Positions 1 to 64,000 of a stretch of DNA of 64,000 bases are shown one piece after another (position 1 is the stretch's first letter; the number at the start of each line of letters is the position of its first letter). Made by a program: the position numbers and the translations under genes. The DNA is taken from the IMG/VR virus record IMGVR_UViG_3300029286_001711; one strand, given 5' to 3'. This stretch comes from a virus. Its lineage: Duplodnaviria; Caudoviricetes. The notes under the pieces were generated by a model. The model did not search any database. It saw only the letters and a list, made by a program, of their open reading frames with translations, and was not told the origin of the DNA.

Positions 1-773
1 TCCTTAGTTAAACCATAATCGTCACCGATTTCTTCCAATGTTAATGGACTACCGCCAAGACCGAAATATAATTCGATGATTGCTTTCTCTCTTGGAGAAA
101 GAATAGAAAGAGTTTTCTCTAACTCACCCTTAAGGATGTCTTTTGGGTTTTCAAAAGATTCGTCAGGTTTCTCGAACATTTTATCTTCTATTACATCCAT
201 TAATTCATCACCATCTTCATTAATTGAAGCGTTCAATGATGAACAAGATGGTTGGAGTAGAGGTGTTAAATCCCAAGTCTCCCCAGTTCCTTCAACCTTA
301 ACATCAATTTCACTTGGTTTTCTACCTTCAATTTGTTCAAACCTCTCAATTTCTCTTTTTAATTTAGAGATATTGTTTGTAACGTTCACAGGAAGACGTA
401 CAGTTCTCGCGTTATCATTCAAACCTTGAATGATTGATTGTTTAATCCACCAAACCGCATAAGAGATGAATCTGAATCCACGTGTTGGATCAAATTTCTC
501 TGCGGCTTTAATCAAACCTAGATTACCATCTGATATTAAATCAACTAACGGTATACCTTGACCTTGATACTCTTTCGCCACTGAAATTACAAACCTTAAG
601 TTTGCCTTTATCAATCTATCAGAAGCAGCTCTATCACCTTCTTTTACCTTTTGGGCTAAGATAACTTCCTCTTGTGGAGTCAGCATATCTATTTTTCTTA
701 CCTCTTTAAGGTACATGGAGATACTATCTTCTGACGTATCAATGAATCTTTTAATGTTTACCGATTTATTCAT
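1..773 (-). CDS. Sigma70-family (RpoD-like) RNA polymerase sigma factor, 3' end runs off the window
   Basis: Not in the ORF track. Manual translation from ATG at 773: MNKSVNIKRFIDTSEDSISMYLKEVRKIDMLTPQEE...LIKANLRFVISVAKEYQGQGIPLVDLISDGNLGLIKAAEKFDPTRGFRFISYAVWWIKQSI (regions 1.2-2.4), ending ...PLTLEEIGDDYGLTK (region 4.2 HTH) at the window edge. No region 1.1. Confidence 0.95.
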   Translation of the reverse strand, partial: MNKSVNIKRFIDTSEDSISMYLKEVRKIDMLTPQEEVILAQKVKEGDRAASDRLIKANLRFVISVAKEYQGQGIPLVDLISDGNLGLIKAAEKFDPTRGFRFISYAVWWIKQSIIQGLNDNARTVRLPVNVTNNISKLKREIERFEQIEGRKPSEIDVKVEGTGETWDLTPLLQPSCSSLNASINEDGDELMDVIEDKMFEKPDESFENPKDILKGELEKTLSILSPREKAIIELYFGLGGSPLTLEEIGDDYGLTK

Positions 774-790
774 ATTTTATAACAGTTTAT

Positions 791-1126
791 TTATTTATTT
801 CCGAAAATTCTTTGACTATTTTTTGTTGTTTTTACGTCTTTAACTTTTTTAAGTTTCACTTTACCCTCGATTTCAATCTTCTTTTTTAAGTAAAAATCCC
901 CATTCAAAGTATAAGGTAAGTTCCTAACATTTTCCCAAAGAGACTCAATATAGTCTTTTTTAGGTTTGTTATCAACGCCACTATCGTCATACCTATTAAT
1001 CTGTTCAATGATGTTAGATGCAACATTTATAACAAGTGGTGTGAGTAATTCTCTTGGTACTTCAGTCTCGTACCAATCAACTCTTTCACTATGTTTTAAA
1101 ATCTTTTCATATTTCTCATACAACAT
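791..1126 (-). CDS. Hypothetical protein
   Basis: 111 aa ORF co-oriented and closely packed with neighbours; no recognised motif. Confidence 0.7.
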   Translation of the reverse strand: MLYEKYEKILKHSERVDWYETEVPRELLTPLVINVASNIIEQINRYDDSGVDNKPKKDYIESLWENVRNLPYTLNGDFYLKKKIEIEGKVKLKKVKDVKTTKNSQRIFGNK

Positions 1127-1154
1127 TTTTAATAACCTTTTACAAAGATACGTA

Positions 1155-1643
1155 TTATTTTCTCTTTGGCATCTTTCTTTTTAAATAATTATCCTCTTTT
1201 CTCTTAATTTCTTCTTTAGTGTACCTTAATTCTTCAGGAATCAAGTAATTCCATTGTTCTAAAGGTTTCATTTCTCTCAAAATAACCATTAACTCATGAG
1301 AATGTGGTCTAATAGCCCCCATCACACCACGAACTTTACCAGTTCTCTCTTCTTTAACTTGTGGTACTGGTGTCGACCATTTACCGTTATTATCCCAAAA
1401 TTCAATAATTTTACCAACTAAAAGTGGTTCTGGTTCATTTGAACGACAAATAACCTTATCACCTATATTATATGTTAATTCATCAATTATACAGGATGTT
1501 AACGGTACGTATTTAGGTTTAGTTACCTTTTCTTTCTTAGGTGTGTTTGTCACAACCCGAACAAAAGCTTCTCTATCGGCATCTGTTACTGTTTCATCTA
1601 CCTTCTTTTTGAAGGGATTTTTAAATATATCTTTCCAGCTCAT
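1155..1643 (-). CDS. Hypothetical protein
   Basis: 162 aa ORF in operon context; no recognised motif. Confidence 0.75.
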   Translation of the reverse strand: MSWKDIFKNPFKKKVDETVTDADREAFVRVVTNTPKKEKVTKPKYVPLTSCIIDELTYNIGDKVICRSNEPEPLLVGKIIEFWDNNGKWSTPVPQVKEERTGKVRGVMGAIRPHSHELMVILREMKPLEQWNYLIPEELRYTKEEIKRKEDNYLKRKMPKRK

Positions 1644-1807
1644 TATTTCTTAAACATGTTATAAATTATGTCAATTGGCCATACACATACAATGAAGAGT
1701 GAGGCAATTACATTATTATTTAATTCTTTTGGTTGTTCCTTAATGAAACGCCACAACCATAGTATACCAATTAGAACGTATACTGTCCAATACGCAAATA
1801 TCATCAT
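1643..1807 (-). CDS. Small membrane protein (54 aa)
   Basis: Below the ORF-track cut-off. MMIFAYWTVYVLIGILWLWRFIKEQPKELNNNVIASLFIVCVWPIDIIYNMFKK* has two hydrophobic segments; its stop overlaps the next ATG. Confidence 0.7.
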   Translation of the reverse strand: MMIFAYWTVYVLIGILWLWRFIKEQPKELNNNVIASLFIVCVWPIDIIYNMFKK

Positions 1808-1811
1808 ATTA

Positions 1812-1842
1812 CAAATGTAAAATAAATTATTGTGATTATCAA
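1812..1842 (-). promoter_or_regulatory. Bacteroidota-type housekeeping promoter
   Basis: Minus strand reads TTG-N20-TACATTTG, matching the -33 TTG / -7 TAnnTTTG consensus, 4 nt before the ATG at 1807. Confidence 0.7.
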
Positions 1843-1854
1843 TAGGTTGGGAAT

Positions 1855-2361
1855 CTATCCTTTATTTAGGATTAACTTTTCGTTTTCAGTCAAACACTCT
1901 CTATCGTAGTTATTACGACTTAATTTTTCAAGGATTTCATTAACAGTATCGTACTCTTCTACTGTTTCTTTTTTAGGTTTGACCTTGGTAGTTACATTTG
2001 TGTTGTTTTCATCAACAATTTTACCTTTATCGTCACCAGCAATTGGTTCCCAATTTCTTTCTAAATTAATACTATCTAAAGTTTGTTGTATCTCAGGGAA
2101 TATACCCATATAATACTTGGGGGGTAAATTAACACCGTAAGTGTCATTATTTGTGATATCAAAAATCATTATAGCTGGTCTGTGTGCCATTCTTTCATGG
2201 ATTTCGGTTACTGTATACGGACTAAAAAAAGTACATATAAACATACCCTTACCATCAACAAAATTAACACCCGTTTCACCATCAGCGATAAAGTTAAGGT
2301 CTTTATCTATACCAGTTGCAGTTCCAAGAACTATTAAAAGAAATCTGTGATTTTTGTTCAT
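1855..2361 (-). CDS. Hypothetical protein with C-terminal DUF6576-like helical motif
   Basis: C-terminus VNEILEKLSRNNYDRECLTENEKLIL resembles the 'D.ILDKI...GY.SLT..EK..L' motif; recognised by eye only. Confidence 0.55.
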   Translation of the reverse strand: MNKNHRFLLIVLGTATGIDKDLNFIADGETGVNFVDGKGMFICTFFSPYTVTEIHERMAHRPAIMIFDITNNDTYGVNLPPKYYMGIFPEIQQTLDSINLERNWEPIAGDDKGKIVDENNTNVTTKVKPKKETVEEYDTVNEILEKLSRNNYDRECLTENEKLILNKG

Positions 2362-2372
2362 AACGTTTTTTA

Positions 2373-2418
2373 TATAAATATCTACAACAAAGATAATGAT
2401 TATCTTGTTAATGTCAAA
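2373..2418 (-). promoter_or_regulatory. Tandem promoter elements: TTTG-N19-TATCTTTG (host-type) plus GATATTTATA (phage motif)
   Basis: Minus strand: TTTG at 2418-2415, TATCTTTG at 2395-2388, GATATTTATA at 2382-2373, 11 nt before the ATG at 2361. Confidence 0.6.
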
Positions 2419-4775
2419 GAAGAAATGTCGTTGACTTTCTCAATGTTAATAACATTGTTTGACCAGTCCTTAACTAAAGGATTATGGGTAATTAAGAGTA
2501 TATTATCAAACATTTCAGAACATTTTTGAAAGAAGTTACCAACTGATTCTAGATTTTCATTAGCCACCTTACCTAAAACCTCATCAAAAACGATGATATT
2601 TGGTTTTGGTAGTGAACTTATTCTAGATAATACAACCCTTAAAGCTAAAGAACCTATTGTCTTCTCAAAACCACTACCTTCTGTTAACAAATAACTAACT
2701 ATTTGTCCATGTTCATTCTCTCTTTCCAGGGTGAAATCAACTTCTTGTTTTGAATTTATGTCAACAGTTAGTTTAAAATCCGCTGAATCTGATAACAATC
2801 TATCTAATTCAGAGTTTAAAAGTGGCATTACGTTCTTCATAATTAATTTAGTAATACCGTTCTTACCAACCATTCTTGTGTAAATTTCGAAGATTATTTT
2901 AACCTCTTCCTCTACCTTTATGGTTTTAATCAATTCTTTGTTTTTATTTATTATGTCTTCAAATCTTTCAATATCTGATTTGTTTTTTTGTATTCTACTA
3001 ATATAATTGTCTCTTTCTCTTCTTAATCTCTCTAATTTAGCTGAATAACCCAATATTTTAGAATCTAAGTCCTTATTTTTTTCAATGTTACCAATATTAT
3101 CTTCGTAACGCTTTTTAAGGTCTTTTTTATCTTTTAATTGGTGTCTTAGATTATCTATCTCCAATTCGGTCTTGTCAATCATGATAGATTTCTTATCAAA
3201 TTCGTCAACCTTTTCTTTTATTTTATCTAACTTTTCAATCTCTTTTTTAGCCTCTTCTATTTCAACATCCAAATCACTAAGTCCTTTAATTAACTCTTCT
3301 AAGGTTAATTTATTTTGGTTGATTTCATCTGAATGGTCAACATCTTTTAGAGCTTGTTTACATAAAGAACAAAATTCACCTTCTTCAAGATTTTTAATTA
3401 AGCTTTCAACACCCTCTTTTTTAATACTTTTATGACTTCTAGCAATGTTTAAATCATTTAATTGTTGTTTCCACTCTTTATGTGTTTGTGAATCATATTC
3501 AATTTCTGATAACTTATCGAACTCTTCTTTGAGTAAATCATATCTTTCTTTTACTTTTTTACCCTTTTCAACTACAGCGTCAACTTCTCTATCAATATCT
3601 TCTGGTCTTAATTTAATAATCTCATCGTCTATATGTATTTTTTGTGATATTAAAGTCTCTTTAGTGTCATTTGTATCATCAATGTCTGTTTTTAACTGAG
3701 TTAGAGAGTCATTACATGTTTTACTGTCTAAAGTTAACTCTTCAATTTTAGTTGTTAATTCACCAACCTCTTTAGACAAATTACCAGTATTATAATATTC
3801 AGACTTAAGGTTCTTTGCCCAAGCTGATTTAATCTCTTTTACTATTTCCTCTTTCTGTTCAATGATTTCTAAACCAATAAACTTAGAAAGAAGCTTACCC
3901 TTTTGAGTTGGTAAAGTGTGAATTAATTCTTCTAGGTTGTCAGATGTTGCAATAATTGTTAATAAAAAATCGTCAACATCACCAATAGATTTTCTAATAA
4001 ATTCATCAGTTTCTCTTCTTTGTTCACCTTCTAAATTTTGAAGTGTTCCGTCAGTTAATACTCTTTGATAATTTAAATCTGTTTTAACATTATAACCCTC
4101 TTCATTCTTCTTTTTAGAACGGGTTAATGTTCTTTCAATAATATAATCACCACCATCAATATTAACTTTACCTTTAACACGAACAGTATTTGAATCCCTA
4201 AACTTATTAAAAATTTGTGCAGCAACCTTAGTTCTGGTAGTTTCATTAAAGAATAGAAACAATAACAAATCAACCGATAAAACTGTCTTACCACCCATGT
4301 TAGGTGGGTTGGAGGAGATGGTTGTTATACCTTTCAAGTTATCGAAAGTTATTCTATTTCCGTCACCATAGGATAAAAAATTATCCCATTCTAATTCTTT
4401 TATATACCAATTACGGTAACGATACTCAATGTCACGTTGTTGTTTTAACTTATCATTAACCTTATCATCAAGACGAATTATTTTATCCCAATCAACTTCA
4501 ATTTTGTTACCGTCTAACCACTCTTTAAAAAGTTTACGTTGATACGTACTATCCATTACATTGTCAGCGATAGACATTTCAACCTCCCCATGGGCTGTGT
4601 CAACTTTTTTAGGTTTAAATATTACCTGAACTTTATCGACAGAATATTTCTGAGCAATGTATTGTTCAATTCTTTTAACCCTATCTTTTGTATAGTTTTC
4701 AGGTGCATCCTCCCAAACAACACGAACTGTTGCTTTGGCGGGTATTGTGACTTTTTCTTTGGTTTTAGTTGCCAT
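2400..4775 (-). CDS. sbcC: SbcC/Rad50 (T4 gp46-like) SMC ATPase with ~120 aa N-terminal extension
   Basis: IKELEWDNFLSYG N-terminal strand, variant Walker A SNPPNMGGKT, long coiled coil with CSLC zinc hook, signature EGSGFEK, Walker B IIVFDEV, H-loop LLITH. Confidence 0.92.
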   Translation of the reverse strand: MATKTKEKVTIPAKATVRVVWEDAPENYTKDRVKRIEQYIAQKYSVDKVQVIFKPKKVDTAHGEVEMSIADNVMDSTYQRKLFKEWLDGNKIEVDWDKIIRLDDKVNDKLKQQRDIEYRYRNWYIKELEWDNFLSYGDGNRITFDNLKGITTISSNPPNMGGKTVLSVDLLLFLFFNETTRTKVAAQIFNKFRDSNTVRVKGKVNIDGGDYIIERTLTRSKKKNEEGYNVKTDLNYQRVLTDGTLQNLEGEQRRETDEFIRKSIGDVDDFLLTIIATSDNLEELIHTLPTQKGKLLSKFIGLEIIEQKEEIVKEIKSAWAKNLKSEYYNTGNLSKEVGELTTKIEELTLDSKTCNDSLTQLKTDIDDTNDTKETLISQKIHIDDEIIKLRPEDIDREVDAVVEKGKKVKERYDLLKEEFDKLSEIEYDSQTHKEWKQQLNDLNIARSHKSIKKEGVESLIKNLEEGEFCSLCKQALKDVDHSDEINQNKLTLEELIKGLSDLDVEIEEAKKEIEKLDKIKEKVDEFDKKSIMIDKTELEIDNLRHQLKDKKDLKKRYEDNIGNIEKNKDLDSKILGYSAKLERLRRERDNYISRIQKNKSDIERFEDIINKNKELIKTIKVEEEVKIIFEIYTRMVGKNGITKLIMKNVMPLLNSELDRLLSDSADFKLTVDINSKQEVDFTLERENEHGQIVSYLLTEGSGFEKTIGSLALRVVLSRISSLPKPNIIVFDEVLGKVANENLESVGNFFQKCSEMFDNILLITHNPLVKDWSNNVINIEKVNDISSLTLTR

Positions 4776-5290
4776 TATTCGTTATATAAATTTTCTCTAT
4801 CGTCTTTTGGTACCCATTTTATTGAATTTGTTGGTTTATCTCCGAATGGGTTTTCAGTCGTTTTACCGTGTTTGTTTCTGTTCTTTTCAACCTCTAATAG
4901 GGCTTCCAAATTTTCAATTCTCTGATATAGCTTACCTAATTCACTATTGGAAGTTTTATCTTTTTCTATCTTTAATTCTTTTTCTAACCTAGTGATAGTT
5001 ACTAAAAGTTCTTGAACTTGTGAATCATCTGTAATAATCTTTTCAACAATCTTTTCAGCAGGTACTTCTATAATTCTTTCTACAATTTTCTCTACTGGAA
5101 CCTCTACAATCTTTTCAACAATCTTTTCAATTTCTTTTTCTATAACTTGTGGTACAATAGGGCTGGTTCCGTATTTTTCAACAGTAAATCCTTGTATTAA
5201 AGCGTTAAGCATGAATTGGTCCACGTTGGTAATGTTATTTACCCTACAATAGTCCCATATTTCATTCTGTATGTTTTTAGGTACTTCCAT
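4775..5290 (-). CDS. Hypothetical protein with EKIVE(V/I)P repeats
   Basis: EKEIEKIVEKIVEVPVEKIVERIIEVPAEKIVEKII followed by a coiled coil. Confidence 0.75.
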   Translation of the reverse strand: MEVPKNIQNEIWDYCRVNNITNVDQFMLNALIQGFTVEKYGTSPIVPQVIEKEIEKIVEKIVEVPVEKIVERIIEVPAEKIVEKIITDDSQVQELLVTITRLEKELKIEKDKTSNSELGKLYQRIENLEALLEVEKNRNKHGKTTENPFGDKPTNSIKWVPKDDRENLYNE

Positions 5291-5490
5291 TAAAAATTGT
5301 GTGGTGTTAAAAACATTTTAATACCTATATCAGTTTTCCTACTCTCAATTAATTTTTTACGTATAACCATTAATCTTCTAATATTAACATGGTTACTATC
5401 GAAAGGGTGTCTACTTGGATCTCCCAAACTTATTTTGTTGTTCAACCACTCTAATGATTGTTCATAAGTTAATACACAACCTTCTAACAT
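5290..5490 (-). CDS. Hypothetical protein
   Basis: 66 aa, overlaps neighbours at both start and stop. Confidence 0.65.
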   Translation of the reverse strand: MLEGCVLTYEQSLEWLNNKISLGDPSRHPFDSNHVNIRRLMVIRKKLIESRKTDIGIKMFLTPHNF

Positions 5491-5705
5491 AACCTTTCTG
5501 ATTCGGTTTCAATATCCTCAATTGATTTGATTTTAAATGTATAAAACCCATAATCACTTGGTAATTTTATTAATTTATGTTCTTTGGTTTCAATATCCCA
5601 TAATACATATCCATGGTTATATGGGTCCTCACCAAAATCTTGTTGAATCATTGATGAAGGCATTACAATTGGTGTTTTACGACAAATTTTAATTTTTTTA
5701 CTCAT
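5484..5705 (-). CDS. SbcD/Mre11 nuclease, C-terminal fragment (split gene part 2)
   Basis: TPIVMPSSMIQQDFGE..HGYVLWD..PSDYGFYT corresponds to the YxGS...FxE / GY motifs that normally follow metallophosphoesterase motif V in SbcD/gp47. Confidence 0.8.
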   Translation of the reverse strand: MSKKIKICRKTPIVMPSSMIQQDFGEDPYNHGYVLWDIETKEHKLIKLPSDYGFYTFKIKSIEDIETESERLC

Positions 5706-5731
5706 TTTTTATTATTTTATTTTTAATAATA

Positions 5732-6031
5732 CTATTTAAAATTTAAATATTCTTCTTCTGTTAGAATATATTTGTTAATAAAGCCAGTTATTAAGCTACA
5801 AGTTTCTTTTATATCAGCTCTTAAAATAGCCCCTTCTATCCCATTAATTTTGGTTATATTACCCCACTCATCTAAATAAGGAGCCCTTAATCCCCAAGAG
5901 TGTTCTTTCTTAAAAGCATTCCAAACCACCATTAGTTTATTCCAATCTTCATGATAGTTTAATTCTGGTGACCAATCTACTTTCATAAAGTGAGCGAGTA
6001 TTTTATTTCCTTTTTCTTGAATTTCTGTCAT
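5732..6031 (-). CDS. Hypothetical protein inside the sbcD interruption
   Basis: 99 aa ORF, NKILAHFM...LNYHEDWNKLM; ATGA overlap with the endonuclease stop. Confidence 0.7.
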   Translation of the reverse strand: MTEIQEKGNKILAHFMKVDWSPELNYHEDWNKLMVVWNAFKKEHSWGLRAPYLDEWGNITKINGIEGAILRADIKETCSLITGFINKYILTEEEYLNFK

Positions 6032-6867
6032 AAAATTAAATCTTTATATTTATCATAATTCTTCATAAAGTTAACCATGTATTTGATGTTATTGTTTTCG
6101 CAAAATATTTTACATTGTCTGTATTTTAATGAAAAAACTTCTTTATCATCAATAAAACCTTTTACTTCCTCTATGGCTTTATCACCGTTTTTATATTCTA
6201 TATAGAAATCGGGTACATATCGTTTTGTTTTACCGTTATGTTCATATTTTATAATAAAACTATGTTTTTTAGTCCAATAAATAACATTTTCGTCACCATC
6301 TAATTCAATCATTCTTTGTTTTTCCCAAGATGAATGATATTGTTCGTCTATCTTATTTTTATTATTAAAATAATACCCCCTTTCACAATTGATGTATGTA
6401 GTATGACTACCGTCAAGTATTCTATTAGTAGTTGCTATAGATATTTTTTCTTTACCTTCTTCACTCATCATAGGGTAATGTCCGTTCTTTAGTTTATACT
6501 TTTCCCTACCTAATTGATTTTTATTTTTTCTATCCTCACTAGACCAATGTTTTTTGATAGCATCACTTATCTTTTTCTTTCTTTCATCACTGTGTTTACC
6601 CCAAGAATTTTCTCTACCATAATTACCATTGTTTTCACCCAATTGTGCGTATTTTTGCCAATCTGTTTGACATTTCTTGGAACAGAACCTTTTTTCTCTT
6701 GTTGAGTTTTTTACATATGTTACTGTATTGGTACACCCAGTGTATTCACATTTTCTTATGTCTCTCTCTAATTTTTTTAGAGATTGTGCACATATTTTAC
6801 CACAAAATTTTCTTTCTTTATGGTAGGTTTTAAATTCTTTTTGACATATCTCACATGTTTTTATCAT
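6028..6867 (-). mobile_element. Free-standing putative homing endonuclease (Zn-finger + NUMOD3 + TnsA-like PD-(D/E)xK)
   Basis: N-terminal CxxC...FCxxxC zinc modules, NUMOD3-like HSDERKKKIS and MSEEGKEKIS, C-terminal SSWE...YVPDF...IEEVKG nuclease motif. Lies between the two sbcD halves. Confidence 0.8.
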
Positions 6868-6880
6868 AATATTTTTATTA

Positions 6881-6890
6881 TATAAATATC
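6881..6890 (-). promoter_or_regulatory. Phage promoter-like motif GATATTTATA
   Basis: 13 nt upstream of the endonuclease ATG; same motif precedes many genes in the window. Confidence 0.6.
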
Positions 6891-6911
6891 ACCAAACAAG
6901 ACAAAGTCAGA

Positions 6912-7574
6912 TTAATCACAAACAACCCAACCGTTATCTAAATAATGATTTAACATAGATTCATCGGTTTCTCTTTCTTGAGTTAAATAGGTACAACTAT
7001 ACTTGTGAATATCACCACACATAACCAAATCACAACCCTCAAAGATTGATATATCTTTACCATCTTCAAATTCAAACCCAACATTAGTTTTAAGACCAAT
7101 TAAAGGATCATGATACAAACCAATATAAGTTTTATCTTCACCATATTCCAATCTTGCTTGTTCAATCTCAGGCCTCTTAGATTCTTCGATATGTCCGTAA
7201 ACACACCAAACAACATTTTCATCCAAATAACATCCTGTATGTTTTAAAAACAGAATATTTGGATTATCCATCGTTGAAATGATTGGTGACAAAGCATCCA
7301 TTCTATCAAGGTTATTAACTAAGAAGTCATGATTACCTAAAGTAACAACGGTCTTAGCAATCTTAGAACACTTCGTTAGAAATGTCATAACCATATAGAT
7401 AAGTTCTGGTGTCATCTGATTTTTAGAATGTACCAAATCACCAACAACAGTTATCCTATCTGGTTTTTGTTCTTCACATTCTTTAAAGAATCTTTCAAAC
7501 TGTTCCATATATTCTTCCTGTCTCTTAAAAAGACGGATATGGATATCTGCTGTGTGTATTATTTTTTTAATCAT
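6912..7574 (-). CDS. sbcD: SbcD/Mre11 (T4 gp47-like) metallophosphoesterase, N-terminal part (split gene part 1)
   Basis: Motifs I-V: HTADIH, VGDLVH, LGNHD, LYHDP, CGDIH; ends about 30 aa after motif V. Confidence 0.9.
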   Translation of the reverse strand: MIKKIIHTADIHIRLFKRQEEYMEQFERFFKECEEQKPDRITVVGDLVHSKNQMTPELIYMVMTFLTKCSKIAKTVVTLGNHDFLVNNLDRMDALSPIISTMDNPNILFLKHTGCYLDENVVWCVYGHIEESKRPEIEQARLEYGEDKTYIGLYHDPLIGLKTNVGFEFEDGKDISIFEGCDLVMCGDIHKYSCTYLTQERETDESMLNHYLDNGWVVCD

Positions 7575-7876
7575 ATAAAGCTATATTTAGGTAATTTTTC
7601 AATAGGTTTAAAGTCTTTACGTAATAAATGACCATATTGCCTTCTCATTTCCATTCTCACAAGTTCTCTAAGTCCTTCTACGTGGTGTTCATAAGGTACA
7701 AACCCACCCCTCAAATCATCAGCCAACTCAGGTGATAGTCTTATACGTGTAAATCTCCCCGAACCAGGTTCACATACAACTTTAGACGGTGTAAAAAAAT
7801 CTGGATGATATTGAGTTACAGATAATGTAAACCCGTATTGGCCAAACTCACTTAAAAACCATTGATACGAATCCAT
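7571..7876 (-). CDS. Hypothetical protein
   Basis: 101 aa, translationally coupled to neighbours. Confidence 0.7.
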   Translation of the reverse strand: MDSYQWFLSEFGQYGFTLSVTQYHPDFFTPSKVVCEPGSGRFTRIRLSPELADDLRGGFVPYEHHVEGLRELVRMEMRRQYGHLLRKDFKPIEKLPKYSFI

Positions 7877-8307
7877 TACAATCTATGTTTCTTCAAGTAT
7901 TTTAAAGGCTTTATCTCTATTGGGGTGTTTCTAAATTTATGTGCAAAATTTTCGGAATACATTGCAAGAATTTCAGCCTCCCAATCTATATGCTCATACT
8001 GTTTTAAATCACTAATTAAATCTTGAGCCCCCTGACTGTCCATGTAATTTGTAAAATGATCTAAAAGTTCTATTGGGTTAATGTGGTAGTATTGGTATAT
8101 ATCTAAACCATTTTCATTTGTGAATGCAACTGAAATTCTTCTTAGAACTGGAAATATGTACATGTCAACGTTACTGTACTTATTAGTAGAATCATTGATA
8201 ATATGAAGGGCTGTTCTTTCACAATTTAAACCCAACATTGTTTTTTCAATATCAGTTAGTCCAACTAAGAGACCAAATTCATCCCATTTTTTAGTTAATT
8301 CATCCAT
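7876..8307 (-). CDS. Hypothetical protein
   Basis: 143 aa, translationally coupled to neighbours. Confidence 0.7.
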   Translation of the reverse strand: MDELTKKWDEFGLLVGLTDIEKTMLGLNCERTALHIINDSTNKYSNVDMYIFPVLRRISVAFTNENGLDIYQYYHINPIELLDHFTNYMDSQGAQDLISDLKQYEHIDWEAEILAMYSENFAHKFRNTPIEIKPLKYLKKHRL

Positions 8308-9284
8308 TACTGTTTAGCCCCCACTCTGTTACCCCAAGCGTCTTTATTATTAACATTTTCTACCCTTTTATAGGCCCATCTTTCTTTCCAATGATTAACT
8401 AATGTGTCAATACTTAAATCTTTTGGTTTAAATTCTTTATCGATTCCTTTTAAAAACTCTGAGGTGTTTTCACCTCTATCACACCAATATATACCTCTAC
8501 GATTACCGTGAGTTGTTAAACGTCTAGCGTCAATACCCAAATAATCACAAGCCTTTCTAATAATGTTAATGCGGGAGTTTTTTCCACTTGTGAATTGTCC
8601 ACCAAGTATCTCACCCTCTTCTTCCTCAACAATTAACCTCATTTGTTGATACAAATCTTCATCTATTTGAACAGTTCCTTGTCCCTGGGTTAAACCCAAA
8701 TAATTGAAATGTTTAAGTCGGTTATATTGTACCCCACGACCATATAAAGACGTTACAGTAAGTCCTGCTAGGTCATCATTATACTTTTCCTTCCAATGAT
8801 TACCAACCACGTCAGATGATGCCAATAACGTTAATAACTTACCACCACACATATTATAACCAAAATGTCTGGTTGGTACACAAACTGAAATGTTTGCTAT
8901 ATTTCTATTTCTAAGAACCCTATCTTCTTTATTCCAACCAATGTGTCTATCTCTCGGACCTAAAGCTAAGAAATCGGCTGCTACATCGATAATACCCAAG
9001 TTCATACCATCAAATTGGTTTCTAACCAAGAAATAGTTATTACGACCTGGACTACGTCTGAATGGGAATGAAGAAACATGTTCTTCAATTGATTTCCATT
9101 CTCTCCATAGTTTACTTGTTGAGTCTACAGGAATTAATACGGGTAAAATGTTATTAGGATCATCAACCATACTCTCACTAATTAATAGTGGGTTAGATTT
9201 TTTAACTTGTCGGGTTTTCTGTTCCTCTTGGGATAAAAACTTAAAATTCATTAAGTCTTCTTTTAATTTTTCTCTATCAACCAT
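8307..9284 (-). CDS. DUF4338 (DruA-like) family protein, copy 2
   Basis: SPGR...LGII...LGPRDRHIGW...CVPTRHFGYNMCGGKLL...TSLYG...QYNRL motif series typical of DUF4338. Confidence 0.75.
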   Translation of the reverse strand: MVDREKLKEDLMNFKFLSQEEQKTRQVKKSNPLLISESMVDDPNNILPVLIPVDSTSKLWREWKSIEEHVSSFPFRRSPGRNNYFLVRNQFDGMNLGIIDVAADFLALGPRDRHIGWNKEDRVLRNRNIANISVCVPTRHFGYNMCGGKLLTLLASSDVVGNHWKEKYNDDLAGLTVTSLYGRGVQYNRLKHFNYLGLTQGQGTVQIDEDLYQQMRLIVEEEEGEILGGQFTSGKNSRINIIRKACDYLGIDARRLTTHGNRRGIYWCDRGENTSEFLKGIDKEFKPKDLSIDTLVNHWKERWAYKRVENVNNKDAWGNRVGAKQ

Positions 9285-9957
9285 TAATAAATTTGTGTGT
9301 TTTAATATATTTTACCATCCAATTCTCTTTTATTCCATTGATTGGAAATCCGTGAGCCGTCATGTATTCAATCCAATCACCTAAAACAGCATCCCTCATA
9401 TAAGGTCCTAATACGTTTTGTTCTCTCAATCTTTCTTCAGTCCATGGGTTATTATAAGTAATAGTTTGCCCATTTTCTTGACACCATTCAATTAGTTTAG
9501 TTAAAGTTCCAAACCTATCTGTCGGTGTTGTACAGTAGTAAGCGTTAGTTACAATTTGATTACCTAAACCCATACGATTACCTTGAGTGTGGTCGTTATG
9601 TTCTAAACCTTCTGGAAATAAATCCACCACACGTATAAACGCAAATTCATCAAAAAACCAATAATCAGGTGGCATATAACCCCGTTGAATCCTAGTGTGT
9701 TGTCTAACTTGTATTTTATCCTTATAATGATTATTAACAACCCTAGAAGTTACATCATCAGGCCAATCCATACCGTTTCTCCACGAGATATCTAATTCTA
9801 AACGTGTTAGAATTTTTCTTTTAATCTCCTCAGAATTTGCTCTACTGTGTGATACTATCCCAATAGTAGACTCTTGATTTTCTCGTAGAAAAGTAGACGC
9901 AGCATTCACCAATCGAGTAGTTTTACCTGATTGTCTTGGTGAAATCTCTACGTACAT
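9277..9957 (-). CDS. Stand-alone terminase-large-subunit-like P-loop ATPase domain
   Basis: Walker A PRQSGKT, RGY then Walker B WFFDEFAF, motif III-like CTTP; only 226 aa, no RNase H-like nuclease domain. Confidence 0.6.
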   Translation of the reverse strand: MYVEISPRQSGKTTRLVNAASTFLRENQESTIGIVSHSRANSEEIKRKILTRLELDISWRNGMDWPDDVTSRVVNNHYKDKIQVRQHTRIQRGYMPPDYWFFDEFAFIRVVDLFPEGLEHNDHTQGNRMGLGNQIVTNAYYCTTPTDRFGTLTKLIEWCQENGQTITYNNPWTEERLREQNVLGPYMRDAVLGDWIEYMTAHGFPINGIKENWMVKYIKTHKFING

Positions 9958-9961
9958 TGAA

Positions 9962-10360
9962 TTACCCCTTCAAAGCGTCTGCCATTATTTTACCTTCTTC
10001 AGTAAGATGTTTACCAAATTTTTCTGAATTCTTAACCATTTGTGACATTAAATCCATAGGATTTGACGCTTTTTGTGATTCTTTAATCATATCAGAAATT
10101 GCTTGTTCTCTCATCTTTTGAATTTCAGCAAGAGCGTCAGCTAAACTTTTATTAGTCTTACCTAATTTATTTTGGTAAGCTCTAATTGCATCGTTATCCT
10201 CAATTCTTTTCATTAACTTTAATGAATGAGTTAAGAAATCTTCATTTGTTTTTTCAACAGTTTTAACAACTTCTTTTTGTGTTTCTACAACCACTTCAGT
10301 TGTTTGGTCCATTAAGTCCGCTACGGCTCTTAATAGGTTTGTTACTTTTTTGTTATCCAT
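9962..10360 (-). CDS. Hypothetical helical protein
   Basis: 132 aa ORF, K/E/Q-rich. Confidence 0.7.
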   Translation of the reverse strand: MDNKKVTNLLRAVADLMDQTTEVVVETQKEVVKTVEKTNEDFLTHSLKLMKRIEDNDAIRAYQNKLGKTNKSLADALAEIQKMREQAISDMIKESQKASNPMDLMSQMVKNSEKFGKHLTEEGKIMADALKG

Positions 10361-10379
10361 TTTTATATTATTTTTAATT

Positions 10380-11543
10380 TTATCTTACCATATCAACGTT
10401 ACCTGCTTCAATTTTCTCCAAGGTATAGATTTCAAGTTCATTCCTTAATCTACCCTCTTCTTTAAGTTTTTCGTAACGATGTTGTGCTTTATTCTTCCAC
10501 CATTCAATCATATGTTCTAATTGGTATCTATCCCAGTTATCTCTCTTAACCAAAGGAATTTGACCATCACTAGCAATATATTGTGGTACGTTATCGTACC
10601 CATAGGTACAATAGTAATATCTCTTTTTAGTTTTAGCTTTCATATGTGATTTAGTAAAATCATGAAATGCTTGGTACTTAACTGGATCTTGTTCTTTTAA
10701 ATGATTCTTAAGAATTGAAATTATTTTATTAAATTCTCTCATTTTAGGTGTTGATGGAACTGGGTCAACTAATGAACCATTCCATTCTGGATTACCATAT
10801 AAAGCCCTTAACCTATCTCTTAATTCCATATAGATATTATCGTTTGGAAATAAGAAGACATCAGATTCAGTCATACTACCATATTTCATGAAAGGTTTTA
10901 AACCATCATACTGACTAACACCCTTAATATCACCATAAAGTGATGTGGTTTCCATGAATACCGTATCAATACGTTCACCGTACTTCTCCTTTAAGATTTG
11001 TCTTGCCTCATGTGAACAACAGATTAAGGCTAATAACTTACCCCCCAAATAGTTGTAACCAAATGGTTGAACAGGTACGATAATTGCACCGTTAATCATG
11101 TATTTGTTAACTTCGTTTGCGGTAACCTTAAGTCCTTGAAATAATTCATTTCTAGGCTTAATTGAAAGTACTGGTGATGCTAAACGAATAAACCCAACAT
11201 ACTTGTTAGTAGTTGTTTCCTTAATACCTAACATTACTTGTCTACCAATTTGAGATTCAAGTGGTAAAGATGTGATGATTTGGGTTGCTGGGTTGAATAG
11301 TTTGCCCTCAACCTCTTCAAGAACAAAATTCATATCTTTAGGTTCGATTGAATAGTCGTCAAACATCAACTTTGTGTATTTATCGTTGTCGATTTTAACA
11401 ATCTTTTCTTTTTTCCTTTCCAGGAAATAATCCTGAATCGTGTCCAACTTATCGTAGAACCCCATCAACTTATCAGTTAATTCAAGACTCTCTTCAGTCG
11501 TTAACCTCAATTCAAAATTCGAAACTTTCTTTTCTTTTGCCAT
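10380..11543 (-). CDS. DUF4338 (DruA-like) family protein, copy 1
   Basis: QIGR...VGFIRLAS...KPRN...IVPVQPFGYNYLGGKLL...TTSLYG...SQYDGLK motif series. Confidence 0.75.
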   Translation of the reverse strand: MAKEKKVSNFELRLTTEESLELTDKLMGFYDKLDTIQDYFLERKKEKIVKIDNDKYTKLMFDDYSIEPKDMNFVLEEVEGKLFNPATQIITSLPLESQIGRQVMLGIKETTTNKYVGFIRLASPVLSIKPRNELFQGLKVTANEVNKYMINGAIIVPVQPFGYNYLGGKLLALICCSHEARQILKEKYGERIDTVFMETTSLYGDIKGVSQYDGLKPFMKYGSMTESDVFLFPNDNIYMELRDRLRALYGNPEWNGSLVDPVPSTPKMREFNKIISILKNHLKEQDPVKYQAFHDFTKSHMKAKTKKRYYYCTYGYDNVPQYIASDGQIPLVKRDNWDRYQLEHMIEWWKNKAQHRYEKLKEEGRLRNELEIYTLEKIEAGNVDMVR

Positions 11544-11604
11544 ATATAAAACGTATTACCTTACAATGATAAGGGTAAATGAACTAGCTGTAAATGGAAC
11601 TACC

Positions 11605-11913
11605 TTACTTTAAACTCTCTATTTTGTTAGTATAAGCTTGAGCTGGTTGTAACCCAACCATTTTATCAATTGGTTGTCCGTTCTTAAAGAAAATAACAGT
11701 GGGTACACTTCTAATACCATCTTTTATCGCTAAATCAGAATGTACATCTATATTAACTTCACCAGCATTAACATCTGGGTAACTTTTAAGTACCCCATCT
11801 ATAATAGGTGTTAATACCTTACAGGGACCACACCAATCGGCCGAATATTTAACAATTGTTAATTTATCAGAGTTAACTAAACTGTGATAGGTTGTTGAAT
11901 CTATTTTTTGCAT
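11605..11913 (-). CDS. trxA: Thioredoxin
   Basis: WCGPC active site, cis-Pro IRSVPT, 102 aa. Confidence 0.95.
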   Translation of the reverse strand: MQKIDSTTYHSLVNSDKLTIVKYSADWCGPCKVLTPIIDGVLKSYPDVNAGEVNIDVHSDLAIKDGIRSVPTVIFFKNGQPIDKMVGLQPAQAYTNKIESLK

Positions 11914-11917
11914 ATTT

Positions 11918-12664
11918 TTATTTTTTATTATTTTTAGACCAATAATCCAATATTGATTTAGCCTCTAAACCCATATAAGGTAATGGTATTAATTGAAATC
12001 CTTTTTCTTTATCATGATAGAATATACCTAATCTACCCACTTTCTTTTTGGTTTCCATTTGAAACATGTAAGCATAAATAGATAGTTGTAACGCATAAAC
12101 ATTATATTGACAGTCAGATAAATGAGAAACTGGGGGATTTAACCAGTGACCGTAATCTGACATAAATCTGAAGTTTTTATTGGTTTTCCAATCCCAAACA
12201 TTAAAATAATCCCCACAATCTTCGATGATATCAGCTGTTCCAGCTAATTTATGTTTCTCGGAGAATAGAATTGTTTCAGGGTATATAGTACCCACAGTCA
12301 TGGGATCAATCGCTTGGAACTGGGTTATTAATCCCCTTTCGTAATCGTTTTTTGGAAAATATATTTTGTTAGCTAATAGATACCTTTCCATAATTTCATG
12401 GATTTCAGTACCGTAAGCATTAGCCTCATCGTTGATACGTTTCCATTCAGTCAATATCTCTTCTTGAGACATGTTTTGATATTGTTCCTTCTTTTTAGAA
12501 GGGTCTTGCATAGAAATAGCAAGAGCAATCTCCTCAGAGTTAAACTCAGGTTCCAACATACCTAATACCGTTGTAACTGATTTAAATTTCTCTTTAGTAA
12601 ATTTATGTATGTAAACGTGTTCTACTGGTTCTAAGAATACAACACTATCTCTCTTTTTTGCCAT
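11918..12664 (-). CDS. PD-(D/E)xK exonuclease (RecB/lambda-exonuclease-like)
   Basis: SVTT...GTEIHEIME...ETIL...LAGTADII...WDWKT...QLSIY motifs. Confidence 0.85.
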   Translation of the reverse strand: MAKKRDSVVFLEPVEHVYIHKFTKEKFKSVTTVLGMLEPEFNSEEIALAISMQDPSKKKEQYQNMSQEEILTEWKRINDEANAYGTEIHEIMERYLLANKIYFPKNDYERGLITQFQAIDPMTVGTIYPETILFSEKHKLAGTADIIEDCGDYFNVWDWKTNKNFRFMSDYGHWLNPPVSHLSDCQYNVYALQLSIYAYMFQMETKKKVGRLGIFYHDKEKGFQLIPLPYMGLEAKSILDYWSKNNKK

Positions 12665-12924
12665 TATCTAATCATTTGTCTAAGAATATTAGCGTGTAAT
12701 CCTAAAAATGTACTTTCACGACTCATCTCTTCTCTCTTCTTACTTTCGAGTTCATCATTTAATTTAAGTATTTTAAAGTCCATGAAGGAGTTTTTCTTCA
12801 TGAATGATTGGAAGATTTCTAACTGTTCTTTTAGTTCTTTAACTTCTTTTCTTAATTCTTTAATTTCACTATCTAAACGTCCACCCTCAATTTGGTAGTC
12901 GCCTCTAGGATACATCATTGCCAT
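12664..12924 (-). CDS. Hypothetical protein
   Basis: 86 aa coiled-coil-like, coupled to neighbours. Confidence 0.65.
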   Translation of the reverse strand: MAMMYPRGDYQIEGGRLDSEIKELRKEVKELKEQLEIFQSFMKKNSFMDFKILKLNDELESKKREEMSRESTFLGLHANILRQMIR

Positions 12925-13124
12925 AAATCTAATTTTAATAACTGTTCTAATATTTTAGGATCTTCACTTTCTTGAATAATCTTACAAACCTTTTCAGATA
13001 GTTCATCTTCCATTATTAAAGCATCAGCTTTTCTAATGAAAACAATTAAAAATTGTAACCCATCCTCTTTAAGAGTATTTCTTATGATACTCTCGTTTAC
13101 ATATCGTTTATTAAATCCCATCAT
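12915..13124 (-). CDS. Hypothetical protein
   Basis: 69 aa, coupled to neighbours. Confidence 0.65.
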   Translation of the reverse strand: MMGFNKRYVNESIIRNTLKEDGLQFLIVFIRKADALIMEDELSEKVCKIIQESEDPKILEQLLKLDLWQ

Positions 13125-14098
13125 AGTGAACTCTCCTTTAATTTAAAGGAAGATTTCAAAACATCAACAACACCTTGTCTACCAAAATCTTCGTTAACCT
13201 TTGAAATATCAAACCCTTCATTCATTTTAATAATTTTAACTCTACCGTGTAATTTACCCACATTAAGTTTAGAATAAACCTGTTTAGCCCTATCCCACGC
13301 ATCATCATCTAATAAAACAACGACAAAACTATTTGCGTTCTTCATTAATAAATCATATAATTTCTGATGTAAACTCTTACCCAACATTGGGATGGAATTA
13401 TATACAACAATATGGTCAAAAGGTCCCTCAACTAGATAAATTGTGGAATCCCAGTTGATTAATTGTTCACTAAAAATAACTTCCTCTCTGGGTAAATCAG
13501 GATTTTTATATTTAGGTTTTTTCCTGGCTAACCAAGTTCTACCTGTAAAATAATTTAATTTACCCTCTTTATCATATGACGGTACAATAATTCTATGACC
13601 ATACTCACCAGATGTTGTAAATCCCATTTTGAATTTATAAATCGTCTCTGGAGATAGGTTTCTTTGTTTGGTTAAGTAATTCCAAGCTTCTTTATATTGA
13701 ATTGTGTTTGGGTTACTTGTTTCGAATAGTTGAAATTCTTCGGGTAAATGTATCTCCCTAACTTCTTGAATTACCTTCTTACCCTTAACCTCATCAAGTT
13801 GAATCCCTAATTGTTTAAGTTTCTTTTTATGTTCTTTTCTACCGAATTTTGATATTAACTTTCCGATAGACCCCTGGGTATGATGTGTTTCACCACAAGA
13901 CCAACAATGGTAAACACCCTTACTTAAACTAACCTCAAAATTACCCTTACCATCACCATCTGAAAAACCTTTTTCTGCAGAACATACGGGACAATCGAAG
14001 GCATATTGTGACTTAGTTTTATTTATTTTTTTTGGAGTCCCTAAAATTTCGATAATTACATCTAATAATAGAGAATATTCTACTTGGCCCATAAACAA
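13121..14098 (-). CDS. dnaG: DNA primase (zinc finger + Toprim)
   Basis: CPVC...HCWSC zinc-binding domain, RIIVP, GR, KPKYKN, Toprim LVEGPFD and LLDDDA. True start may be the ATG of MGQVEY. Confidence 0.9.
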   Translation of the reverse strand: MFMGQVEYSLLLDVIIEILGTPKKINKTKSQYAFDCPVCSAEKGFSDGDGKGNFEVSLSKGVYHCWSCGETHHTQGSIGKLISKFGRKEHKKKLKQLGIQLDEVKGKKVIQEVREIHLPEEFQLFETSNPNTIQYKEAWNYLTKQRNLSPETIYKFKMGFTTSGEYGHRIIVPSYDKEGKLNYFTGRTWLARKKPKYKNPDLPREEVIFSEQLINWDSTIYLVEGPFDHIVVYNSIPMLGKSLHQKLYDLLMKNANSFVVVLLDDDAWDRAKQVYSKLNVGKLHGRVKIIKMNEGFDISKVNEDFGRQGVVDVLKSSFKLKESSL

Positions 14099-14143
14099 AA
14101 ATATAATAAAAATAAATGAGTTAGTAAATTACCACTTCTTTAA

Positions 14144-14153
14144 GATATTTATT
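14144..14153 (+). promoter_or_regulatory. Phage promoter-like motif GATATTTATT
   Basis: On the plus strand, 6 nt upstream of the plus-strand gene at 14160; orientation follows the gene. Confidence 0.6.
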
Positions 14154-14159
14154 AATATC

Positions 14160-14900
14160 ATGGCAGTTAAAGAAACTATTAAAAAATTTTTAAAAGAGGG
14201 TGACGGTAAAGGTTATTATAGTTACTACAGTAGTGGTTATGGTACTGGTAGCTACCAAACATATACACCTCTTAAATCTAAACATTTAAATGAACCTAAC
14301 TATAGGGAAATAGCAAATTTAAATGTTACAAAGGGTACTAATTTAGTAATACACCCTGATGATAGAACAACAGATTTTCTTGACCCATCCTACGCTGATT
14401 TATCAGCAACTGTTATGAATACCCAAAAAGAAATGTTTAATCTCAGAGAAAATATGAGACAACATGATAGAATTATAATGATGGGACACGGTTCTCCAGG
14501 TGGTTTAATGATGCCTAGAATTACATTAAATGGTGTGGATTTGGTTGATGGTGAACTAAAAAAATACAGTTTATATAGTCTCGGTGCTAATTTTGTTGAT
14601 ATCTTAAAAACAAAACCAATTGTAGCTGTTTGGTGTAATGCTGACCAATTTGTTGTACCACATGATTTACACGGTTTCTATACAGGAATGGTAATTTCTG
14701 AATTATGTGAGGCTAACTATTGTAAAGTTAATGGGTGTAATCAAAAAGAACTTGATGAATCTAATAGTTTATTTACAAAGGCTTTAACAGCAGCAATTAA
14801 AATACAATCTCCAGAATCAGTAAAAGTATTTAAAGAAATCTACAATAACCCTGATAATAAAATCATGGCTTATAATAGTCAAAGAATTTATTATAGATAA
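14160..14900 (+). CDS. Hypothetical protein, possible caspase/CHAT-like (clan CD) His-Cys fold
   Basis: IIMMGHGSPGG (His110) and IVAVWCNA (Cys159), each after a hydrophobic strand; isolated plus-strand gene. Confidence 0.5.
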   Translation: MAVKETIKKFLKEGDGKGYYSYYSSGYGTGSYQTYTPLKSKHLNEPNYREIANLNVTKGTNLVIHPDDRTTDFLDPSYADLSATVMNTQKEMFNLRENMRQHDRIIMMGHGSPGGLMMPRITLNGVDLVDGELKKYSLYSLGANFVDILKTKPIVAVWCNADQFVVPHDLHGFYTGMVISELCEANYCKVNGCNQKELDESNSLFTKALTAAIKIQSPESVKVFKEIYNNPDNKIMAYNSQRIYYR

Positions 14901-14901
14901 T

Positions 14902-15522
14902 TTATTTCCAGTAACCTTCTTTTCTCATGTACCCTAAAACAGCTGCGTAAGCATCAGTTTGGTCAAAGTTCTCTTTCTTAAGCTTTAAGTTTTTATCATA
15001 TAACCAAACAATATGTGGTTCACGTTCAGCAACCTTATCCCAAATGATTTGTTTTTTATCAATATCCCATGGATGTCCACCAAAAAGGACAGGTCTTTTA
15101 GATTTTAATTCTTTTTCTTTATAGGGTTCACCTCTTTTATCGTGAGTTCTAATTGCCATTAGTTCTGGAAATGCGTTAGCACGAGAATCGTAAGATGAGA
15201 TGAATTCGGGTATTACACCTAATACATCATCAACTACTTTAGATATCATACCGTTAAATTTAAGTAATATACCAACAGTATAGACATTATTACTGTTTAA
15301 AAGTGGTTCTTCGATAATAACCTTATCGATATCAAGGTCCATATACCTTGTTAAAAGTTTTTCGAAAGCGTCAACCTTCCTAAAAAGTTCTTCTAATTTA
15401 TTTTCTGGTTGTGGCTTAATTTTAGGTGCAATGTGAGTTAATTCTAATAACTTTCCATCACCTTCAAATAAAGCTATACCGATTGTCTTTGTAGACACAT
15501 CTAATCCAAGTACTCTTCCCAT
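14902..15522 (-). CDS. ruvC: RuvC-like Holliday junction resolvase
   Basis: VLGLDVSTKTIG, IIEEP, FDQTDAY acidic catalytic set. Confidence 0.85.
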   Translation of the reverse strand: MGRVLGLDVSTKTIGIALFEGDGKLLELTHIAPKIKPQPENKLEELFRKVDAFEKLLTRYMDLDIDKVIIEEPLLNSNNVYTVGILLKFNGMISKVVDDVLGVIPEFISSYDSRANAFPELMAIRTHDKRGEPYKEKELKSKRPVLFGGHPWDIDKKQIIWDKVAEREPHIVWLYDKNLKLKKENFDQTDAYAAVLGYMRKEGYWK

Positions 15523-15556
15523 AAAAACATTTTTAAATTTAAAACTATATTAATTA

Positions 15557-16753
15557 TTAAGTTACTAATGCTGTAATTCCTTTATTGTTAACTGTCATAT
15601 CACCACTAATTGGTAACTCTATACTTGTGATGAAAAATTGATTTGGATCGAATGTAATAGCTTGGTCTGGTTTTGATATTGCAACGGTATTACCGTTACG
15701 ATCTTTTACACAAAGACCTGAGAAAACTAAATTACAATTACCGTTTGTATCAAGATATGATTCATTATCTGAAGCTGTTATTTGACCTGGTTGTACAATT
15801 AAGGTTGCGTTTGCGTACATTCTATAATCATAATCTGAACCCTGAAAAACTGTCGTCGCACTAGTTGTAGGTGTTGCTCCAGTTGTATAATAATCACCAC
15901 TATATTGTGTCCAATCAAAAGCTTGAGCTAAAGGACCCCAAAGGAAAAGTATTCCACTTTTAAAATCCATCCAACCTGAAGCTCTATCGTGACCACCAAT
16001 ACCAGTCCAAATAGACGGGTCAGCTTTACTCGCGTTAAAACTAGCAAACCTCTTATTCATGGTTGCATATGGGTTAGTTTGTGCAAACCCAACACTCCAA
16101 GATTGACTTGAGCCTGTAGCTCCTGTAAATGTATTATAAACATGATCTGTGAACATAAAAGCACCACCACTATCGAATCTATCATAAATAGGACTGGATG
16201 GGTCTGGATTTGTACCATTAACAAATGTGTAACCAAAACCGATATCACTAGTACAAAATGTTGATGGTTCAGATATTGAGTTATCAGCTATACATCCACC
16301 ACAAAGTTGCCCAGGTAGTTGACTTCGAGAATCTGGCGTGTATACGTAAGAACTGTATAATGTCACAGATGACAAACCACTTGTTATACCACTAAAAGAA
16401 GCGTTAAGAGGTATTTTAACCCCAACACTAACACCGTCAATATTAGATCTATATGTGGTTCTACCTAACTGAATCATTACGGCTCCAGTAGTACCGAAAG
16501 ATGTAACTAAATCTTGTAACATTGTATTATTTAATCCACCATCAACATAGTCTTGGTTTATTTGATTAAAACTAAATGTATTATATAAACTACCAACATG
16601 TGACCAAAAATGTGTTGTTAGTGTGGATGTGTATAATGCATCATTTAACCCTAAAAGTTTAAAAGCTTTAAGTTGTGTCGCATCTGTTGCGATTGTATAT
16701 TGACCTGATTGGTCTTTATCATAACCTATTGTGACATCTTGAAATGGTATCAT
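15557..16753 (-). CDS. Putative virion structural (baseplate/fibre-associated) protein
   Basis: T/S/G/N-rich beta composition; C-terminal GLCVKDRNGNTVAISKPDQAI motif shared with 18355..20400. Confidence 0.6.
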   Translation of the reverse strand: MIPFQDVTIGYDKDQSGQYTIATDATQLKAFKLLGLNDALYTSTLTTHFWSHVGSLYNTFSFNQINQDYVDGGLNNTMLQDLVTSFGTTGAVMIQLGRTTYRSNIDGVSVGVKIPLNASFSGITSGLSSVTLYSSYVYTPDSRSQLPGQLCGGCIADNSISEPSTFCTSDIGFGYTFVNGTNPDPSSPIYDRFDSGGAFMFTDHVYNTFTGATGSSQSWSVGFAQTNPYATMNKRFASFNASKADPSIWTGIGGHDRASGWMDFKSGILFLWGPLAQAFDWTQYSGDYYTTGATPTTSATTVFQGSDYDYRMYANATLIVQPGQITASDNESYLDTNGNCNLVFSGLCVKDRNGNTVAISKPDQAITFDPNQFFITSIELPISGDMTVNNKGITALVT

Positions 16754-16756
16754 TGT

Positions 16757-16987
16757 TTATCTTGTTGTAAAAAATGCGTTATTTAAATCACCCATTAAAT
16801 AAGTGTTATTTATACCAGGAAATATAATTTCAACTCTTGTAGAAGGAACACCTGATGCGTTCTTAAATAAAAAATTAAATGAACTAGGTGTTAACAAATA
16901 ATCCTTACTACTGATTTGTGGTCGTAGAAAATTATCTGGTATCATATAATCTACTAAAGCTGGGTTGTTATAATTTACTGTACTCAT
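16757..16987 (-). CDS. Small putative virion protein
   Basis: 76 aa within the structural operon. Confidence 0.55.
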   Translation of the reverse strand: MSTVNYNNPALVDYMIPDNFLRPQISSKDYLLTPSSFNFLFKNASGVPSTRVEIIFPGINNTYLMGDLNNAFFTTR

Positions 16988-16998
16988 ATTGTTATTTA

Positions 16999-18120
16999 TT
17001 AATGACTTATTATATCAACTCCAGAAACTAATGGGTTATATATAAACTCAAAAGTTACGTTATTACCTATTATTGGTAGATTATTAGCCCTAGAATCCAC
17101 AAAATTTACTGTGACATTCACAATATTTCTATAAATTCCGTCCAAACCTAAAGTGAAGTTAGATTTAGCTCCCAATATTATTTGGTCTGCTAAAGCTTTA
17201 GTAGCTATTTGTCCACTATTGTCAACATTAACCATATTAAATATTTCACCAATGTAACCGCTTGATTTCGTTGGGTATGTTGTAGTTGTATTCTTATAGA
17301 AATAATTACTACCGATTCTTATTGCCGGATAAATCTCTACATAAGCACCTTGGTTATTTTCCACGGTGGTTATAGTTTGAAACCCTTTATCAGTCCAATA
17401 ACCCCATTCATCTGGACGTACTTGTAATACAGCAGAAGTACCATTAACAAAACTACCACCATTACCTACAGAATTCGTACTAAAAACTAATGAAGTAGGA
17501 AGTGACCATCTAACATTAGATGTGTTATCAACCATTTGAACGGCAGAACCTTGAGATGAAACATAGATAGGACTCACTATATTATAATTCAATAAATCTT
17601 GTGGGTTGTTGAAATTATATATAATCCTATCAAAATTAGTAATGTTATTTTTATTAACATAAGTATTAGTTATGTTATCCCTAGTTTGAATTACGCCACT
17701 AATATAATCATATATTACATTAGTTAAACTAGGCATTCCAGTGTTACTATAAGTTGTGATACCGTTTAATGTGTCAACCATAGTACCTAAATCTATAATA
17801 AAATGTGGTGAAGGATCTGACCATTCACCTGTGGCACAATTAATATTGTTAAAATTAATTTTTAATCTACTAGTTAATTGTTTTATTTCTTCAGGTGTTA
17901 ATGGGGTTTGATACAGACTACTACCTTTAGCTACACCACAGAAAGCTGTGGTTGTATTACTAGTACCATTAACTAAAGCAATATTACTTTCAGGAACGGT
18001 AACACCGTAATTGTGAGAATGATCTGTAAAATCCACTCCATAAAGGGTTGGGACTATACCTTTCTCAGCGAAAAGTTTCCATCCTGTTAGTGTTGGTACT
18101 GTTATTATCGTTGTTGACAT
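16999..18120 (-). CDS. Putative virion structural protein
   Basis: N/T-rich; N-terminal TLTGWKLFAEKG...FTDHSHNY motif shared with neighbours. Confidence 0.6.
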   Translation of the reverse strand: MSTTIITVPTLTGWKLFAEKGIVPTLYGVDFTDHSHNYGVTVPESNIALVNGTSNTTTAFCGVAKGSSLYQTPLTPEEIKQLTSRLKINFNNINCATGEWSDPSPHFIIDLGTMVDTLNGITTYSNTGMPSLTNVIYDYISGVIQTRDNITNTYVNKNNITNFDRIIYNFNNPQDLLNYNIVSPIYVSSQGSAVQMVDNTSNVRWSLPTSLVFSTNSVGNGGSFVNGTSAVLQVRPDEWGYWTDKGFQTITTVENNQGAYVEIYPAIRIGSNYFYKNTTTTYPTKSSGYIGEIFNMVNVDNSGQIATKALADQIILGAKSNFTLGLDGIYRNIVNVTVNFVDSRANNLPIIGNNVTFEFIYNPLVSGVDIISH

Positions 18121-18124
18121 CTTT

Positions 18125-18355
18125 TTATGTTAAAATATATCTATTGTTTATTGGAACCCCTAAGATTCCGCCTTTAGTACTACCCTTAAAATCTACCCCT
18201 AGTGATGGATATACATCTACTGTATAATTCACATCACTATCAGTAAACTCACAATAAAGTTGTAAGCCTTGTAAACCAGTTGTAGCTAAAACTTTTTTGC
18301 CATAATTGGTTAGAGCAACACTTACTCCACTTGTATTATCATTAGTAAAACTCAT
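18125..18355 (-). CDS. Small putative virion protein (tail-collar-like N-terminal motif)
   Basis: ALTNYGKKVLATTG...FTDSDVNY. Confidence 0.6.
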   Translation of the reverse strand: MSFTNDNTSGVSVALTNYGKKVLATTGLQGLQLYCEFTDSDVNYTVDVYPSLGVDFKGSTKGGILGVPINNRYILT

Positions 18356-20400
18356 TACAAAGCAAATGCAAATTGTACTATTATTGTCGCGTTTATTACC
18401 TTTTCAATAGGTAGGTTCATTTTACCAACAGCAACCACATTACCATTAACATCATATATCATAATCTCATTAATGTGAACTCTCTGTCCAGAACCAGGCC
18501 ATGTTGGGTTGGTTGAGGTGTTGAACATTGTTGGTGGTATTGTAAATACAAATTGTGTTCTATATGTGTTAGTTGTTCCAATCGCCTCAATATTACCAAA
18601 GAAAAATCTCTCATCACCAAATTGTAAATAATCTGGTTGTGCTATCTGTGGTATGGTTATATAATCATTCAAATTATAAATTGTTGCTGCTGAATAAGTC
18701 GTCATATTAATATTGAAGGTTGAATTCTCCATATTAATTGGGTTTATTTTGTTACCTACCGTATGTGAAACAATATTTGAAGTATAATCCATTATTCTCC
18801 ATTGTGTAGGGTCTGGATAAGTACCTAAAGGTTGTCTTTGTGCTAAAATATTAAACTTGTCAGCGTACCAACCAGTTCCACCAGATATTTCCATGAACGG
18901 TAATTCTGCGGTTGGGAATTGAACGTCAACACTCTTTTTAAGAGTTGGTGGACAATTTTCATTTGCGAAATTAACACAAACAGTATTTTGACAATGTAAT
19001 CCAGAAGTATATCCTGAAGTACTCTCAAACATATAAGTAACGTATAGATTTTCAGTTGCGTCTATAATACCGTTAGTACTTGATTGTAAATCTGTTAATA
19101 CTGTCGGTAATGTCCAGTTTCTATTTGCTTTATAAGAAAGTGCTGCAACTAATTCTTGGTCGTCGATTGTGAATATCTCTAATTCTGGGAATATTCTACC
19201 AACTCCATTACCATAGTTATCAACAAGATTGTAATAAGATACAGTCGTATTACTTCCTGATAATGTTACATATTGTACAGAACCAGAACCACTAAATACA
19301 TGACCAATTGTGTTACCACTATCTTTATGCCACATCAATGTTGGCATAATCAATTTAGGTGTACTAGGAATTGTTGTATCTATATAAAATTTTTGACCGT
19401 ATTTTTGTTCGGTTTGGCTTGTACAACTTTCAGTATTTGTGTAATGTATTATACTAATTGAGGGAACTATGTGACATGCCGTATTAGCTGTAAATAAATA
19501 ATTTATTTCAGATGTGTACCCGAAATATTCTTTACTACCAATATAGTTTTCAGAACCATATTTGTTAAATGTTTCGTGTGTTGATTGATTAACACCTGGA
19601 ATTGGATATGACCAAACATTGTTCATGTTCCAAACACATCCACCACTAAAGTAACCACCCTCATCGAACAATTTATTTTGTGTATCTCCAGTTCCAGAAC
19701 CCAATGGGTAGAAGGTTGTCCAACAGTAGTTAGAACCAGCATAACCTGGGAAACTAGCGAAATCTCTATCGATTTCAACCTGTAATGTGTTAGCCGATAA
19801 ACTACCAGTTAAACTTTGTACTTGGTACCATAAATAAGGTACTGGCGTATTAAGTTCCACAACACTCTTACTTTGTGTTGTCACTAATTCATCATTACTC
19901 ATCTTAACCATCATCAAATCACCAACTTTTGGTTCATAAGGATTAAGACCGTATGTGGGTGCTTGTGATACTGAAATAAATGTACCACCAGTGATACCAG
20001 CTAAATTAATGATTGCGTCATCTTGTAAAACATGACAAACCGTATCGGTATACGCGGTGTACTGTATTGTACTTCCAGTGTTATAAGTAAAGAAACCTAA
20101 TTTAGGTGCTTGTATATTTGTTTGTACTATAACAGGGTTTAATGTCGGTACTTGTAAAAATGTACTTACCGCATTTGGTGTTGGTTTTAGAGGTGTTTTA
20201 AGGTCTGGGTTTTCAGCCTTAGCTCTAATAATATTATTCAGTGTTATATCATAGGTTGGCCCTAAAGTTGTGTAATCAATTTCAGAATCACCTAATCTGA
20301 ACCTGTCAAAAGTTAACATGCCTAATGAGAGTAGTTGTCTACCCATATTTGTCATTCTAGCACTTACTACAACATCACTATTTTTTCTTATATAACTCAC
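18355..20400 (-). CDS. Virion structural protein with tail-collar-fibre-like termini (GTG start)
   Basis: N-terminal RMTNMGRQLLSLG...FRLGDSEIDY and C-terminal INEIMIYDVNGNVVAVGKMNLPI resemble DUF3751-type modules. Confidence 0.65.
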   Translation of the reverse strand: MSYIRKNSDVVVSARMTNMGRQLLSLGMLTFDRFRLGDSEIDYTTLGPTYDITLNNIIRAKAENPDLKTPLKPTPNAVSTFLQVPTLNPVIVQTNIQAPKLGFFTYNTGSTIQYTAYTDTVCHVLQDDAIINLAGITGGTFISVSQAPTYGLNPYEPKVGDLMMVKMSNDELVTTQSKSVVELNTPVPYLWYQVQSLTGSLSANTLQVEIDRDFASFPGYAGSNYCWTTFYPLGSGTGDTQNKLFDEGGYFSGGCVWNMNNVWSYPIPGVNQSTHETFNKYGSENYIGSKEYFGYTSEINYLFTANTACHIVPSISIIHYTNTESCTSQTEQKYGQKFYIDTTIPSTPKLIMPTLMWHKDSGNTIGHVFSGSGSVQYVTLSGSNTTVSYYNLVDNYGNGVGRIFPELEIFTIDDQELVAALSYKANRNWTLPTVLTDLQSSTNGIIDATENLYVTYMFESTSGYTSGLHCQNTVCVNFANENCPPTLKKSVDVQFPTAELPFMEISGGTGWYADKFNILAQRQPLGTYPDPTQWRIMDYTSNIVSHTVGNKINPINMENSTFNINMTTYSAATIYNLNDYITIPQIAQPDYLQFGDERFFFGNIEAIGTTNTYRTQFVFTIPPTMFNTSTNPTWPGSGQRVHINEIMIYDVNGNVVAVGKMNLPIEKVINATIIVQFAFAL

Positions 20401-20414
20401 TTTTTACTTTTATT

Positions 20415-20424
20415 TATAAATATC
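20415..20424 (-). promoter_or_regulatory. Phage promoter-like motif GATATTTATA
   Basis: 14 nt upstream of the GTG at 20400. Confidence 0.6.
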
Positions 20425-20444
20425 GTTATCTTATCTTTTTACTA

Positions 20445-23400
20445 TTATTTCTCAACAAAGAAATCATTTTTCAATTTATTAATCGCTGTTTTACCAGGGT
20501 GTATACCAAAATAATAGTATGGTATATTATTTCTGGAATTTATATTGTTTCTGTTGTAAGATGATGTTATATAGTCAAACATACTTACCTGAGCAGATAG
20601 TTCATCGTCTGGGTTTGGTTGTAGTGAAGTAGTCCAATAATTAAATGGTGGACAAACACCGCTATTACCACAAGGACTGAATCTGTTTCCAATATTAGCT
20701 TGAACCTCAAACCCACCCCAATCGTAATTTCCAGATGGATTACTATCTGCGGGTATACTATCTATGGCCGCGGTATCAGCTATCGGATCGGATATATTAA
20801 GAGGGTCGAACACAAAATTACCGTTTACATCCACAGATGTTCTAACATCGTTATATACCTTAGAAACTTCTTTCATCCAAAAAAATGGTGTACTTTTCAT
20901 TTCGTATTCATGACATGACGGACAAGGACCATCTATTAAAGGTCTACAAAAAAGTTCTTCAAAATCACAAGCCGGTTTTAAATTACGGCCTAAATAAAGT
21001 AAAACATCTCTTGGATTTTCATAAGAACTCTCTTTTAATATTTGAGCCCAATACCCAGCATCCCAACCATTTTCATAATATGTTCCAGTAAAAAATGTTG
21101 GGGTTTGTGTATATTGTCTTAAAGCTTTCCCAGCACTGATTGTGTCTTCTATTTGTTCTAACTCTTCACTACACATTTCAATTCTACCAAGTGACACAAT
21201 TTTTGTTGACATCAATGCGTTACAGTAAATTATATCTTTAATATCGTTAGCCCCAGTTACTGCTCTGTTATGGTCAACTTCATGATATCCGTTGATACCG
21301 AAATATGCGTGACTTTTAGTTCGACCTGGACCTCTTAATAGACACCTATCACACCCATTACTGTTAGAAGTGTCAAGACAACAATTGTTTTTCTTATAGT
21401 TATCACCCCTAAAAGTATCGGAACCTGGTCCACAGAATTTCTCTTTACCTCTTTTATTTTTTTTGTACTTAAATTGAAATAGATAAGCAGTACCAACAAC
21501 CCATGCGTCATTAAAATTCCTTCTAATAACGTTTCTATTTTCAGCTAAATTTAATTTGACACAACACTGCCACTCTTCTAATTGTTGTAGTGCACAAGCA
21601 CCAGTATCAAGTGGGTTGGGTATTTCGATGCCAAAACAACCACCAAAAAAAAGATTAAATTGCCCTATACAACCCGATCCTGGAGAACAATAACACCCAG
21701 GAGTTTGACTACCAATCTGAAAACAAGGATCCCCAGAACCGTACTCACAAAGGTGACCGTAACCATTATTATTTGGTCCACAAAAAGGTCCTGGAGCTAA
21801 AGGACAAGGATCACAGTTATATAAACAAATAATATATTCTGAACCACTTTCATTATTAGCACCTTCACATTTTAAAGTTAAACCCCTTGCACAACCTGAT
21901 CCTAGAACGCAATTCGGGTCAAGTCTTGGGAATAATGGTCCAAGTATTGCATTAAATGGGCATAATGAAATACAAAGTTTAAACTTAATATCAAGATGAA
22001 TTATATGAATAGTTGGGGTTTTTATTGTTGGGAATCTAAATGTTGGTATTGAGATCTTACCCACACCAAAACTATGGAAAACGGTGAACCCCGAAGATAA
22101 TATAATGGGGCATATGACAAAGTTGATGTTAAAATCGAGACGAACACAGAAATTAATACAAAAGTTCAGTATTATGATAAATAATCGTATAATAAAAGCC
22201 AATATGTCAATAAAAAATTGTACAATAACATATATTAAATCAAATTTCCATATCGCATTAGTGTATGGAAATAAATTCGTCTCACCAATTACATCGGTAT
22301 TTTTAACACCTAAAAAACTAAATCTATTAGTACCTTTTTTATATTTTTTAATATAATGAGCAATACTATATATTTGTTTCCATTCAAATAAATGAAAATC
22401 TAATTCGGGATTTTTATATGCAGTAATGTCGTCGGTAAATCTTTGATCTTCAGTACCACCTTGATTACCAGCACCCCAAGATGTTTGATTAACAGCACCG
22501 AATGTACCACCAAAATTTCTACCCAAACTAGGAAATAACATATGTGCGGTTCTAAATTTAGGGTTTTCGTTGGGTTCAATAAAATTCATCTTAAATCGAT
22601 ACATCCCTTTGGTTGCGATACCAATAGAAGGATCTGGAGATGGTATTAAATCACCAAATTCATCTGTAATTACATGTCCAAGATTCATTGGTAGTGGGAA
22701 TGCGAACACCCCGTCATCATCTATTAATTCACCCCCGTCTATTGAAAAATCTTCTAATTCTGTGGGTGTAATTTTTTTAAGTGATGGGTTAACCCAATCA
22801 GCAATACTATAATCTTTAGCCCTAATCATTTCAATACGACCAGCACCAGTTTTAAGTCTATCCTGTTCACCCATATCGTTTTTAGGATTACAACCTTTAT
22901 TTAGGGACATTTTACCATCATCAGTAAAAATAGAACCAAAAAATAATGTGGTCGGTTTAATCTCTAAACCAGTGTCGAAATCAGTTCTTGTGATACCAAT
23001 TTCACATGTTTCTGAATCACCCCAAAACGGAATAACTTCAATACCTTTATTACCTGATTTAACTTGTGGTAATGAATCTAAGTTTGGTGATGTTTTAAAT
23101 TCTGTTTTTGATGCAAACAATTTTTCTGGATAACCTTCCGATATTAAATCATAGGGTCTAACACTGGCAGCCCCAATATCACTCATATCGAGATCCATAT
23201 GTAATACTTGTTGTCCTGTTGGTACACCAAATAACATAAAGTCTCCAGCTTCATTAGTTTTTGTTGTATACTTATAATACTTATCAAAAACCTCTAAAAC
23301 AATATCATTATCTAACATCGTTGATTTATCAGGAAATGTCCCAATAGGTTTATTTAAAATACATGTTTGTTTAGATAGTAGAAGATTATATCGTATACCG

Positions 23401-23699
23401 TTTTGATCTTTTTGATACGGAGTTTTAAACGGATATAAATCTTTAATTAGACTATTTTTTTGGTCTTCATCTGTAATAGGAATGAATATTGATAGTTTAG
23501 CATTTGGTAACCCAAAACCTTTATTAGCAATAATACGACCAACAACAACACCATAATTGGCACAGAAAGGTTGATATAAATCTTCCTGACTGATTTTTAA
23601 ACTTAAAATCTCAAGAAAATCAAAATCCTGTTCCAGTTTAAGTCTAATATTTTGACTTTGACCTGGTGTTGTTCTTATCCTAATTGATTCATTTGCCAT
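20445..23699 (-). CDS. Large virion protein with hydrophobic segment and Cys-rich region
   Basis: 1084 aa; N-terminal GVVVGRIIAN.G.GLPNAKLS (carboxypeptidase-regulatory-like by eye), central hydrophobic stretch, then dense Cys. Confidence 0.6.
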   Translation of the reverse strand: MANESIRIRTTPGQSQNIRLKLEQDFDFLEILSLKISQEDLYQPFCANYGVVVGRIIANKGFGLPNAKLSIFIPITDEDQKNSLIKDLYPFKTPYQKDQNGIRYNLLLSKQTCILNKPIGTFPDKSTMLDNDIVLEVFDKYYKYTTKTNEAGDFMLFGVPTGQQVLHMDLDMSDIGAASVRPYDLISEGYPEKLFASKTEFKTSPNLDSLPQVKSGNKGIEVIPFWGDSETCEIGITRTDFDTGLEIKPTTLFFGSIFTDDGKMSLNKGCNPKNDMGEQDRLKTGAGRIEMIRAKDYSIADWVNPSLKKITPTELEDFSIDGGELIDDDGVFAFPLPMNLGHVITDEFGDLIPSPDPSIGIATKGMYRFKMNFIEPNENPKFRTAHMLFPSLGRNFGGTFGAVNQTSWGAGNQGGTEDQRFTDDITAYKNPELDFHLFEWKQIYSIAHYIKKYKKGTNRFSFLGVKNTDVIGETNLFPYTNAIWKFDLIYVIVQFFIDILAFIIRLFIIILNFCINFCVRLDFNINFVICPIILSSGFTVFHSFGVGKISIPTFRFPTIKTPTIHIIHLDIKFKLCISLCPFNAILGPLFPRLDPNCVLGSGCARGLTLKCEGANNESGSEYIICLYNCDPCPLAPGPFCGPNNNGYGHLCEYGSGDPCFQIGSQTPGCYCSPGSGCIGQFNLFFGGCFGIEIPNPLDTGACALQQLEEWQCCVKLNLAENRNVIRRNFNDAWVVGTAYLFQFKYKKNKRGKEKFCGPGSDTFRGDNYKKNNCCLDTSNSNGCDRCLLRGPGRTKSHAYFGINGYHEVDHNRAVTGANDIKDIIYCNALMSTKIVSLGRIEMCSEELEQIEDTISAGKALRQYTQTPTFFTGTYYENGWDAGYWAQILKESSYENPRDVLLYLGRNLKPACDFEELFCRPLIDGPCPSCHEYEMKSTPFFWMKEVSKVYNDVRTSVDVNGNFVFDPLNISDPIADTAAIDSIPADSNPSGNYDWGGFEVQANIGNRFSPCGNSGVCPPFNYWTTSLQPNPDDELSAQVSMFDYITSSYNRNNINSRNNIPYYYFGIHPGKTAINKLKNDFFVEK

Positions 23700-25285
23700 T
23701 AATACGTATAATTAATTGGTCCTTTTGTGTTGAAGTAACCTTCAGCTTGTGAACACGTTATCACTTTGTTATCCTTATAACCAGTATAAGTAGTTTCAAA
23801 TATCACCTCAAATCTGTAGTCAAAATCAAGGGCTAAATTATTTATGGTTACAGTATAACTGGATTGGTCTGAAACATAGTTTATTGTTTGTTGATACATT
23901 ATCGTATTTGATACGTCATTCTTATCATATACGTTAACAAAAAACTTACCCTCTATCTTATTTAATCCACCAGGTGTAAACCAAGTGACTGTAAAGTTGG
24001 GTTCTAGTAAACTACCATAATCATTAGTTTCTAATATACTTGCGTTATAAAAAATGGAAATAATATCACCTGTGTGTATAAGGGCTTCATTTAAAATAAA
24101 TCTATTTGGTATAGTACTACTTTTGAAAATTTGATAGTTGAAAGCTAGTTGGGTTCCGTTAACAAATACGATAGGTGTGCCATCACCGATACCAACCCTT
24201 GTAAAGATTTCTTGTCTACTTGTTATTGTATTAAAATTTACATAGTTAACCCCAAAACCAGGATCACCTATATCGACAACAAAATTACTTGAGTCAACTT
24301 TAAAGTTTTCAACACTCCAAAATGGGGTTATATTACTGATTTGATTACCAAACGGATAGTAAGCAACTATCCAGTCCGTATTTTTAATCTCTACACCTTG
24401 AAATACTAGAGTCGGTGGTACACCGAAACCACCATAGTTAAATAATTGGTAGTCGAAATTTGGTGCCATTTGAACACCGTTTACAAAAACTAGAACAGAA
24501 TTTAAAGATGTTGGTGTGTTAGTTAAATTAAAATAATTAAGTTCCCCGTTAAGAGCCTGTGGTCCAGTTGGGTTTGTTGTAATACCATCGGGACCACGTA
24601 AAATAATGTCAGTAATAAAACCAAGTTGGGGTGGGGGGCTAGATGGTCCCTCTAATATTGGTACTGGTGGGTCTACCACAGTCATAAAATAAAAATCTGT
24701 ATCTGATATTAAATTAAGTTGTGTTGTACTCTTCCAAGTATCAAAATATAATCCAGGGCTACATTCTTTTGAAACAAAAGTATAATAAGGTCTAATCATA
24801 TACTGAACCCAAGTATTACTCAAACTACCTTCAAGAAATTGTTGGGTTAATGTTGTACTTGTTATTGCACTAAATGCAAAACAGTTATTAATGAACTCTG
24901 TACCATCAACTAACCCTCGAATTGGTCCGTTAACGCTAAATTGGTTATCTGAAAATATTTTATAACAAAAACTACCTGTATACCCAGTGTATTTTGTCCC
25001 ACCAGTTATTATAAAACTAACATCAAATTCTGGTGTATAAGTTAAATTGTAAACCGCTGTGGTTCCAGTTGTACAACCAGTTAAGGTTTGTGTTAAACCA
25101 GTAATCAACATTGTTGCCCCTGTAACATAATACTCTGGACCTTCAAAAACTTCAGTACAAAATATCGCCTCAGGGTTCATGTTATATACATTACTTAACC
25201 CACTAGAACGTAATAGATTTGTTTTTTCTATCACCTCTTGTGATACAATTAACTCTCCGTTTTTATTTATACATGAAAATCCCAT
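23699..25285 (-). CDS. Putative virion structural protein
   Basis: 528 aa, T-rich beta composition, repeated VFVNG motifs. Confidence 0.6.
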   Translation of the reverse strand: MGFSCINKNGELIVSQEVIEKTNLLRSSGLSNVYNMNPEAIFCTEVFEGPEYYVTGATMLITGLTQTLTGCTTGTTAVYNLTYTPEFDVSFIITGGTKYTGYTGSFCYKIFSDNQFSVNGPIRGLVDGTEFINNCFAFSAITSTTLTQQFLEGSLSNTWVQYMIRPYYTFVSKECSPGLYFDTWKSTTQLNLISDTDFYFMTVVDPPVPILEGPSSPPPQLGFITDIILRGPDGITTNPTGPQALNGELNYFNLTNTPTSLNSVLVFVNGVQMAPNFDYQLFNYGGFGVPPTLVFQGVEIKNTDWIVAYYPFGNQISNITPFWSVENFKVDSSNFVVDIGDPGFGVNYVNFNTITSRQEIFTRVGIGDGTPIVFVNGTQLAFNYQIFKSSTIPNRFILNEALIHTGDIISIFYNASILETNDYGSLLEPNFTVTWFTPGGLNKIEGKFFVNVYDKNDVSNTIMYQQTINYVSDQSSYTVTINNLALDFDYRFEVIFETTYTGYKDNKVITCSQAEGYFNTKGPINYTY

Positions 25286-28200
25286 TATGGTCCTACTATT
25301 AATGTCGTTGTTTCGGTAAACTTATCTTGATATGTTTGAAAATCAATATTAAATGTGTCTGTACTTGGAATTAAAGTGGTTATAGTTGTTGAACCATAAT
25401 CCACAATTGGTACCAATATTACTGGTCCTGTTAATATAGCCGTCCCTGTTTCTAATATCGCCCCAGATATCGTACCAGAACTAACTGTTGAAGTTGTGGT
25501 GGATGGTATAGTACTAACTGTACCAACGACACTTCCTACTACTCTTGGTGGTGGTGTAAAAAATCCTGATGGTACCGATTGTACAATAACTTCAGAATCA
25601 ATTAATTCGTAATCATAATCACAAGGATCTATCATTACGCAATCATCTTCAGGTTTATTACACCATTTCTCAGCAGCAACCCAAATTGTTGTTGCTGGAA
25701 TAAACTGTTCCATGAATTGTAACCAGAAACTTTGGAAAGTCTTCTTATAGTTTTCTAATTCAAGTAACGTAAATGGAGTTGTACAAGCAAATCTATTAGC
25801 CTCTACATAATCAATACTATCAACTGGATAGTAATCAACCCCATCAGTACAACTACCTGATAATGAATTAAATGTTGTTCCTGATGGACAATTTACTTTA
25901 TAACAAGTTTTAGTGTTTGCACTAAAAGTATAATCAACGGGACAAGGTTTATCTGTAGCACACATATTAAATGTTAGGAACAATTCCTTACTGTTTAATA
26001 CTAAATTACTGTGTCTTTCATACACACTTGATTGTACAAAATAGTCCGTATATCTCCAAGGAATATCCGCATCTAAACTAGGGGCAAAGGTTCTATTAAT
26101 GATACCTTCACCATTTAATGTACCAAAACTACCGTCACCTCTTTCGATTATATCATAATCGGAGATGCCAACTTCTGGCGTACCTGGGTTATAAACCCAA
26201 GATTTTTTATTATCAATAACTCTATTTAAATCAAAACCAGGACATTGAATATCATTAACAATTAATACTGGTTCTTGGTCACTACAAGTAACTTTAATAT
26301 CATCAACGAAGATGTCGTAATTACAACAACAGTTTAATCCTTGATATATTTCTAAATTAAGACCAAAATTAAGTGTCAATCCTGACATTGGTAATTGAGC
26401 TTTGATCTCAATCCATCTATCAAATAAATCTACAACAGAATTGTATTCCTTAATTTGAATTAAAGAACCATTTAATAATGGGTTAGTTGTTGTAACCCTA
26501 GCTAAAATAGGGTTTAAATTATTATAACAACATGTTGTTGCTGAAGGTGTTACAGGGTTTACTGGGACATTACCGTTATTATTAGGGTCAATACCTGATA
26601 TAGTTGAGCCTACAGTTCTACCTAATGTATCAACAGTTCCAGACCCAAAAGATAACCCACCACCGAAATCTAAACTACCAAATGGTCCTGTATCGACAGT
26701 CCCTGTACCTAACCCACCTGAAAGTTGGTATAGACAACAAGTATTACCTGGGCACGCTACAACAGCTGTGGGGTCGTAATTTAAAGCTGCAGGATCTTTA
26801 CACCCTACAGAAACCGTTCCAACATCAAGACCACCACCAACATCGACAGTAAAACCAGTTATTGGGGTTGATAAAGTACCTGTATTTGGTGATATAGTAA
26901 CATCACAAAAGACACCATCAATAACAATAACATCTGGTGGATCGGGTATTGGTTGACACGCATTTGATGGTTTACCAAAATACACCCACATTGAAAGTTC
27001 CAAGTTATTATCACATGGTTCAACTTTCATTGGGTTATTGTTAAGATTAAAAATTACTGGTAAACAATCATCTTTTGGTGTTGCGTAACAGTAAGAACCT
27101 TGGAACTCCCAAGGTAGGCTATAATCTTTTATTAACTTATTACAACAAGCTTCACTAATTGAAACTGGTTGTGCGGTATCATTTATAGGATCTTTAAGTG
27201 TGACAATTTGTATATTATTATTGTAAAAATCTTTAATTGTAACCGTTTGAACCATTGTGAGGTCAATCTTACAATCACTTACTGGTGGTTTACATTTACA
27301 AGCGTAACCATCCCAGTATCCATTAGTTTTAGTACAATCAACGCTAGTTAATGTCGCAGGAAACCCAGTTACATCACTAAAATTAACATAGAACCCACCT
27401 GTAATAATCAATTGGTTAGCTAAGATTAAGGTTGCTTGTGCACTGTTAACTGTCTCATTTGTAGGACTTAAATTAGTTAAAATAAAAGTAATTTGTTGAC
27501 TGGTTAACCCTATTGAAATACCGATATTAGTAAAATTAGCATTAAAAAAGACCTGCCCTTGCGGGGTCGATATTAATTGTAAAAATTCTGTTATATTAGA
27601 AATACATTTAGGCGTATACGTAACTACAGCTGGTTTATCACATGAACATAACCCATCTATAAAAATACCGTTTGCTTGTCCACAACAGTTAGCATCAATA
27701 AGATTTCCTGTTGATGTTTGAACATAGAACGTCTGACCACTGTTTGTGACAAGGTCAATAATTTTTGTCCATAAAACTGGGTTTGAAATTTGTAAGCTCT
27801 GACCGTTATGGTGTGTGATATATGTATTGTTCCACCAATTAAGGTTGTTACAATTGAGACATGTTAGGTCAGTTGGGCAAACTATGATTTCTCTATAATA
27901 ACAACGTGAACCATCCCAATAATATTCGTAACCAGCTGGTGGTAATCCACCACCAATTACCCTACCGTTACAACATTCAACTGAATTAACACCTTGAACG
28001 AGGCCCTCTATTGTGATAGAAAAAGGTCCAGGACAGTTAGTATCATTACCACCACCAGTACCGATACCGTATAGACAACAAAAATTACCTGGACATGATG
28101 TAAAAGCGTTAACATCGTAATTTAAAGCTGCAGGATCTTTACAACCCACAGTAACAGTACCTAATCCACCACCTAAAACTGGGTATAGACAACAAGTATT

Positions 28201-28512
28201 ACCTGGACATGATGTAAAAGCGTTAACATCGTAATTTAAAGCTGCAGGATCTTTACAACCTACAGTAACTTCACCAGTTCTGAGACCACCACCTAAGATT
28301 GAATATTCACAACAACCGTTACAAGATGTTGTTGCATTAGGGTCATAATTAGATGCTAACGGGTCTGTACAACCCACAATTGAAAATAAATTATAAAAAC
28401 AACAACTATTATCACCACCACAAGGTTCTGTCGCGTTAGGGTTATAATTAGACGCTAACGGGTCTGTACAACCTACTACTACACCACCGTTATCTATTAT
28501 TATTGTCCCCAT
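25285..28512 (-). CDS. Virion protein with GC(T/K)DPxAxNY Cys-rich repeats
   Basis: Five GC(T/K)DP(L/A)A(S/L)NY...C...CC modules, four tandem at the N-terminus and one internal. Confidence 0.7.
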   Translation of the reverse strand: MGTIIIDNGGVVVGCTDPLASNYNPNATEPCGGDNSCCFYNLFSIVGCTDPLASNYDPNATTSCNGCCEYSILGGGLRTGEVTVGCKDPAALNYDVNAFTSCPGNTCCLYPVLGGGLGTVTVGCKDPAALNYDVNAFTSCPGNFCCLYGIGTGGGNDTNCPGPFSITIEGLVQGVNSVECCNGRVIGGGLPPAGYEYYWDGSRCYYREIIVCPTDLTCLNCNNLNWWNNTYITHHNGQSLQISNPVLWTKIIDLVTNSGQTFYVQTSTGNLIDANCCGQANGIFIDGLCSCDKPAVVTYTPKCISNITEFLQLISTPQGQVFFNANFTNIGISIGLTSQQITFILTNLSPTNETVNSAQATLILANQLIITGGFYVNFSDVTGFPATLTSVDCTKTNGYWDGYACKCKPPVSDCKIDLTMVQTVTIKDFYNNNIQIVTLKDPINDTAQPVSISEACCNKLIKDYSLPWEFQGSYCYATPKDDCLPVIFNLNNNPMKVEPCDNNLELSMWVYFGKPSNACQPIPDPPDVIVIDGVFCDVTISPNTGTLSTPITGFTVDVGGGLDVGTVSVGCKDPAALNYDPTAVVACPGNTCCLYQLSGGLGTGTVDTGPFGSLDFGGGLSFGSGTVDTLGRTVGSTISGIDPNNNGNVPVNPVTPSATTCCYNNLNPILARVTTTNPLLNGSLIQIKEYNSVVDLFDRWIEIKAQLPMSGLTLNFGLNLEIYQGLNCCCNYDIFVDDIKVTCSDQEPVLIVNDIQCPGFDLNRVIDNKKSWVYNPGTPEVGISDYDIIERGDGSFGTLNGEGIINRTFAPSLDADIPWRYTDYFVQSSVYERHSNLVLNSKELFLTFNMCATDKPCPVDYTFSANTKTCYKVNCPSGTTFNSLSGSCTDGVDYYPVDSIDYVEANRFACTTPFTLLELENYKKTFQSFWLQFMEQFIPATTIWVAAEKWCNKPEDDCVMIDPCDYDYELIDSEVIVQSVPSGFFTPPPRVVGSVVGTVSTIPSTTTSTVSSGTISGAILETGTAILTGPVILVPIVDYGSTTITTLIPSTDTFNIDFQTYQDKFTETTTLIVGP
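28085..28260. repeat. Identical 62-bp direct repeat (period 114 bp) encoding GCKDPAALNYDVNAFTSCPGN
   Basis: 28085-28146 equals 28199-28260; a diverged copy lies near 26730-26810 and two GCTDP copies near 28340-28480. Confidence 0.85.
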
Positions 28513-28516
28513 TTAC

Positions 28517-28526
28517 TATAAATATT
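28517..28526 (-). promoter_or_regulatory. Phage promoter-like motif AATATTTATA
   Basis: 4 nt upstream of the ATG at 28512. Confidence 0.55.
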
Positions 28527-28542
28527 TTTTAAACTGTTTTTT

Positions 28543-31500
28543 TTAAACTATTACACATTTTCCTAATGCCGCGTCCCAAGTTCCACCACCAACAACTATT
28601 GCGTAGTTTTCACAACAAGCTGGTGATGATAACGAGACCCCATCATAAAGTATTTCACCATCTATTAGTGTGTAGTTAGGGTTCACTGTTGAGTTACCTA
28701 AATCGTCAAATATTAAAATTCCTGGACATTGGTAGCATTTATCTCCGTCACCGAATGCGTTACCATACCATCCACCAATATTTGTACAACAAGTTACACT
28801 TAAATTTGAATTATCTAAATTCGTTATTAAATATGGTGATTGTGGTCCATAACTCACAACTGAAGGACATGTTAAACATCTACTTGTCATTGTATCATAT
28901 GTGTAACCATAACCAACACAACAAGATTGTGAAAGGTTTGTGTTAGTATTATTATTTTTAACCACAAAGGTACAAGCGTTGTTTATGTCACACTCTTCAA
29001 CAATGTTTAATGAAGAAGGACATAGAGAACAGTAACTATTAGTACCAAAGGTATTAGCGTAGGAAAGTCCTGTAGAATCTACGATAGTTCCTGTATTTAT
29101 ACCGTTTTCATAAACAGTGATAACACCACTAGTCCATTGATACCCTAAAGAGGTACAACAATCTTGTGATGCTAAAGAACCATCACCATAAACCACAACA
29201 TTACTAGGGTTTATAACAGTTCCAGTACCACAAGGACTAACAATAGGATCTACACATTTATAATTAGCCAAACCATTATCAACAGTATTTGTATCAACCC
29301 AAGTACCACCTCTTAATGTGCAACAAGCTTCATTAGCAATCGGGTTATTTAAATTATCTACATATATACAACTATAAGTGTTAAAAAAACTACCAAGTAC
29401 AATTGTTAAATAAGTACTAGGTGAAATACCTATTTGTCCGTTTGCTGGTGCTACCCAACCATAAGCTGTTGCTAAAGCTTCAACTCCTTGTGTTGTTAGA
29501 GTTGCTATATATTCATCTGCTGAACAATATTTTTTGACATAAGGACTTGGTGGGCACCAATAACAATAGTTAGTAGGTCCTACTGGGTTTACTGGTACAT
29601 TACCACCGCCGGGTCCAATACCAAATACCTCACCACTATTAAACACTCCAGTTTTAGCTGTTGCTAAACCTGTTGGGTTATTAGGATCGATTATGATACA
29701 TCCTGTATCTTTACAGTATTGACCGTCCCAGTACATATTTCTATCAGTACAACAAACTTGACTTAAAGGTAATCCTGTTATTGAATCTAAATAAACACAA
29801 CCACCATATATACTTTGGTCGGATGTTAATGCAAGTTGTGTTGGATCTGGACAAACCACTAATGTACTACAATTACTGTCAACACAACTTACACCGTTCC
29901 AAGTTACATCAAACCCTAATGTTGTTCTATTACAACAAGCTTGTGTAACTGATTGATTTGTAGTTGTGTTAAGTATAACACAAGGACCCAACGGATGATT
30001 ATCTGATGTTAACGCCAACTCTGTCGGTTTAGGACAAATAGGTGGTGGTGTGGTCGGTACTGGTAACCAGTAATTTGGACAACAATCTTTATTTTGTAGT
30101 GAAACAGGTGGTCTACCACCTTTAATATATACTATACCATCAAGACCGAATGTTAATTCAAACGGACATGGTGAACAGGCTAATTTTGTACCAGTAGTGA
30201 AACTTAACTTCATTGAATAGGTGTCACCACTTGGTCTACCATATTTAGGTGAGTTAAGTCCACCTGTGTTTATTAAACCGGCTGTATTAACAACAGCATT
30301 TTGAACTAAGCCACCATTCAAGGTATTAGCATAAGTTGTTCCGTAATACGGTACGGGTAAACCGTTTTGGTCGAATATAAAGGTACCTTTATTGTAATTG
30401 TTAAAGTAATTTTTTGATACATCAACTAATGTTGAACCTGTTAAATATGAATTAAAGTCTGGTATAAAACACTCAAATTGTTGGAAATAGTGTTTACCAT
30501 AGTCATACTCACCAAAATGGGGGTTATTACCTACGGTTGATTCATTACCACCATTATACCAAAAACCATCCATCTGGAAGTAGTTATCTGGTGTCTCAGG
30601 TAATACATTTGGGAATCCGTAAAAATCTATAGGGTAATCTGACAAGGAAACATTTCTATTACTATTTGTTGCGTCGAATACCTCTTGTATTTGATCATAA
30701 ACTTTATTAATATCTAATCTGTCTGCCGCTAAATAAACGTATTCATCTAAAGAAACCAAACATTCGGGTATGTTAAAAAATTTCAAGAAAAACTCTATAA
30801 CTTTTCTTGAACCTTTAGATTTAAATAACCACCAGGCGTTTATTACTAACCGTCTCCATAATTCAATATCTAATTCTTTAGCAGATAAACTTCTTGAATA
30901 TCCACTAAAAACCGTATTGAACGATGGTTGTATTTGTTCTAATAGATTAAAATTATCGGTAGTTACACTTAATAAAACATCAAGGCCTAAATTCTTAGCC
31001 ATAATTTTTATTAATTCGTCTGAGGTGTTATCAAGTTTATTATATGTTACAACATTAGCAAATGAAATACCGTCAATATATTTTTTAACCTGATCAAACT
31101 CCCTACCGTATATTTTTAAAAGTTTACCAACTTTTTTACCATATATCTCATCACCACCACCGTCTGTATCAAATTCGTGTATGGATTCAGCAACAAACCT
31201 TCTCGAAACTAAATCTGTTTTATAGGCATCAAATAATGTTGCCATGTCTAAAATACCCTCTAAAAATCTGGCATAATCACGAGTGGTAATATCTAAATTA
31301 AACCCGTCAGTAATAGGCCATGTAAATCTTTTTTGTGAGAAAACAATAAAGCCGTCAGCTTCAAAAGGTACATCAAATGATGAGGTATAAATAGGTGTTG
31401 TTAACCTATTTAATAATATTTTTTCAAAATCTTCTAGTATATTAAAAAACTGTTCAACCTCTGTATCGTTTGGTCGCATATGATATGTCATCTGACCAAA

Positions 31501-32199
31501 TGTTGATGCTGTTAACGATGGGAAGGGATTACCTTTAGTTTCAACTCTTAAATATTGATAGTTAGTACTTGATCCTGTATACCCAATAACATTGAATTGA
31601 CTGCCACCGTTCCATATGGTGTAATCCACGTAATTTCTTGAAATATTAAATATATCGTCAGGTAATAAGTTAGTAAAATTATTATTATCTTCGATAATAA
31701 GTTGATACGGGTTTTGTATTAAACTTACAGGTATTAAGAATGAAGATATATCCATACCAGAATCATAATTAAAATTCAGTACAGTATTACCAGGTGTATT
31801 CGTAACCGTAGGGTTTAAGTATAACGAACCCTTCCATTTTTGAATTATTTGTTCAATTGTGACTCTTGTATATTCATAGAAACTACCAAAATAAACATAT
31901 CTGCTAATATTGTTTATGTCAAAATTTAAACGAACAGGTATATCACCACCTGATAGATTTAATGATTGTGATTGGGTTAATACTAAATTATCTAATGAAT
32001 AATAATCAGACCATTCACCACCTAACGCAAAGTTTTTATTTATTTTCCTATCAAGATTAGTGGTTATTTGAAAATTACCAAATGTAAATAAGGATACCCC
32101 GTCAGTAAATTGAAGTCCAACTAAATTTGGAGCGAAGTCACCCTCTCTCCTTTTATATGCATCGGTGAGTGAACGAGGTACAACCTTAACTGTTGCCAT
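28543..32199 (-). CDS. Baseplate wedge-like protein with C-terminal Cys-rich repeats
   Basis: WWLFKSKGSRKVIEFFL motif typical of gpI/gp7-type wedge proteins; the C-terminal ~550 aa has repeated S/N-x-x-CC...W(D/N)G..C modules. Confidence 0.6.
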   Translation of the reverse strand: MATVKVVPRSLTDAYKRREGDFAPNLVGLQFTDGVSLFTFGNFQITTNLDRKINKNFALGGEWSDYYSLDNLVLTQSQSLNLSGGDIPVRLNFDINNISRYVYFGSFYEYTRVTIEQIIQKWKGSLYLNPTVTNTPGNTVLNFNYDSGMDISSFLIPVSLIQNPYQLIIEDNNNFTNLLPDDIFNISRNYVDYTIWNGGSQFNVIGYTGSSTNYQYLRVETKGNPFPSLTASTFGQMTYHMRPNDTEVEQFFNILEDFEKILLNRLTTPIYTSSFDVPFEADGFIVFSQKRFTWPITDGFNLDITTRDYARFLEGILDMATLFDAYKTDLVSRRFVAESIHEFDTDGGGDEIYGKKVGKLLKIYGREFDQVKKYIDGISFANVVTYNKLDNTSDELIKIMAKNLGLDVLLSVTTDNFNLLEQIQPSFNTVFSGYSRSLSAKELDIELWRRLVINAWWLFKSKGSRKVIEFFLKFFNIPECLVSLDEYVYLAADRLDINKVYDQIQEVFDATNSNRNVSLSDYPIDFYGFPNVLPETPDNYFQMDGFWYNGGNESTVGNNPHFGEYDYGKHYFQQFECFIPDFNSYLTGSTLVDVSKNYFNNYNKGTFIFDQNGLPVPYYGTTYANTLNGGLVQNAVVNTAGLINTGGLNSPKYGRPSGDTYSMKLSFTTGTKLACSPCPFELTFGLDGIVYIKGGRPPVSLQNKDCCPNYWLPVPTTPPPICPKPTELALTSDNHPLGPCVILNTTTNQSVTQACCNRTTLGFDVTWNGVSCVDSNCSTLVVCPDPTQLALTSDQSIYGGCVYLDSITGLPLSQVCCTDRNMYWDGQYCKDTGCIIIDPNNPTGLATAKTGVFNSGEVFGIGPGGGNVPVNPVGPTNYCYWCPPSPYVKKYCSADEYIATLTTQGVEALATAYGWVAPANGQIGISPSTYLTIVLGSFFNTYSCIYVDNLNNPIANEACCTLRGGTWVDTNTVDNGLANYKCVDPIVSPCGTGTVINPSNVVVYGDGSLASQDCCTSLGYQWTSGVITVYENGINTGTIVDSTGLSYANTFGTNSYCSLCPSSLNIVEECDINNACTFVVKNNNTNTNLSQSCCVGYGYTYDTMTSRCLTCPSVVSYGPQSPYLITNLDNSNLSVTCCTNIGGWYGNAFGDGDKCYQCPGILIFDDLGNSTVNPNYTLIDGEILYDGVSLSSPACCENYAIVVGGGTWDAALGKCVIV

Positions 32200-33095
32200 T
32201 AAGCTGTTGGTATATTAGTGATTGTATTGAAATCTTTAGTGAAATCAATATTATTAACCAATTGACGAACCTCATGTAACGGTTCACCTGTGAATTGATC
32301 TTGGACTTCGTATAAGTTGTATTGTTTATAAATATTATTTTGAAAGTCGTAAATAGTGTACTTACCGTCAACGATAGATTTAATTTGATTACCGAATATA
32401 CCGTAAGCTAATGTTTCAATATCGTATTCAACCATATCGATTTCTAATGATATTGGATTAAAATATGTATTACAAACCGAAATTAATTGTCCAGCAACAC
32501 CAATATCTGGGAATAAATTAGGTTTTACATTTGGTGCTGAACTTGGTGTTACCGTACAGAAAACTAAATTGGATGAATCATTAAAACGATATCTAACCGC
32601 TTTTTGTGTTGTGTTAGATAGGTTAGCATTTACTGGTTCAACTCTATTAGCTGAAGTTATAATCCTAAAAAAATTTGGAATTCTAGCACCGTTACTATTA
32701 TAATATTCAACACGATAACCAATTAAACTTGTTACATCCGCGATACCTAATAGGTTAGCATCTAAAACAAGTCCTTTAACATCAGGAAATGCAGCTAAAA
32801 CACCACAATCTGTTATTGTTACCCTAACCTCTTTTGGTTTAATTACAACGGTGTAAATTCCTTTAGCAGAAAAATTAGCTAAAGGTAACTGTAAATTATA
32901 TAAACCATCAAATAATGGTATACCGTTTGCGTCTGGCACGGGATGATTAAATCTTGAAATAACCTGATTTGGGTTTAAAGACTGTAATGGTATTGTCGGT
33001 ATTTTATCTCTTGATGGACTATACGTGTAGTAAATCTCCATATCATCTGGACCCGCTGTCGCTGGTCTAACTATGCCATAATTTCCTGTTGCCAT
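32199..33095 (-). CDS. Putative virion structural protein
   Basis: 298 aa in the structural operon. Confidence 0.6.
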   Translation of the reverse strand: MATGNYGIVRPATAGPDDMEIYYTYSPSRDKIPTIPLQSLNPNQVISRFNHPVPDANGIPLFDGLYNLQLPLANFSAKGIYTVVIKPKEVRVTITDCGVLAAFPDVKGLVLDANLLGIADVTSLIGYRVEYYNSNGARIPNFFRIITSANRVEPVNANLSNTTQKAVRYRFNDSSNLVFCTVTPSSAPNVKPNLFPDIGVAGQLISVCNTYFNPISLEIDMVEYDIETLAYGIFGNQIKSIVDGKYTIYDFQNNIYKQYNLYEVQDQFTGEPLHEVRQLVNNIDFTKDFNTITNIPTA

Positions 33096-33098
33096 GTT

Positions 33099-33566
33099 TT
33101 AATTGTTATCTATAATTTTGTAGTAACCATTTCTGTAGTTTATCAAACCTTCCATTGTTTTAATTTCAGAAAGTCTGGAATGATGTTCAAAAACCGCTAA
33201 ACTCATCCTTTCTATAAATAGCTCGTTATCGACTTTTGGTGGGAAAACTAATCCCATTTTAGCCTCTTCTTTTATAAAAAAATACTTAGCAAAATCAAAC
33301 CCATTTAAATTAGTGTTAAATGTTGTTGGATGTGTAAAATTACTAACACCAAAACCCTTTTTTGTTGGTTGGTACTGTGTTTCATAGTTAATACCATCTA
33401 TTGTATATTTTATTACCGTTGGGTTACCAGATATTATAGCTGTAACCCCGTTTACACCAACCTGAAAAGGGTTGGTTTGACTATACGTACTAATTACGTC
33501 TAATTTATGTGATGTAAACCCTGTTATCATGGTGTTAATGTTATATTTTGTGGCCCTAACACACAA
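33099..33566 (-). CDS. Putative virion protein (likely true start ATG at 33530)
   Basis: ATGA overlap with the stop of the upstream gene at 33527-33530 gives MITGFTSHK... Confidence 0.6.
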   Translation of the reverse strand: MCVRATKYNINTMITGFTSHKLDVISTYSQTNPFQVGVNGVTAIISGNPTVIKYTIDGINYETQYQPTKKGFGVSNFTHPTTFNTNLNGFDFAKYFFIKEEAKMGLVFPPKVDNELFIERMSLAVFEHHSRLSEIKTMEGLINYRNGYYKIIDNN

Positions 33567-35458
33567 CCATTTGCGTCAGTTATTGTTACTGTTAATACGG
33601 TACCTACACAGTATGAGTTAGATGTAATTAATGTACCACCATCACCCCATAAAATAGAATAAGGTGTAACACCACCAATAATATTAATTATTGCTTGTCT
33701 ACAATCGTTAATACCACAACCAGTACACGTAGTACCTGTTGTACTATCAATAATACCTATATCTAAAATAGATAATGGATCTGGCTGTACTGTATTAACG
33801 GTTGTTGAAGCTGAGCAACCAAATTTATCTACTGTAATTATTGTATTTGACCCTGCTGATAATGTTAGTAAGACTAAAGACGATGAGTTAGATGGTCCAT
33901 AACTACAACCAGATGTTGTACATTGAGTTTGTAGTGTACCATTAACATAATACTTATGAAAATTGGTTGGTATTGTTGGGTATCCAGTAACAAAAGTTCC
34001 AGTAGTATAAAAACTAGTTGCTGATATTATAACACTACCACCATTACAAGGTATATCAAAACCATTTGTTTGTGGTGGTTTTGTAAATGAGTTACTCAAT
34101 AAAGGTGGTCTGGTTAACTGTATACTAGTTGTAGGACCTGGACAACCAGATGTATCTACCATTGATATGGTGTAATTAGCAGCAATTAAGTTATTAAACA
34201 TGTATGGTCCATTGACGGCTGGTGTTGTAAAATTAGTATTACCACCGTTAATTGTGATAAGATATGAACCGTTACCACCTGTAGGGTTAACTGTTATTGT
34301 ACCGTCAGTTGCATTAAAACAACTAACTTGAGTTAAGAATCCTACATAACCATATGAACTTATGTTGTATGTGTATGTTACAAAAATAGGTTGGGTTAAT
34401 GTAACTGGTATGTTAATAAAAGAACCAACATTATCTGTAATTTTAACATTATAAGTTCCAACTGGTAAGTTATTGAAAATTCCTGTATAATTAGTTTCTG
34501 TAGCCGGTCCTGTTAACTCATAAAGATACCCTGTATATCCAATACCACCCTCACCCTGGACTGTTATATTTCCAGTGTTACCACCTTGACAATCGATATT
34601 AGTTGTGGTGATGACATTACCTGATAATACAATTGGTTCTGTAATATCAAATACAGCTGATACAATAGTACCACTACCATCTACAACTTGTACAGTGTAA
34701 TGACCAGCACATAGTGATGTGAGACCTGTTGATGTACCTAATGTGTTAGTTGGTGAACCTGAATACCATAGATAGGTATAAGGTAATTGACCACCTTGTG
34801 GTGTAACACCGGCTGAACCATTACACCCAGAAGTTGCGTTAACTTGTGAATTTATAGTTGTTAAATCTAGAGTTAACCCTTGTGGTTGTTGTAAAAAATA
34901 CGATGTATATGAAATATTATTATTATTGTCTGTAACTTTTAAAACATAACTACCAGCTTCTAAACCTGTTATAGTTGGGTTTGTTGAACTAAACCCGTTA
35001 GGCCCAGTCCATTCTGTAGTAGCCGGTCCAGCACTCCTATTTGGGACAGCCGATAATATACCATCTGAGGCCCCAAATTGGGTGATAGGTTTTTCAGTTA
35101 TAGAGGAATCACCGTTGGATGAACTAGCATTTGTAGTTCTTGCTTGTTGTGAAGACGAGTCTGCCGCACCACCATTATTAGCACTATTGTTATTACCCAT
35201 AGCGTAAGACACACCACCAATACCCACTTTACCCGTTGTTTTAAGGGTTGATTCCAGTATTACACCATTGTTGGATAAATTCCATAATCCTTGTGCGCTA
35301 ACTATTTCATATACAGGGTTTGCTGTATCGGTATATATTCCAATGTCTTCATAGTCTTGTTTAAGAAAAATAGGGAAATATAAAGTTGTGGCAGTAACAA
35401 CTAACATGTTTGTTCTACCAATTTCTTCATATCCAACTGATCTCTTATAAAATTCCAT
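33527..35458 (-). CDS. SprB-repeat-containing virion protein
   Basis: Repeats of C.G...G...V...GG..PY.Y.W / GL.AG.Y.V.V.D (GGQLPYTYLW, GGVTPYSILW, GLEAGSYVLKVTD, NLPVGTYNVKITD). Confidence 0.8.
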   Translation of the reverse strand: MEFYKRSVGYEEIGRTNMLVVTATTLYFPIFLKQDYEDIGIYTDTANPVYEIVSAQGLWNLSNNGVILESTLKTTGKVGIGGVSYAMGNNNSANNGGAADSSSQQARTTNASSSNGDSSITEKPITQFGASDGILSAVPNRSAGPATTEWTGPNGFSSTNPTITGLEAGSYVLKVTDNNNNISYTSYFLQQPQGLTLDLTTINSQVNATSGCNGSAGVTPQGGQLPYTYLWYSGSPTNTLGTSTGLTSLCAGHYTVQVVDGSGTIVSAVFDITEPIVLSGNVITTTNIDCQGGNTGNITVQGEGGIGYTGYLYELTGPATETNYTGIFNNLPVGTYNVKITDNVGSFINIPVTLTQPIFVTYTYNISSYGYVGFLTQVSCFNATDGTITVNPTGGNGSYLITINGGNTNFTTPAVNGPYMFNNLIAANYTISMVDTSGCPGPTTSIQLTRPPLLSNSFTKPPQTNGFDIPCNGGSVIISATSFYTTGTFVTGYPTIPTNFHKYYVNGTLQTQCTTSGCSYGPSNSSSLVLLTLSAGSNTIITVDKFGCSASTTVNTVQPDPLSILDIGIIDSTTGTTCTGCGINDCRQAIINIIGGVTPYSILWGDGGTLITSNSYCVGTVLTVTITDANGCVLGPQNITLTP

Positions 35459-36267
35459 TATGACATTATAAATTCAGATAGTGTTATTACAGTAGGTGTA
35501 TTAGCGCCGAATGGTGTGTAAGGTCTAAAATTATATTCACCGTTATTAAGTTTAGGGTTTAATAACTCCACAGCACTCGTTCTCCAACTTCTGTTGGTAT
35601 TATTTTTATATTGGTTAACACTAATTGGTGCACCAGTGAAATTGTTAACAATAGATAACGGTATATTAATAAATTTTGTAATCTTACCTGTCTTTGCATT
35701 AAAGAATCTAGCTTCCATATAAACAATTTTGTTATTATTATTCTTCACAAAATATTCATCATTCCTTAACCAATAAAGTCTATTAAAAGATATTGTCGGT
35801 TGTATGGTTTCCCCAACATTTAAATCTTCAGTAAAAATTAAATTATTTGTATCACCACTATTACTGTCATAGAAATATAGTCTAAAGAAACTTTTTTTAA
35901 ACCCATTAATACGATTATTTACATCTGTTGTTGTAAGACCGTTTGCTGCGTAAGAAACCGTATAACTATTAGAAACAGTATCCCAAAACCTAAAATTTAT
36001 TAATAACCCAGCCCCCACATTCGCTAACATATTACTAAATTTATATTTAGTTGTTTCAGCGTCGAAAGTAGGATTTATAGCTTTTTTCCTTTCGGATAAA
36101 ACAATGTCTTGCACATCTTCCCCGTAATCAACGGGAAAAAAATTTGTATTAATTGGGAATACAACTGATTTATATAAATCAAAATTATTAGTACCAGCTG
36201 CATTAACACTAAAAGTATTACCTGTTACTGATTTAAAAGTATTCTGTATTTGATATTTTATTAACAT
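35458..36267 (-). CDS. Putative virion structural protein
   Basis: 269 aa; GFKKSFFRLYFYDS motif; operon context. Confidence 0.6.
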   Translation of the reverse strand: MLIKYQIQNTFKSVTGNTFSVNAAGTNNFDLYKSVVFPINTNFFPVDYGEDVQDIVLSERKKAINPTFDAETTKYKFSNMLANVGAGLLINFRFWDTVSNSYTVSYAANGLTTTDVNNRINGFKKSFFRLYFYDSNSGDTNNLIFTEDLNVGETIQPTISFNRLYWLRNDEYFVKNNNNKIVYMEARFFNAKTGKITKFINIPLSIVNNFTGAPISVNQYKNNTNRSWRTSAVELLNPKLNNGEYNFRPYTPFGANTPTVITLSEFIMS

Positions 36268-38069
36268 TCCTCTGTTAAGTTTTTAACCTCTTTAGATGCA
36301 CTCTGATTTATTAAGTTAACTGGATTCTGTCTTCTAACAAATAAATTATGGTTAAAATAAAAATAGTGTGAATTATTTAAGAATGGATAATCAACACCGT
36401 TAACACCCTCTTCAAAATAACCTATTGTTAGTAAGTCTTTCCACCATATAGAACCGTCGGCATAGGTAACATAGTTATCTGGTATGTCAATAATGATTTC
36501 ATTAGCTAACGCGGTTTCCACTACTTCACTATAAGCCCTTATTTTTAATTTTCTAAAAGGTTTATAAAAATATCCCTCCCCATTTGGATTTGTGTTAACT
36601 CCAAATCTGTGTATAATATCAGCAACATTTCTCTCTGTAATTTCCAAACTATTAAATTCAACAAAATCACCAATATATTTACTACCCATTACCTGTTGTA
36701 CCTGACCCTGTACGTTGATAACCTCACTCCTTGGTGTCGATTTTACAATAGAACCTATTCCTGTTGGGTTATTAAGTGAGATGTTTTCTAAACTATTAGC
36801 GGTGTTAGTGGTAGTGGCATTAAATTCCCAGTCAGATGTGACATTACTCCAGTTATAAGGGTTTTTACCTGACCTTTTTACTGTAGTATAATATAATTCA
36901 GAAACGAAACCGTTTCTATTATCCCTTAATCTCTCAACGTTAATATCCTGATTATATTGAAATAACCACGTATCATTTGCTGTACCAACAGTAGGATCTG
37001 AAGTATCAGAATAGATACTTGTACTATAGGCACAATTATAAACATCGTAATTATTGGATGTTAATAACTCAAAATTTCTAATATAGTATTCTGATGGGGT
37101 ACCATCTAATAACCGATATTTTGAAATAGACGGTGTATAGAAAAAATTTGTACCTTTAGTGTTAGATATTGACGTTCTAATAACAAATTTTGTTGCCCCC
37201 ACAATATTATAAACACGCCAAACACCATTTAATGTGTTGATATTATTAGTTCTTATATCAACAAAGTCGTTAATTAATAAGTTGTGTGGTGTTGTCGATG
37301 TAATTGTTGTATACATAGTTTCACCAACTAGGTACGTACCAACTGTTGAGCCACTAATATCTGTTGCGGTTGCTTGAATAAAACTTAATGGGTTATTAAA
37401 TCTACCATCATCAAATGACGACCTCACTACCCTTACAAAATTACCAGTACCTGAAGGTGGTGTTGTGATAATAGTTTCTAATGTTACATCAGTGGTGGGG
37501 TTTATTCCACCAATACCTAGAGTTTGTACTTTATGAATACCTTGTAACGGGTTATACGTTGAATTACTATATAAATAAATGTAATCACCTTCTACTAAGT
37601 TATGTCTTTGAACACCTTTTATCGTTAATTTATTGTCCCCGTTAATAACTGTAGTACCTAAAATTTGATATTGTAAACCTCTATAAGCATTTGATGATAT
37701 GGTACCAGCTGGAACTCTAGCGTTTATTACAAAATTAGGATCCATAGTTGATGGGTATGTTACTTGCATAACCCAATTATTAGGTGTTACCGCTGGTGTG
37801 CCATAAAATAGTGGGTCCCACATTATACTCGTAGCACCAGTACTTAAAACGTTAGAGGTGTAGATGTTTAATTTACCATTAACTCTATACTTGAAAGATT
37901 TTTGTCTTTCCTCCTCGAAAAGTAGTGGCACGTTAACAATATCAATAATATCATACTCAGTTAGTGGTTTTGTTTTTTCTTCTAACTGTGTTTGTATATT
38001 AGTGTTGGTATTAGAGGCAAGTTTGTACCTCTTATTACCAATGAGTTGTCTAACGTAATTTCTTTCCAT
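36261..38069 (-). CDS. Putative virion structural protein
   Basis: 602 aa; two HNL..(G/N)D.(I/V) beta-repeat segments. Confidence 0.6.
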   Translation of the reverse strand: MERNYVRQLIGNKRYKLASNTNTNIQTQLEEKTKPLTEYDIIDIVNVPLLFEEERQKSFKYRVNGKLNIYTSNVLSTGATSIMWDPLFYGTPAVTPNNWVMQVTYPSTMDPNFVINARVPAGTISSNAYRGLQYQILGTTVINGDNKLTIKGVQRHNLVEGDYIYLYSNSTYNPLQGIHKVQTLGIGGINPTTDVTLETIITTPPSGTGNFVRVVRSSFDDGRFNNPLSFIQATATDISGSTVGTYLVGETMYTTITSTTPHNLLINDFVDIRTNNINTLNGVWRVYNIVGATKFVIRTSISNTKGTNFFYTPSISKYRLLDGTPSEYYIRNFELLTSNNYDVYNCAYSTSIYSDTSDPTVGTANDTWLFQYNQDINVERLRDNRNGFVSELYYTTVKRSGKNPYNWSNVTSDWEFNATTTNTANSLENISLNNPTGIGSIVKSTPRSEVINVQGQVQQVMGSKYIGDFVEFNSLEITERNVADIIHRFGVNTNPNGEGYFYKPFRKLKIRAYSEVVETALANEIIIDIPDNYVTYADGSIWWKDLLTIGYFEEGVNGVDYPFLNNSHYFYFNHNLFVRRQNPVNLINQSASKEVKNLTEEC

Positions 38070-39886
38070 TAACTTTTAACCTTCACACGAATATCTGTTG
38101 CTGGTATTTTAATTTCAAACATAGTATCATATTCACCAAATAAAGCGAAATCACCTGTTAAATCTATTTGTTTAGTGATAGCGTCCAAATAAGGTTGTGA
38201 TGTTTTATTTAACGAATAATTTCCACCAACTTTATTATATATTTTAATATCAACCACGTTTAGTACTCCTGATACATTATTAATCGCCTCTATTAGTTGT
38301 GCTAAATAAATGTTTTGACCCATCTCCCATTTTTTAATATCAAAATAACTTGTCACCGCGTTAATAGTGTTATTAATAATTTCACCCTGATTATAGGCTT
38401 TATCAACAAATAAATCTATGTCAAAGGCTAAATCAATTATTCTACCGTCTCTAACCAAAACATAATCATTTATCATTCTATAATCAGATAACCAAGTTGC
38501 AATATTCTCTTTTAATGTATTGGTGGATGAATTATCTAACTTACCGTTAGAGTTTAAACCTAAAATAGAAAATTCTACTTTATTTTGTCTTTCACCCACA
38601 TTTAATCTAAATGGAACACCATACTTACCTGGCATTTTAAATACCTGTGCTAAATAATCCTTAATTGTTACTGCCCTATTTTGTGATGCAAAATTATACT
38701 TTGTCATCCACCTAATTTCATCAATAGTTGGTTCATCCCCCCCACCAAAAGCAGGAACAGGGTTATTAACTTTTAATGAAAGTTTAACCGTTTGATTGGT
38801 TGTTGAGTTAGGTCCGTTGATAAACATATCAACAAATCCTACACTGTTAATAGTATTACTACCTATATTTGCACTAGTCCCACCGCCAACACGATATCTA
38901 ACAAACATCGTACTATTAGGTCTAGGTATTTCACCTAAAGCTGTACTGTTAAAGAAATTAGCTATTTGTAAAACATACTGGTTACTAGTAAAATCCTGTA
39001 AACTTTGTTGATCTGAAAATCCAGATCCAAAGGTCATTTTACAAAAACCAGTATCTGTATATTCTTTAACAAGTTTTTTGGTGATAGAAATCCATTTACC
39101 AGGTTTAATACCCGTATTATCAGTACTTCTTGTTGGATCGTCAACAAACATTTTATCTTCAGCTAACGAATCCACTTCCCACCATCTTATGTTATTATCA
39201 AAAAAATCACCTATTGGTGGTGTTGAGGTAAAAGTGGTCCCTTCTTTAATTATAACCTGTTCTATTTCTACCACATTAGAATCTGGTAGTATAACCTCTA
39301 AAAAGGGTATAGCATCATTGGTTCCTATAATTTTTTTGAATATCTTTGTAATACCGTTACTCACAATCTCTCTTTTAACTAAAGTGTAGTTAATTATTTG
39401 GTTGTTGGCATTAATATTCGGTATTATTAATCTGTTTGGTATACCTCCGGCACTAAACGATGAAGAGAAATCAATATCATCTAACGTCTCAAATGTTTGA
39501 CCACCACCAGCAACTTGTGTACCAACTTTTATTATTGGAGCATATCTAATATCAAATGTATCACCAAATACTGGGACTGTTACTGAAAAATCGACCAAAG
39601 TCACAGATGACCTTTTGCCTGGGATATTTAAACCCAAAGTTCTAGCTATATTCATAACCGATCTTCTCTCTTGTGCAAAATCAATTTGTGTTTCGGTAAA
39701 CATCCTATCTGTATGGAAGGATAACATATCAGCAACCGCTGCGTTAAGGTCTAACAACATCATACCGACTGATGCGTCATTAAAATCTTGGAATAATTCG
39801 GGATAGAAATGTTTAACAAATGTTGTTAATTCACTTCTTACATCAGCAAAATTCCTAGCGAAATAATCTATTTTTTTCTCTGCCAT
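38069..39886 (-). CDS. Baseplate wedge subunit (T4 gp6 / baseplate J-like)
   Basis: IDYFARNFADVR...FNDASVGMMLLDL...LSFHTD...AQERRSV..IAR.LG; FGSG; YRVGGG..AN; GGGDE...QNRAVT..DY. Confidence 0.88.
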   Translation of the reverse strand: MAEKKIDYFARNFADVRSELTTFVKHFYPELFQDFNDASVGMMLLDLNAAVADMLSFHTDRMFTETQIDFAQERRSVMNIARTLGLNIPGKRSSVTLVDFSVTVPVFGDTFDIRYAPIIKVGTQVAGGGQTFETLDDIDFSSSFSAGGIPNRLIIPNINANNQIINYTLVKREIVSNGITKIFKKIIGTNDAIPFLEVILPDSNVVEIEQVIIKEGTTFTSTPPIGDFFDNNIRWWEVDSLAEDKMFVDDPTRSTDNTGIKPGKWISITKKLVKEYTDTGFCKMTFGSGFSDQQSLQDFTSNQYVLQIANFFNSTALGEIPRPNSTMFVRYRVGGGTSANIGSNTINSVGFVDMFINGPNSTTNQTVKLSLKVNNPVPAFGGGDEPTIDEIRWMTKYNFASQNRAVTIKDYLAQVFKMPGKYGVPFRLNVGERQNKVEFSILGLNSNGKLDNSSTNTLKENIATWLSDYRMINDYVLVRDGRIIDLAFDIDLFVDKAYNQGEIINNTINAVTSYFDIKKWEMGQNIYLAQLIEAINNVSGVLNVVDIKIYNKVGGNYSLNKTSQPYLDAITKQIDLTGDFALFGEYDTMFEIKIPATDIRVKVKS

Positions 39887-39890
39887 GGTT

Positions 39891-40277
39891 TTATAGTTCT
39901 AAAGTAACAAAATCAGTTTCTTGAAAAGTATTTGTTGTAACCGTATAACTTAATTTAACTACAACAGCATGATTATTACTTTCAGATGGTGTTGTAGTTA
40001 GTTCGGTTATTAGTAAATTTGGAATATACTTTTTAATAGCCTCATTTATTTCGTTTCTTATACCCGTATATGAGGGTTCATCGTTTTGTTCAAAAAGATA
40101 TTGTCTTAAATTAGCACCAAAATCTGGCATATATAATCTCTCTCCTCTGTTAGTTAATAATAAATGTACCAAATCAGCTTTTATAGCTTTTTTAGTATCG
40201 TTATTCATTTCTAAGAACTTACCGTCTGGATCATCCGTAAAAGGAAATTGAATGTTTATGAATCTTTGTTGTGCCAT
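39891..40277 (-). CDS. Baseplate gp25/GPW-like protein
   Basis: IKADLVHLLLTNRGERLYMPDFGANLRQYLFE motif, directly upstream of the gp6-like gene. Confidence 0.9.
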   Translation of the reverse strand: MAQQRFINIQFPFTDDPDGKFLEMNNDTKKAIKADLVHLLLTNRGERLYMPDFGANLRQYLFEQNDEPSYTGIRNEINEAIKKYIPNLLITELTTTPSESNNHAVVVKLSYTVTTNTFQETDFVTLEL

Positions 40278-40288
40278 TGTATTTTATC

Positions 40289-40298
40289 TATAAATATT
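40289..40298 (-). promoter_or_regulatory. Phage promoter-like motif AATATTTATA heading the baseplate operon
   Basis: 11 nt upstream of the gp25 ATG, downstream of the nrdJ terminator. Confidence 0.65.
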
Positions 40299-40353
40299 CG
40301 ATAAAGAAATTTACCATCAAAAAATAAAATCTAAAGTGTAAAGTTTACAGCAT

Positions 40354-40378
40354 AAAAAAACCCTCCGTTAGGAGGGTT
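40354..40378 (-). terminator. Rho-independent terminator after nrdJ
   Basis: Minus strand AACCCTCC-TAAC-GGAGGGTT running into a T7 tract. Confidence 0.85.
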
Positions 40379-40383
40379 CTTAA

Positions 40384-42921
40384 TTAACCACATTTAGAGT
40401 AACCACAATCCTTACATTTGTAACATCCTTCTTGCATTAACATGCCATCTGGAGAACCACAAGATTCACAAGAGTGTGATGAAAAATTTTCGTCTTTCAA
40501 ATATTTCTTAAGTGTTCTTGCTATAGCTTTAGAGAATGATACAATTGTACCTTCAGATTTCATTAATTGTTCATAAATGAAATTGATGTCAGCTCCGTGA
40601 CGTAATGACGTTGAAATCATACGTGTTAAAGCTTCTTGTTCGTCAGACTCAAATAACTCTTTTAAATCTTCAAGTGTAAAACCATCCAATTCTAAATCGT
40701 ATTTACCTTTTCTAATCTTAGATAGTTTACCGTGTTTAAACTTTTCAGAAAGATTAATGTTTTTCTTTTTGAAAGCAAAAATCTCATACGGGTCTTCACC
40801 TAATAAACCAACTAATACAATCCATTTATCACCAGAAACTGTTAAGTGATGGATATCACAACTTAAAGTTTTAGGTCTTTTTGGTGCCGTAGTTTTAGGT
40901 ACTTTAGTGTCGTCTGAAGATGTATTATCTGAAGATGATTTCTCAGAAAGAACAACGGTCATTGTACCAGCTCTATAAGTCGTACCACCCTTAACTACAC
41001 CTGTATTATATAAATCAGTGTAAAGTCTCTTAAAGTCTTCATAAGGATATTCATTTGGTAAGTTAACAGTCTTAGACATCGCTGAGTCAATATATTTTGC
41101 CATGATAGCCATTGTCTTAACGTGTTCATCAATTGTAAGTTCAGTTGTTGTAGCTGCCCAAGTTGCTTTAGAATCCCATTCATTCTTAGTTTCTAAGAAA
41201 CGAACAGCGTAATCTTTAACCCAAGATTCTCTTAATAAACCTCTTGATTTGTCTACTTTCCAAACATAACCACCAAAATCAGTTGTTAAAAGGTTTTCAT
41301 CACCTTCTTTAATCCACTTCCAAACTGTTGTAGAATCGTAGGTTTTGTTCCCCCAATCAATATTTTTTGGTTTATCTAAACCTTCAGGTGCGTAAGGCAT
41401 AATTGTTGTTCTAACGTACTGAGGCATAAATAACGGTTCTAAACCACCACTAACATTGTTAGCGAATACCGAAGAATTCCCTGTTGGTTGAATTGACAAT
41501 AAGTGTGAGTTACGTATACCGTATCTTTTAATCATTGTAATTGTTTCTTCAGAAAGAGAATCTTTAATGAATTTAGAATTCAAATATTTCTCTTCATCGT
41601 ACAATGGAAAGGCACCTTTTTCAGATGCAATGATTGCTGACGATTGATAAGCCTTATTTGCTAAGAAATCCATTAATTTGTCGGTTAAATTAAGAGCTTC
41701 ATCAGAACCATAACGTACTTTTAACATCATAAGTGCTGAACCATACCCTAAGAAACCTAAACCAATTCTTCTTTTATTCTTTAAACCTTCTCTTTGTGTT
41801 GGTAATGGAACATAAGTTTTATCATTTACGTTATCCATTAAACGAATTGCGATTGGTATTAACTTACCTAATTTATCGTAATCCCAGTCTTTATTACTGA
41901 AATCAACAAACTGTGTTAGGTTAATCGAACCCAATAAACAAACACCACCAATAGGTAAAATTTGTTCACCACAAGGATTAGTTGCGTTAATATATTCACA
42001 GTAATAGAGGTTATTCAACTTATTCATTGTGTCAGAAAACAAAACTCCTGGTTCGTTTCTGTTATAAGTTGAGGTCATAATAATATCCCAAAGTTGGTTT
42101 GCGTTCTCATATGTTTTATACACTACTGTACCATAACCAAGTGCTTTCCACTTTTTCATATTACCATCCCAATCCTTTTTATATTCATTAGAATGTTTTT
42201 CGTAATCAGGAAATTCTAAACTCCATGGTTGGTTGTTTTTAACTGCTTCCATAAAATCATCAGTAATTAAAACTGACATATTGAATTTAGTTAAACGACC
42301 TGGTGTTTGTTTTGCCATGATGTATTCTTCAACATCAGGATGCCAAACAGACATCGTCACCATTTGTGCACCTTTACGAATTTTAACTTTAGCTTTTTTC
42401 TTTTTGGTTTTGTTACCACTACCCTCTGTAATTACTGCTGATTGTGTATCCCACATATCTAACATTCTTACAGAACCTGGTGATTCATTACCGATACCAC
42501 CAATGAAAGAACCTCTCGGTCTCATTACATCAGCACAAAATCCGTAACCACCTTCTGATTTAAGAATCAGGGCCTGTCTTCTAAGAGCGTCAAGAATTCC
42601 TTCCATAGAGTCTTGGTCTTCACCCATGAAACCATCTACAAAGCAATTGATATAGGTTGTACCTTTCAATCCAGTACCAGCGTTAGATGTGATTCTACCA
42701 CCAGGTACAAATTTAAAGTTTTCAAGAGCCCATAAAAATTCTTGTGTCCAATGTTCAGGATCTTTTTCGATAGACGCTAAATCCTTAGCCACACGAAGTT
42801 GTGTTTTGTTAATATCTTCATCACCATATTTGTAGGTTTGCTCGTAAATCTCTTTACTAAAGTCGTCAACAAATTCCGTATTTATCTTGTAATTTACGTC
42901 CATAATTTGATTATTGTCCAT
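40384..42921 (-). CDS. nrdJ: Class II (adenosylcobalamin-dependent) ribonucleotide reductase with fused C-terminal NrdJb-like/Zn-ribbon domain
   Basis: FVPGGRI, INCF, ATNPCGEQ (thiyl Cys), CLLGSINL, SIQPTG, SKTVNLP; C-terminal CESC...CKDC. No beta-subunit gene adjacent. Confidence 0.9.
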   Translation of the reverse strand: MDNNQIMDVNYKINTEFVDDFSKEIYEQTYKYGDEDINKTQLRVAKDLASIEKDPEHWTQEFLWALENFKFVPGGRITSNAGTGLKGTTYINCFVDGFMGEDQDSMEGILDALRRQALILKSEGGYGFCADVMRPRGSFIGGIGNESPGSVRMLDMWDTQSAVITEGSGNKTKKKKAKVKIRKGAQMVTMSVWHPDVEEYIMAKQTPGRLTKFNMSVLITDDFMEAVKNNQPWSLEFPDYEKHSNEYKKDWDGNMKKWKALGYGTVVYKTYENANQLWDIIMTSTYNRNEPGVLFSDTMNKLNNLYYCEYINATNPCGEQILPIGGVCLLGSINLTQFVDFSNKDWDYDKLGKLIPIAIRLMDNVNDKTYVPLPTQREGLKNKRRIGLGFLGYGSALMMLKVRYGSDEALNLTDKLMDFLANKAYQSSAIIASEKGAFPLYDEEKYLNSKFIKDSLSEETITMIKRYGIRNSHLLSIQPTGNSSVFANNVSGGLEPLFMPQYVRTTIMPYAPEGLDKPKNIDWGNKTYDSTTVWKWIKEGDENLLTTDFGGYVWKVDKSRGLLRESWVKDYAVRFLETKNEWDSKATWAATTTELTIDEHVKTMAIMAKYIDSAMSKTVNLPNEYPYEDFKRLYTDLYNTGVVKGGTTYRAGTMTVVLSEKSSSDNTSSDDTKVPKTTAPKRPKTLSCDIHHLTVSGDKWIVLVGLLGEDPYEIFAFKKKNINLSEKFKHGKLSKIRKGKYDLELDGFTLEDLKELFESDEQEALTRMISTSLRHGADINFIYEQLMKSEGTIVSFSKAIARTLKKYLKDENFSSHSCESCGSPDGMLMQEGCYKCKDCGYSKCG

Positions 42922-42942
42922 TTTTTAAAATTTTTTAAATAA

Positions 42943-42974
42943 ATTATCCCCATAATTTTCATTACAGGGATAAT
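42943..42974 (-). other. 14-bp RNA hairpin with GAAA tetraloop between dnaB and nrdJ
   Basis: ATTATCCCTGTAAT-GAAA-ATTATGGGGATAAT; fully paired on the minus strand with tandem G.U. Confidence 0.65.
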
Positions 42975-42976
42975 GA

Positions 42977-44401
42977 TTAATTCTTTTCTTCTACTTTGTT
43001 TTTTTGTAAATCTTTTGCTCTTTGTATTCTAGAACGAGTTGCTGATTCTTTCTTGTCTTCTTGGCCTTTTTCATAACCTAAGAATGTTTGAGAAGTTTCA
43101 GTATCGATATAGACTTTACCGTTGTCAAACGTACAGTCTTCAAATACCACACCATCACGTCCGAAACGTGACTTTAAAACAGCTATTGTTGCTCTTCCAG
43201 ACTCTTTTTGAGGGAGTGTTCTAGCAACTGACATAATAAAATGTCCTATCTGGGCTTTCTTAATTGAACCACCCATTTGGTCTCCAGTTACAACATCTGA
43301 ACTAATTGAACTTCTGTTTCCTTGAACGGCAGTCCATCCGACTAATCCGAATTCACTTAACATAGATTCAAAAGCTCTCATAACTCCACCCTCACCAGAC
43401 CATTCATCACTATATTGCTTTACAGATTCAACACAATCAATATAATCTAAAAGGACTATATCTGGTTTAAATCCAGTTGAGATTTCATGTCTAATGAATG
43501 ATTTAATTGTGTGCATTGTTACACCTTCAGATGTAAACTTCTTGATTTTAAGGTCATTAGTTTTGTTTGAAGTAACTTCCTTATGTTTAGCTAAAACTTC
43601 TATTTTTCTTTCAGCTAAATCATTTAAATCAATTCCTGACCAACAAGCTAAATGTTTTCTTTTAATAACATCCGGCATATCTTCAAAAACAATTTGTAAA
43701 ACATTATACCCCGCATTATAAGCTGTATTAGCCATTTTGGTTAATATTGTTGTTTTACCAACTCCATACGGAGCTAACACAACACCAAGTTCACCTCTTG
43801 ATAGACCACCATCGGTTAATTGATCGATACCATTTATTCCCGTAGGAATTGGGTGTCTAAAATCTTTCTCTAATACTGCTTCAATATTTTCGGTAATAGA
43901 AGTTCCATCATCTTTCTCACCACCAACAGCGAGAGCTTCTCTTAGAATTTCAGCACAAGTTTCGTAACTATCAAACTCACCATTGTCAACAATCTTATTG
44001 ATTTTTTCATTGGCTTTTTTAAGTTCTTGTTGTCTACAAAAATTTAGTGCTTTACTCTGAATAAACTCCCAATCAGTTACATTTATATCATGAATTTCTT
44101 TCAACATTTCGAAAACGTAATCCTGAGATACTTTATCCTTAATCTCCATTTTTAAAACGGTTTCTAAGGTATCCATTGCTGGAATCTTTTCATACTTTTC
44201 GTAATAATCTTTGATTTGGGCTACAATGAGACGGAAATATTCATTATCAAAGTACTTTGCGTGTACTATATCTATAATTCTATCCGCGAATTTTTTGTTT
44301 GCTGGATGTAAAATTTGGTTAATTAGTTCGGTTTGAAACTTATAACCTAAATAACCTAGTGTAACATTTTTGCTCATTGTTTTCTTACCTTGTGTATTCA
44401 T
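42977..44401 (-). CDS. dnaB: Replicative DnaB/gp41-like helicase
   Basis: PTGINGID...GGLSRGELGVVLAPYGVGKT (Walker A), LLDYID (Walker B), TAVQGNR, KSRFG. Likely start at MSKNVTLG. Confidence 0.92.
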   Translation of the reverse strand: MNTQGKKTMSKNVTLGYLGYKFQTELINQILHPANKKFADRIIDIVHAKYFDNEYFRLIVAQIKDYYEKYEKIPAMDTLETVLKMEIKDKVSQDYVFEMLKEIHDINVTDWEFIQSKALNFCRQQELKKANEKINKIVDNGEFDSYETCAEILREALAVGGEKDDGTSITENIEAVLEKDFRHPIPTGINGIDQLTDGGLSRGELGVVLAPYGVGKTTILTKMANTAYNAGYNVLQIVFEDMPDVIKRKHLACWSGIDLNDLAERKIEVLAKHKEVTSNKTNDLKIKKFTSEGVTMHTIKSFIRHEISTGFKPDIVLLDYIDCVESVKQYSDEWSGEGGVMRAFESMLSEFGLVGWTAVQGNRSSISSDVVTGDQMGGSIKKAQIGHFIMSVARTLPQKESGRATIAVLKSRFGRDGVVFEDCTFDNGKVYIDTETSQTFLGYEKGQEDKKESATRSRIQRAKDLQKNKVEEKN

Positions 44402-44410
44402 AAATAGCTA

Positions 44411-44848
44411 TTACGATTTTGTTGTACCGTATTCCACAGATAAATTTTCTTCAGATAAAGTCTCTTGGATTCGGTAGATAATACTAGGTATTAACTCACG
44501 GATGTCAACACTATATCTAACTCTCTGCGGGTATACATTACCAGTGAAACGTTTTGTTGCTATTACTCTTTCGTCGATTCGAATTTCAAAATCAAAGATG
44601 TCTTCCTTATCATAGATAGGGGTTCTATTGATTTGTTCTTCCGTTTGTTTGTCATACGGATTAAACTGACCCCATAAATAATCAACAGCTTTGTCTTTCA
44701 ACTGCTCTTGAATCATATAGGTACATTGCTCAACACACTCTAACATATCGTAAGAGTTAGGGGACTTAGTGTTAAAATTTCTTACTGAGAAATATCTTTG
44801 GCAAATTATATTACCGTTAATTCTTAGTATAAACTCAAATTTCTTCAT
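44411..44848 (-). CDS. Hypothetical protein
   Basis: 145 aa ORF upstream of the helicase. Confidence 0.75.
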   Translation of the reverse strand: MKKFEFILRINGNIICQRYFSVRNFNTKSPNSYDMLECVEQCTYMIQEQLKDKAVDYLWGQFNPYDKQTEEQINRTPIYDKEDIFDFEIRIDERVIATKRFTGNVYPQRVRYSVDIRELIPSIIYRIQETLSEENLSVEYGTTKS

Positions 44849-44865
44849 GGTTTTTAATTTTTAAA

Positions 44866-45179
44866 TTAATATTTGTTTCGTTTAATATCCCTATTAGTTT
44901 TACTACAAAGGGGTTGTAGGTTTGTGTGGTGAAATAATTTCAATAATTCTTCTTCAGTATTTGCGGAAGATAATGGTACCATATGATCTATATCCCAACC
45001 GTAATTTAATTCACCGTTATATAAACCATAATTTTCCCAACTCATCCAAGGTTCCCATTTAGATTCGATATATATTTTCTAATTACTATCAATTCTTTAA
45101 CAATATCCTTGTACACTTTTTTGAAGTGTAAAACGTTTTTAGGTGTTGAATGTTCTTTATTTGGTACATTTTCATTCAT
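44866..45179 (-). pseudogene. Frameshifted/truncated HNH endonuclease remnant
   Basis: Frame open 45078-44866 reads KIYIESKWEPWMSWENYG...GWDIDHMVPLSSA...HHTNLQPLCSKTNRDIK*. In-frame stops lie upstream, and a TA run marks the frame break. Confidence 0.7.
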
Positions 45180-45227
45180 AACTTATTGATTATTAATTAG
45201 GAGTACTTAGCAAGTAGTTAGGTGCAA

Positions 45228-45431
45228 TTAATCCAAATAGCACTTAATATCTGTAAATCTATATTTGTTTCCTATTACAAACTTACCATCTTTGAATACT
45301 GTATAGGTTTGGTCATTAGCATTGAAGTAAACATTAAACCCTTTGTTGCTCCCAATTAATTTAAGGTTATTAACTGCACCTAACAGCACATTGGCGTTAT
45401 TGTTTTGTTCTTCGTTTGATACTTTTGTCAT
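45228..45431 (-). CDS. Hypothetical protein
   Basis: 67 aa ORF. Confidence 0.6.
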   Translation of the reverse strand: MTKVSNEEQNNNANVLLGAVNNLKLIGSNKGFNVYFNANDQTYTVFKDGKFVIGNKYRFTDIKCYLD

Positions 45432-45484
45432 AATTTTAAAGTTTATCGTTTCTAATTAAATTCTGTGAAAGAATTCAAATTTTT

Positions 45485-46531
45485 TCATACTTTAGAATTT
45501 TTATAGTTTGTTTTTTCTTTTTTACTTAATTTAATAAATGGATCTAAAAAATTTACATATCCATTCTCCCCACCAGGGATTGCGTACATAACGCCATCTT
45601 CAAACATCATTTTTAAAACCGTTTTATAATCACGACCTTCAGGATTCAAGGGTAGTGTTATTAACCCCAAGACACCTTCTTTGGCTTCTTCAGTTAAAAG
45701 TGGTTGGTGTAAATCTATGATAATTTTATTAATATCATACACACCACCCTTGTGACATCCTTTAGTTTTACCTTCCAAAATAGAATCAAAAACTTTTAAT
45801 TTTTTTGATTCCTTAAGAACTTTAGTTTTCTCTAAAATTTCTTCTAGAGTTACTTTTCTTTCTTTTATTTCGGGAAAATGGGTTAATAGAGTATTCTCCG
45901 TAACACCATCAATTCCTTTAATATTATCCGTACTACATCCTTCTATAATTTTAACAATCCCGGCGTTATCATAATAGTGTTCGAAGTACCAATTATAGTT
46001 CCCAATACCTACCAATACTTTCTTATCAGCTAAGAAGATACTTACTTCATCAGTAATCATTTGACAAAGGTCTCTATCATTTGTATAAATGATGACCTCT
46101 TCAGTCTTCTTTTTATTAAGACAATAGTAGGCTAGTAAATCATCTGATTCACATTCTGGATCTTCAAATTGTCTTAGGAATAGGTCTTCAGCGTATGCTT
46201 TAACCCTTAATTTTTGGAATTCGTAATTTTGATCGAAAAATCTTGCTCTGTTACCTTTATATTCTGGGTAATAGGTAATCCTCAATGAACCACCCCTTTC
46301 ACCATCCCACATTATAATAACCTTATCAACTGATAATTCAATGATAAGTTTTCTAAGTGTTGTGTAAAACTGGAATATTCCACCAATGTGAACTTCTTTA
46401 TGGAAAACGTGCTTAGCTCCGTTAAATGAACGTTTCATCAGTACGTTTCCATCAATAAGAAGTGTTTTGGTCTTTTCTTTTTTCTTAGTTACTTTGAGTC
46501 CCATCACCCATGAAATTAAAGGGTTTAACAA
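45485..46531 (-). CDS. 5'-3' exonuclease / RNase H (PolI-N/FEN, T4 rnh-like)
   Basis: LLIDGN, IMWDG, YPEYKGNR, ESDDL, TNDRDL, GCSTDNIKGIDGV (H3TH). True start probably a few codons downstream of the TTG. Confidence 0.9.
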   Translation of the reverse strand: MLNPLISWVMGLKVTKKKEKTKTLLIDGNVLMKRSFNGAKHVFHKEVHIGGIFQFYTTLRKLIIELSVDKVIIMWDGERGGSLRITYYPEYKGNRARFFDQNYEFQKLRVKAYAEDLFLRQFEDPECESDDLLAYYCLNKKKTEEVIIYTNDRDLCQMITDEVSIFLADKKVLVGIGNYNWYFEHYYDNAGIVKIIEGCSTDNIKGIDGVTENTLLTHFPEIKERKVTLEEILEKTKVLKESKKLKVFDSILEGKTKGCHKGGVYDINKIIIDLHQPLLTEEAKEGVLGLITLPLNPEGRDYKTVLKMMFEDGVMYAIPGGENGYVNFLDPFIKLSKKEKTNYKNSKV

Positions 46532-46730
46532 TTTCTTTTCTTTCTTCTTGAAGTTCTTGTACTAAAACACCTAGGTCAACTAAAAAATTTTTATAGTCAT
46601 CACTTATACCATGACCTCTTAGGAATGATTCCACCCCATTTTGTATGGTATAATAACAACTTAACTAATCTCCATTATTATTTAGAGAGTCAAGATTTAA
46701 TTCTCTTAGTTTTTCATAGTTGATTTTCAT
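46485..46730 (-). pseudogene. 81-codon reading frame interrupted by a single TAG
   Basis: MKINYEKLRELNLDSLNNNGD*LSCYYTIQNGVESFLRGHGISDDYKNFLVDLGVLVQELQEERKEIVKPFNFMGDGTQSN; TAG at 46667-46665. Confidence 0.5.
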
Positions 46731-46731
46731 A

Positions 46732-47826
46732 TTACTCAAGTCCTTCTAGTTCTATATCTGTTTGAGATTCTTCTAACTGGAAATCTTCTCCTTCTTTGAT
46801 GTCTAAACCGTTCTTAATGAATGTGTCAGCCCAAAAACTAGAATATTCTAATTTATATTTATCTTCAGCTTCTTTTGTATCTTCAATGAAACCATGTGGT
46901 GTTACGATAACCTTACCATCTTCATACCCAATACCATTTACGTGGTTTTTAAGAATAGAGATTTTAGTACGAGAAGCGAATTTAATCTTTCTTCCGTTTT
47001 TAGTTGCCATAATTTTATTTGTACCAGCTCCTTTTTGATTACCAAATAAGAAAATTAAAGTACTGTTGAGGTATATTGCCTCTCCACCTTTCATCTTAAT
47101 TTTTGGTTGTCCCATTGGAGAATCTGGTAACTCAACCCATGGTTGATTTACGAAGACAATTGTGTTTGTGTATTTGTTTGGTTTACCATCAGCTAAAGTT
47201 TCCTTTCTTGATGATGTGATTCTACCATTTAATCCCATACCGATTTTATCAGCTAATACAGACGCGTTATGCATCTTACCACCTTTACCGTCGAATGTCA
47301 TTTTACAAGGTATTGAACCTACAGAATCCCAAAAGAAACAAATGTCATATGGAATTTCACCTTTTGCTTGTGCATCCAATACTTCATTGATATATTCGGT
47401 AATCTGTTCGATATAATCAAAATCATCACGGAATAAATAGAAACCATCCCATTCAGCTGGAGTTTTTTCCATTGTATCTAAACCCATTAGTTTAGCGTGT
47501 GGAAAACTCCATTTCTTCTCGGTAATAACAAACACAGGTAGTATACCGTTTTGTTGACACCAAATAGCACTTTTTAGTAATGCTGTTGTTTTACCTGTAT
47601 CAGAGTGACCCAAGAAAACATTTAAATGTCCGAGAGCTGGTCCAGGAACGCCTGTGGCTTTTTGGAAAGCTTCCCCTAAATCAATAAATCTATCGGCTTT
47701 ATATTTAGTTTTCGTACTAAACTTATCCTTTAGAGAATCGAGTGAGAAATCTTTTTTACCTATCGCCTTTTTTGGTTGTGTACTTATCTTAAGTTCACCA
47801 ATCGCTTTTTCTAATTTTCCTGACAT
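46732..47826 (-). CDS. recA: RecA/UvsX recombinase
   Basis: Walker A GHSDTGKTT, Walker B FFWDSVG, VFVNQ, GGEA. Confidence 0.9.
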   Translation of the reverse strand: MSGKLEKAIGELKISTQPKKAIGKKDFSLDSLKDKFSTKTKYKADRFIDLGEAFQKATGVPGPALGHLNVFLGHSDTGKTTALLKSAIWCQQNGILPVFVITEKKWSFPHAKLMGLDTMEKTPAEWDGFYLFRDDFDYIEQITEYINEVLDAQAKGEIPYDICFFWDSVGSIPCKMTFDGKGGKMHNASVLADKIGMGLNGRITSSRKETLADGKPNKYTNTIVFVNQPWVELPDSPMGQPKIKMKGGEAIYLNSTLIFLFGNQKGAGTNKIMATKNGRKIKFASRTKISILKNHVNGIGYEDGKVIVTPHGFIEDTKEAEDKYKLEYSSFWADTFIKNGLDIKEGEDFQLEESQTDIELEGLE

Positions 47827-47835
47827 ATGTTAATA

Positions 47836-48690
47836 TTAAAATGGCATTTCATCATCTTCAGCCTCTTCTGATTCAGAAGAAGTTTCAGGTGCTTTATACG
47901 TTGCTGGTTTAGCGGCACTTGTAGTACCACTTTGTTTAGACACTTCTTCACCCTTAGCAACAAACTTCTTCAAGTTCTTATCCCAAACTGGAGATTCTCC
48001 GTTTGCAATAATTTCAAGATACTCAGCTGGGGACGCTTTGTAGATGCCTTTCCAAGTGGTAGCATCTTTCATCCAAGCCGTAGCTTTAGCTTTGTCATTA
48101 GTTAACATTGATGGATCTTCCACCATAATAGAGTTAACTTTGGTGTTGTTTTTATCACCTCTTCCTAACATAAGGACAAGGTCACGACCTTCTCTCGGGT
48201 CTGATAAATCACCTTTCTTAGTGAACAATGGAATCATTTTATCTAACTCCCCTTCACCTTTGTAATTGTTACGGAAACGCCAGATTTTGATACCATCATC
48301 TTCTTTCGAACGGTCAATTACACGAGCTAAATAAAATTTAGCCGCTTTGTAAGTCTTGGCAATTTTCTTGTCTTCCTCACTACCTGTAGCCTCTAAGGCT
48401 TTTCTTACTTCACACATTGGGCAGGTCTCACTGTCATTGTGTTCTTTACAATAAAGTTTTCTCCATTGTCCATTAACTTGCATAACATGGAAATAGCCTT
48501 CTTCAAAAGGTGAACCACCTTTTTCTTTAGCAGGCATAAGACGAATAGTGGCTTCACCATTCTTTTCTCCATCTTCTAATCTTGGGTTAAAGTACTTTGA
48601 GAAATCTTTCTCTTCGAAGGTCTTTCCACCTCCAGAAGTGTTCTTGTTTTTTTCATACTGCGACATAATCGCTCCTAAAACATCACTCAT
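47836..48690 (-). CDS. Single-stranded DNA-binding protein (T4 gp32-like)
   Basis: IRLMPA...PF...H...C...CPMCE (Zn), YLARVIDR, DP.EGRDL, acidic tail EAEDDEMPF. Confidence 0.8.
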   Translation of the reverse strand: MSDVLGAIMSQYEKNKNTSGGGKTFEEKDFSKYFNPRLEDGEKNGEATIRLMPAKEKGGSPFEEGYFHVMQVNGQWRKLYCKEHNDSETCPMCEVRKALEATGSEEDKKIAKTYKAAKFYLARVIDRSKEDDGIKIWRFRNNYKGEGELDKMIPLFTKKGDLSDPREGRDLVLMLGRGDKNNTKVNSIMVEDPSMLTNDKAKATAWMKDATTWKGIYKASPAEYLEIIANGESPVWDKNLKKFVAKGEEVSKQSGTTSAAKPATYKAPETSSESEEAEDDEMPF

Positions 48691-48762
48691 TTTTCTTTTT
48701 TTTTAAATTGTTTAACAATAATACTTGGTTTAAGAATAGGTACTAATTGTTTAATTGTAAAC

Positions 48763-48791
48763 AAAAAAAGAGGCAATTGCCTCTTTTTTTT
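48763..48791. terminator. Bidirectional intrinsic terminator
   Basis: Perfect palindrome A7-GAGGC-AATT-GCCTC-T7/8. Confidence 0.85.
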
Positions 48792-48808
48792 ATATCTTTG
48801 CGAAATTT

Positions 48809-49636
48809 TTATATTCTTTTTTTCTTCGATTTTGATTCAGGAACAAAAGATTTTTGAATATCTGTTTGATTCCAATTCTTTGTATCTTCAGGTGTTATCT
48901 TCCAAACATTAACTTGTCCATCTGGACTTTGTGCGTCAGGTTGAGAACCGTCAGTGATTTCATAATTATCTTTTAATTTTTCGTCATTCCAATAATCGGT
49001 TAACTTAACATTAAAGGGGTAACTATCTAAAGAACGTAATTCCAATTTTTCTTTTGGTTTTTGTGCTTGTAAATCTTTCTTAATTGAGGTTACTTCATTT
49101 CCTATTGTATTAATAGCTCCAAGTGATTTTTCTAACTCTTGAAATTTACTCATTAAATCTTTAATCATACTAGTACCTTCTTCAGCTGCAGATACAGCTT
49201 TCTCAGCGTAGTCTTTAGCGTCATCAGCTCTTTTTACTATATCAGTAACATCAATTTCCTCAACATCACCATCTGTTTCAATATCGTCAGCCGCACTAAA
49301 TTCGTCAGCTGTACCAAATTCGTCAGTATCTTCTTCACCTGTATCACCCTCAGCGTCACCACCAAAATCAAAGTCGGCGTTATCACCACCTTCTTCACCG
49401 GCTGTGTCACCTTTATCCCCTTCGCCACCAAAATCAAAATCTGGATTTTCTTTGTCTTCAGTGTCATCAGCATAATCCGTATATCCTGAATCAAGATATG
49501 GTTTATGGTTTCTTTCAGTTAAAGATAACTTGCCTTTTTCAACATCATAACCAAGAAGTTCTCTATATCTTTTTAGAGATTCTTGTAGTTCTTGAGGTAT
49601 TTCGTTTTTTTCCATATTATCTTTGTGTATATTCAC
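48809..49636 (-). CDS. Hypothetical protein with acidic low-complexity region
   Basis: 275 aa; D/E/G-rich tract with two DFDFGG, followed by a coiled coil. Confidence 0.75.
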   Translation of the reverse strand: MNIHKDNMEKNEIPQELQESLKRYRELLGYDVEKGKLSLTERNHKPYLDSGYTDYADDTEDKENPDFDFGGEGDKGDTAGEEGGDNADFDFGGDAEGDTGEEDTDEFGTADEFSAADDIETDGDVEEIDVTDIVKRADDAKDYAEKAVSAAEEGTSMIKDLMSKFQELEKSLGAINTIGNEVTSIKKDLQAQKPKEKLELRSLDSYPFNVKLTDYWNDEKLKDNYEITDGSQPDAQSPDGQVNVWKITPEDTKNWNQTDIQKSFVPESKSKKKRI

Positions 49637-49814
49637 TTAAAAGTTGTCTACCATCATTAGTGATGATTTTCTTATTTTCTCTTTTAACAATTTCTTCGGG
49701 ATTGTTGATTAAACATTCCTCACTATTACAGTTAGGATCCGTTCCTTTTAAGAAGGAATCAAGTTTAGCCTTAATATTCTTTTCGGCTTTTTCTTTATTT
49801 GTATCTCTAATCAT
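49617..49814 (-). CDS. Hypothetical protein
   Basis: 65 aa; preceded by GATATTTATA at 49828-49837. Confidence 0.65.
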   Translation of the reverse strand: MIRDTNKEKAEKNIKAKLDSFLKGTDPNCNSEECLINNPEEIVKRENKKIITNDGRQLLSEYTQR

Positions 49815-49835
49815 GATTGCTTTTTCTTATAAATA

Positions 49836-50243
49836 TCAAGATTCAGATAAAAACACTCGTTCGATTGTGTTTATTTCAAGAACGTCACCTTTTAACAAGA
49901 TTATCTTATTATCAAACTTAGCCCAATCTATTTGATACTCTTTATGGTTAACATTACCCGCTAAACCACTTTCTTCCTCAATTAATTTATTCAAAGCATT
50001 AATTGTGAATATTGTATTACCCTTCTTATGTATTTGGATTGTTTTAGGCAGTTCTCTTCTAATGTCAATTTTTCTATCCGTATCGACACGAATTTTATAG
50101 GTCAATATAAAGTTACCTTCTCCTGTTTTAAAGAAGAAAACATAGTTATGTTTAATCCCGAATTTCTTTTTGATTCTTTCTAAGAACTCCTGTAATTTGT
50201 CTTCATTAACAAATGAGGCTAGAAGTAGTGTTTTTTGTTGCAT
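49836..50243 (-). CDS. Hypothetical protein
   Basis: 135 aa ORF. Confidence 0.7.
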   Translation of the reverse strand: MQQKTLLLASFVNEDKLQEFLERIKKKFGIKHNYVFFFKTGEGNFILTYKIRVDTDRKIDIRRELPKTIQIHKKGNTIFTINALNKLIEEESGLAGNVNHKEYQIDWAKFDNKIILLKGDVLEINTIERVFLSES

Positions 50244-50835
50244 CCTTAAACATCAGAAATGGTAAATATTTTATGTTTAAGTACTTAAGTTCGTTTTTGA
50301 AATTCTTCTCCTCTTCCTTCTCGAATAACATCAAATCTTCTCGCAATCTACTCAGTACTTTTTCCCTATCAAAACCTATAAAATCTAACTGTTCTAGGTC
50401 GATAGAAAAAAGACTAAAGTTGTGATAAACATATACAACTCTGTCCGAATATAAATATGCAAATCCACCCACAAGGCTTTTTAATTTTTCGATAAGTTCT
50501 TCTGTTGAATTTATTTTGAAGATGATTGGGTCGATATTAATGAACTTAATTCCCTTTATGTAATCATCGTAAGATCTTTTAATAAATTTTTTTAAATCCT
50601 CCTCAAAGACACCTCTTTTTTCTGTTGTCGCAAACGTCCAATAAAGATTATTGGTTATCTTCTTTTTAAGAATTGAGGCTTTATCAAAGTTTGTTTTAGC
50701 TAAACCCCAACCAAGAATTAGGGTTGGTAAATCGTTGTTGTCAGCTTTTAAATACTCTTCCATAGTCAATATGTTAAAATTACTGGGTATGTTAGTAATA
50801 CCCTCATTTGTCACAATATTTCCCACTATAATCAT
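50206..50835 (-). CDS. Hypothetical protein
   Basis: 209 aa ORF. Confidence 0.7.
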   Translation of the reverse strand: MIIVGNIVTNEGITNIPSNFNILTMEEYLKADNNDLPTLILGWGLAKTNFDKASILKKKITNNLYWTFATTEKRGVFEEDLKKFIKRSYDDYIKGIKFINIDPIIFKINSTEELIEKLKSLVGGFAYLYSDRVVYVYHNFSLFSIDLEQLDFIGFDREKVLSRLREDLMLFEKEEEKNFKNELKYLNIKYLPFLMFKDATKNTTSSLIC

Positions 50836-50864
50836 TGCCAGTCTCGATTTATTTGTTATCTTCG
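50835..50864 (+). promoter_or_regulatory. Bacteroidota-type promoter (one mismatch)
   Basis: TTG(50835)-N19-TATCTTCG(50857-50864) upstream of the plus-strand gene at 50880. Confidence 0.5.
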
Positions 50865-50879
50865 TATTAAATATACGAA

Positions 50880-51341
50880 ATGGAAACCAAAAAAGAAATA
50901 CACCAACTAACCGATAAAACCCTTTTAACTTTTATTTTAGCTGGTAACGCCACTTTTACTGTTACTAATGAATCAACTGGTAATCGTTTTACCTATCGTA
51001 TTCGTAAAGCTGGTTATGGTACTGCCACGTTTAAAGATACCGATGTTTTCTATGTTTCGGTTCTTACAGGTTCTGATAACACCTCTTCTTATCAATACTT
51101 AGGTACCTTCTTTAGTGGTACTAGTAAAACTTATGTTCATTCTACTAAAAGTAAAATTGGTATTTCTGCCGATAGTAATAAAGTTCTTACTTGGTTCTTT
51201 AATTATTTCGTTAAGAATACAGCCAAATACCCAACCGTTAGAGTTTATCACGCTGGTAAATGTGGTAAGTGCGGTAGAAAATTAACTACACCAGAATCAG
51301 TTGAGACTGGTTTAGGTCCTCACTGTGGTAACCGTAATTAA
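50880..51341 (+). CDS. DUF6011-like zinc-ribbon protein
   Basis: HAGKCGKCGRKLTTPESVETGLGPHCG C-terminal motif. Confidence 0.7.
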   Translation: METKKEIHQLTDKTLLTFILAGNATFTVTNESTGNRFTYRIRKAGYGTATFKDTDVFYVSVLTGSDNTSSYQYLGTFFSGTSKTYVHSTKSKIGISADSNKVLTWFFNYFVKNTAKYPTVRVYHAGKCGKCGRKLTTPESVETGLGPHCGNRN

Positions 51342-54300
51342 CCCCAATAAAGTGGGTCATTTGAATCTTTAAATCTTTTAATAAAATCTAAAGCAAACTT
51401 ACTTCTTTCATATGGATAGTTCATCTTATAGATTTCATAACCCTTATTGCATTTATCACAAACCTCAACGTGATTAGCAAAATTCCAAGCTGATATGTCA
51501 GCGTCTTTAGCCACACTACTATCTTTTAGAAAACGATTCCATAATGTCTTACCATAGGGGGTTTTTGGGTTGACTAAATATTCTAACTGACTTTCTACCG
51601 TATTTCCAACGTCTTCTACTTTAACATATTGTTGGTTCCATTGTATTAAACCATATGAAGAATATCCATTTAAATCTTTAGCGTTCACAGCCCCAGGGTT
51701 AAATAAACTCTCTTTTTGTATATTACCCATAATACCAGCCACTTGTATTTCAGTTAAACCTTTGGACTTAAGGAAGTTTTTTACTTTAACTTGATTTGTG
51801 GTCTTCTCAGTGTCAGATATTTTTGTGGATTGTGGTACATTTGAACCGTACCCCACATCAAAAGATGGTATAGCTGAATTTACATTACCAATACAATTTT
51901 CTTTCTTATTTAAAAATCTTGATCCGTCTATTTTTCCATCCCTAGACCAGTTTTTAGTGGTAAGCCTATGTACTTGTAGGTGTAAATGTAAACCAGTATT
52001 ACGAACATTAGTACCATTAGATGTTTTATTTGGCCATACCGATTTACCTAATTCTTGTCCTGTTGTCACCTTACTGTTAAGTGTTATATTACTATTTGCA
52101 ACAGAGTGTCCATAGACATAAAAATAATAAAAGCCATCACTAAAAGGATCTTCACCACCGTTCTCACCGTATCTTACAATAATCCAACCGCCATTTGGTG
52201 GGGAGCCGAAACCTTCTGCTTGACCGATATTTGTAACAACACCATTATATGCTGATTTAATTTTTGCACTCTTACCGTTACTTTTACTACGATTAAACTC
52301 TTCTGTACCTGCCACCCAAGATTCATCTGGACTACTAAATCCAATGTCTAATCCAGAATGTAGTTCACCACTGCTTCGATAAACCTGACTAGTGACTACT
52401 GGTTTATTAACACAATATACAGGGTTATCAAATAATTTTAAAATATCCTCACTTATATCAGGATAGAGATTTGGATCTACTCTTCCACCTCTAGCGTTGG
52501 TAACAATTTGACCTAACTTAGAACCTTTTTTAGCTTCCACATTTTTTAATGATAGATTCATAGCAACCGCCGCGTCAGTAACTAACGGTATGGTTGTTCT
52601 AGGTTGTCTAACACCTTTAAAGGTTGTTGTTGCGTGATTAGGTTTAATATTGTGTGATACTTTAGTTATTAGATAGGCCCCGTTAAACATTGGTACACCT
52701 AATAAGTCAAAATATGTCATTGGTTGAATCATCATATTACCTAACGACTCTATTTGACAGGTATATGAACGTGTTAAATATACACTATTTAAATTCTGAC
52801 CCTTTGTTGATTGGTCTGTTCCACCTTGTTGTGATAATTTATCGATAACTAATAATGATTCAGCTGTTTCACTAAATTCAGATTGATCTAATTGTATATT
52901 TTTAAAGTGATTCTGAGTGTCTAAACCATAAACAACCTTAAAAGCCACAAAACCAACATCATCATTACCATTTTCATTCGCTAAAACAGTTCCATCGAAT
53001 TCTGAAGGTCTACCACCACCAGTTGTTAAACTAAAGCCATCGTCCTCAAAATTAACTTTTATGTGGTCAGCCTCACATTTAGTGTCCATTGCATAATTGA
53101 GCTGTCTTGAATTCCCACCAACGTACATTGACAAAAATAGGGGTCCACAACTAATGCTTTCCATATCCATTACTGGTCTAAACATATCCTCTAAATCAGT
53201 CGCATTAAGTCCTTTAGCTGAAAAATTAACATAGGCTGGTAACGGAAAGAACATGTACTCATTATCTGTTAGTACATCTGCAATATATTGGTATAAAGAA
53301 ATTTTCTTATTGGTTTTTAACTCATTTAATTTGGTTGCATCAATTACAACTTCATTTCCAATGTCACCCATTGTTCTATTAACATATTGAAAGTGTGATG
53401 CCAATGTAGGTTTATCGTTTTTATTAATACCTCTACATTTACTATTATCACCCAACCCATCTTCTAGTATATTAAAAAATAATTTTCCAGATGAAGAAGA
53501 TGAAATCCACTTATCTGTTAAAGATTTAAATGACCTATAAAGTGATAACTTCACATCTGTGTCATCTAATGATGTGTCATTCAATGGGCTTTCAGCATCT
53601 GAAGTTGTTTTTTCCAGTTCGGATACCCTTTTATCGTTATCTGGTCCTGTTATTACTTTATGATATTCATCTAAATACTTGTTGTATGATTCTGTGTTGG
53701 CCTGAAATGAATCACCAAATGGGTTGTTACCAACCAATGGCCCTGATTGAATACCGTACCAAATTTTAGGTGTTGAGTTAACAATTGTCCACTCAGCGAA
53801 CATTTTATCTACAACACTTTGATTGTTTTCCCTAAGTAAAAAAGCCGCACTTGCAAATTCATCGAGAAACTTTTTGTCCTTATCATCAACCCTAGTATAT
53901 AATTTATACGTATTCTCCATTTTTGACTTACCAAAATGTATTGGATCTATAGTAGGTAAAATGTCGGTTTTCCATTCCGCATCACACCAATCAGTAAATG
54001 TTTTAACAAATAAATCTTTTACCTCATCTGGTATATTTTCCATAACTAAACCCAAACCACCGTCGAAACTATTACTTCTTCTAATCCTCTTTTTTTCAAA
54101 ATCTTCGAAATATTCTGTAATAGTTTTTGAACCATCATTAGAAGCCGTCCACATAGATTGATAATCGGTTGTACCGATGGAGTTTTTAAATAACTGTATG
54201 TACGTTTCAGGTGCATCGACAATGGTATTATTAGAGTCAAAAACTACTGGATGTGTGTATGGTATGTGATGTGGTGATATCCATAACGATGGCCAACTAT

Positions 54301-57300
54301 AATTTAATGTTGCTGATGCGGCTCTTACATTTTGAATCAGGTTGTTTACTGGGACATTACCGTTCCAGGTACCATAATTAGTTTTATCATTATTAGCGAT
54401 ATCATCTTTATAGACACCATAATAATCAAAAGAAATTTTGATATCGTCATTGATATCCATACCGAAATTTTCGTTACTAGTACTAATTGAGTTCTCGTAG
54501 TTATTACCAAAAGCACTAGTTTGTATTTTACTGGCCCAACCACCAGTTGTGTTACCATATATACGAGTTAGATATACATTAAAATCGTTTCTTTTACTGT
54601 CTACTACTTTTTCACCGTCATTTCTAACACTCTTGGTTGGGTTATAACAGTTAAATCCAGGTTGTGCTAAAGGATCAAAACCCGTTGGTAGTTGAGTCGG
54701 TAAAAAAGGTCTTCTCCAAACTGTACTTCCGTTAATTACTGTTGTTCCTACAAACTCTTTCCATCTCCATAATTCTGATCCAAAAGCTAATACCCAGGCT
54801 TTTGGTACTTTAATTACACCCCCAGTTATATTGAAATTTTTAATAGTCCAAAACTCTGTACTATCTTTTAGATCATAGGCCCCTACACCCGTATTTGATA
54901 ACCCTCTAATTATCAATGGTGATGGCTTTAATAAATGTAAAAATAAGTAGGCTAGATTTCTATTTTGTGTTGTTTCCTCATTACCACTAGAATCTAATTT
55001 TAATGGTAGTGCACCAGCTAATTGTCTAAACGAATTAATGTTATCGTTCCAAATTGGTGTTGTCACAAAGGAGTCTATAATGCCACCTCTTTCCTCAACC
55101 TCAGAAGCGTCTGAGGTTGAACCAAATATACTACCTCTAAAATATATGTTTGTTCCACCAGTAACGTTTTTAAATTCAATAGTATCCTCTTGTTTAATTT
55201 CTGTCCCCCAAATAGTTGTTTGATTTGATGAAAAATTATAATCCGATTGAGCTTTTAAACTCACGGGGTAGGCCTCATTTACACGGGTAGTGTCTATCGC
55301 GGTAAAATATGTTAACCAGTATGGTTTAATTGCGTTTAAATTTCCCGTATCCCACCAGTCACCTTTTTGGTTGGCGTCCTGACAAGCTAAATTTATAAAA
55401 ATATTTTTAGTTTTAAACTCTAATATTTGTTGTGTCTCATCTAACACAAGGTTGTTTTCTATTTTAAAATCACTATCCGAAAAGTTAACGATGGTAGGGA
55501 AATATGTCGTTAATTTCGATTTATAATCTTCTAATACCGTTTTAAAATCTGTATTTGTTATTTCTATTTTATTAAATGTAGCACCATCGGTTATTATTTT
55601 CATTAAATTATCTACACCACCATCTTCTATCATTAAAAAAGGATCAGGATAGATGTGAACTGTGGTATCAACATCGGGCGCTGTTAATGTTATAAATGCG
55701 TCATTTGGGGTATATTTAATAATTGAGTTTGCCTCTGTAAGAGTCCCAGATTTACCTAATTCATTCTTAATAGAGGTTTTAAAATTTTCTAAGTCTTTAA
55801 AACTATCTTTTAATACTTGTAAAAATAGTTTACCAGCAGACCCATCTTTAGAATTTAATAAATTCCAACCATCTATTTTACCTAGAATAGTTGGTAAATC
55901 TGTTTTTGAATCTACAAATGGGTTCCATTTTCCTTTAGATTCTTGTGTTGGTAAAACAGTTCCTGTATATCTTTGTGGTTGAAAATTGGTGTGATCTAAT
56001 GAAATAAACAATCTCTCACCTATCGTCTTACTTATCCCCTCTAAAGATGTATCGGTCAAATCAGCATAAATCATTTTATTTTCATGTGAAATGGGTGCCT
56101 CTAATGTTGTAATTGGAGCGTAATTATCATATCCCACCTTACCTTCAGTATTGTTGTTAAGAATTTCTATTTCTTTTTCAAATTTTAAAAAAGCATCAAT
56201 AAAGTCTTCTACAAATCTAACTTCAACCCAGTTTTTAATAACAGATTTTGAACTCACACCTGGGTAGACTTCTTTTGTACCTTGGTCTTTACCAACCCCT
56301 TTTGAGGGGTAGTGGTTTGTTTCGTAATATGTAGGCCAAGCATAAACAGCTCCATCATTAGAAGTTATTTTTTCTCCAGGTCCTTGTTTATTGATTTCTT
56401 GTTTATAAGAATCTTTGTTATCTTTATGATAACGTTCTGCTTTTGTCGCTACCTCTAATAATGTACTTATGAAAGCTTCAGTATTGCATAATAAAACGGT
56501 GAATATGTTTCTAATTGTTGGTTTAAAACCAAACTGGGATTCGATAATAGTGTTGATTCCATCAACCGCTGTTTCTCTTTTGTTTTTAATAATACCCTTT
56601 ATTGTCTCCTCATCACCGTTAATCTTACTAAGTATGTATCCAAAATCTATGTAAAAAATTTCATTTCCAGTACTTGGATCTGTTTGTACTTCAGTAGATT
56701 CTTTATAACCGAGTAGTACCCCACGTTGCCAAGCTGTACTATCTAAGTCACTATAAACACGGTTAATATTCGTTTCTACATCAAAATCAGTCTTAGTTAA
56801 GGATGTTTGAACATTAATCCCCTCTAACCCATAATTTCCAGGTGTTATTTCTTGGGTTTTTATTCCCTTAATTAACCCAATTAAAGATCCAATATCCTTT
56901 CCAGATTTATTAAAATACTTCCCTAGAACCACATTGGCTGCATCAACTTCGGCTCTAGTTTTAAATTCAAATCTTACTCTTGGTTGTCCTGTTTGTGTTG
57001 ACCCCTTTGGGGTTAAACCGAGCTTTGTAATTAATTCATCTTTAATTAATTTATCTATCGATTCCTTATAATTTTCATATTTACTCTGAAATGATAAGAT
57101 ATTGGATAGTTCTAAAAACTCATCACTACCTTTAACTTCTGGTAATGAGGTTTCATTTAACCTATCTAATGCCTTTAAAATGTCTAATATGTTAACACAT
57201 CTATTTGGGGATACTGCAGGATTATCACAAAAAGGGTTTCCTCCTGTTACTAATTTATTATCTGTATAAAATTTCCAAGTATTTTCATATGCATTCCTCA

Positions 57301-58039
57301 AAGATTGTTTTGTTCCGTATGTACCTTCTGGAAGTAGTTGTGATGCACCAATATAACCAACAATCATATCGGATAAGAAGGCAAATGACCAACCAATAAA
57401 TTCTGCCTTACATTCCATATTACCTGTGTCTGAATTAAATCTCGCATTGAATTTAACTAAGTTTAAATAATATTTAACTGGTTTACCGTAATACCCCTTT
57501 ACTGTTAATTCAAATATTGGGTATGGTAGGTTGAAAAATAATCCGTATGGTGAACAAGAACCTTGTTCAAAGAGTGTAGCACCACGGACATCAACAAAAT
57601 CAATACTAACTTTAGGTGTTGTGACACTTTCAATATTAATATCAATGTTTGTTATACCAAAAGATTCGTAATCTTTCCCTAAACTTCCAGATTTGAATCC
57701 ACCTATTTCAGTCCAGTCTGTTGTTAAATTAGGTTTGGACCTAAATAGTTTTGTTCCGTCAACACTTTCTTGTGGGGAGGCTAAATTTATGGTATTTTTA
57801 ACATCGTTAGTAACCTTAATTTCATTATTTTCTTCAGTGATTACACTTTTACTTCTTTGTTTCGCAACCAAACTAACAAAGATATTTAAATCTTCATGTG
57901 GTACTATTTCTCCGATTGGGTTGGGATCTATTATTCTAATATTAGCACCAATGCCTACACCCGTATTTGATATTATTTGTGGGTTAAAACTACTTTTTGA
58001 GATAAAATTTAATCCACCAGTACCTTTATTATCTGCCAT
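51338..58039 (-). CDS. 2233 aa baseplate hub / tail-associated lysin with M23 peptidase and phage tail lysozyme domains
   Basis: N-terminal hub-like FGITNIDI...IDFVDVRG...FELTVKGYYG and LGNMMIQP..YF...NGAYLI..VSH; M23 HSGLDIG, YGH, HLHLQ; lysozyme-like VAGIMGNIQKES..NP...GLIQW...QLEY. Confidence 0.8.
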   Translation of the reverse strand: MADNKGTGGLNFISKSSFNPQIISNTGVGIGANIRIIDPNPIGEIVPHEDLNIFVSLVAKQRSKSVITEENNEIKVTNDVKNTINLASPQESVDGTKLFRSKPNLTTDWTEIGGFKSGSLGKDYESFGITNIDINIESVTTPKVSIDFVDVRGATLFEQGSCSPYGLFFNLPYPIFELTVKGYYGKPVKYYLNLVKFNARFNSDTGNMECKAEFIGWSFAFLSDMIVGYIGASQLLPEGTYGTKQSLRNAYENTWKFYTDNKLVTGGNPFCDNPAVSPNRCVNILDILKALDRLNETSLPEVKGSDEFLELSNILSFQSKYENYKESIDKLIKDELITKLGLTPKGSTQTGQPRVRFEFKTRAEVDAANVVLGKYFNKSGKDIGSLIGLIKGIKTQEITPGNYGLEGINVQTSLTKTDFDVETNINRVYSDLDSTAWQRGVLLGYKESTEVQTDPSTGNEIFYIDFGYILSKINGDEETIKGIIKNKRETAVDGINTIIESQFGFKPTIRNIFTVLLCNTEAFISTLLEVATKAERYHKDNKDSYKQEINKQGPGEKITSNDGAVYAWPTYYETNHYPSKGVGKDQGTKEVYPGVSSKSVIKNWVEVRFVEDFIDAFLKFEKEIEILNNNTEGKVGYDNYAPITTLEAPISHENKMIYADLTDTSLEGISKTIGERLFISLDHTNFQPQRYTGTVLPTQESKGKWNPFVDSKTDLPTILGKIDGWNLLNSKDGSAGKLFLQVLKDSFKDLENFKTSIKNELGKSGTLTEANSIIKYTPNDAFITLTAPDVDTTVHIYPDPFLMIEDGGVDNLMKIITDGATFNKIEITNTDFKTVLEDYKSKLTTYFPTIVNFSDSDFKIENNLVLDETQQILEFKTKNIFINLACQDANQKGDWWDTGNLNAIKPYWLTYFTAIDTTRVNEAYPVSLKAQSDYNFSSNQTTIWGTEIKQEDTIEFKNVTGGTNIYFRGSIFGSTSDASEVEERGGIIDSFVTTPIWNDNINSFRQLAGALPLKLDSSGNEETTQNRNLAYLFLHLLKPSPLIIRGLSNTGVGAYDLKDSTEFWTIKNFNITGGVIKVPKAWVLAFGSELWRWKEFVGTTVINGSTVWRRPFLPTQLPTGFDPLAQPGFNCYNPTKSVRNDGEKVVDSKRNDFNVYLTRIYGNTTGGWASKIQTSAFGNNYENSISTSNENFGMDINDDIKISFDYYGVYKDDIANNDKTNYGTWNGNVPVNNLIQNVRAASATLNYSWPSLWISPHHIPYTHPVVFDSNNTIVDAPETYIQLFKNSIGTTDYQSMWTASNDGSKTITEYFEDFEKKRIRRSNSFDGGLGLVMENIPDEVKDLFVKTFTDWCDAEWKTDILPTIDPIHFGKSKMENTYKLYTRVDDKDKKFLDEFASAAFLLRENNQSVVDKMFAEWTIVNSTPKIWYGIQSGPLVGNNPFGDSFQANTESYNKYLDEYHKVITGPDNDKRVSELEKTTSDAESPLNDTSLDDTDVKLSLYRSFKSLTDKWISSSSSGKLFFNILEDGLGDNSKCRGINKNDKPTLASHFQYVNRTMGDIGNEVVIDATKLNELKTNKKISLYQYIADVLTDNEYMFFPLPAYVNFSAKGLNATDLEDMFRPVMDMESISCGPLFLSMYVGGNSRQLNYAMDTKCEADHIKVNFEDDGFSLTTGGGRPSEFDGTVLANENGNDDVGFVAFKVVYGLDTQNHFKNIQLDQSEFSETAESLLVIDKLSQQGGTDQSTKGQNLNSVYLTRSYTCQIESLGNMMIQPMTYFDLLGVPMFNGAYLITKVSHNIKPNHATTTFKGVRQPRTTIPLVTDAAVAMNLSLKNVEAKKGSKLGQIVTNARGGRVDPNLYPDISEDILKLFDNPVYCVNKPVVTSQVYRSSGELHSGLDIGFSSPDESWVAGTEEFNRSKSNGKSAKIKSAYNGVVTNIGQAEGFGSPPNGGWIIVRYGENGGEDPFSDGFYYFYVYGHSVANSNITLNSKVTTGQELGKSVWPNKTSNGTNVRNTGLHLHLQVHRLTTKNWSRDGKIDGSRFLNKKENCIGNVNSAIPSFDVGYGSNVPQSTKISDTEKTTNQVKVKNFLKSKGLTEIQVAGIMGNIQKESLFNPGAVNAKDLNGYSSYGLIQWNQQYVKVEDVGNTVESQLEYLVNPKTPYGKTLWNRFLKDSSVAKDADISAWNFANHVEVCDKCNKGYEIYKMNYPYERSKFALDFIKRFKDSNDPLYWG

Positions 58040-58041
58040 AC

Positions 58042-58368
58042 TTAATCATTAATTCCGTATAAAACGTTATATTGGTTTACTTGTTGTTGGTAATTTTGTA
58101 ACGCCGTAGGTAATGGAAAAGGTATTCTAATTTCCGTTCCATCGGGTATATTAAACTCCAAACCACCGAATTGGGGGTTTGCTAACATAATAAGCCAACC
58201 ATAGTATGGTGTATCATAATAGTGTTGTGAAACAATGTCAAGTCTAGTATTATTTTTATACTGTATTATTATGTCCGTTGGTTGTCCAAGTATTTTAATA
58301 AATGGTAGGACTTTATTTTTATTGTCTATCTTGAAATTACTATATCTATCGAAATATTTTTTTGCCAT
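58042..58368 (-). CDS. LysM-like baseplate protein (T4 gp53 / P2 gpX-like)
   Basis: RLDIVSQHYYDTPYYGWLIMLANP...IPDGTEIRIP. Confidence 0.75.
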   Translation of the reverse strand: MAKKYFDRYSNFKIDNKNKVLPFIKILGQPTDIIIQYKNNTRLDIVSQHYYDTPYYGWLIMLANPQFGGLEFNIPDGTEIRIPFPLPTALQNYQQQVNQYNVLYGIND

Positions 58369-58380
58369 ATTATATAATTT

Positions 58381-61300
58381 TTAATATCCTAAACTAGTTA
58401 GTGCCGTATTTACCGAACCGCCTGTACCTTTTTTAGAGGTGACGGTTGAAATTAATGTTACGTTACCGTATGGTGATTGGTAGGTTCCACTGTCTATTAC
58501 AATACCCTTAGAGGTACCATATAAAACACTAGTAACGGACCATATTTTCCACTTACCTTCATCAAGAAACTGTATGTAATTATTACTATCAGTTCTAAAT
58601 CTAAAGCCAAAAGGACCTGTCTGGGTTAAATCCTGACTTTTAACAACAATAGTCTCGGTAAATGTTACAAATCCATTCCCTTTTGATATTATATAAAGAG
58701 GACTATTCATATTTGTTAAAACATCTGTAAGTCTATTCCCCAAAAGAACTGACGGTGGTTTATTATCTGTATTTGATTTAGTGTTATCTACTGGTGATTT
58801 TTCCTCTATAACTTTATTCTCTTCTGGGGTGGTTTCAGCTTTTGTTGTATTATTATTTGTTGCGTTCTGTACCTCTTTATTAATCTCTTTTTGTATTTCA
58901 CTATATATCCTATCTGCATCTTCTGGTGAATTGAATGCACCATAAATGAAACTTCTTTTAGATTCTAACGCATTATTAATTTTTTGGGCTGGGTTATAAA
59001 CACCCGTATTGGCAAAAAAGTTATACGATACCGCGTTCTGTAATTGTTTGATTGGTCCACCCAGTGATGAACCACCAATAAACTTAAAGGATAAATCAAC
59101 TTTAACAATCATTGGTTGAACACCAATCCCTTCTGGGTTTAAATCCCATATTAAAGGATCATAGGTAAAGTTTATACTATCAATAATGATTTTAGTATGA
59201 TAGAAATCACCGATTCTTAACACACAAACTGGTGGTCTACCAAATACCATATTTTGTGGTGAGGTAGGATCCATTAATTGTGGTCCTTGTCTAGTACATT
59301 GTTGTAAGAAGGTTAACCTAGAGTTAAACCCCTCTGGGGTTATAGCGTGGAATGCCGGATGAAAATTATCCAATCTATCTTTCATTGAATTGTATATAAA
59401 TGGATCTTTATGTTTCATCTCCATAAAATAATCCGATTCGTTTATAAAAAGCTTTGCTATTTGTTTTTTAGCATCAGCTAATTGTTGAGCTTCTTTGTTC
59501 TTTTCAATAATCGATTTATTCTCTTCACTTTTAACTTCGTTAAGTAGATTAGATTGGAGTACTGGGTTTTTCTCTAATTTAATGGTTACTTTTCTAGCTT
59601 GTCTAGAATTTAAAGAATTCTCATTTTTACCGTTTGCACTACACGGATCTATTGCCGCCTCCACTTTCCAATCCTCGTCTTGGGTATCTGGTGGCGCTCC
59701 ACTCTCACCATCACTTGTCATTACCCATCTATCCTTACTATTTTCAATTACAATTTCAGAAGGGTAAGTTTTATCAGTACCCTCTAACTTAGGTGGACCC
59801 CCTTGATTTAATTCGTAATCTCGCATTTTAGTTAATAGATAGTCTCTAGTTGCTAAAGCTCTATCATTTCCCAATTTTTTGTTATAACCACCTGATGCGG
59901 TACCAGAACAATAACCATTAATTTTTATTGTATAGTTTTTACCGTCAGATGTTACCAGAAATTTAGCTAAATTATTTAAATCATCCTCTTTACCCTCATT
60001 TAAACCAGCTCTTGAACTATTAGGACAGTCCAAAGGGCCCACCTCATAACCATTTGGGTTTGCTAAATCTATTAAAAATACCGATCTACCAAGTTGTGTT
60101 GTATTAACACTGGTACATCCCTTATTTGCTGGACATTTTTCATCTGTTCTAGCATTCTGGAAAAATATATTTATATTATTTATAGGTGGTTCTTTTGGTG
60201 GATCAACTTTTACTGGTGTTTCATTAGGTGGTAAACAATCTTTACATGGAGCTGGATCTGGCACTTTAATTTCTTCAGGAAGAAAATCTTTAAACTTACT
60301 TTTTAAATCCGCACACCCACCAAAAAATGAATGTACAAAATCATCGGTTAACGCATTTGTTTCGAAATCCTTTTTTATTTGATTTAACACCGCTGGGTGA
60401 TCTACTACGATAGAAAAACTTAAATTTCCAGAACGTTCAGTGTGATTATATGTGTATATAGGTTCACCCCTTCCAACCATAGTGGTAGCATCCCAACTAA
60501 CAGATGTGTTATCATTAAAATCTAAATTGTATGGTGGAAACCACATAATTCTCCCCCTATTAGGTCCTTTTTCGGAATTAGGTAAGTAGTTGTATTGTGG
60601 TGCATCTACCCAAGCTAGATTTTCAATAGATAACATATATGGTACTAACAACCCTTTTATAGCAGTTAAATTAGTCGCGTTGTCTAAATTCTCCTTTTGT
60701 AATTGTTGAGCTCTAGTTGGTAGTGAATCTTTATAATTTGTGTTATCCGCAGAATCCCACGCAATTTTAGGTATACCAGTTTCAGTTAACGTCATATTTT
60801 TGGTTAAACCTCTTTCATCTACGTTTCTCCACCAATTTTTTTCACTTCTAATTAAATGACCAAAATCTTTATAAGGCCTTCTAACTGACCAAGAACGACA
60901 ATAAGCGTCACCCTCTTGTGTTAATGTTGTATTACCATTTGAATAGAAATCATGTTTTCCATCAAACTTATAGTTAGAATCATCATTTATAACACCAATA
61001 TACTGACCAGCAGTACCCTTTTTAGTTATAGAATTATTAACTAAATCTTGTGTGTATTTTAAAATACCTTTTTTAAATGGGTTTTTTCTAAATCCCCAGT
61101 ACATACCATTATCTAACGGTTGATGGAAGTCTGGTAATATCCCAGCAGGCATCGCCGTCCCAATACCACCTCTATCAAACTCACCACCACTACCCATGGG
61201 TGACGGTCCCCTTACATCCCAAGTGTCTGTAACGTTATTTAATAGGGTGTCAAAACCGTTACGATCCACCACACTTTTTCCATCACTACTAATTGTTAAA

Positions 61301-62613
61301 GATGGTGTGGTAGGGTCTAATGTGTTAAAATCAGGACCTGGTTTTACTGGGGTTTTATTACCACCAAAAATACTTTTTACTTTGTCATTAATATCTTCTA
61401 TTACAGAAGGGTTTCTAGTATTAGTGGGGTCTGTTGGTGCTGGTGATAAATAATTTATTGTACTTGGTGGTTGTCCCGCTCCAGCTAAATTCTTTTTAAC
61501 TGTTGCGTTAGTGGGTGTAGTATATGATGACCCCAATACTGGACCGTATTTGTTAATATAGAGAGCATCAAATAATAACGATTTCTGTCCGGCACCTGTA
61601 TAATCCAATAGTTCATTGGTTATATCTGGGTTATTTGGATCTGGAACCACACCATATCCACCAAAAGCGTCTTGTGGTATGATACTTGTCGGTAAGTTAA
61701 ATCCAGCTAATTTGGCTGTAAATTCAGCTACCTTTCCAAGACCTGTTTTAGGGACTGTAATGGTATAATTTCTTTCGATTAAATTACCACCAGCTAAAAG
61801 ACCAAAAGGACTTGTATTGATAGCGCCAACCGTATTATCAACAAAATTTAGTTTTATTCTATTCTTTAGTTCCTCACCCCTTCTTTTTCTGGCGATAGTA
61901 TCCAATTCGGAAATGTTTTGACCGTCTGGTTTATAGTTAATTCCTGATGATAAAGTACTGAAGGGTATACCACCAACACCTAAAGTTCTATTTAAATATG
62001 TTTCTCTAAAGTCTAATTGTATTTTGTCGTTGTATTGAATGAAACCCGTATTAATACCTGGATTATCTGGGTCATTATATGCAATAATTTCAGCTGGGCC
62101 GTATTTATTATTCTCCCTAGCGAACATTTTTAAATCCCTAATCTCATGGACGGTTGATGTATATCCCCCTTCATTAACCCATTCCTCAACATTACCAGCA
62201 AAACCTAATTTAAAGGTTTGTGGTACACCATAAGAAGTTCCTTGTGATGGAAACCCTTGGGAAAATATAAAGCTGTAATCTGGATGCCAAGCAGATAACT
62301 CAGTCTCTGTTGGATTCTTCGTAATACCGTCAGGGAGTGGACTAGTTAGATTATTATAAAGAGATGGTGTTACCGCTACAGTTTGTAAATCTGGTACGTC
62401 TGTGACGTTAAAAGTACTTTCTGATACGTTATACTCTGCACCCTTATCGTTTGATATTGAAGATCCTAAAGCCGTGTTAATAATTGGGTTAATATCTTTT
62501 AAATTATGACCCAATAGGAAATCCCTGAAATTATTATCAGTTATTGGTCCTAAGATACCACTATCAAAGTTATCAATATTATAGTTATTTGGGTTTATTT
62601 GATTTGACGGCAT
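58381..62613 (-). CDS. 1410 aa baseplate/tube-initiator-like protein with internal OmpA-C-like domain
   Basis: WFPPY...W......GR.EPIYTY...ERSG.LSF and PPVCVLRIGDF...IIDSINF...PMIVKVDLSF modules flank IKINGYCS......YNKKLGNDRA...RKV (OmpA-like). Confidence 0.7.
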   Translation of the reverse strand: MPSNQINPNNYNIDNFDSGILGPITDNNFRDFLLGHNLKDINPIINTALGSSISNDKGAEYNVSESTFNVTDVPDLQTVAVTPSLYNNLTSPLPDGITKNPTETELSAWHPDYSFIFSQGFPSQGTSYGVPQTFKLGFAGNVEEWVNEGGYTSTVHEIRDLKMFARENNKYGPAEIIAYNDPDNPGINTGFIQYNDKIQLDFRETYLNRTLGVGGIPFSTLSSGINYKPDGQNISELDTIARKRRGEELKNRIKLNFVDNTVGAINTSPFGLLAGGNLIERNYTITVPKTGLGKVAEFTAKLAGFNLPTSIIPQDAFGGYGVVPDPNNPDITNELLDYTGAGQKSLLFDALYINKYGPVLGSSYTTPTNATVKKNLAGAGQPPSTINYLSPAPTDPTNTRNPSVIEDINDKVKSIFGGNKTPVKPGPDFNTLDPTTPSLTISSDGKSVVDRNGFDTLLNNVTDTWDVRGPSPMGSGGEFDRGGIGTAMPAGILPDFHQPLDNGMYWGFRKNPFKKGILKYTQDLVNNSITKKGTAGQYIGVINDDSNYKFDGKHDFYSNGNTTLTQEGDAYCRSWSVRRPYKDFGHLIRSEKNWWRNVDERGLTKNMTLTETGIPKIAWDSADNTNYKDSLPTRAQQLQKENLDNATNLTAIKGLLVPYMLSIENLAWVDAPQYNYLPNSEKGPNRGRIMWFPPYNLDFNDNTSVSWDATTMVGRGEPIYTYNHTERSGNLSFSIVVDHPAVLNQIKKDFETNALTDDFVHSFFGGCADLKSKFKDFLPEEIKVPDPAPCKDCLPPNETPVKVDPPKEPPINNINIFFQNARTDEKCPANKGCTSVNTTQLGRSVFLIDLANPNGYEVGPLDCPNSSRAGLNEGKEDDLNNLAKFLVTSDGKNYTIKINGYCSGTASGGYNKKLGNDRALATRDYLLTKMRDYELNQGGPPKLEGTDKTYPSEIVIENSKDRWVMTSDGESGAPPDTQDEDWKVEAAIDPCSANGKNENSLNSRQARKVTIKLEKNPVLQSNLLNEVKSEENKSIIEKNKEAQQLADAKKQIAKLFINESDYFMEMKHKDPFIYNSMKDRLDNFHPAFHAITPEGFNSRLTFLQQCTRQGPQLMDPTSPQNMVFGRPPVCVLRIGDFYHTKIIIDSINFTYDPLIWDLNPEGIGVQPMIVKVDLSFKFIGGSSLGGPIKQLQNAVSYNFFANTGVYNPAQKINNALESKRSFIYGAFNSPEDADRIYSEIQKEINKEVQNATNNNTTKAETTPEENKVIEEKSPVDNTKSNTDNKPPSVLLGNRLTDVLTNMNSPLYIISKGNGFVTFTETIVVKSQDLTQTGPFGFRFRTDSNNYIQFLDEGKWKIWSVTSVLYGTSKGIVIDSGTYQSPYGNVTLISTVTSKKGTGGSVNTALTSLGY

Positions 62614-62631
62614 AATTCCAATCTATTTTTC

Positions 62632-62641
62632 TATAAATATT
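62632..62641 (-). promoter_or_regulatory. Phage promoter-like motif AATATTTATA
   Basis: 18 nt upstream of the ATG at 62613. Confidence 0.6.
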
Positions 62642-62742
62642 TACTTATTACTATTTTCTTGCTAAATTTAGCACAGATCCTAATATTAAATAATAAGCTT
62701 ATAAGTTAATATAAAAGGTAAATAAATAAAGCAGATCAAAAA

Positions 62743-64000
62743 TTAACTAGCCATCCCTCTTTTGGAATATTCGTGTGTGGAGAAAATCATTTTGGCAAGT
62801 TCTTCTTTTTGTGCAGAATTTAATTTACTAAGGTCTATTTCCGTACTACTACCATTCTTACCCGTTAATTCTATTTCCCCATCCACTGTAAGAGACTCAT
62901 CGAATTTAATTGTTGTGGTACCACCTAACAATGACAACCATTGTGCAAGTTCCTTTAAAGAGTTTAATTTGTCGGTATCTACACTATTTATCGCACCTAC
63001 AGATGAGGCAAGTGTAGAACCCATTTTTGTTAACATCATTATAATTGGTAATCCAACTATGGCTGTAGTGGTTAAACCAAACATAGCTTGACCTAATTTT
63101 TCAACACCCATTGCCATTACCATAAAACCAGTACCCGCGGAAATTAAACCAGAACCATCACCACCGATAGCTGTACTAAATTGAATTAATGGTGCCGTGA
63201 CAGCACTTAATCCTAACCCCAATACTAATAAGGCACCCCCTAAAGCTATCATCGCTATAATACCAGCACCAAATAAAACAGCTCCAATACCAGTTGCCAT
63301 CAGTAAACCCAAACCAAATATTGCGGCTGTGAAAACCACTAACGCAACCCCAGCTATCGCTAGAGACTCCCAAGATAGACCCTGCATAAGACTCATACCG
63401 TAAGCAAACGGTATTAATGAGGCACCAAGTAGTGTTATCGCAATAGCCCCTTCAATCATAGAACCAGAGGCTTTACCGATTAACCAAGCTGCAACACCCA
63501 ACACCGTCAAACCGACAGCGGCCTGAGCCAATGTTTCCCAACCGTTTTGTAATTTATCAAATTCTTGTAGGGCTTTAGCAAACACAAATAATGCGGCCGA
63601 CAAGATTAAAATTGCGGCAGCCCCCTTAATCATATCCATTGGATTAAGACCCTTTGTCATCTGACCCGGCCCATTATCTATTGCAGGACCTTGTGTTACT
63701 CTAGTTAAACCCCCCCCAGCGTTTCTCTTAAAACCACCAGATTGACTTTTTAAAAAGTCTTTAGTATTTGTAGATAGTCCACCTTTACCTGTGGTTCCCG
63801 CCTGGAAACCTTTTGTAGATAGTCCACCTTTACCTGTGGTTCCCGCCTGGAAACCTTTCGCCATTTCTAATCCAGCTTTAAAATGTTTCCCAGTTCCAAA
63901 AAACCCCTTAACAATATCTATAGCTTTAAAGACCTGCATACCAGCCCAAAGTAGGGTTACAGCACCTAGGAATATACCGATACCCTTAGTCCAAGTTTTA
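62743..64000 (-). CDS. Tape measure protein, C-terminal part (5' end outside the window)
   Basis: Frame is open to the window edge (KTWTKGIGIFLG...). A/G/L-rich helical repeats with multiple hydrophobic segments, upstream of the hub genes. Confidence 0.8.
   Translation of the reverse strand, partial: KTWTKGIGIFLGAVTLLWAGMQVFKAIDIVKGFFGTGKHFKAGLEMAKGFQAGTTGKGGLSTKGFQAGTTGKGGLSTNTKDFLKSQSGGFKRNAGGGLTRVTQGPAIDNGPGQMTKGLNPMDMIKGAAAILILSAALFVFAKALQEFDKLQNGWETLAQAAVGLTVLGVAAWLIGKASGSMIEGAIAITLLGASLIPFAYGMSLMQGLSWESLAIAGVALVVFTAAIFGLGLLMATGIGAVLFGAGIIAMIALGGALLVLGLGLSAVTAPLIQFSTAIGGDGSGLISAGTGFMVMAMGVEKLGQAMFGLTTTAIVGLPIIMMLTKMGSTLASSVGAINSVDTDKLNSLKELAQWLSLLGGTTTIKFDESLTVDGEIELTGKNGSSTEIDLSKLNSAQKEELAKMIFSTHEYSKRGMAS
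63767..63858. repeat. Exact 45-bp tandem duplication in the tape measure gene (KGFQAGTTGKGGLST x2)
   Basis: 63767-63811 is identical to 63812-63856. Confidence 0.9.

Follow-up and report, generated by a model that had tools for sequence, protein, structure and literature searches.

An mre11/sbcD gene in the phage DNA examined here (the window, 64,000 nucleotides in length) has very probably been broken up by a mobile endonuclease cassette into two genes that are translated separately, and we describe the anatomy, homology, insertion boundaries, selection pattern and mobility signature of this locus. The open reading frames and the two non-coding gaps between them were reproduced as the original prediction gave them, at 44 and 26 nucleotides for the gaps (Table 1). 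The predicted split of sbcD was also borne out, but the fragment ends had to be redrawn: 28 residues at the end of the N fragment and 8 at the start of the C fragment are a tail and a leader brought by the cassette rather than SbcD sequence, and the conservation of these extensions had been overlooked.

Table 1. Coordinates of the split sbcD locus and its surroundings in the window.
Feature	Position	Strand	Length	Remarks
sbcD-N	6912..7574	minus	220 aa	from the ORF list
N-fragment core	6999..7574	minus	residues 1-192	phosphoesterase motifs I-V, ending at ...G-D-I-H-K-Y
Cassette-borne tail	6912..6998	minus	28 codons + stop	in frame with the N fragment; not in intact homologues
Whole cassette	5682..6998	minus	1317 bp	the intact allele has 15 bp here
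Gap sbcD-N/endonuclease	6868..6911	minus	44 nt	
Recurrent upstream motif GATATTTATA	6881..6890	minus		in the 44-nt spacer
Endonuclease ORF	6028..6867	minus	279 aa	
99-aa ORF	5732..6031	minus	99 aa	overlaps the endonuclease stop by ATGA
Gap 99-aa ORF/sbcD-C	5706..5731	minus	26 nt	
sbcD-C	5484..5705	minus	73 aa	
Cassette-borne leader	5682..5705	minus	ATG + 7 codons	M-S-K-K-I-K-I-C, basic, in frame with the C fragment
C-fragment body	5484..5681	minus		motif VI region and last beta-strands of the nuclease domain
Downstream operon partners	2400..5490	minus		66-aa gene, 171-aa gene, sbcC/rad50
66-aa gene	5290..5490	minus	66 aa	
171-aa gene	4775..5290	minus	171 aa	
sbcC/rad50	2400..4775	minus	791 aa	PHROG SbcC-like, E 2e-47

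The break was located by alignment with an intact sbcD of a related phage, a check that had been proposed together with the original prediction. Using blastn against the intact syntenic allele L001, homology was found to run up to position 6999 (...H-K-Y), two codons past the motif V histidine, and to resume at 5681 (R-K-T...), the 15 bp of the intact allele replaced by the cassette being the codons for QVMNH. The left boundary is identical in another pair of loci, the split L004 and the intact L127, which share 98.8% DNA identity over 1300 nucleotides up to the first tail codon, homology stopping right after the H-K-Y codons. All junctions were covered with 0 differences by contigs assembled from other lake-water runs, ruling out misassembly of the locus. 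Some read-alignment joints that skip parts of the region were rejected because their sides of 21-35 letters and likeness of 85% point to other organisms or repeats.

The identity of the interrupted gene was established from several directions. Family searches with the N fragment gave matches to Pfam Metallophos (E 2.9e-14) and to the PHROG family 'SbcD-like' (E 2e-17). This fragment contains all of the metal-binding motifs, with D10, H12, D46, N81, H82, H155 and H190 showing no or almost no variation among split and intact alleles alike. Motif V in the SbcD of the window reads G-D-I-H, not G-H-x-H. All 13 matches of a PDB profile search were Mre11/SbcD chains (best E 3.6e-12), and the top 23 Foldseek matches of an AlphaFold model of an intact homologue (pLDDT 90.7), in which strands 193-197 and 200-204 flank the break, were Mre11/SbcD as well, with TM values of 0.63-0.71. 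The C-terminal capping domain and the Rad50-binding helix-loop-helix are absent, and intact homologues of 259-276 aa likewise end soon after the nuclease domain; this is a short Mre11 lineage irrespective of gene splitting. An sbcC/rad50 ATPase gene is encoded nearby, and this synteny is repeated in L001, in which the gene order downstream of the intact sbcD is the same as in the window. The C fragment on its own gave no family match. Intact homologues of 261-263 aa match it colinearly over their final ~63 residues (82-90% identity), and its body shares 89% identity with intact P0004 over the C-terminal 62 residues; the 73-aa ORF is thus homologous to the SbcD C-terminus, as had been proposed. 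A megablast search of the region against GenBank phages returned no match, and the nearest cultured relatives, Microcystis phage Mel-JY01 and Tenacibaculum phages, are 26-37% identical at the protein level. The 220-aa and 73-aa ORFs are better annotated as two subunits of one Mre11/SbcD than as a truncated nuclease and a hypothetical protein.

Prediction of a complex between the N and C fragments gave a score of 0.83 while the best control gave 0.00. This mark is attained by 58 of the 80 complexes with solved structures and by 2 of the 110 mismatched pairs (rough counts in this setting, custom alignments having been used); since the predicted complex largely rebuilds a known single-domain fold, such a pass is expected from likeness, and the score is not a measure of affinity. 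Contacts agreed between runs to at least 93%, with a partner pLDDT of at least 65. In the model, the N-fragment beta-sheet is completed by the C fragment, whose strand 33-38 pairs with N-fragment strand 3-8 and whose residues 11-14 pair with N-fragment residues 183-186 and 194-197. We infer that the 220- and 73-aa chains would re-form one Mre11 nuclease domain non-covalently, an assembly already suggested in the original prediction and now supported by this modelling, by purifying selection on both fragments and by split alleles that outlast their endonuclease.

The tail of the window has 28 codons and a net charge of −5, and a tail of 27-28 aa with an invariant G-W near its end was present in every split allele examined. 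Charge polarity was kept in 9 of 9 loci, with tails of −3 to −6 and leaders of +4 to +6, and both extensions are still conserved where SbcD identity drops to about 45%. The first tail residue is variable (S, Q, N or G), and the first five residues are similar to what some intact alleles have as their native strand (Q-T-I-Y-L in L122 and P0017). An origin of the tail from a degenerate intein was considered and rejected, except perhaps as remote ancestry, the segment being too short, lacking a conserved nucleophile in several clades and having no C-intein counterpart, with no splicing capacity. The oppositely charged tail and leader adjoin at the break and probably help capture or stability of the complex. 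The strongest competing explanation, still an unlikely one, is that both are passive insertion scars, with assembly relying on the native Mre11 interface, or that the tails, like those of Aeh1 NrdA, act at another step, for instance in contacting Rad50 or in the dimerisation of Mre11. Tail-less Aeh1 NrdA fragments still heterodimerised, the tails being unneeded for fragment pairing and needed only for higher-order assembly (PMC3045599). Most low-error predicted contacts in our model are native beta-sheet contacts, and in distant pairs conservation is weaker in the tail than in the core (25-43% versus 47-57% identity). By contrast, a passive scar would not predict the fixed length, the invariant G-W and the kept polarity, nor tail dN/dS values mostly below 0.7 (0.13-0.68, with 1.2 in one pair, estimated from only 28 codons with saturated dS). 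The re-fused gene P0099 has lost net charge in both segments, which also speaks against a passive scar, although this is one case only and fused L060 retains part of it.

The cassette has moved independently of its host gene by several signs. Relatives lacking the endonuclease are mostly intact and not all split alike: close relatives carry an intact 261-262-aa gene, 67 of 80 surveyed IMG/VR loci are intact without the endonuclease, and L001, with a core 86% identical to that of the window, and L127 are intact as well. Split alleles are scattered over at least 7 positions of the core tree, and the split P0001 and the intact P0007 share 99% identity. Between the window and L004, identity is 87% in the core, 36% in the tail and 62% in the endonuclease. 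For the same genome pairs, dS is 0.22-0.34 in the endonuclease and 0.24-0.46 in the tail while it is 1.0-1.5 in the flanking core; such synonymous divergence, 3-5 times below that of the host gene, and the scattered split alleles indicate from sequence comparison that the cassette is mobile. These data also bear on whether a loop-bearing fused form of the P0099/L060 type is ancestral, with the endonuclease entering an existing loop and the tail and leader being host sequence, a scenario that would explain why fused alleles hold tail-like and leader-like segments in frame and why the first five tail residues are similar to a native strand. We consider it improbable, given that P0099 is nested in a split clade as sister to split P0108 (support 100/96), its extra residues being, small indels apart, the translated former stop, spacer and start of an endonuclease-free split allele, that, of the 102 unsplit proteins in the tree, 101 lack the loop, that the synonymous divergence of the tail resembles that of the endonuclease and not that of the host gene, and that homology in the L004/L127 pair stops at the first tail codon.

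Judged by dN/dS (0.05-0.17), purifying selection acts on the two fragments just as it does on intact alleles. For the N core, dN/dS is 0.05-0.10 between split alleles, 0.07-0.09 between split and intact alleles and 0.065 between intact alleles, and for the C body it is 0.08-0.17 among split alleles. An interrupted gene could also be a decaying pseudogene in a phage that no longer needs its Mre11, but this is very improbable in view of these values, of catalytic residues that are all kept, of an intact downstream sbcC, and of dozens of split alleles, down to 45% identity, in which both ORFs stay open even when the endonuclease has decayed. In L062 and L118, deleted endonuclease remnants lie with both sbcD fragments intact, while L045 and L046 are split and endonuclease-free with a 14-nucleotide spacer only, and two genes (P0099 and L060) have been independently re-fused. 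The alleles thus form a natural series from putatively active endonuclease through decayed endonuclease and endonuclease-free split to a re-fused gene with a scar. The overlapping N and C ORFs of L012, with no insert, were taken as a probable frameshift error in a 3x long-read assembly.

Homing endonucleases commonly sit in introns and inteins, and T4 gene 60 is read through by ribosomal bypassing. Although most published fractured genes use split inteins (PMC2677866), covalent rejoining by a group I intron, a split intein or translational bypassing is barely conceivable here, because a permissive Rfam scan (E≤1) of 4500..8500 gave 0 matches and no Hint/intein domain was found by Pfam at E≤0.1 in either fragment, as the prediction of neither intron nor intein had it, tail and leader together make 36 aa, far short of any intein, the first tail residue varies and the leader is without terminal His-Asn, both extensions are conserved as protein, the 14-nucleotide spacer of the endonuclease-free split allele is too short for an intron, and the 1.2-kb gap is filled by two translated genes.

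The product of the endonuclease gene is predicted from its sequence to be a free-standing homing-type endonuclease with two Cys4 zinc knuckles, a NUMOD3-like G-x-N-N-G-N-Y-G segment and a C-terminal TnsA-like PD-(D/E)xK domain. Of the earlier NUMOD3/PD-(D/E)xK label, the nuclease part holds, with a PF08722 (TnsA-like_N) match of 31.4 bits against a cut-off of 26.5, while the NUMOD3 part is weak in the window, PF07460 scoring 14.2 bits against a cut-off of 20.4; the same model scores 32.8 bits in relative L021 and 19.9 bits in L005. Among 17 homologues, D220 and E234 do not vary and K236 hardly does, and the eight cysteines are likewise invariant or almost so. The gene has a dN/dS of 0.14-0.21. 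Neither DUF559 nor Vsr was matched by the endonuclease of the window, while the same-site relative L005 matches DUF559 at 25.3 bits (cut-off 20.6); with Vsr-type enzymes the window's enzyme has only the N-terminal ~140 residues in common (29% identity, E 9e-14). Homologues of at least 42% identity all lie inside sbcD at the same site. A search for related loci by the single endonuclease protein led to one locus, and an alignment query was required to reach more.

The original prediction had placed a phage promoter-like motif in the first gap and held that it also expresses the C fragment. The motif is real and lies in the gap, where GATATTTATA overlaps a sigma70-like TTGTCT-N16-TATAAT (6904..6877), and in 9 split loci it has been kept ahead of the endonuclease gene. 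On the coding strand of the window ATATTTATA has 9 copies, with 7 in the intergenic 4.2% and 6 located 4-18 nucleotides upstream of an ATG, and it probably serves the endonuclease as a phage promoter, with transcripts that would also cover the downstream genes. A scan for the sigma70 consensus gave 17 sites versus 19.6 expected, which taken alone is not above chance. The proposal is borne out only partly; endonuclease-free L045, split with its 14-nucleotide spacer, indicates that the C fragment can be expressed without one. A significant 5' RNA hairpin covers the endonuclease start in the relatives L005 (z −5.2), L018 (z −3.2) and L015 (z −2.8), but the hairpin does not reach significance in the window (z 0.27) and L009 (z −0.89).

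We propose a model in which a free-standing homing-type endonuclease gene would have invaded mre11/sbcD at the beta-hairpin turn between motifs V and VI. The mobile unit would be the whole 1317-bp cassette, with its 5' end providing the 28-residue acidic tail and a stop for the upstream part and its 3' end providing an ATG and the basic leader for the downstream part, and the two chains would be translated separately and re-form the Mre11 domain by beta-sheet complementation. The endonuclease probably cuts intact sbcD near the conserved coding sequence of motif V, and the cassette probably spreads by recombinational repair in co-infection, with tail and leader carried along. It may equally be or not be the case that the endonuclease family combines one DNA-binding module with interchangeable TnsA-like and Vsr-like domains and a portable split-and-reassemble kit, which would make invasion of an essential gene selectively neutral and let populations keep invasion, decay, permanent split and re-fusion with a ~30-residue scar. 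If true, this would be the first case for testing the need for the tail across many natural alleles.

Homing endonucleases are usually tolerated since introns or inteins repair the host gene, and to our knowledge there are only few cases in which the gene is left in pieces and its products reassemble, namely Aeh1 NrdA, possibly T4 gp39/gp60 and one metagenomic SbcD locus; the split nrdA of Aeh1 is said to have been treated by Friedrich et al. in 2007 as well. In the nrdA-a/mobE/nrdA-b locus of Aeromonas phage Aeh1 (Crona et al. 2010, PMC3045599), as in the window, a free-standing endonuclease interrupts an essential phage gene between two beta-strands and the insertion supplies tails of opposite charge, and the endonuclease overlaps the start of the downstream fragment both there and in relatives of the window's cassette. 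The two differ in host gene (RNR versus Mre11), in endonuclease (HNH versus PD-(D/E)xK) and in the charge of the N-fragment tail, which is basic in Aeh1 and acidic here, and assembly without RNA or protein splicing is proven biochemically for Aeh1 while for the window it is a prediction. Aeh1 is also a single case, whereas the sbcD system has dozens of diverged alleles and decay stages. T4 gp39/mobA/gp60 is likewise a mob-associated split with tail-like extensions of complementary charge, in another enzyme, and insertion-derived tails have been predicted to be a general, overlooked antidote (Crona et al., PMC3045599). Fractured genes with split inteins (gp41-1, NrdJ-1, IMPDH-1; PMC2677866) come from aquatic phages and share the layout of N part, endonuclease and C part as well as charge-complementary halves, but are joined covalently by trans-splicing, while the window is without an intein. 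Homing enzymes with a restriction-enzyme fold and modular N-terminal DNA-binding regions, as in the window, include I-Ssp6803I and the Vsr-like EDxHD family (I-Bth0305I, PMC3239194); the window's endonuclease differs from these in its predicted TnsA-like_N domain with a canonical D...E-x-K rather than Vsr-like site and in being free-standing rather than intron-encoded.

The arrangement itself is not new, a fact overlooked in the original prediction: Dassa et al. 2009 (Nucleic Acids Res 37:2560, PMC2677866) reported one SbcD-like locus split by a Vsr-like endonuclease, with an about 25-aa tail on the upstream ORF and a 9-aa leader on the downstream ORF, both missing in intact SbcD. That GOS locus, compared here by its published description, shares with the window the host gene family, a freshwater setting and a free-standing endonuclease between the halves with no intein, and shares with the window's relatives also an endonuclease gene whose 3' end touches or runs into the downstream start, as well as a 5' hairpin with a late-promoter-like element. 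L005, L088 and L119 match the 2009 description, Vsr/DUF559 domain included. By contrast, the window has a TnsA-like PD-(D/E)xK domain in place of the Vsr-like one, a passenger ORF and no significant 5' hairpin. The new elements are the TnsA-like nuclease domain, the passenger ORF and the natural series of decay stages. With dozens of alleles, two nuclease-domain types, decayed or lost endonucleases and two re-fusions, the locus and its relatives form a comparative data set that allows the role of the tail, the homing target and the reversibility of gene fracture to be tested.

The 99-aa passenger ORF gave no Pfam or PHROG match and had only 6 homologues in 1.84 billion representatives, in other phage contexts; it appears to be an accessory gene. 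Its slot is empty in L009, L005 and L015-L018, and is occupied by an unrelated 77-aa ORF in L006.

The ORF map resolves this region of the window into a single minus-strand operon from sbcD-N through SbcC/Rad50, in which the two pieces of the Mre11/SbcD gene flank an endonuclease and a passenger ORF. Used as a query against 5.8 billion proteins, the N fragment recovered 2268 relatives, the majority of which are 259-276 aa long and match the query's first ~193 residues only; searches by PDB profile and by Foldseek both placed Mre11/SbcD first. Neither the 73-aa nor the 99-aa ORF had a family match in Pfam or PHROG; however, the former aligns from R-K-T-P-I-V on with the end of intact homologues, and so represents the absent SbcD C-terminus, as originally predicted. 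In a syntenic intact allele, L001, a 262-aa SbcD is followed by a 63-aa gene, a 229-aa gene and a 791-aa SbcC. Its DNA aligns with the window as far as 6999 (H-K-Y) and again from 5681, indicating that 1317 bp (5682..6998) replace 15 bp (the Q-V-M-N-H codons). Given these boundaries, the final 28 residues and stop of the N fragment (the tail), together with the ATG and seven more codons of the C fragment (the leader, 8 residues in total), are insert-derived. The ORFs, the L001 alignment and independent assemblies corroborating the junctions in this lake-water phage all bear out the prediction that an endonuclease cassette splits sbcD. When the intact protein is modelled with AlphaFold (pLDDT 90.7), the break maps to the turn that links strand 193-197 to strand 200-204, directly 3' of motif V (G-D-I-H) and ahead of the P-x-S/G-S motif VI region. 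The SbcD lineage itself (window 2400..7574, L001 and proteins P0002-P0120) is short, with intact forms of 259-276 aa that stop just past the nuclease domain and have neither capping domain nor Rad50-binding helices.

Features of the split sbcD locus and associated motifs in the window
Feature	Coordinates	Strand	Description
sbcD-N	6912..7574	minus	220 aa; Metallophos E 2.9e-14 and PHROG SbcD-like
spacer			44 nt, sbcD-N/endonuclease
endonuclease	6028..6867	minus	279 aa; TnsA-like_N 31.4 bits (cut-off 26.5); NUMOD3 weak
passenger ORF	5732..6031	minus	99 aa; ATGA overlap with endonuclease stop
spacer			26 nt, 99-aa ORF/sbcD-C
sbcD-C	5484..5705	minus	73 aa
genes 3' of sbcD-C		minus	66-aa gene, 171-aa gene, 791-aa SbcC/Rad50 (PHROG SbcC-like E 2e-47)
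(G/A)ATATTTATA	2373..2382, 20415..20424, 28517.., 40289.., 49828.., 62632..	minus	4-18 nt 5' of start codons
TGGTGATATT	7008..7017	minus	10-mer, part of motif V (C-G-D-I)
TGGTGATATT, second copy	6885..6894	minus	123 nt downstream, in endonuclease 5' spacer, abutting promoter-like motif

That neither an intron nor an intein is involved, as had been proposed, was confirmed. An intron was rejected because a permissive Rfam scan of window 4500..8500 gave no match and a split allele without endonuclease has a stop-to-start distance of 14 nt. An intein was rejected because Pfam detected no Hint/intein domain in sbcD-N or sbcD-C, the extensions amount to 36 residues in all, their first residue differs among alleles and a terminal His-Asn is absent from the leader.

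The same-site split is present in many uncultured phages; the best 80 IMG/VR sbcD loci comprise 12 split alleles, 67 intact ones and 1 that is re-fused. L006, L007 and L013 carry a 279-aa endonuclease with an unrelated 77-aa ORF, L009-L011 have no passenger ORF, L015-L019 encode an endonuclease 43-48% identical, and L004, L005, L088, L119, L123 and L124 are also split at this site. Every endonuclease homologue at 42% identity or above sits within sbcD. The split L004 and the intact L127 are 98.8% identical across 1300 nt (99% for the protein cores), with homology stopping precisely at the first tail codon. A maximum-likelihood tree of 120 cores has split alleles interspersed with intact ones at seven or more positions. 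In pairwise comparisons of the window, L006 and L009, the endonuclease has a dS of 0.22-0.34 and the tail one of 0.24-0.46, as against 1.0-1.5 in the core of sbcD and 1.1-2.0 in the C body; judged by these values, the cassette including its tail is far younger than the host genes around it. The window and L004 are alike in core (87% identical) but unlike in tail (36%) and endonuclease (62%), which points to separate acquisitions. The endonuclease dN/dS of 0.14-0.21 is consistent with an active gene.

The window enzyme and the L005/L119 type have their N-terminal ~140 residues in common (29% identity, E 9e-14), consisting of a pair of Cys4 knuckles plus a NUMOD3-like segment, whereas the C-terminal domain is TnsA-like PD-(D/E)xK in the former and DUF559/Vsr-like in the latter. 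Because L016 (TnsA type) and L119 (Vsr type) have SbcD cores 62% identical and tails 64% identical despite different nuclease domains, the catalytic domain must have been swapped in place between the two types. At L021 (3087-7426), a related 290-aa NUMOD3/TnsA-like endonuclease directly precedes an unsplit SbcD-SbcC fusion gene (1156 aa) and overlaps it, a classic intergenic free-standing layout adjoining the fusion form of the same nuclease. Two endonuclease-like ORFs flank the split sbcD of L009 on the opposite strand (2355-3347, 330 aa, faint LAGLIDADG_3 match; 5214-6098, 294 aa, 39% identical to window endonuclease residues 49-141; minus strand); this neighbourhood appears to be a mobile-nuclease hotspot. 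The 99-aa passenger family is tiny (a search of 1.84 billion representatives gave 6 matches at E<=1e-3), and its other members occur in runs of small phage ORFs, not sbcD-related.

Dassa et al. 2009 (PMC2677866) described one locus from Lake Gatun in which the N and C halves of an SbcD-like gene flank a Vsr-like endonuclease, with no intein but 25 additional C-terminal and nine additional N-terminal residues, and proposed that the invading element brings stop, start and control elements. For split Aeh1 NrdA, tails of opposite charge that derive from the insertion were shown to be essential (Crona et al. 2010, PMC3045599). No later study of split SbcD emerged from a full-text search of a limited literature set. 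This kind of system is already known; the window adds a variant that has a passenger ORF and a TnsA-like nuclease domain, and its relatives supply an informative evolutionary series. Across split alleles, the tail is 27-28 aa without exception, with an invariant G-W and a net charge of -3 to -6, and the leader carries +4 to +6. In simpler cassettes the endonuclease stop abuts or overlaps the C-fragment start, an arrangement like that of Aeh1 mobE/nrdA-b.

Between split alleles, the N core has a dN/dS of 0.05-0.10, no different from that of split-versus-intact or intact-versus-intact pairs; the value in the C body is 0.08-0.17, and the catalytic residues of SbcD are invariant. Complex prediction for the two fragments scored 0.83 versus 0.00 for the best control, a mark that 58 of the 80 solved complexes and 2 of the 110 mismatched pairs attained (own alignments were used here, so that these counts apply only approximately); runs shared at least 93% of contacts, with partner pLDDT of at least 65. 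In the predicted complex, the N fragment's first strand (residues 3-8) pairs with C-fragment strand 33-38. C residues 11-14 form pairs both with N residues 183-186 and with the tail's first strand (194-197), and the interface also takes in residues 198-220 of the tail and 2-10 of the leader. The prediction is in essence a reconstituted fold and speaks for compatibility, not affinity. Together with the low dN/dS values, it lends support to the proposed non-covalent assembly of the two SbcD peptides.

Later stages of the cassette were found among relatives. In L062 only the first 31 endonuclease codons are left, fused in frame to the C fragment, and in L118 only a 3' endonuclease remnant; both fragments are open in each. 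The L062 internal deletion (3741-4061) yields a 106-aa ORF that joins a zinc knuckle to the SbcD C fragment and still contains the original leader ATG. In L045 and L046, from two samples, the endonuclease is wholly lost and the gene is still split, with a 14-nt spacer. Their sister L014 (P0099, 292 aa), nested in a split clade with support 100/96, is one ORF that, owing to small indels, reads through what used to be stop, spacer and start, and L060 is a second, independent re-fusion. At L048 (3726-4282), a split N fragment has the same tail as in L006, and an unrelated ORF (185 aa or longer) takes the place of the endonuclease after it, the locus ending upstream of where a C fragment could show.

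The endonuclease had also been predicted to bring a promoter that expresses the C fragment. The motif ATATTTATA has 9 copies on the coding strand of the window, 7 of them in intergenic DNA (4.2% of the window) and 6 located 4-18 nt 5' of an ATG; one precedes the endonuclease ATG at 13 nt, and nine split loci keep TATTTAT(A/G) ahead of their endonuclease. TATTTAT(A/G) lies within a significant hairpin in L005 (z -5.2), L018 (z -3.2) and L015 (z -2.8), matching the hairpin and late-promoter design described for such endonucleases (PMC2677866); the window has no significant hairpin at the corresponding endonuclease 5' region. We infer from these sequences that the motif acts as a promoter. However, L045, split without endonuclease, shows that the C fragment can do without a cassette promoter, and this part of the prediction is borne out only partly. 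If ATATTTATA is a -10-like element, its short distance to the ATG would imply short or leaderless mRNAs. The 10-mer TGGTGATATT has 3 copies in the window versus 0.31 expected, a number attained by 1 of 100 shuffles, and this repeat could be a homing-site mimic or an operator (as for I-TevI), or chance.
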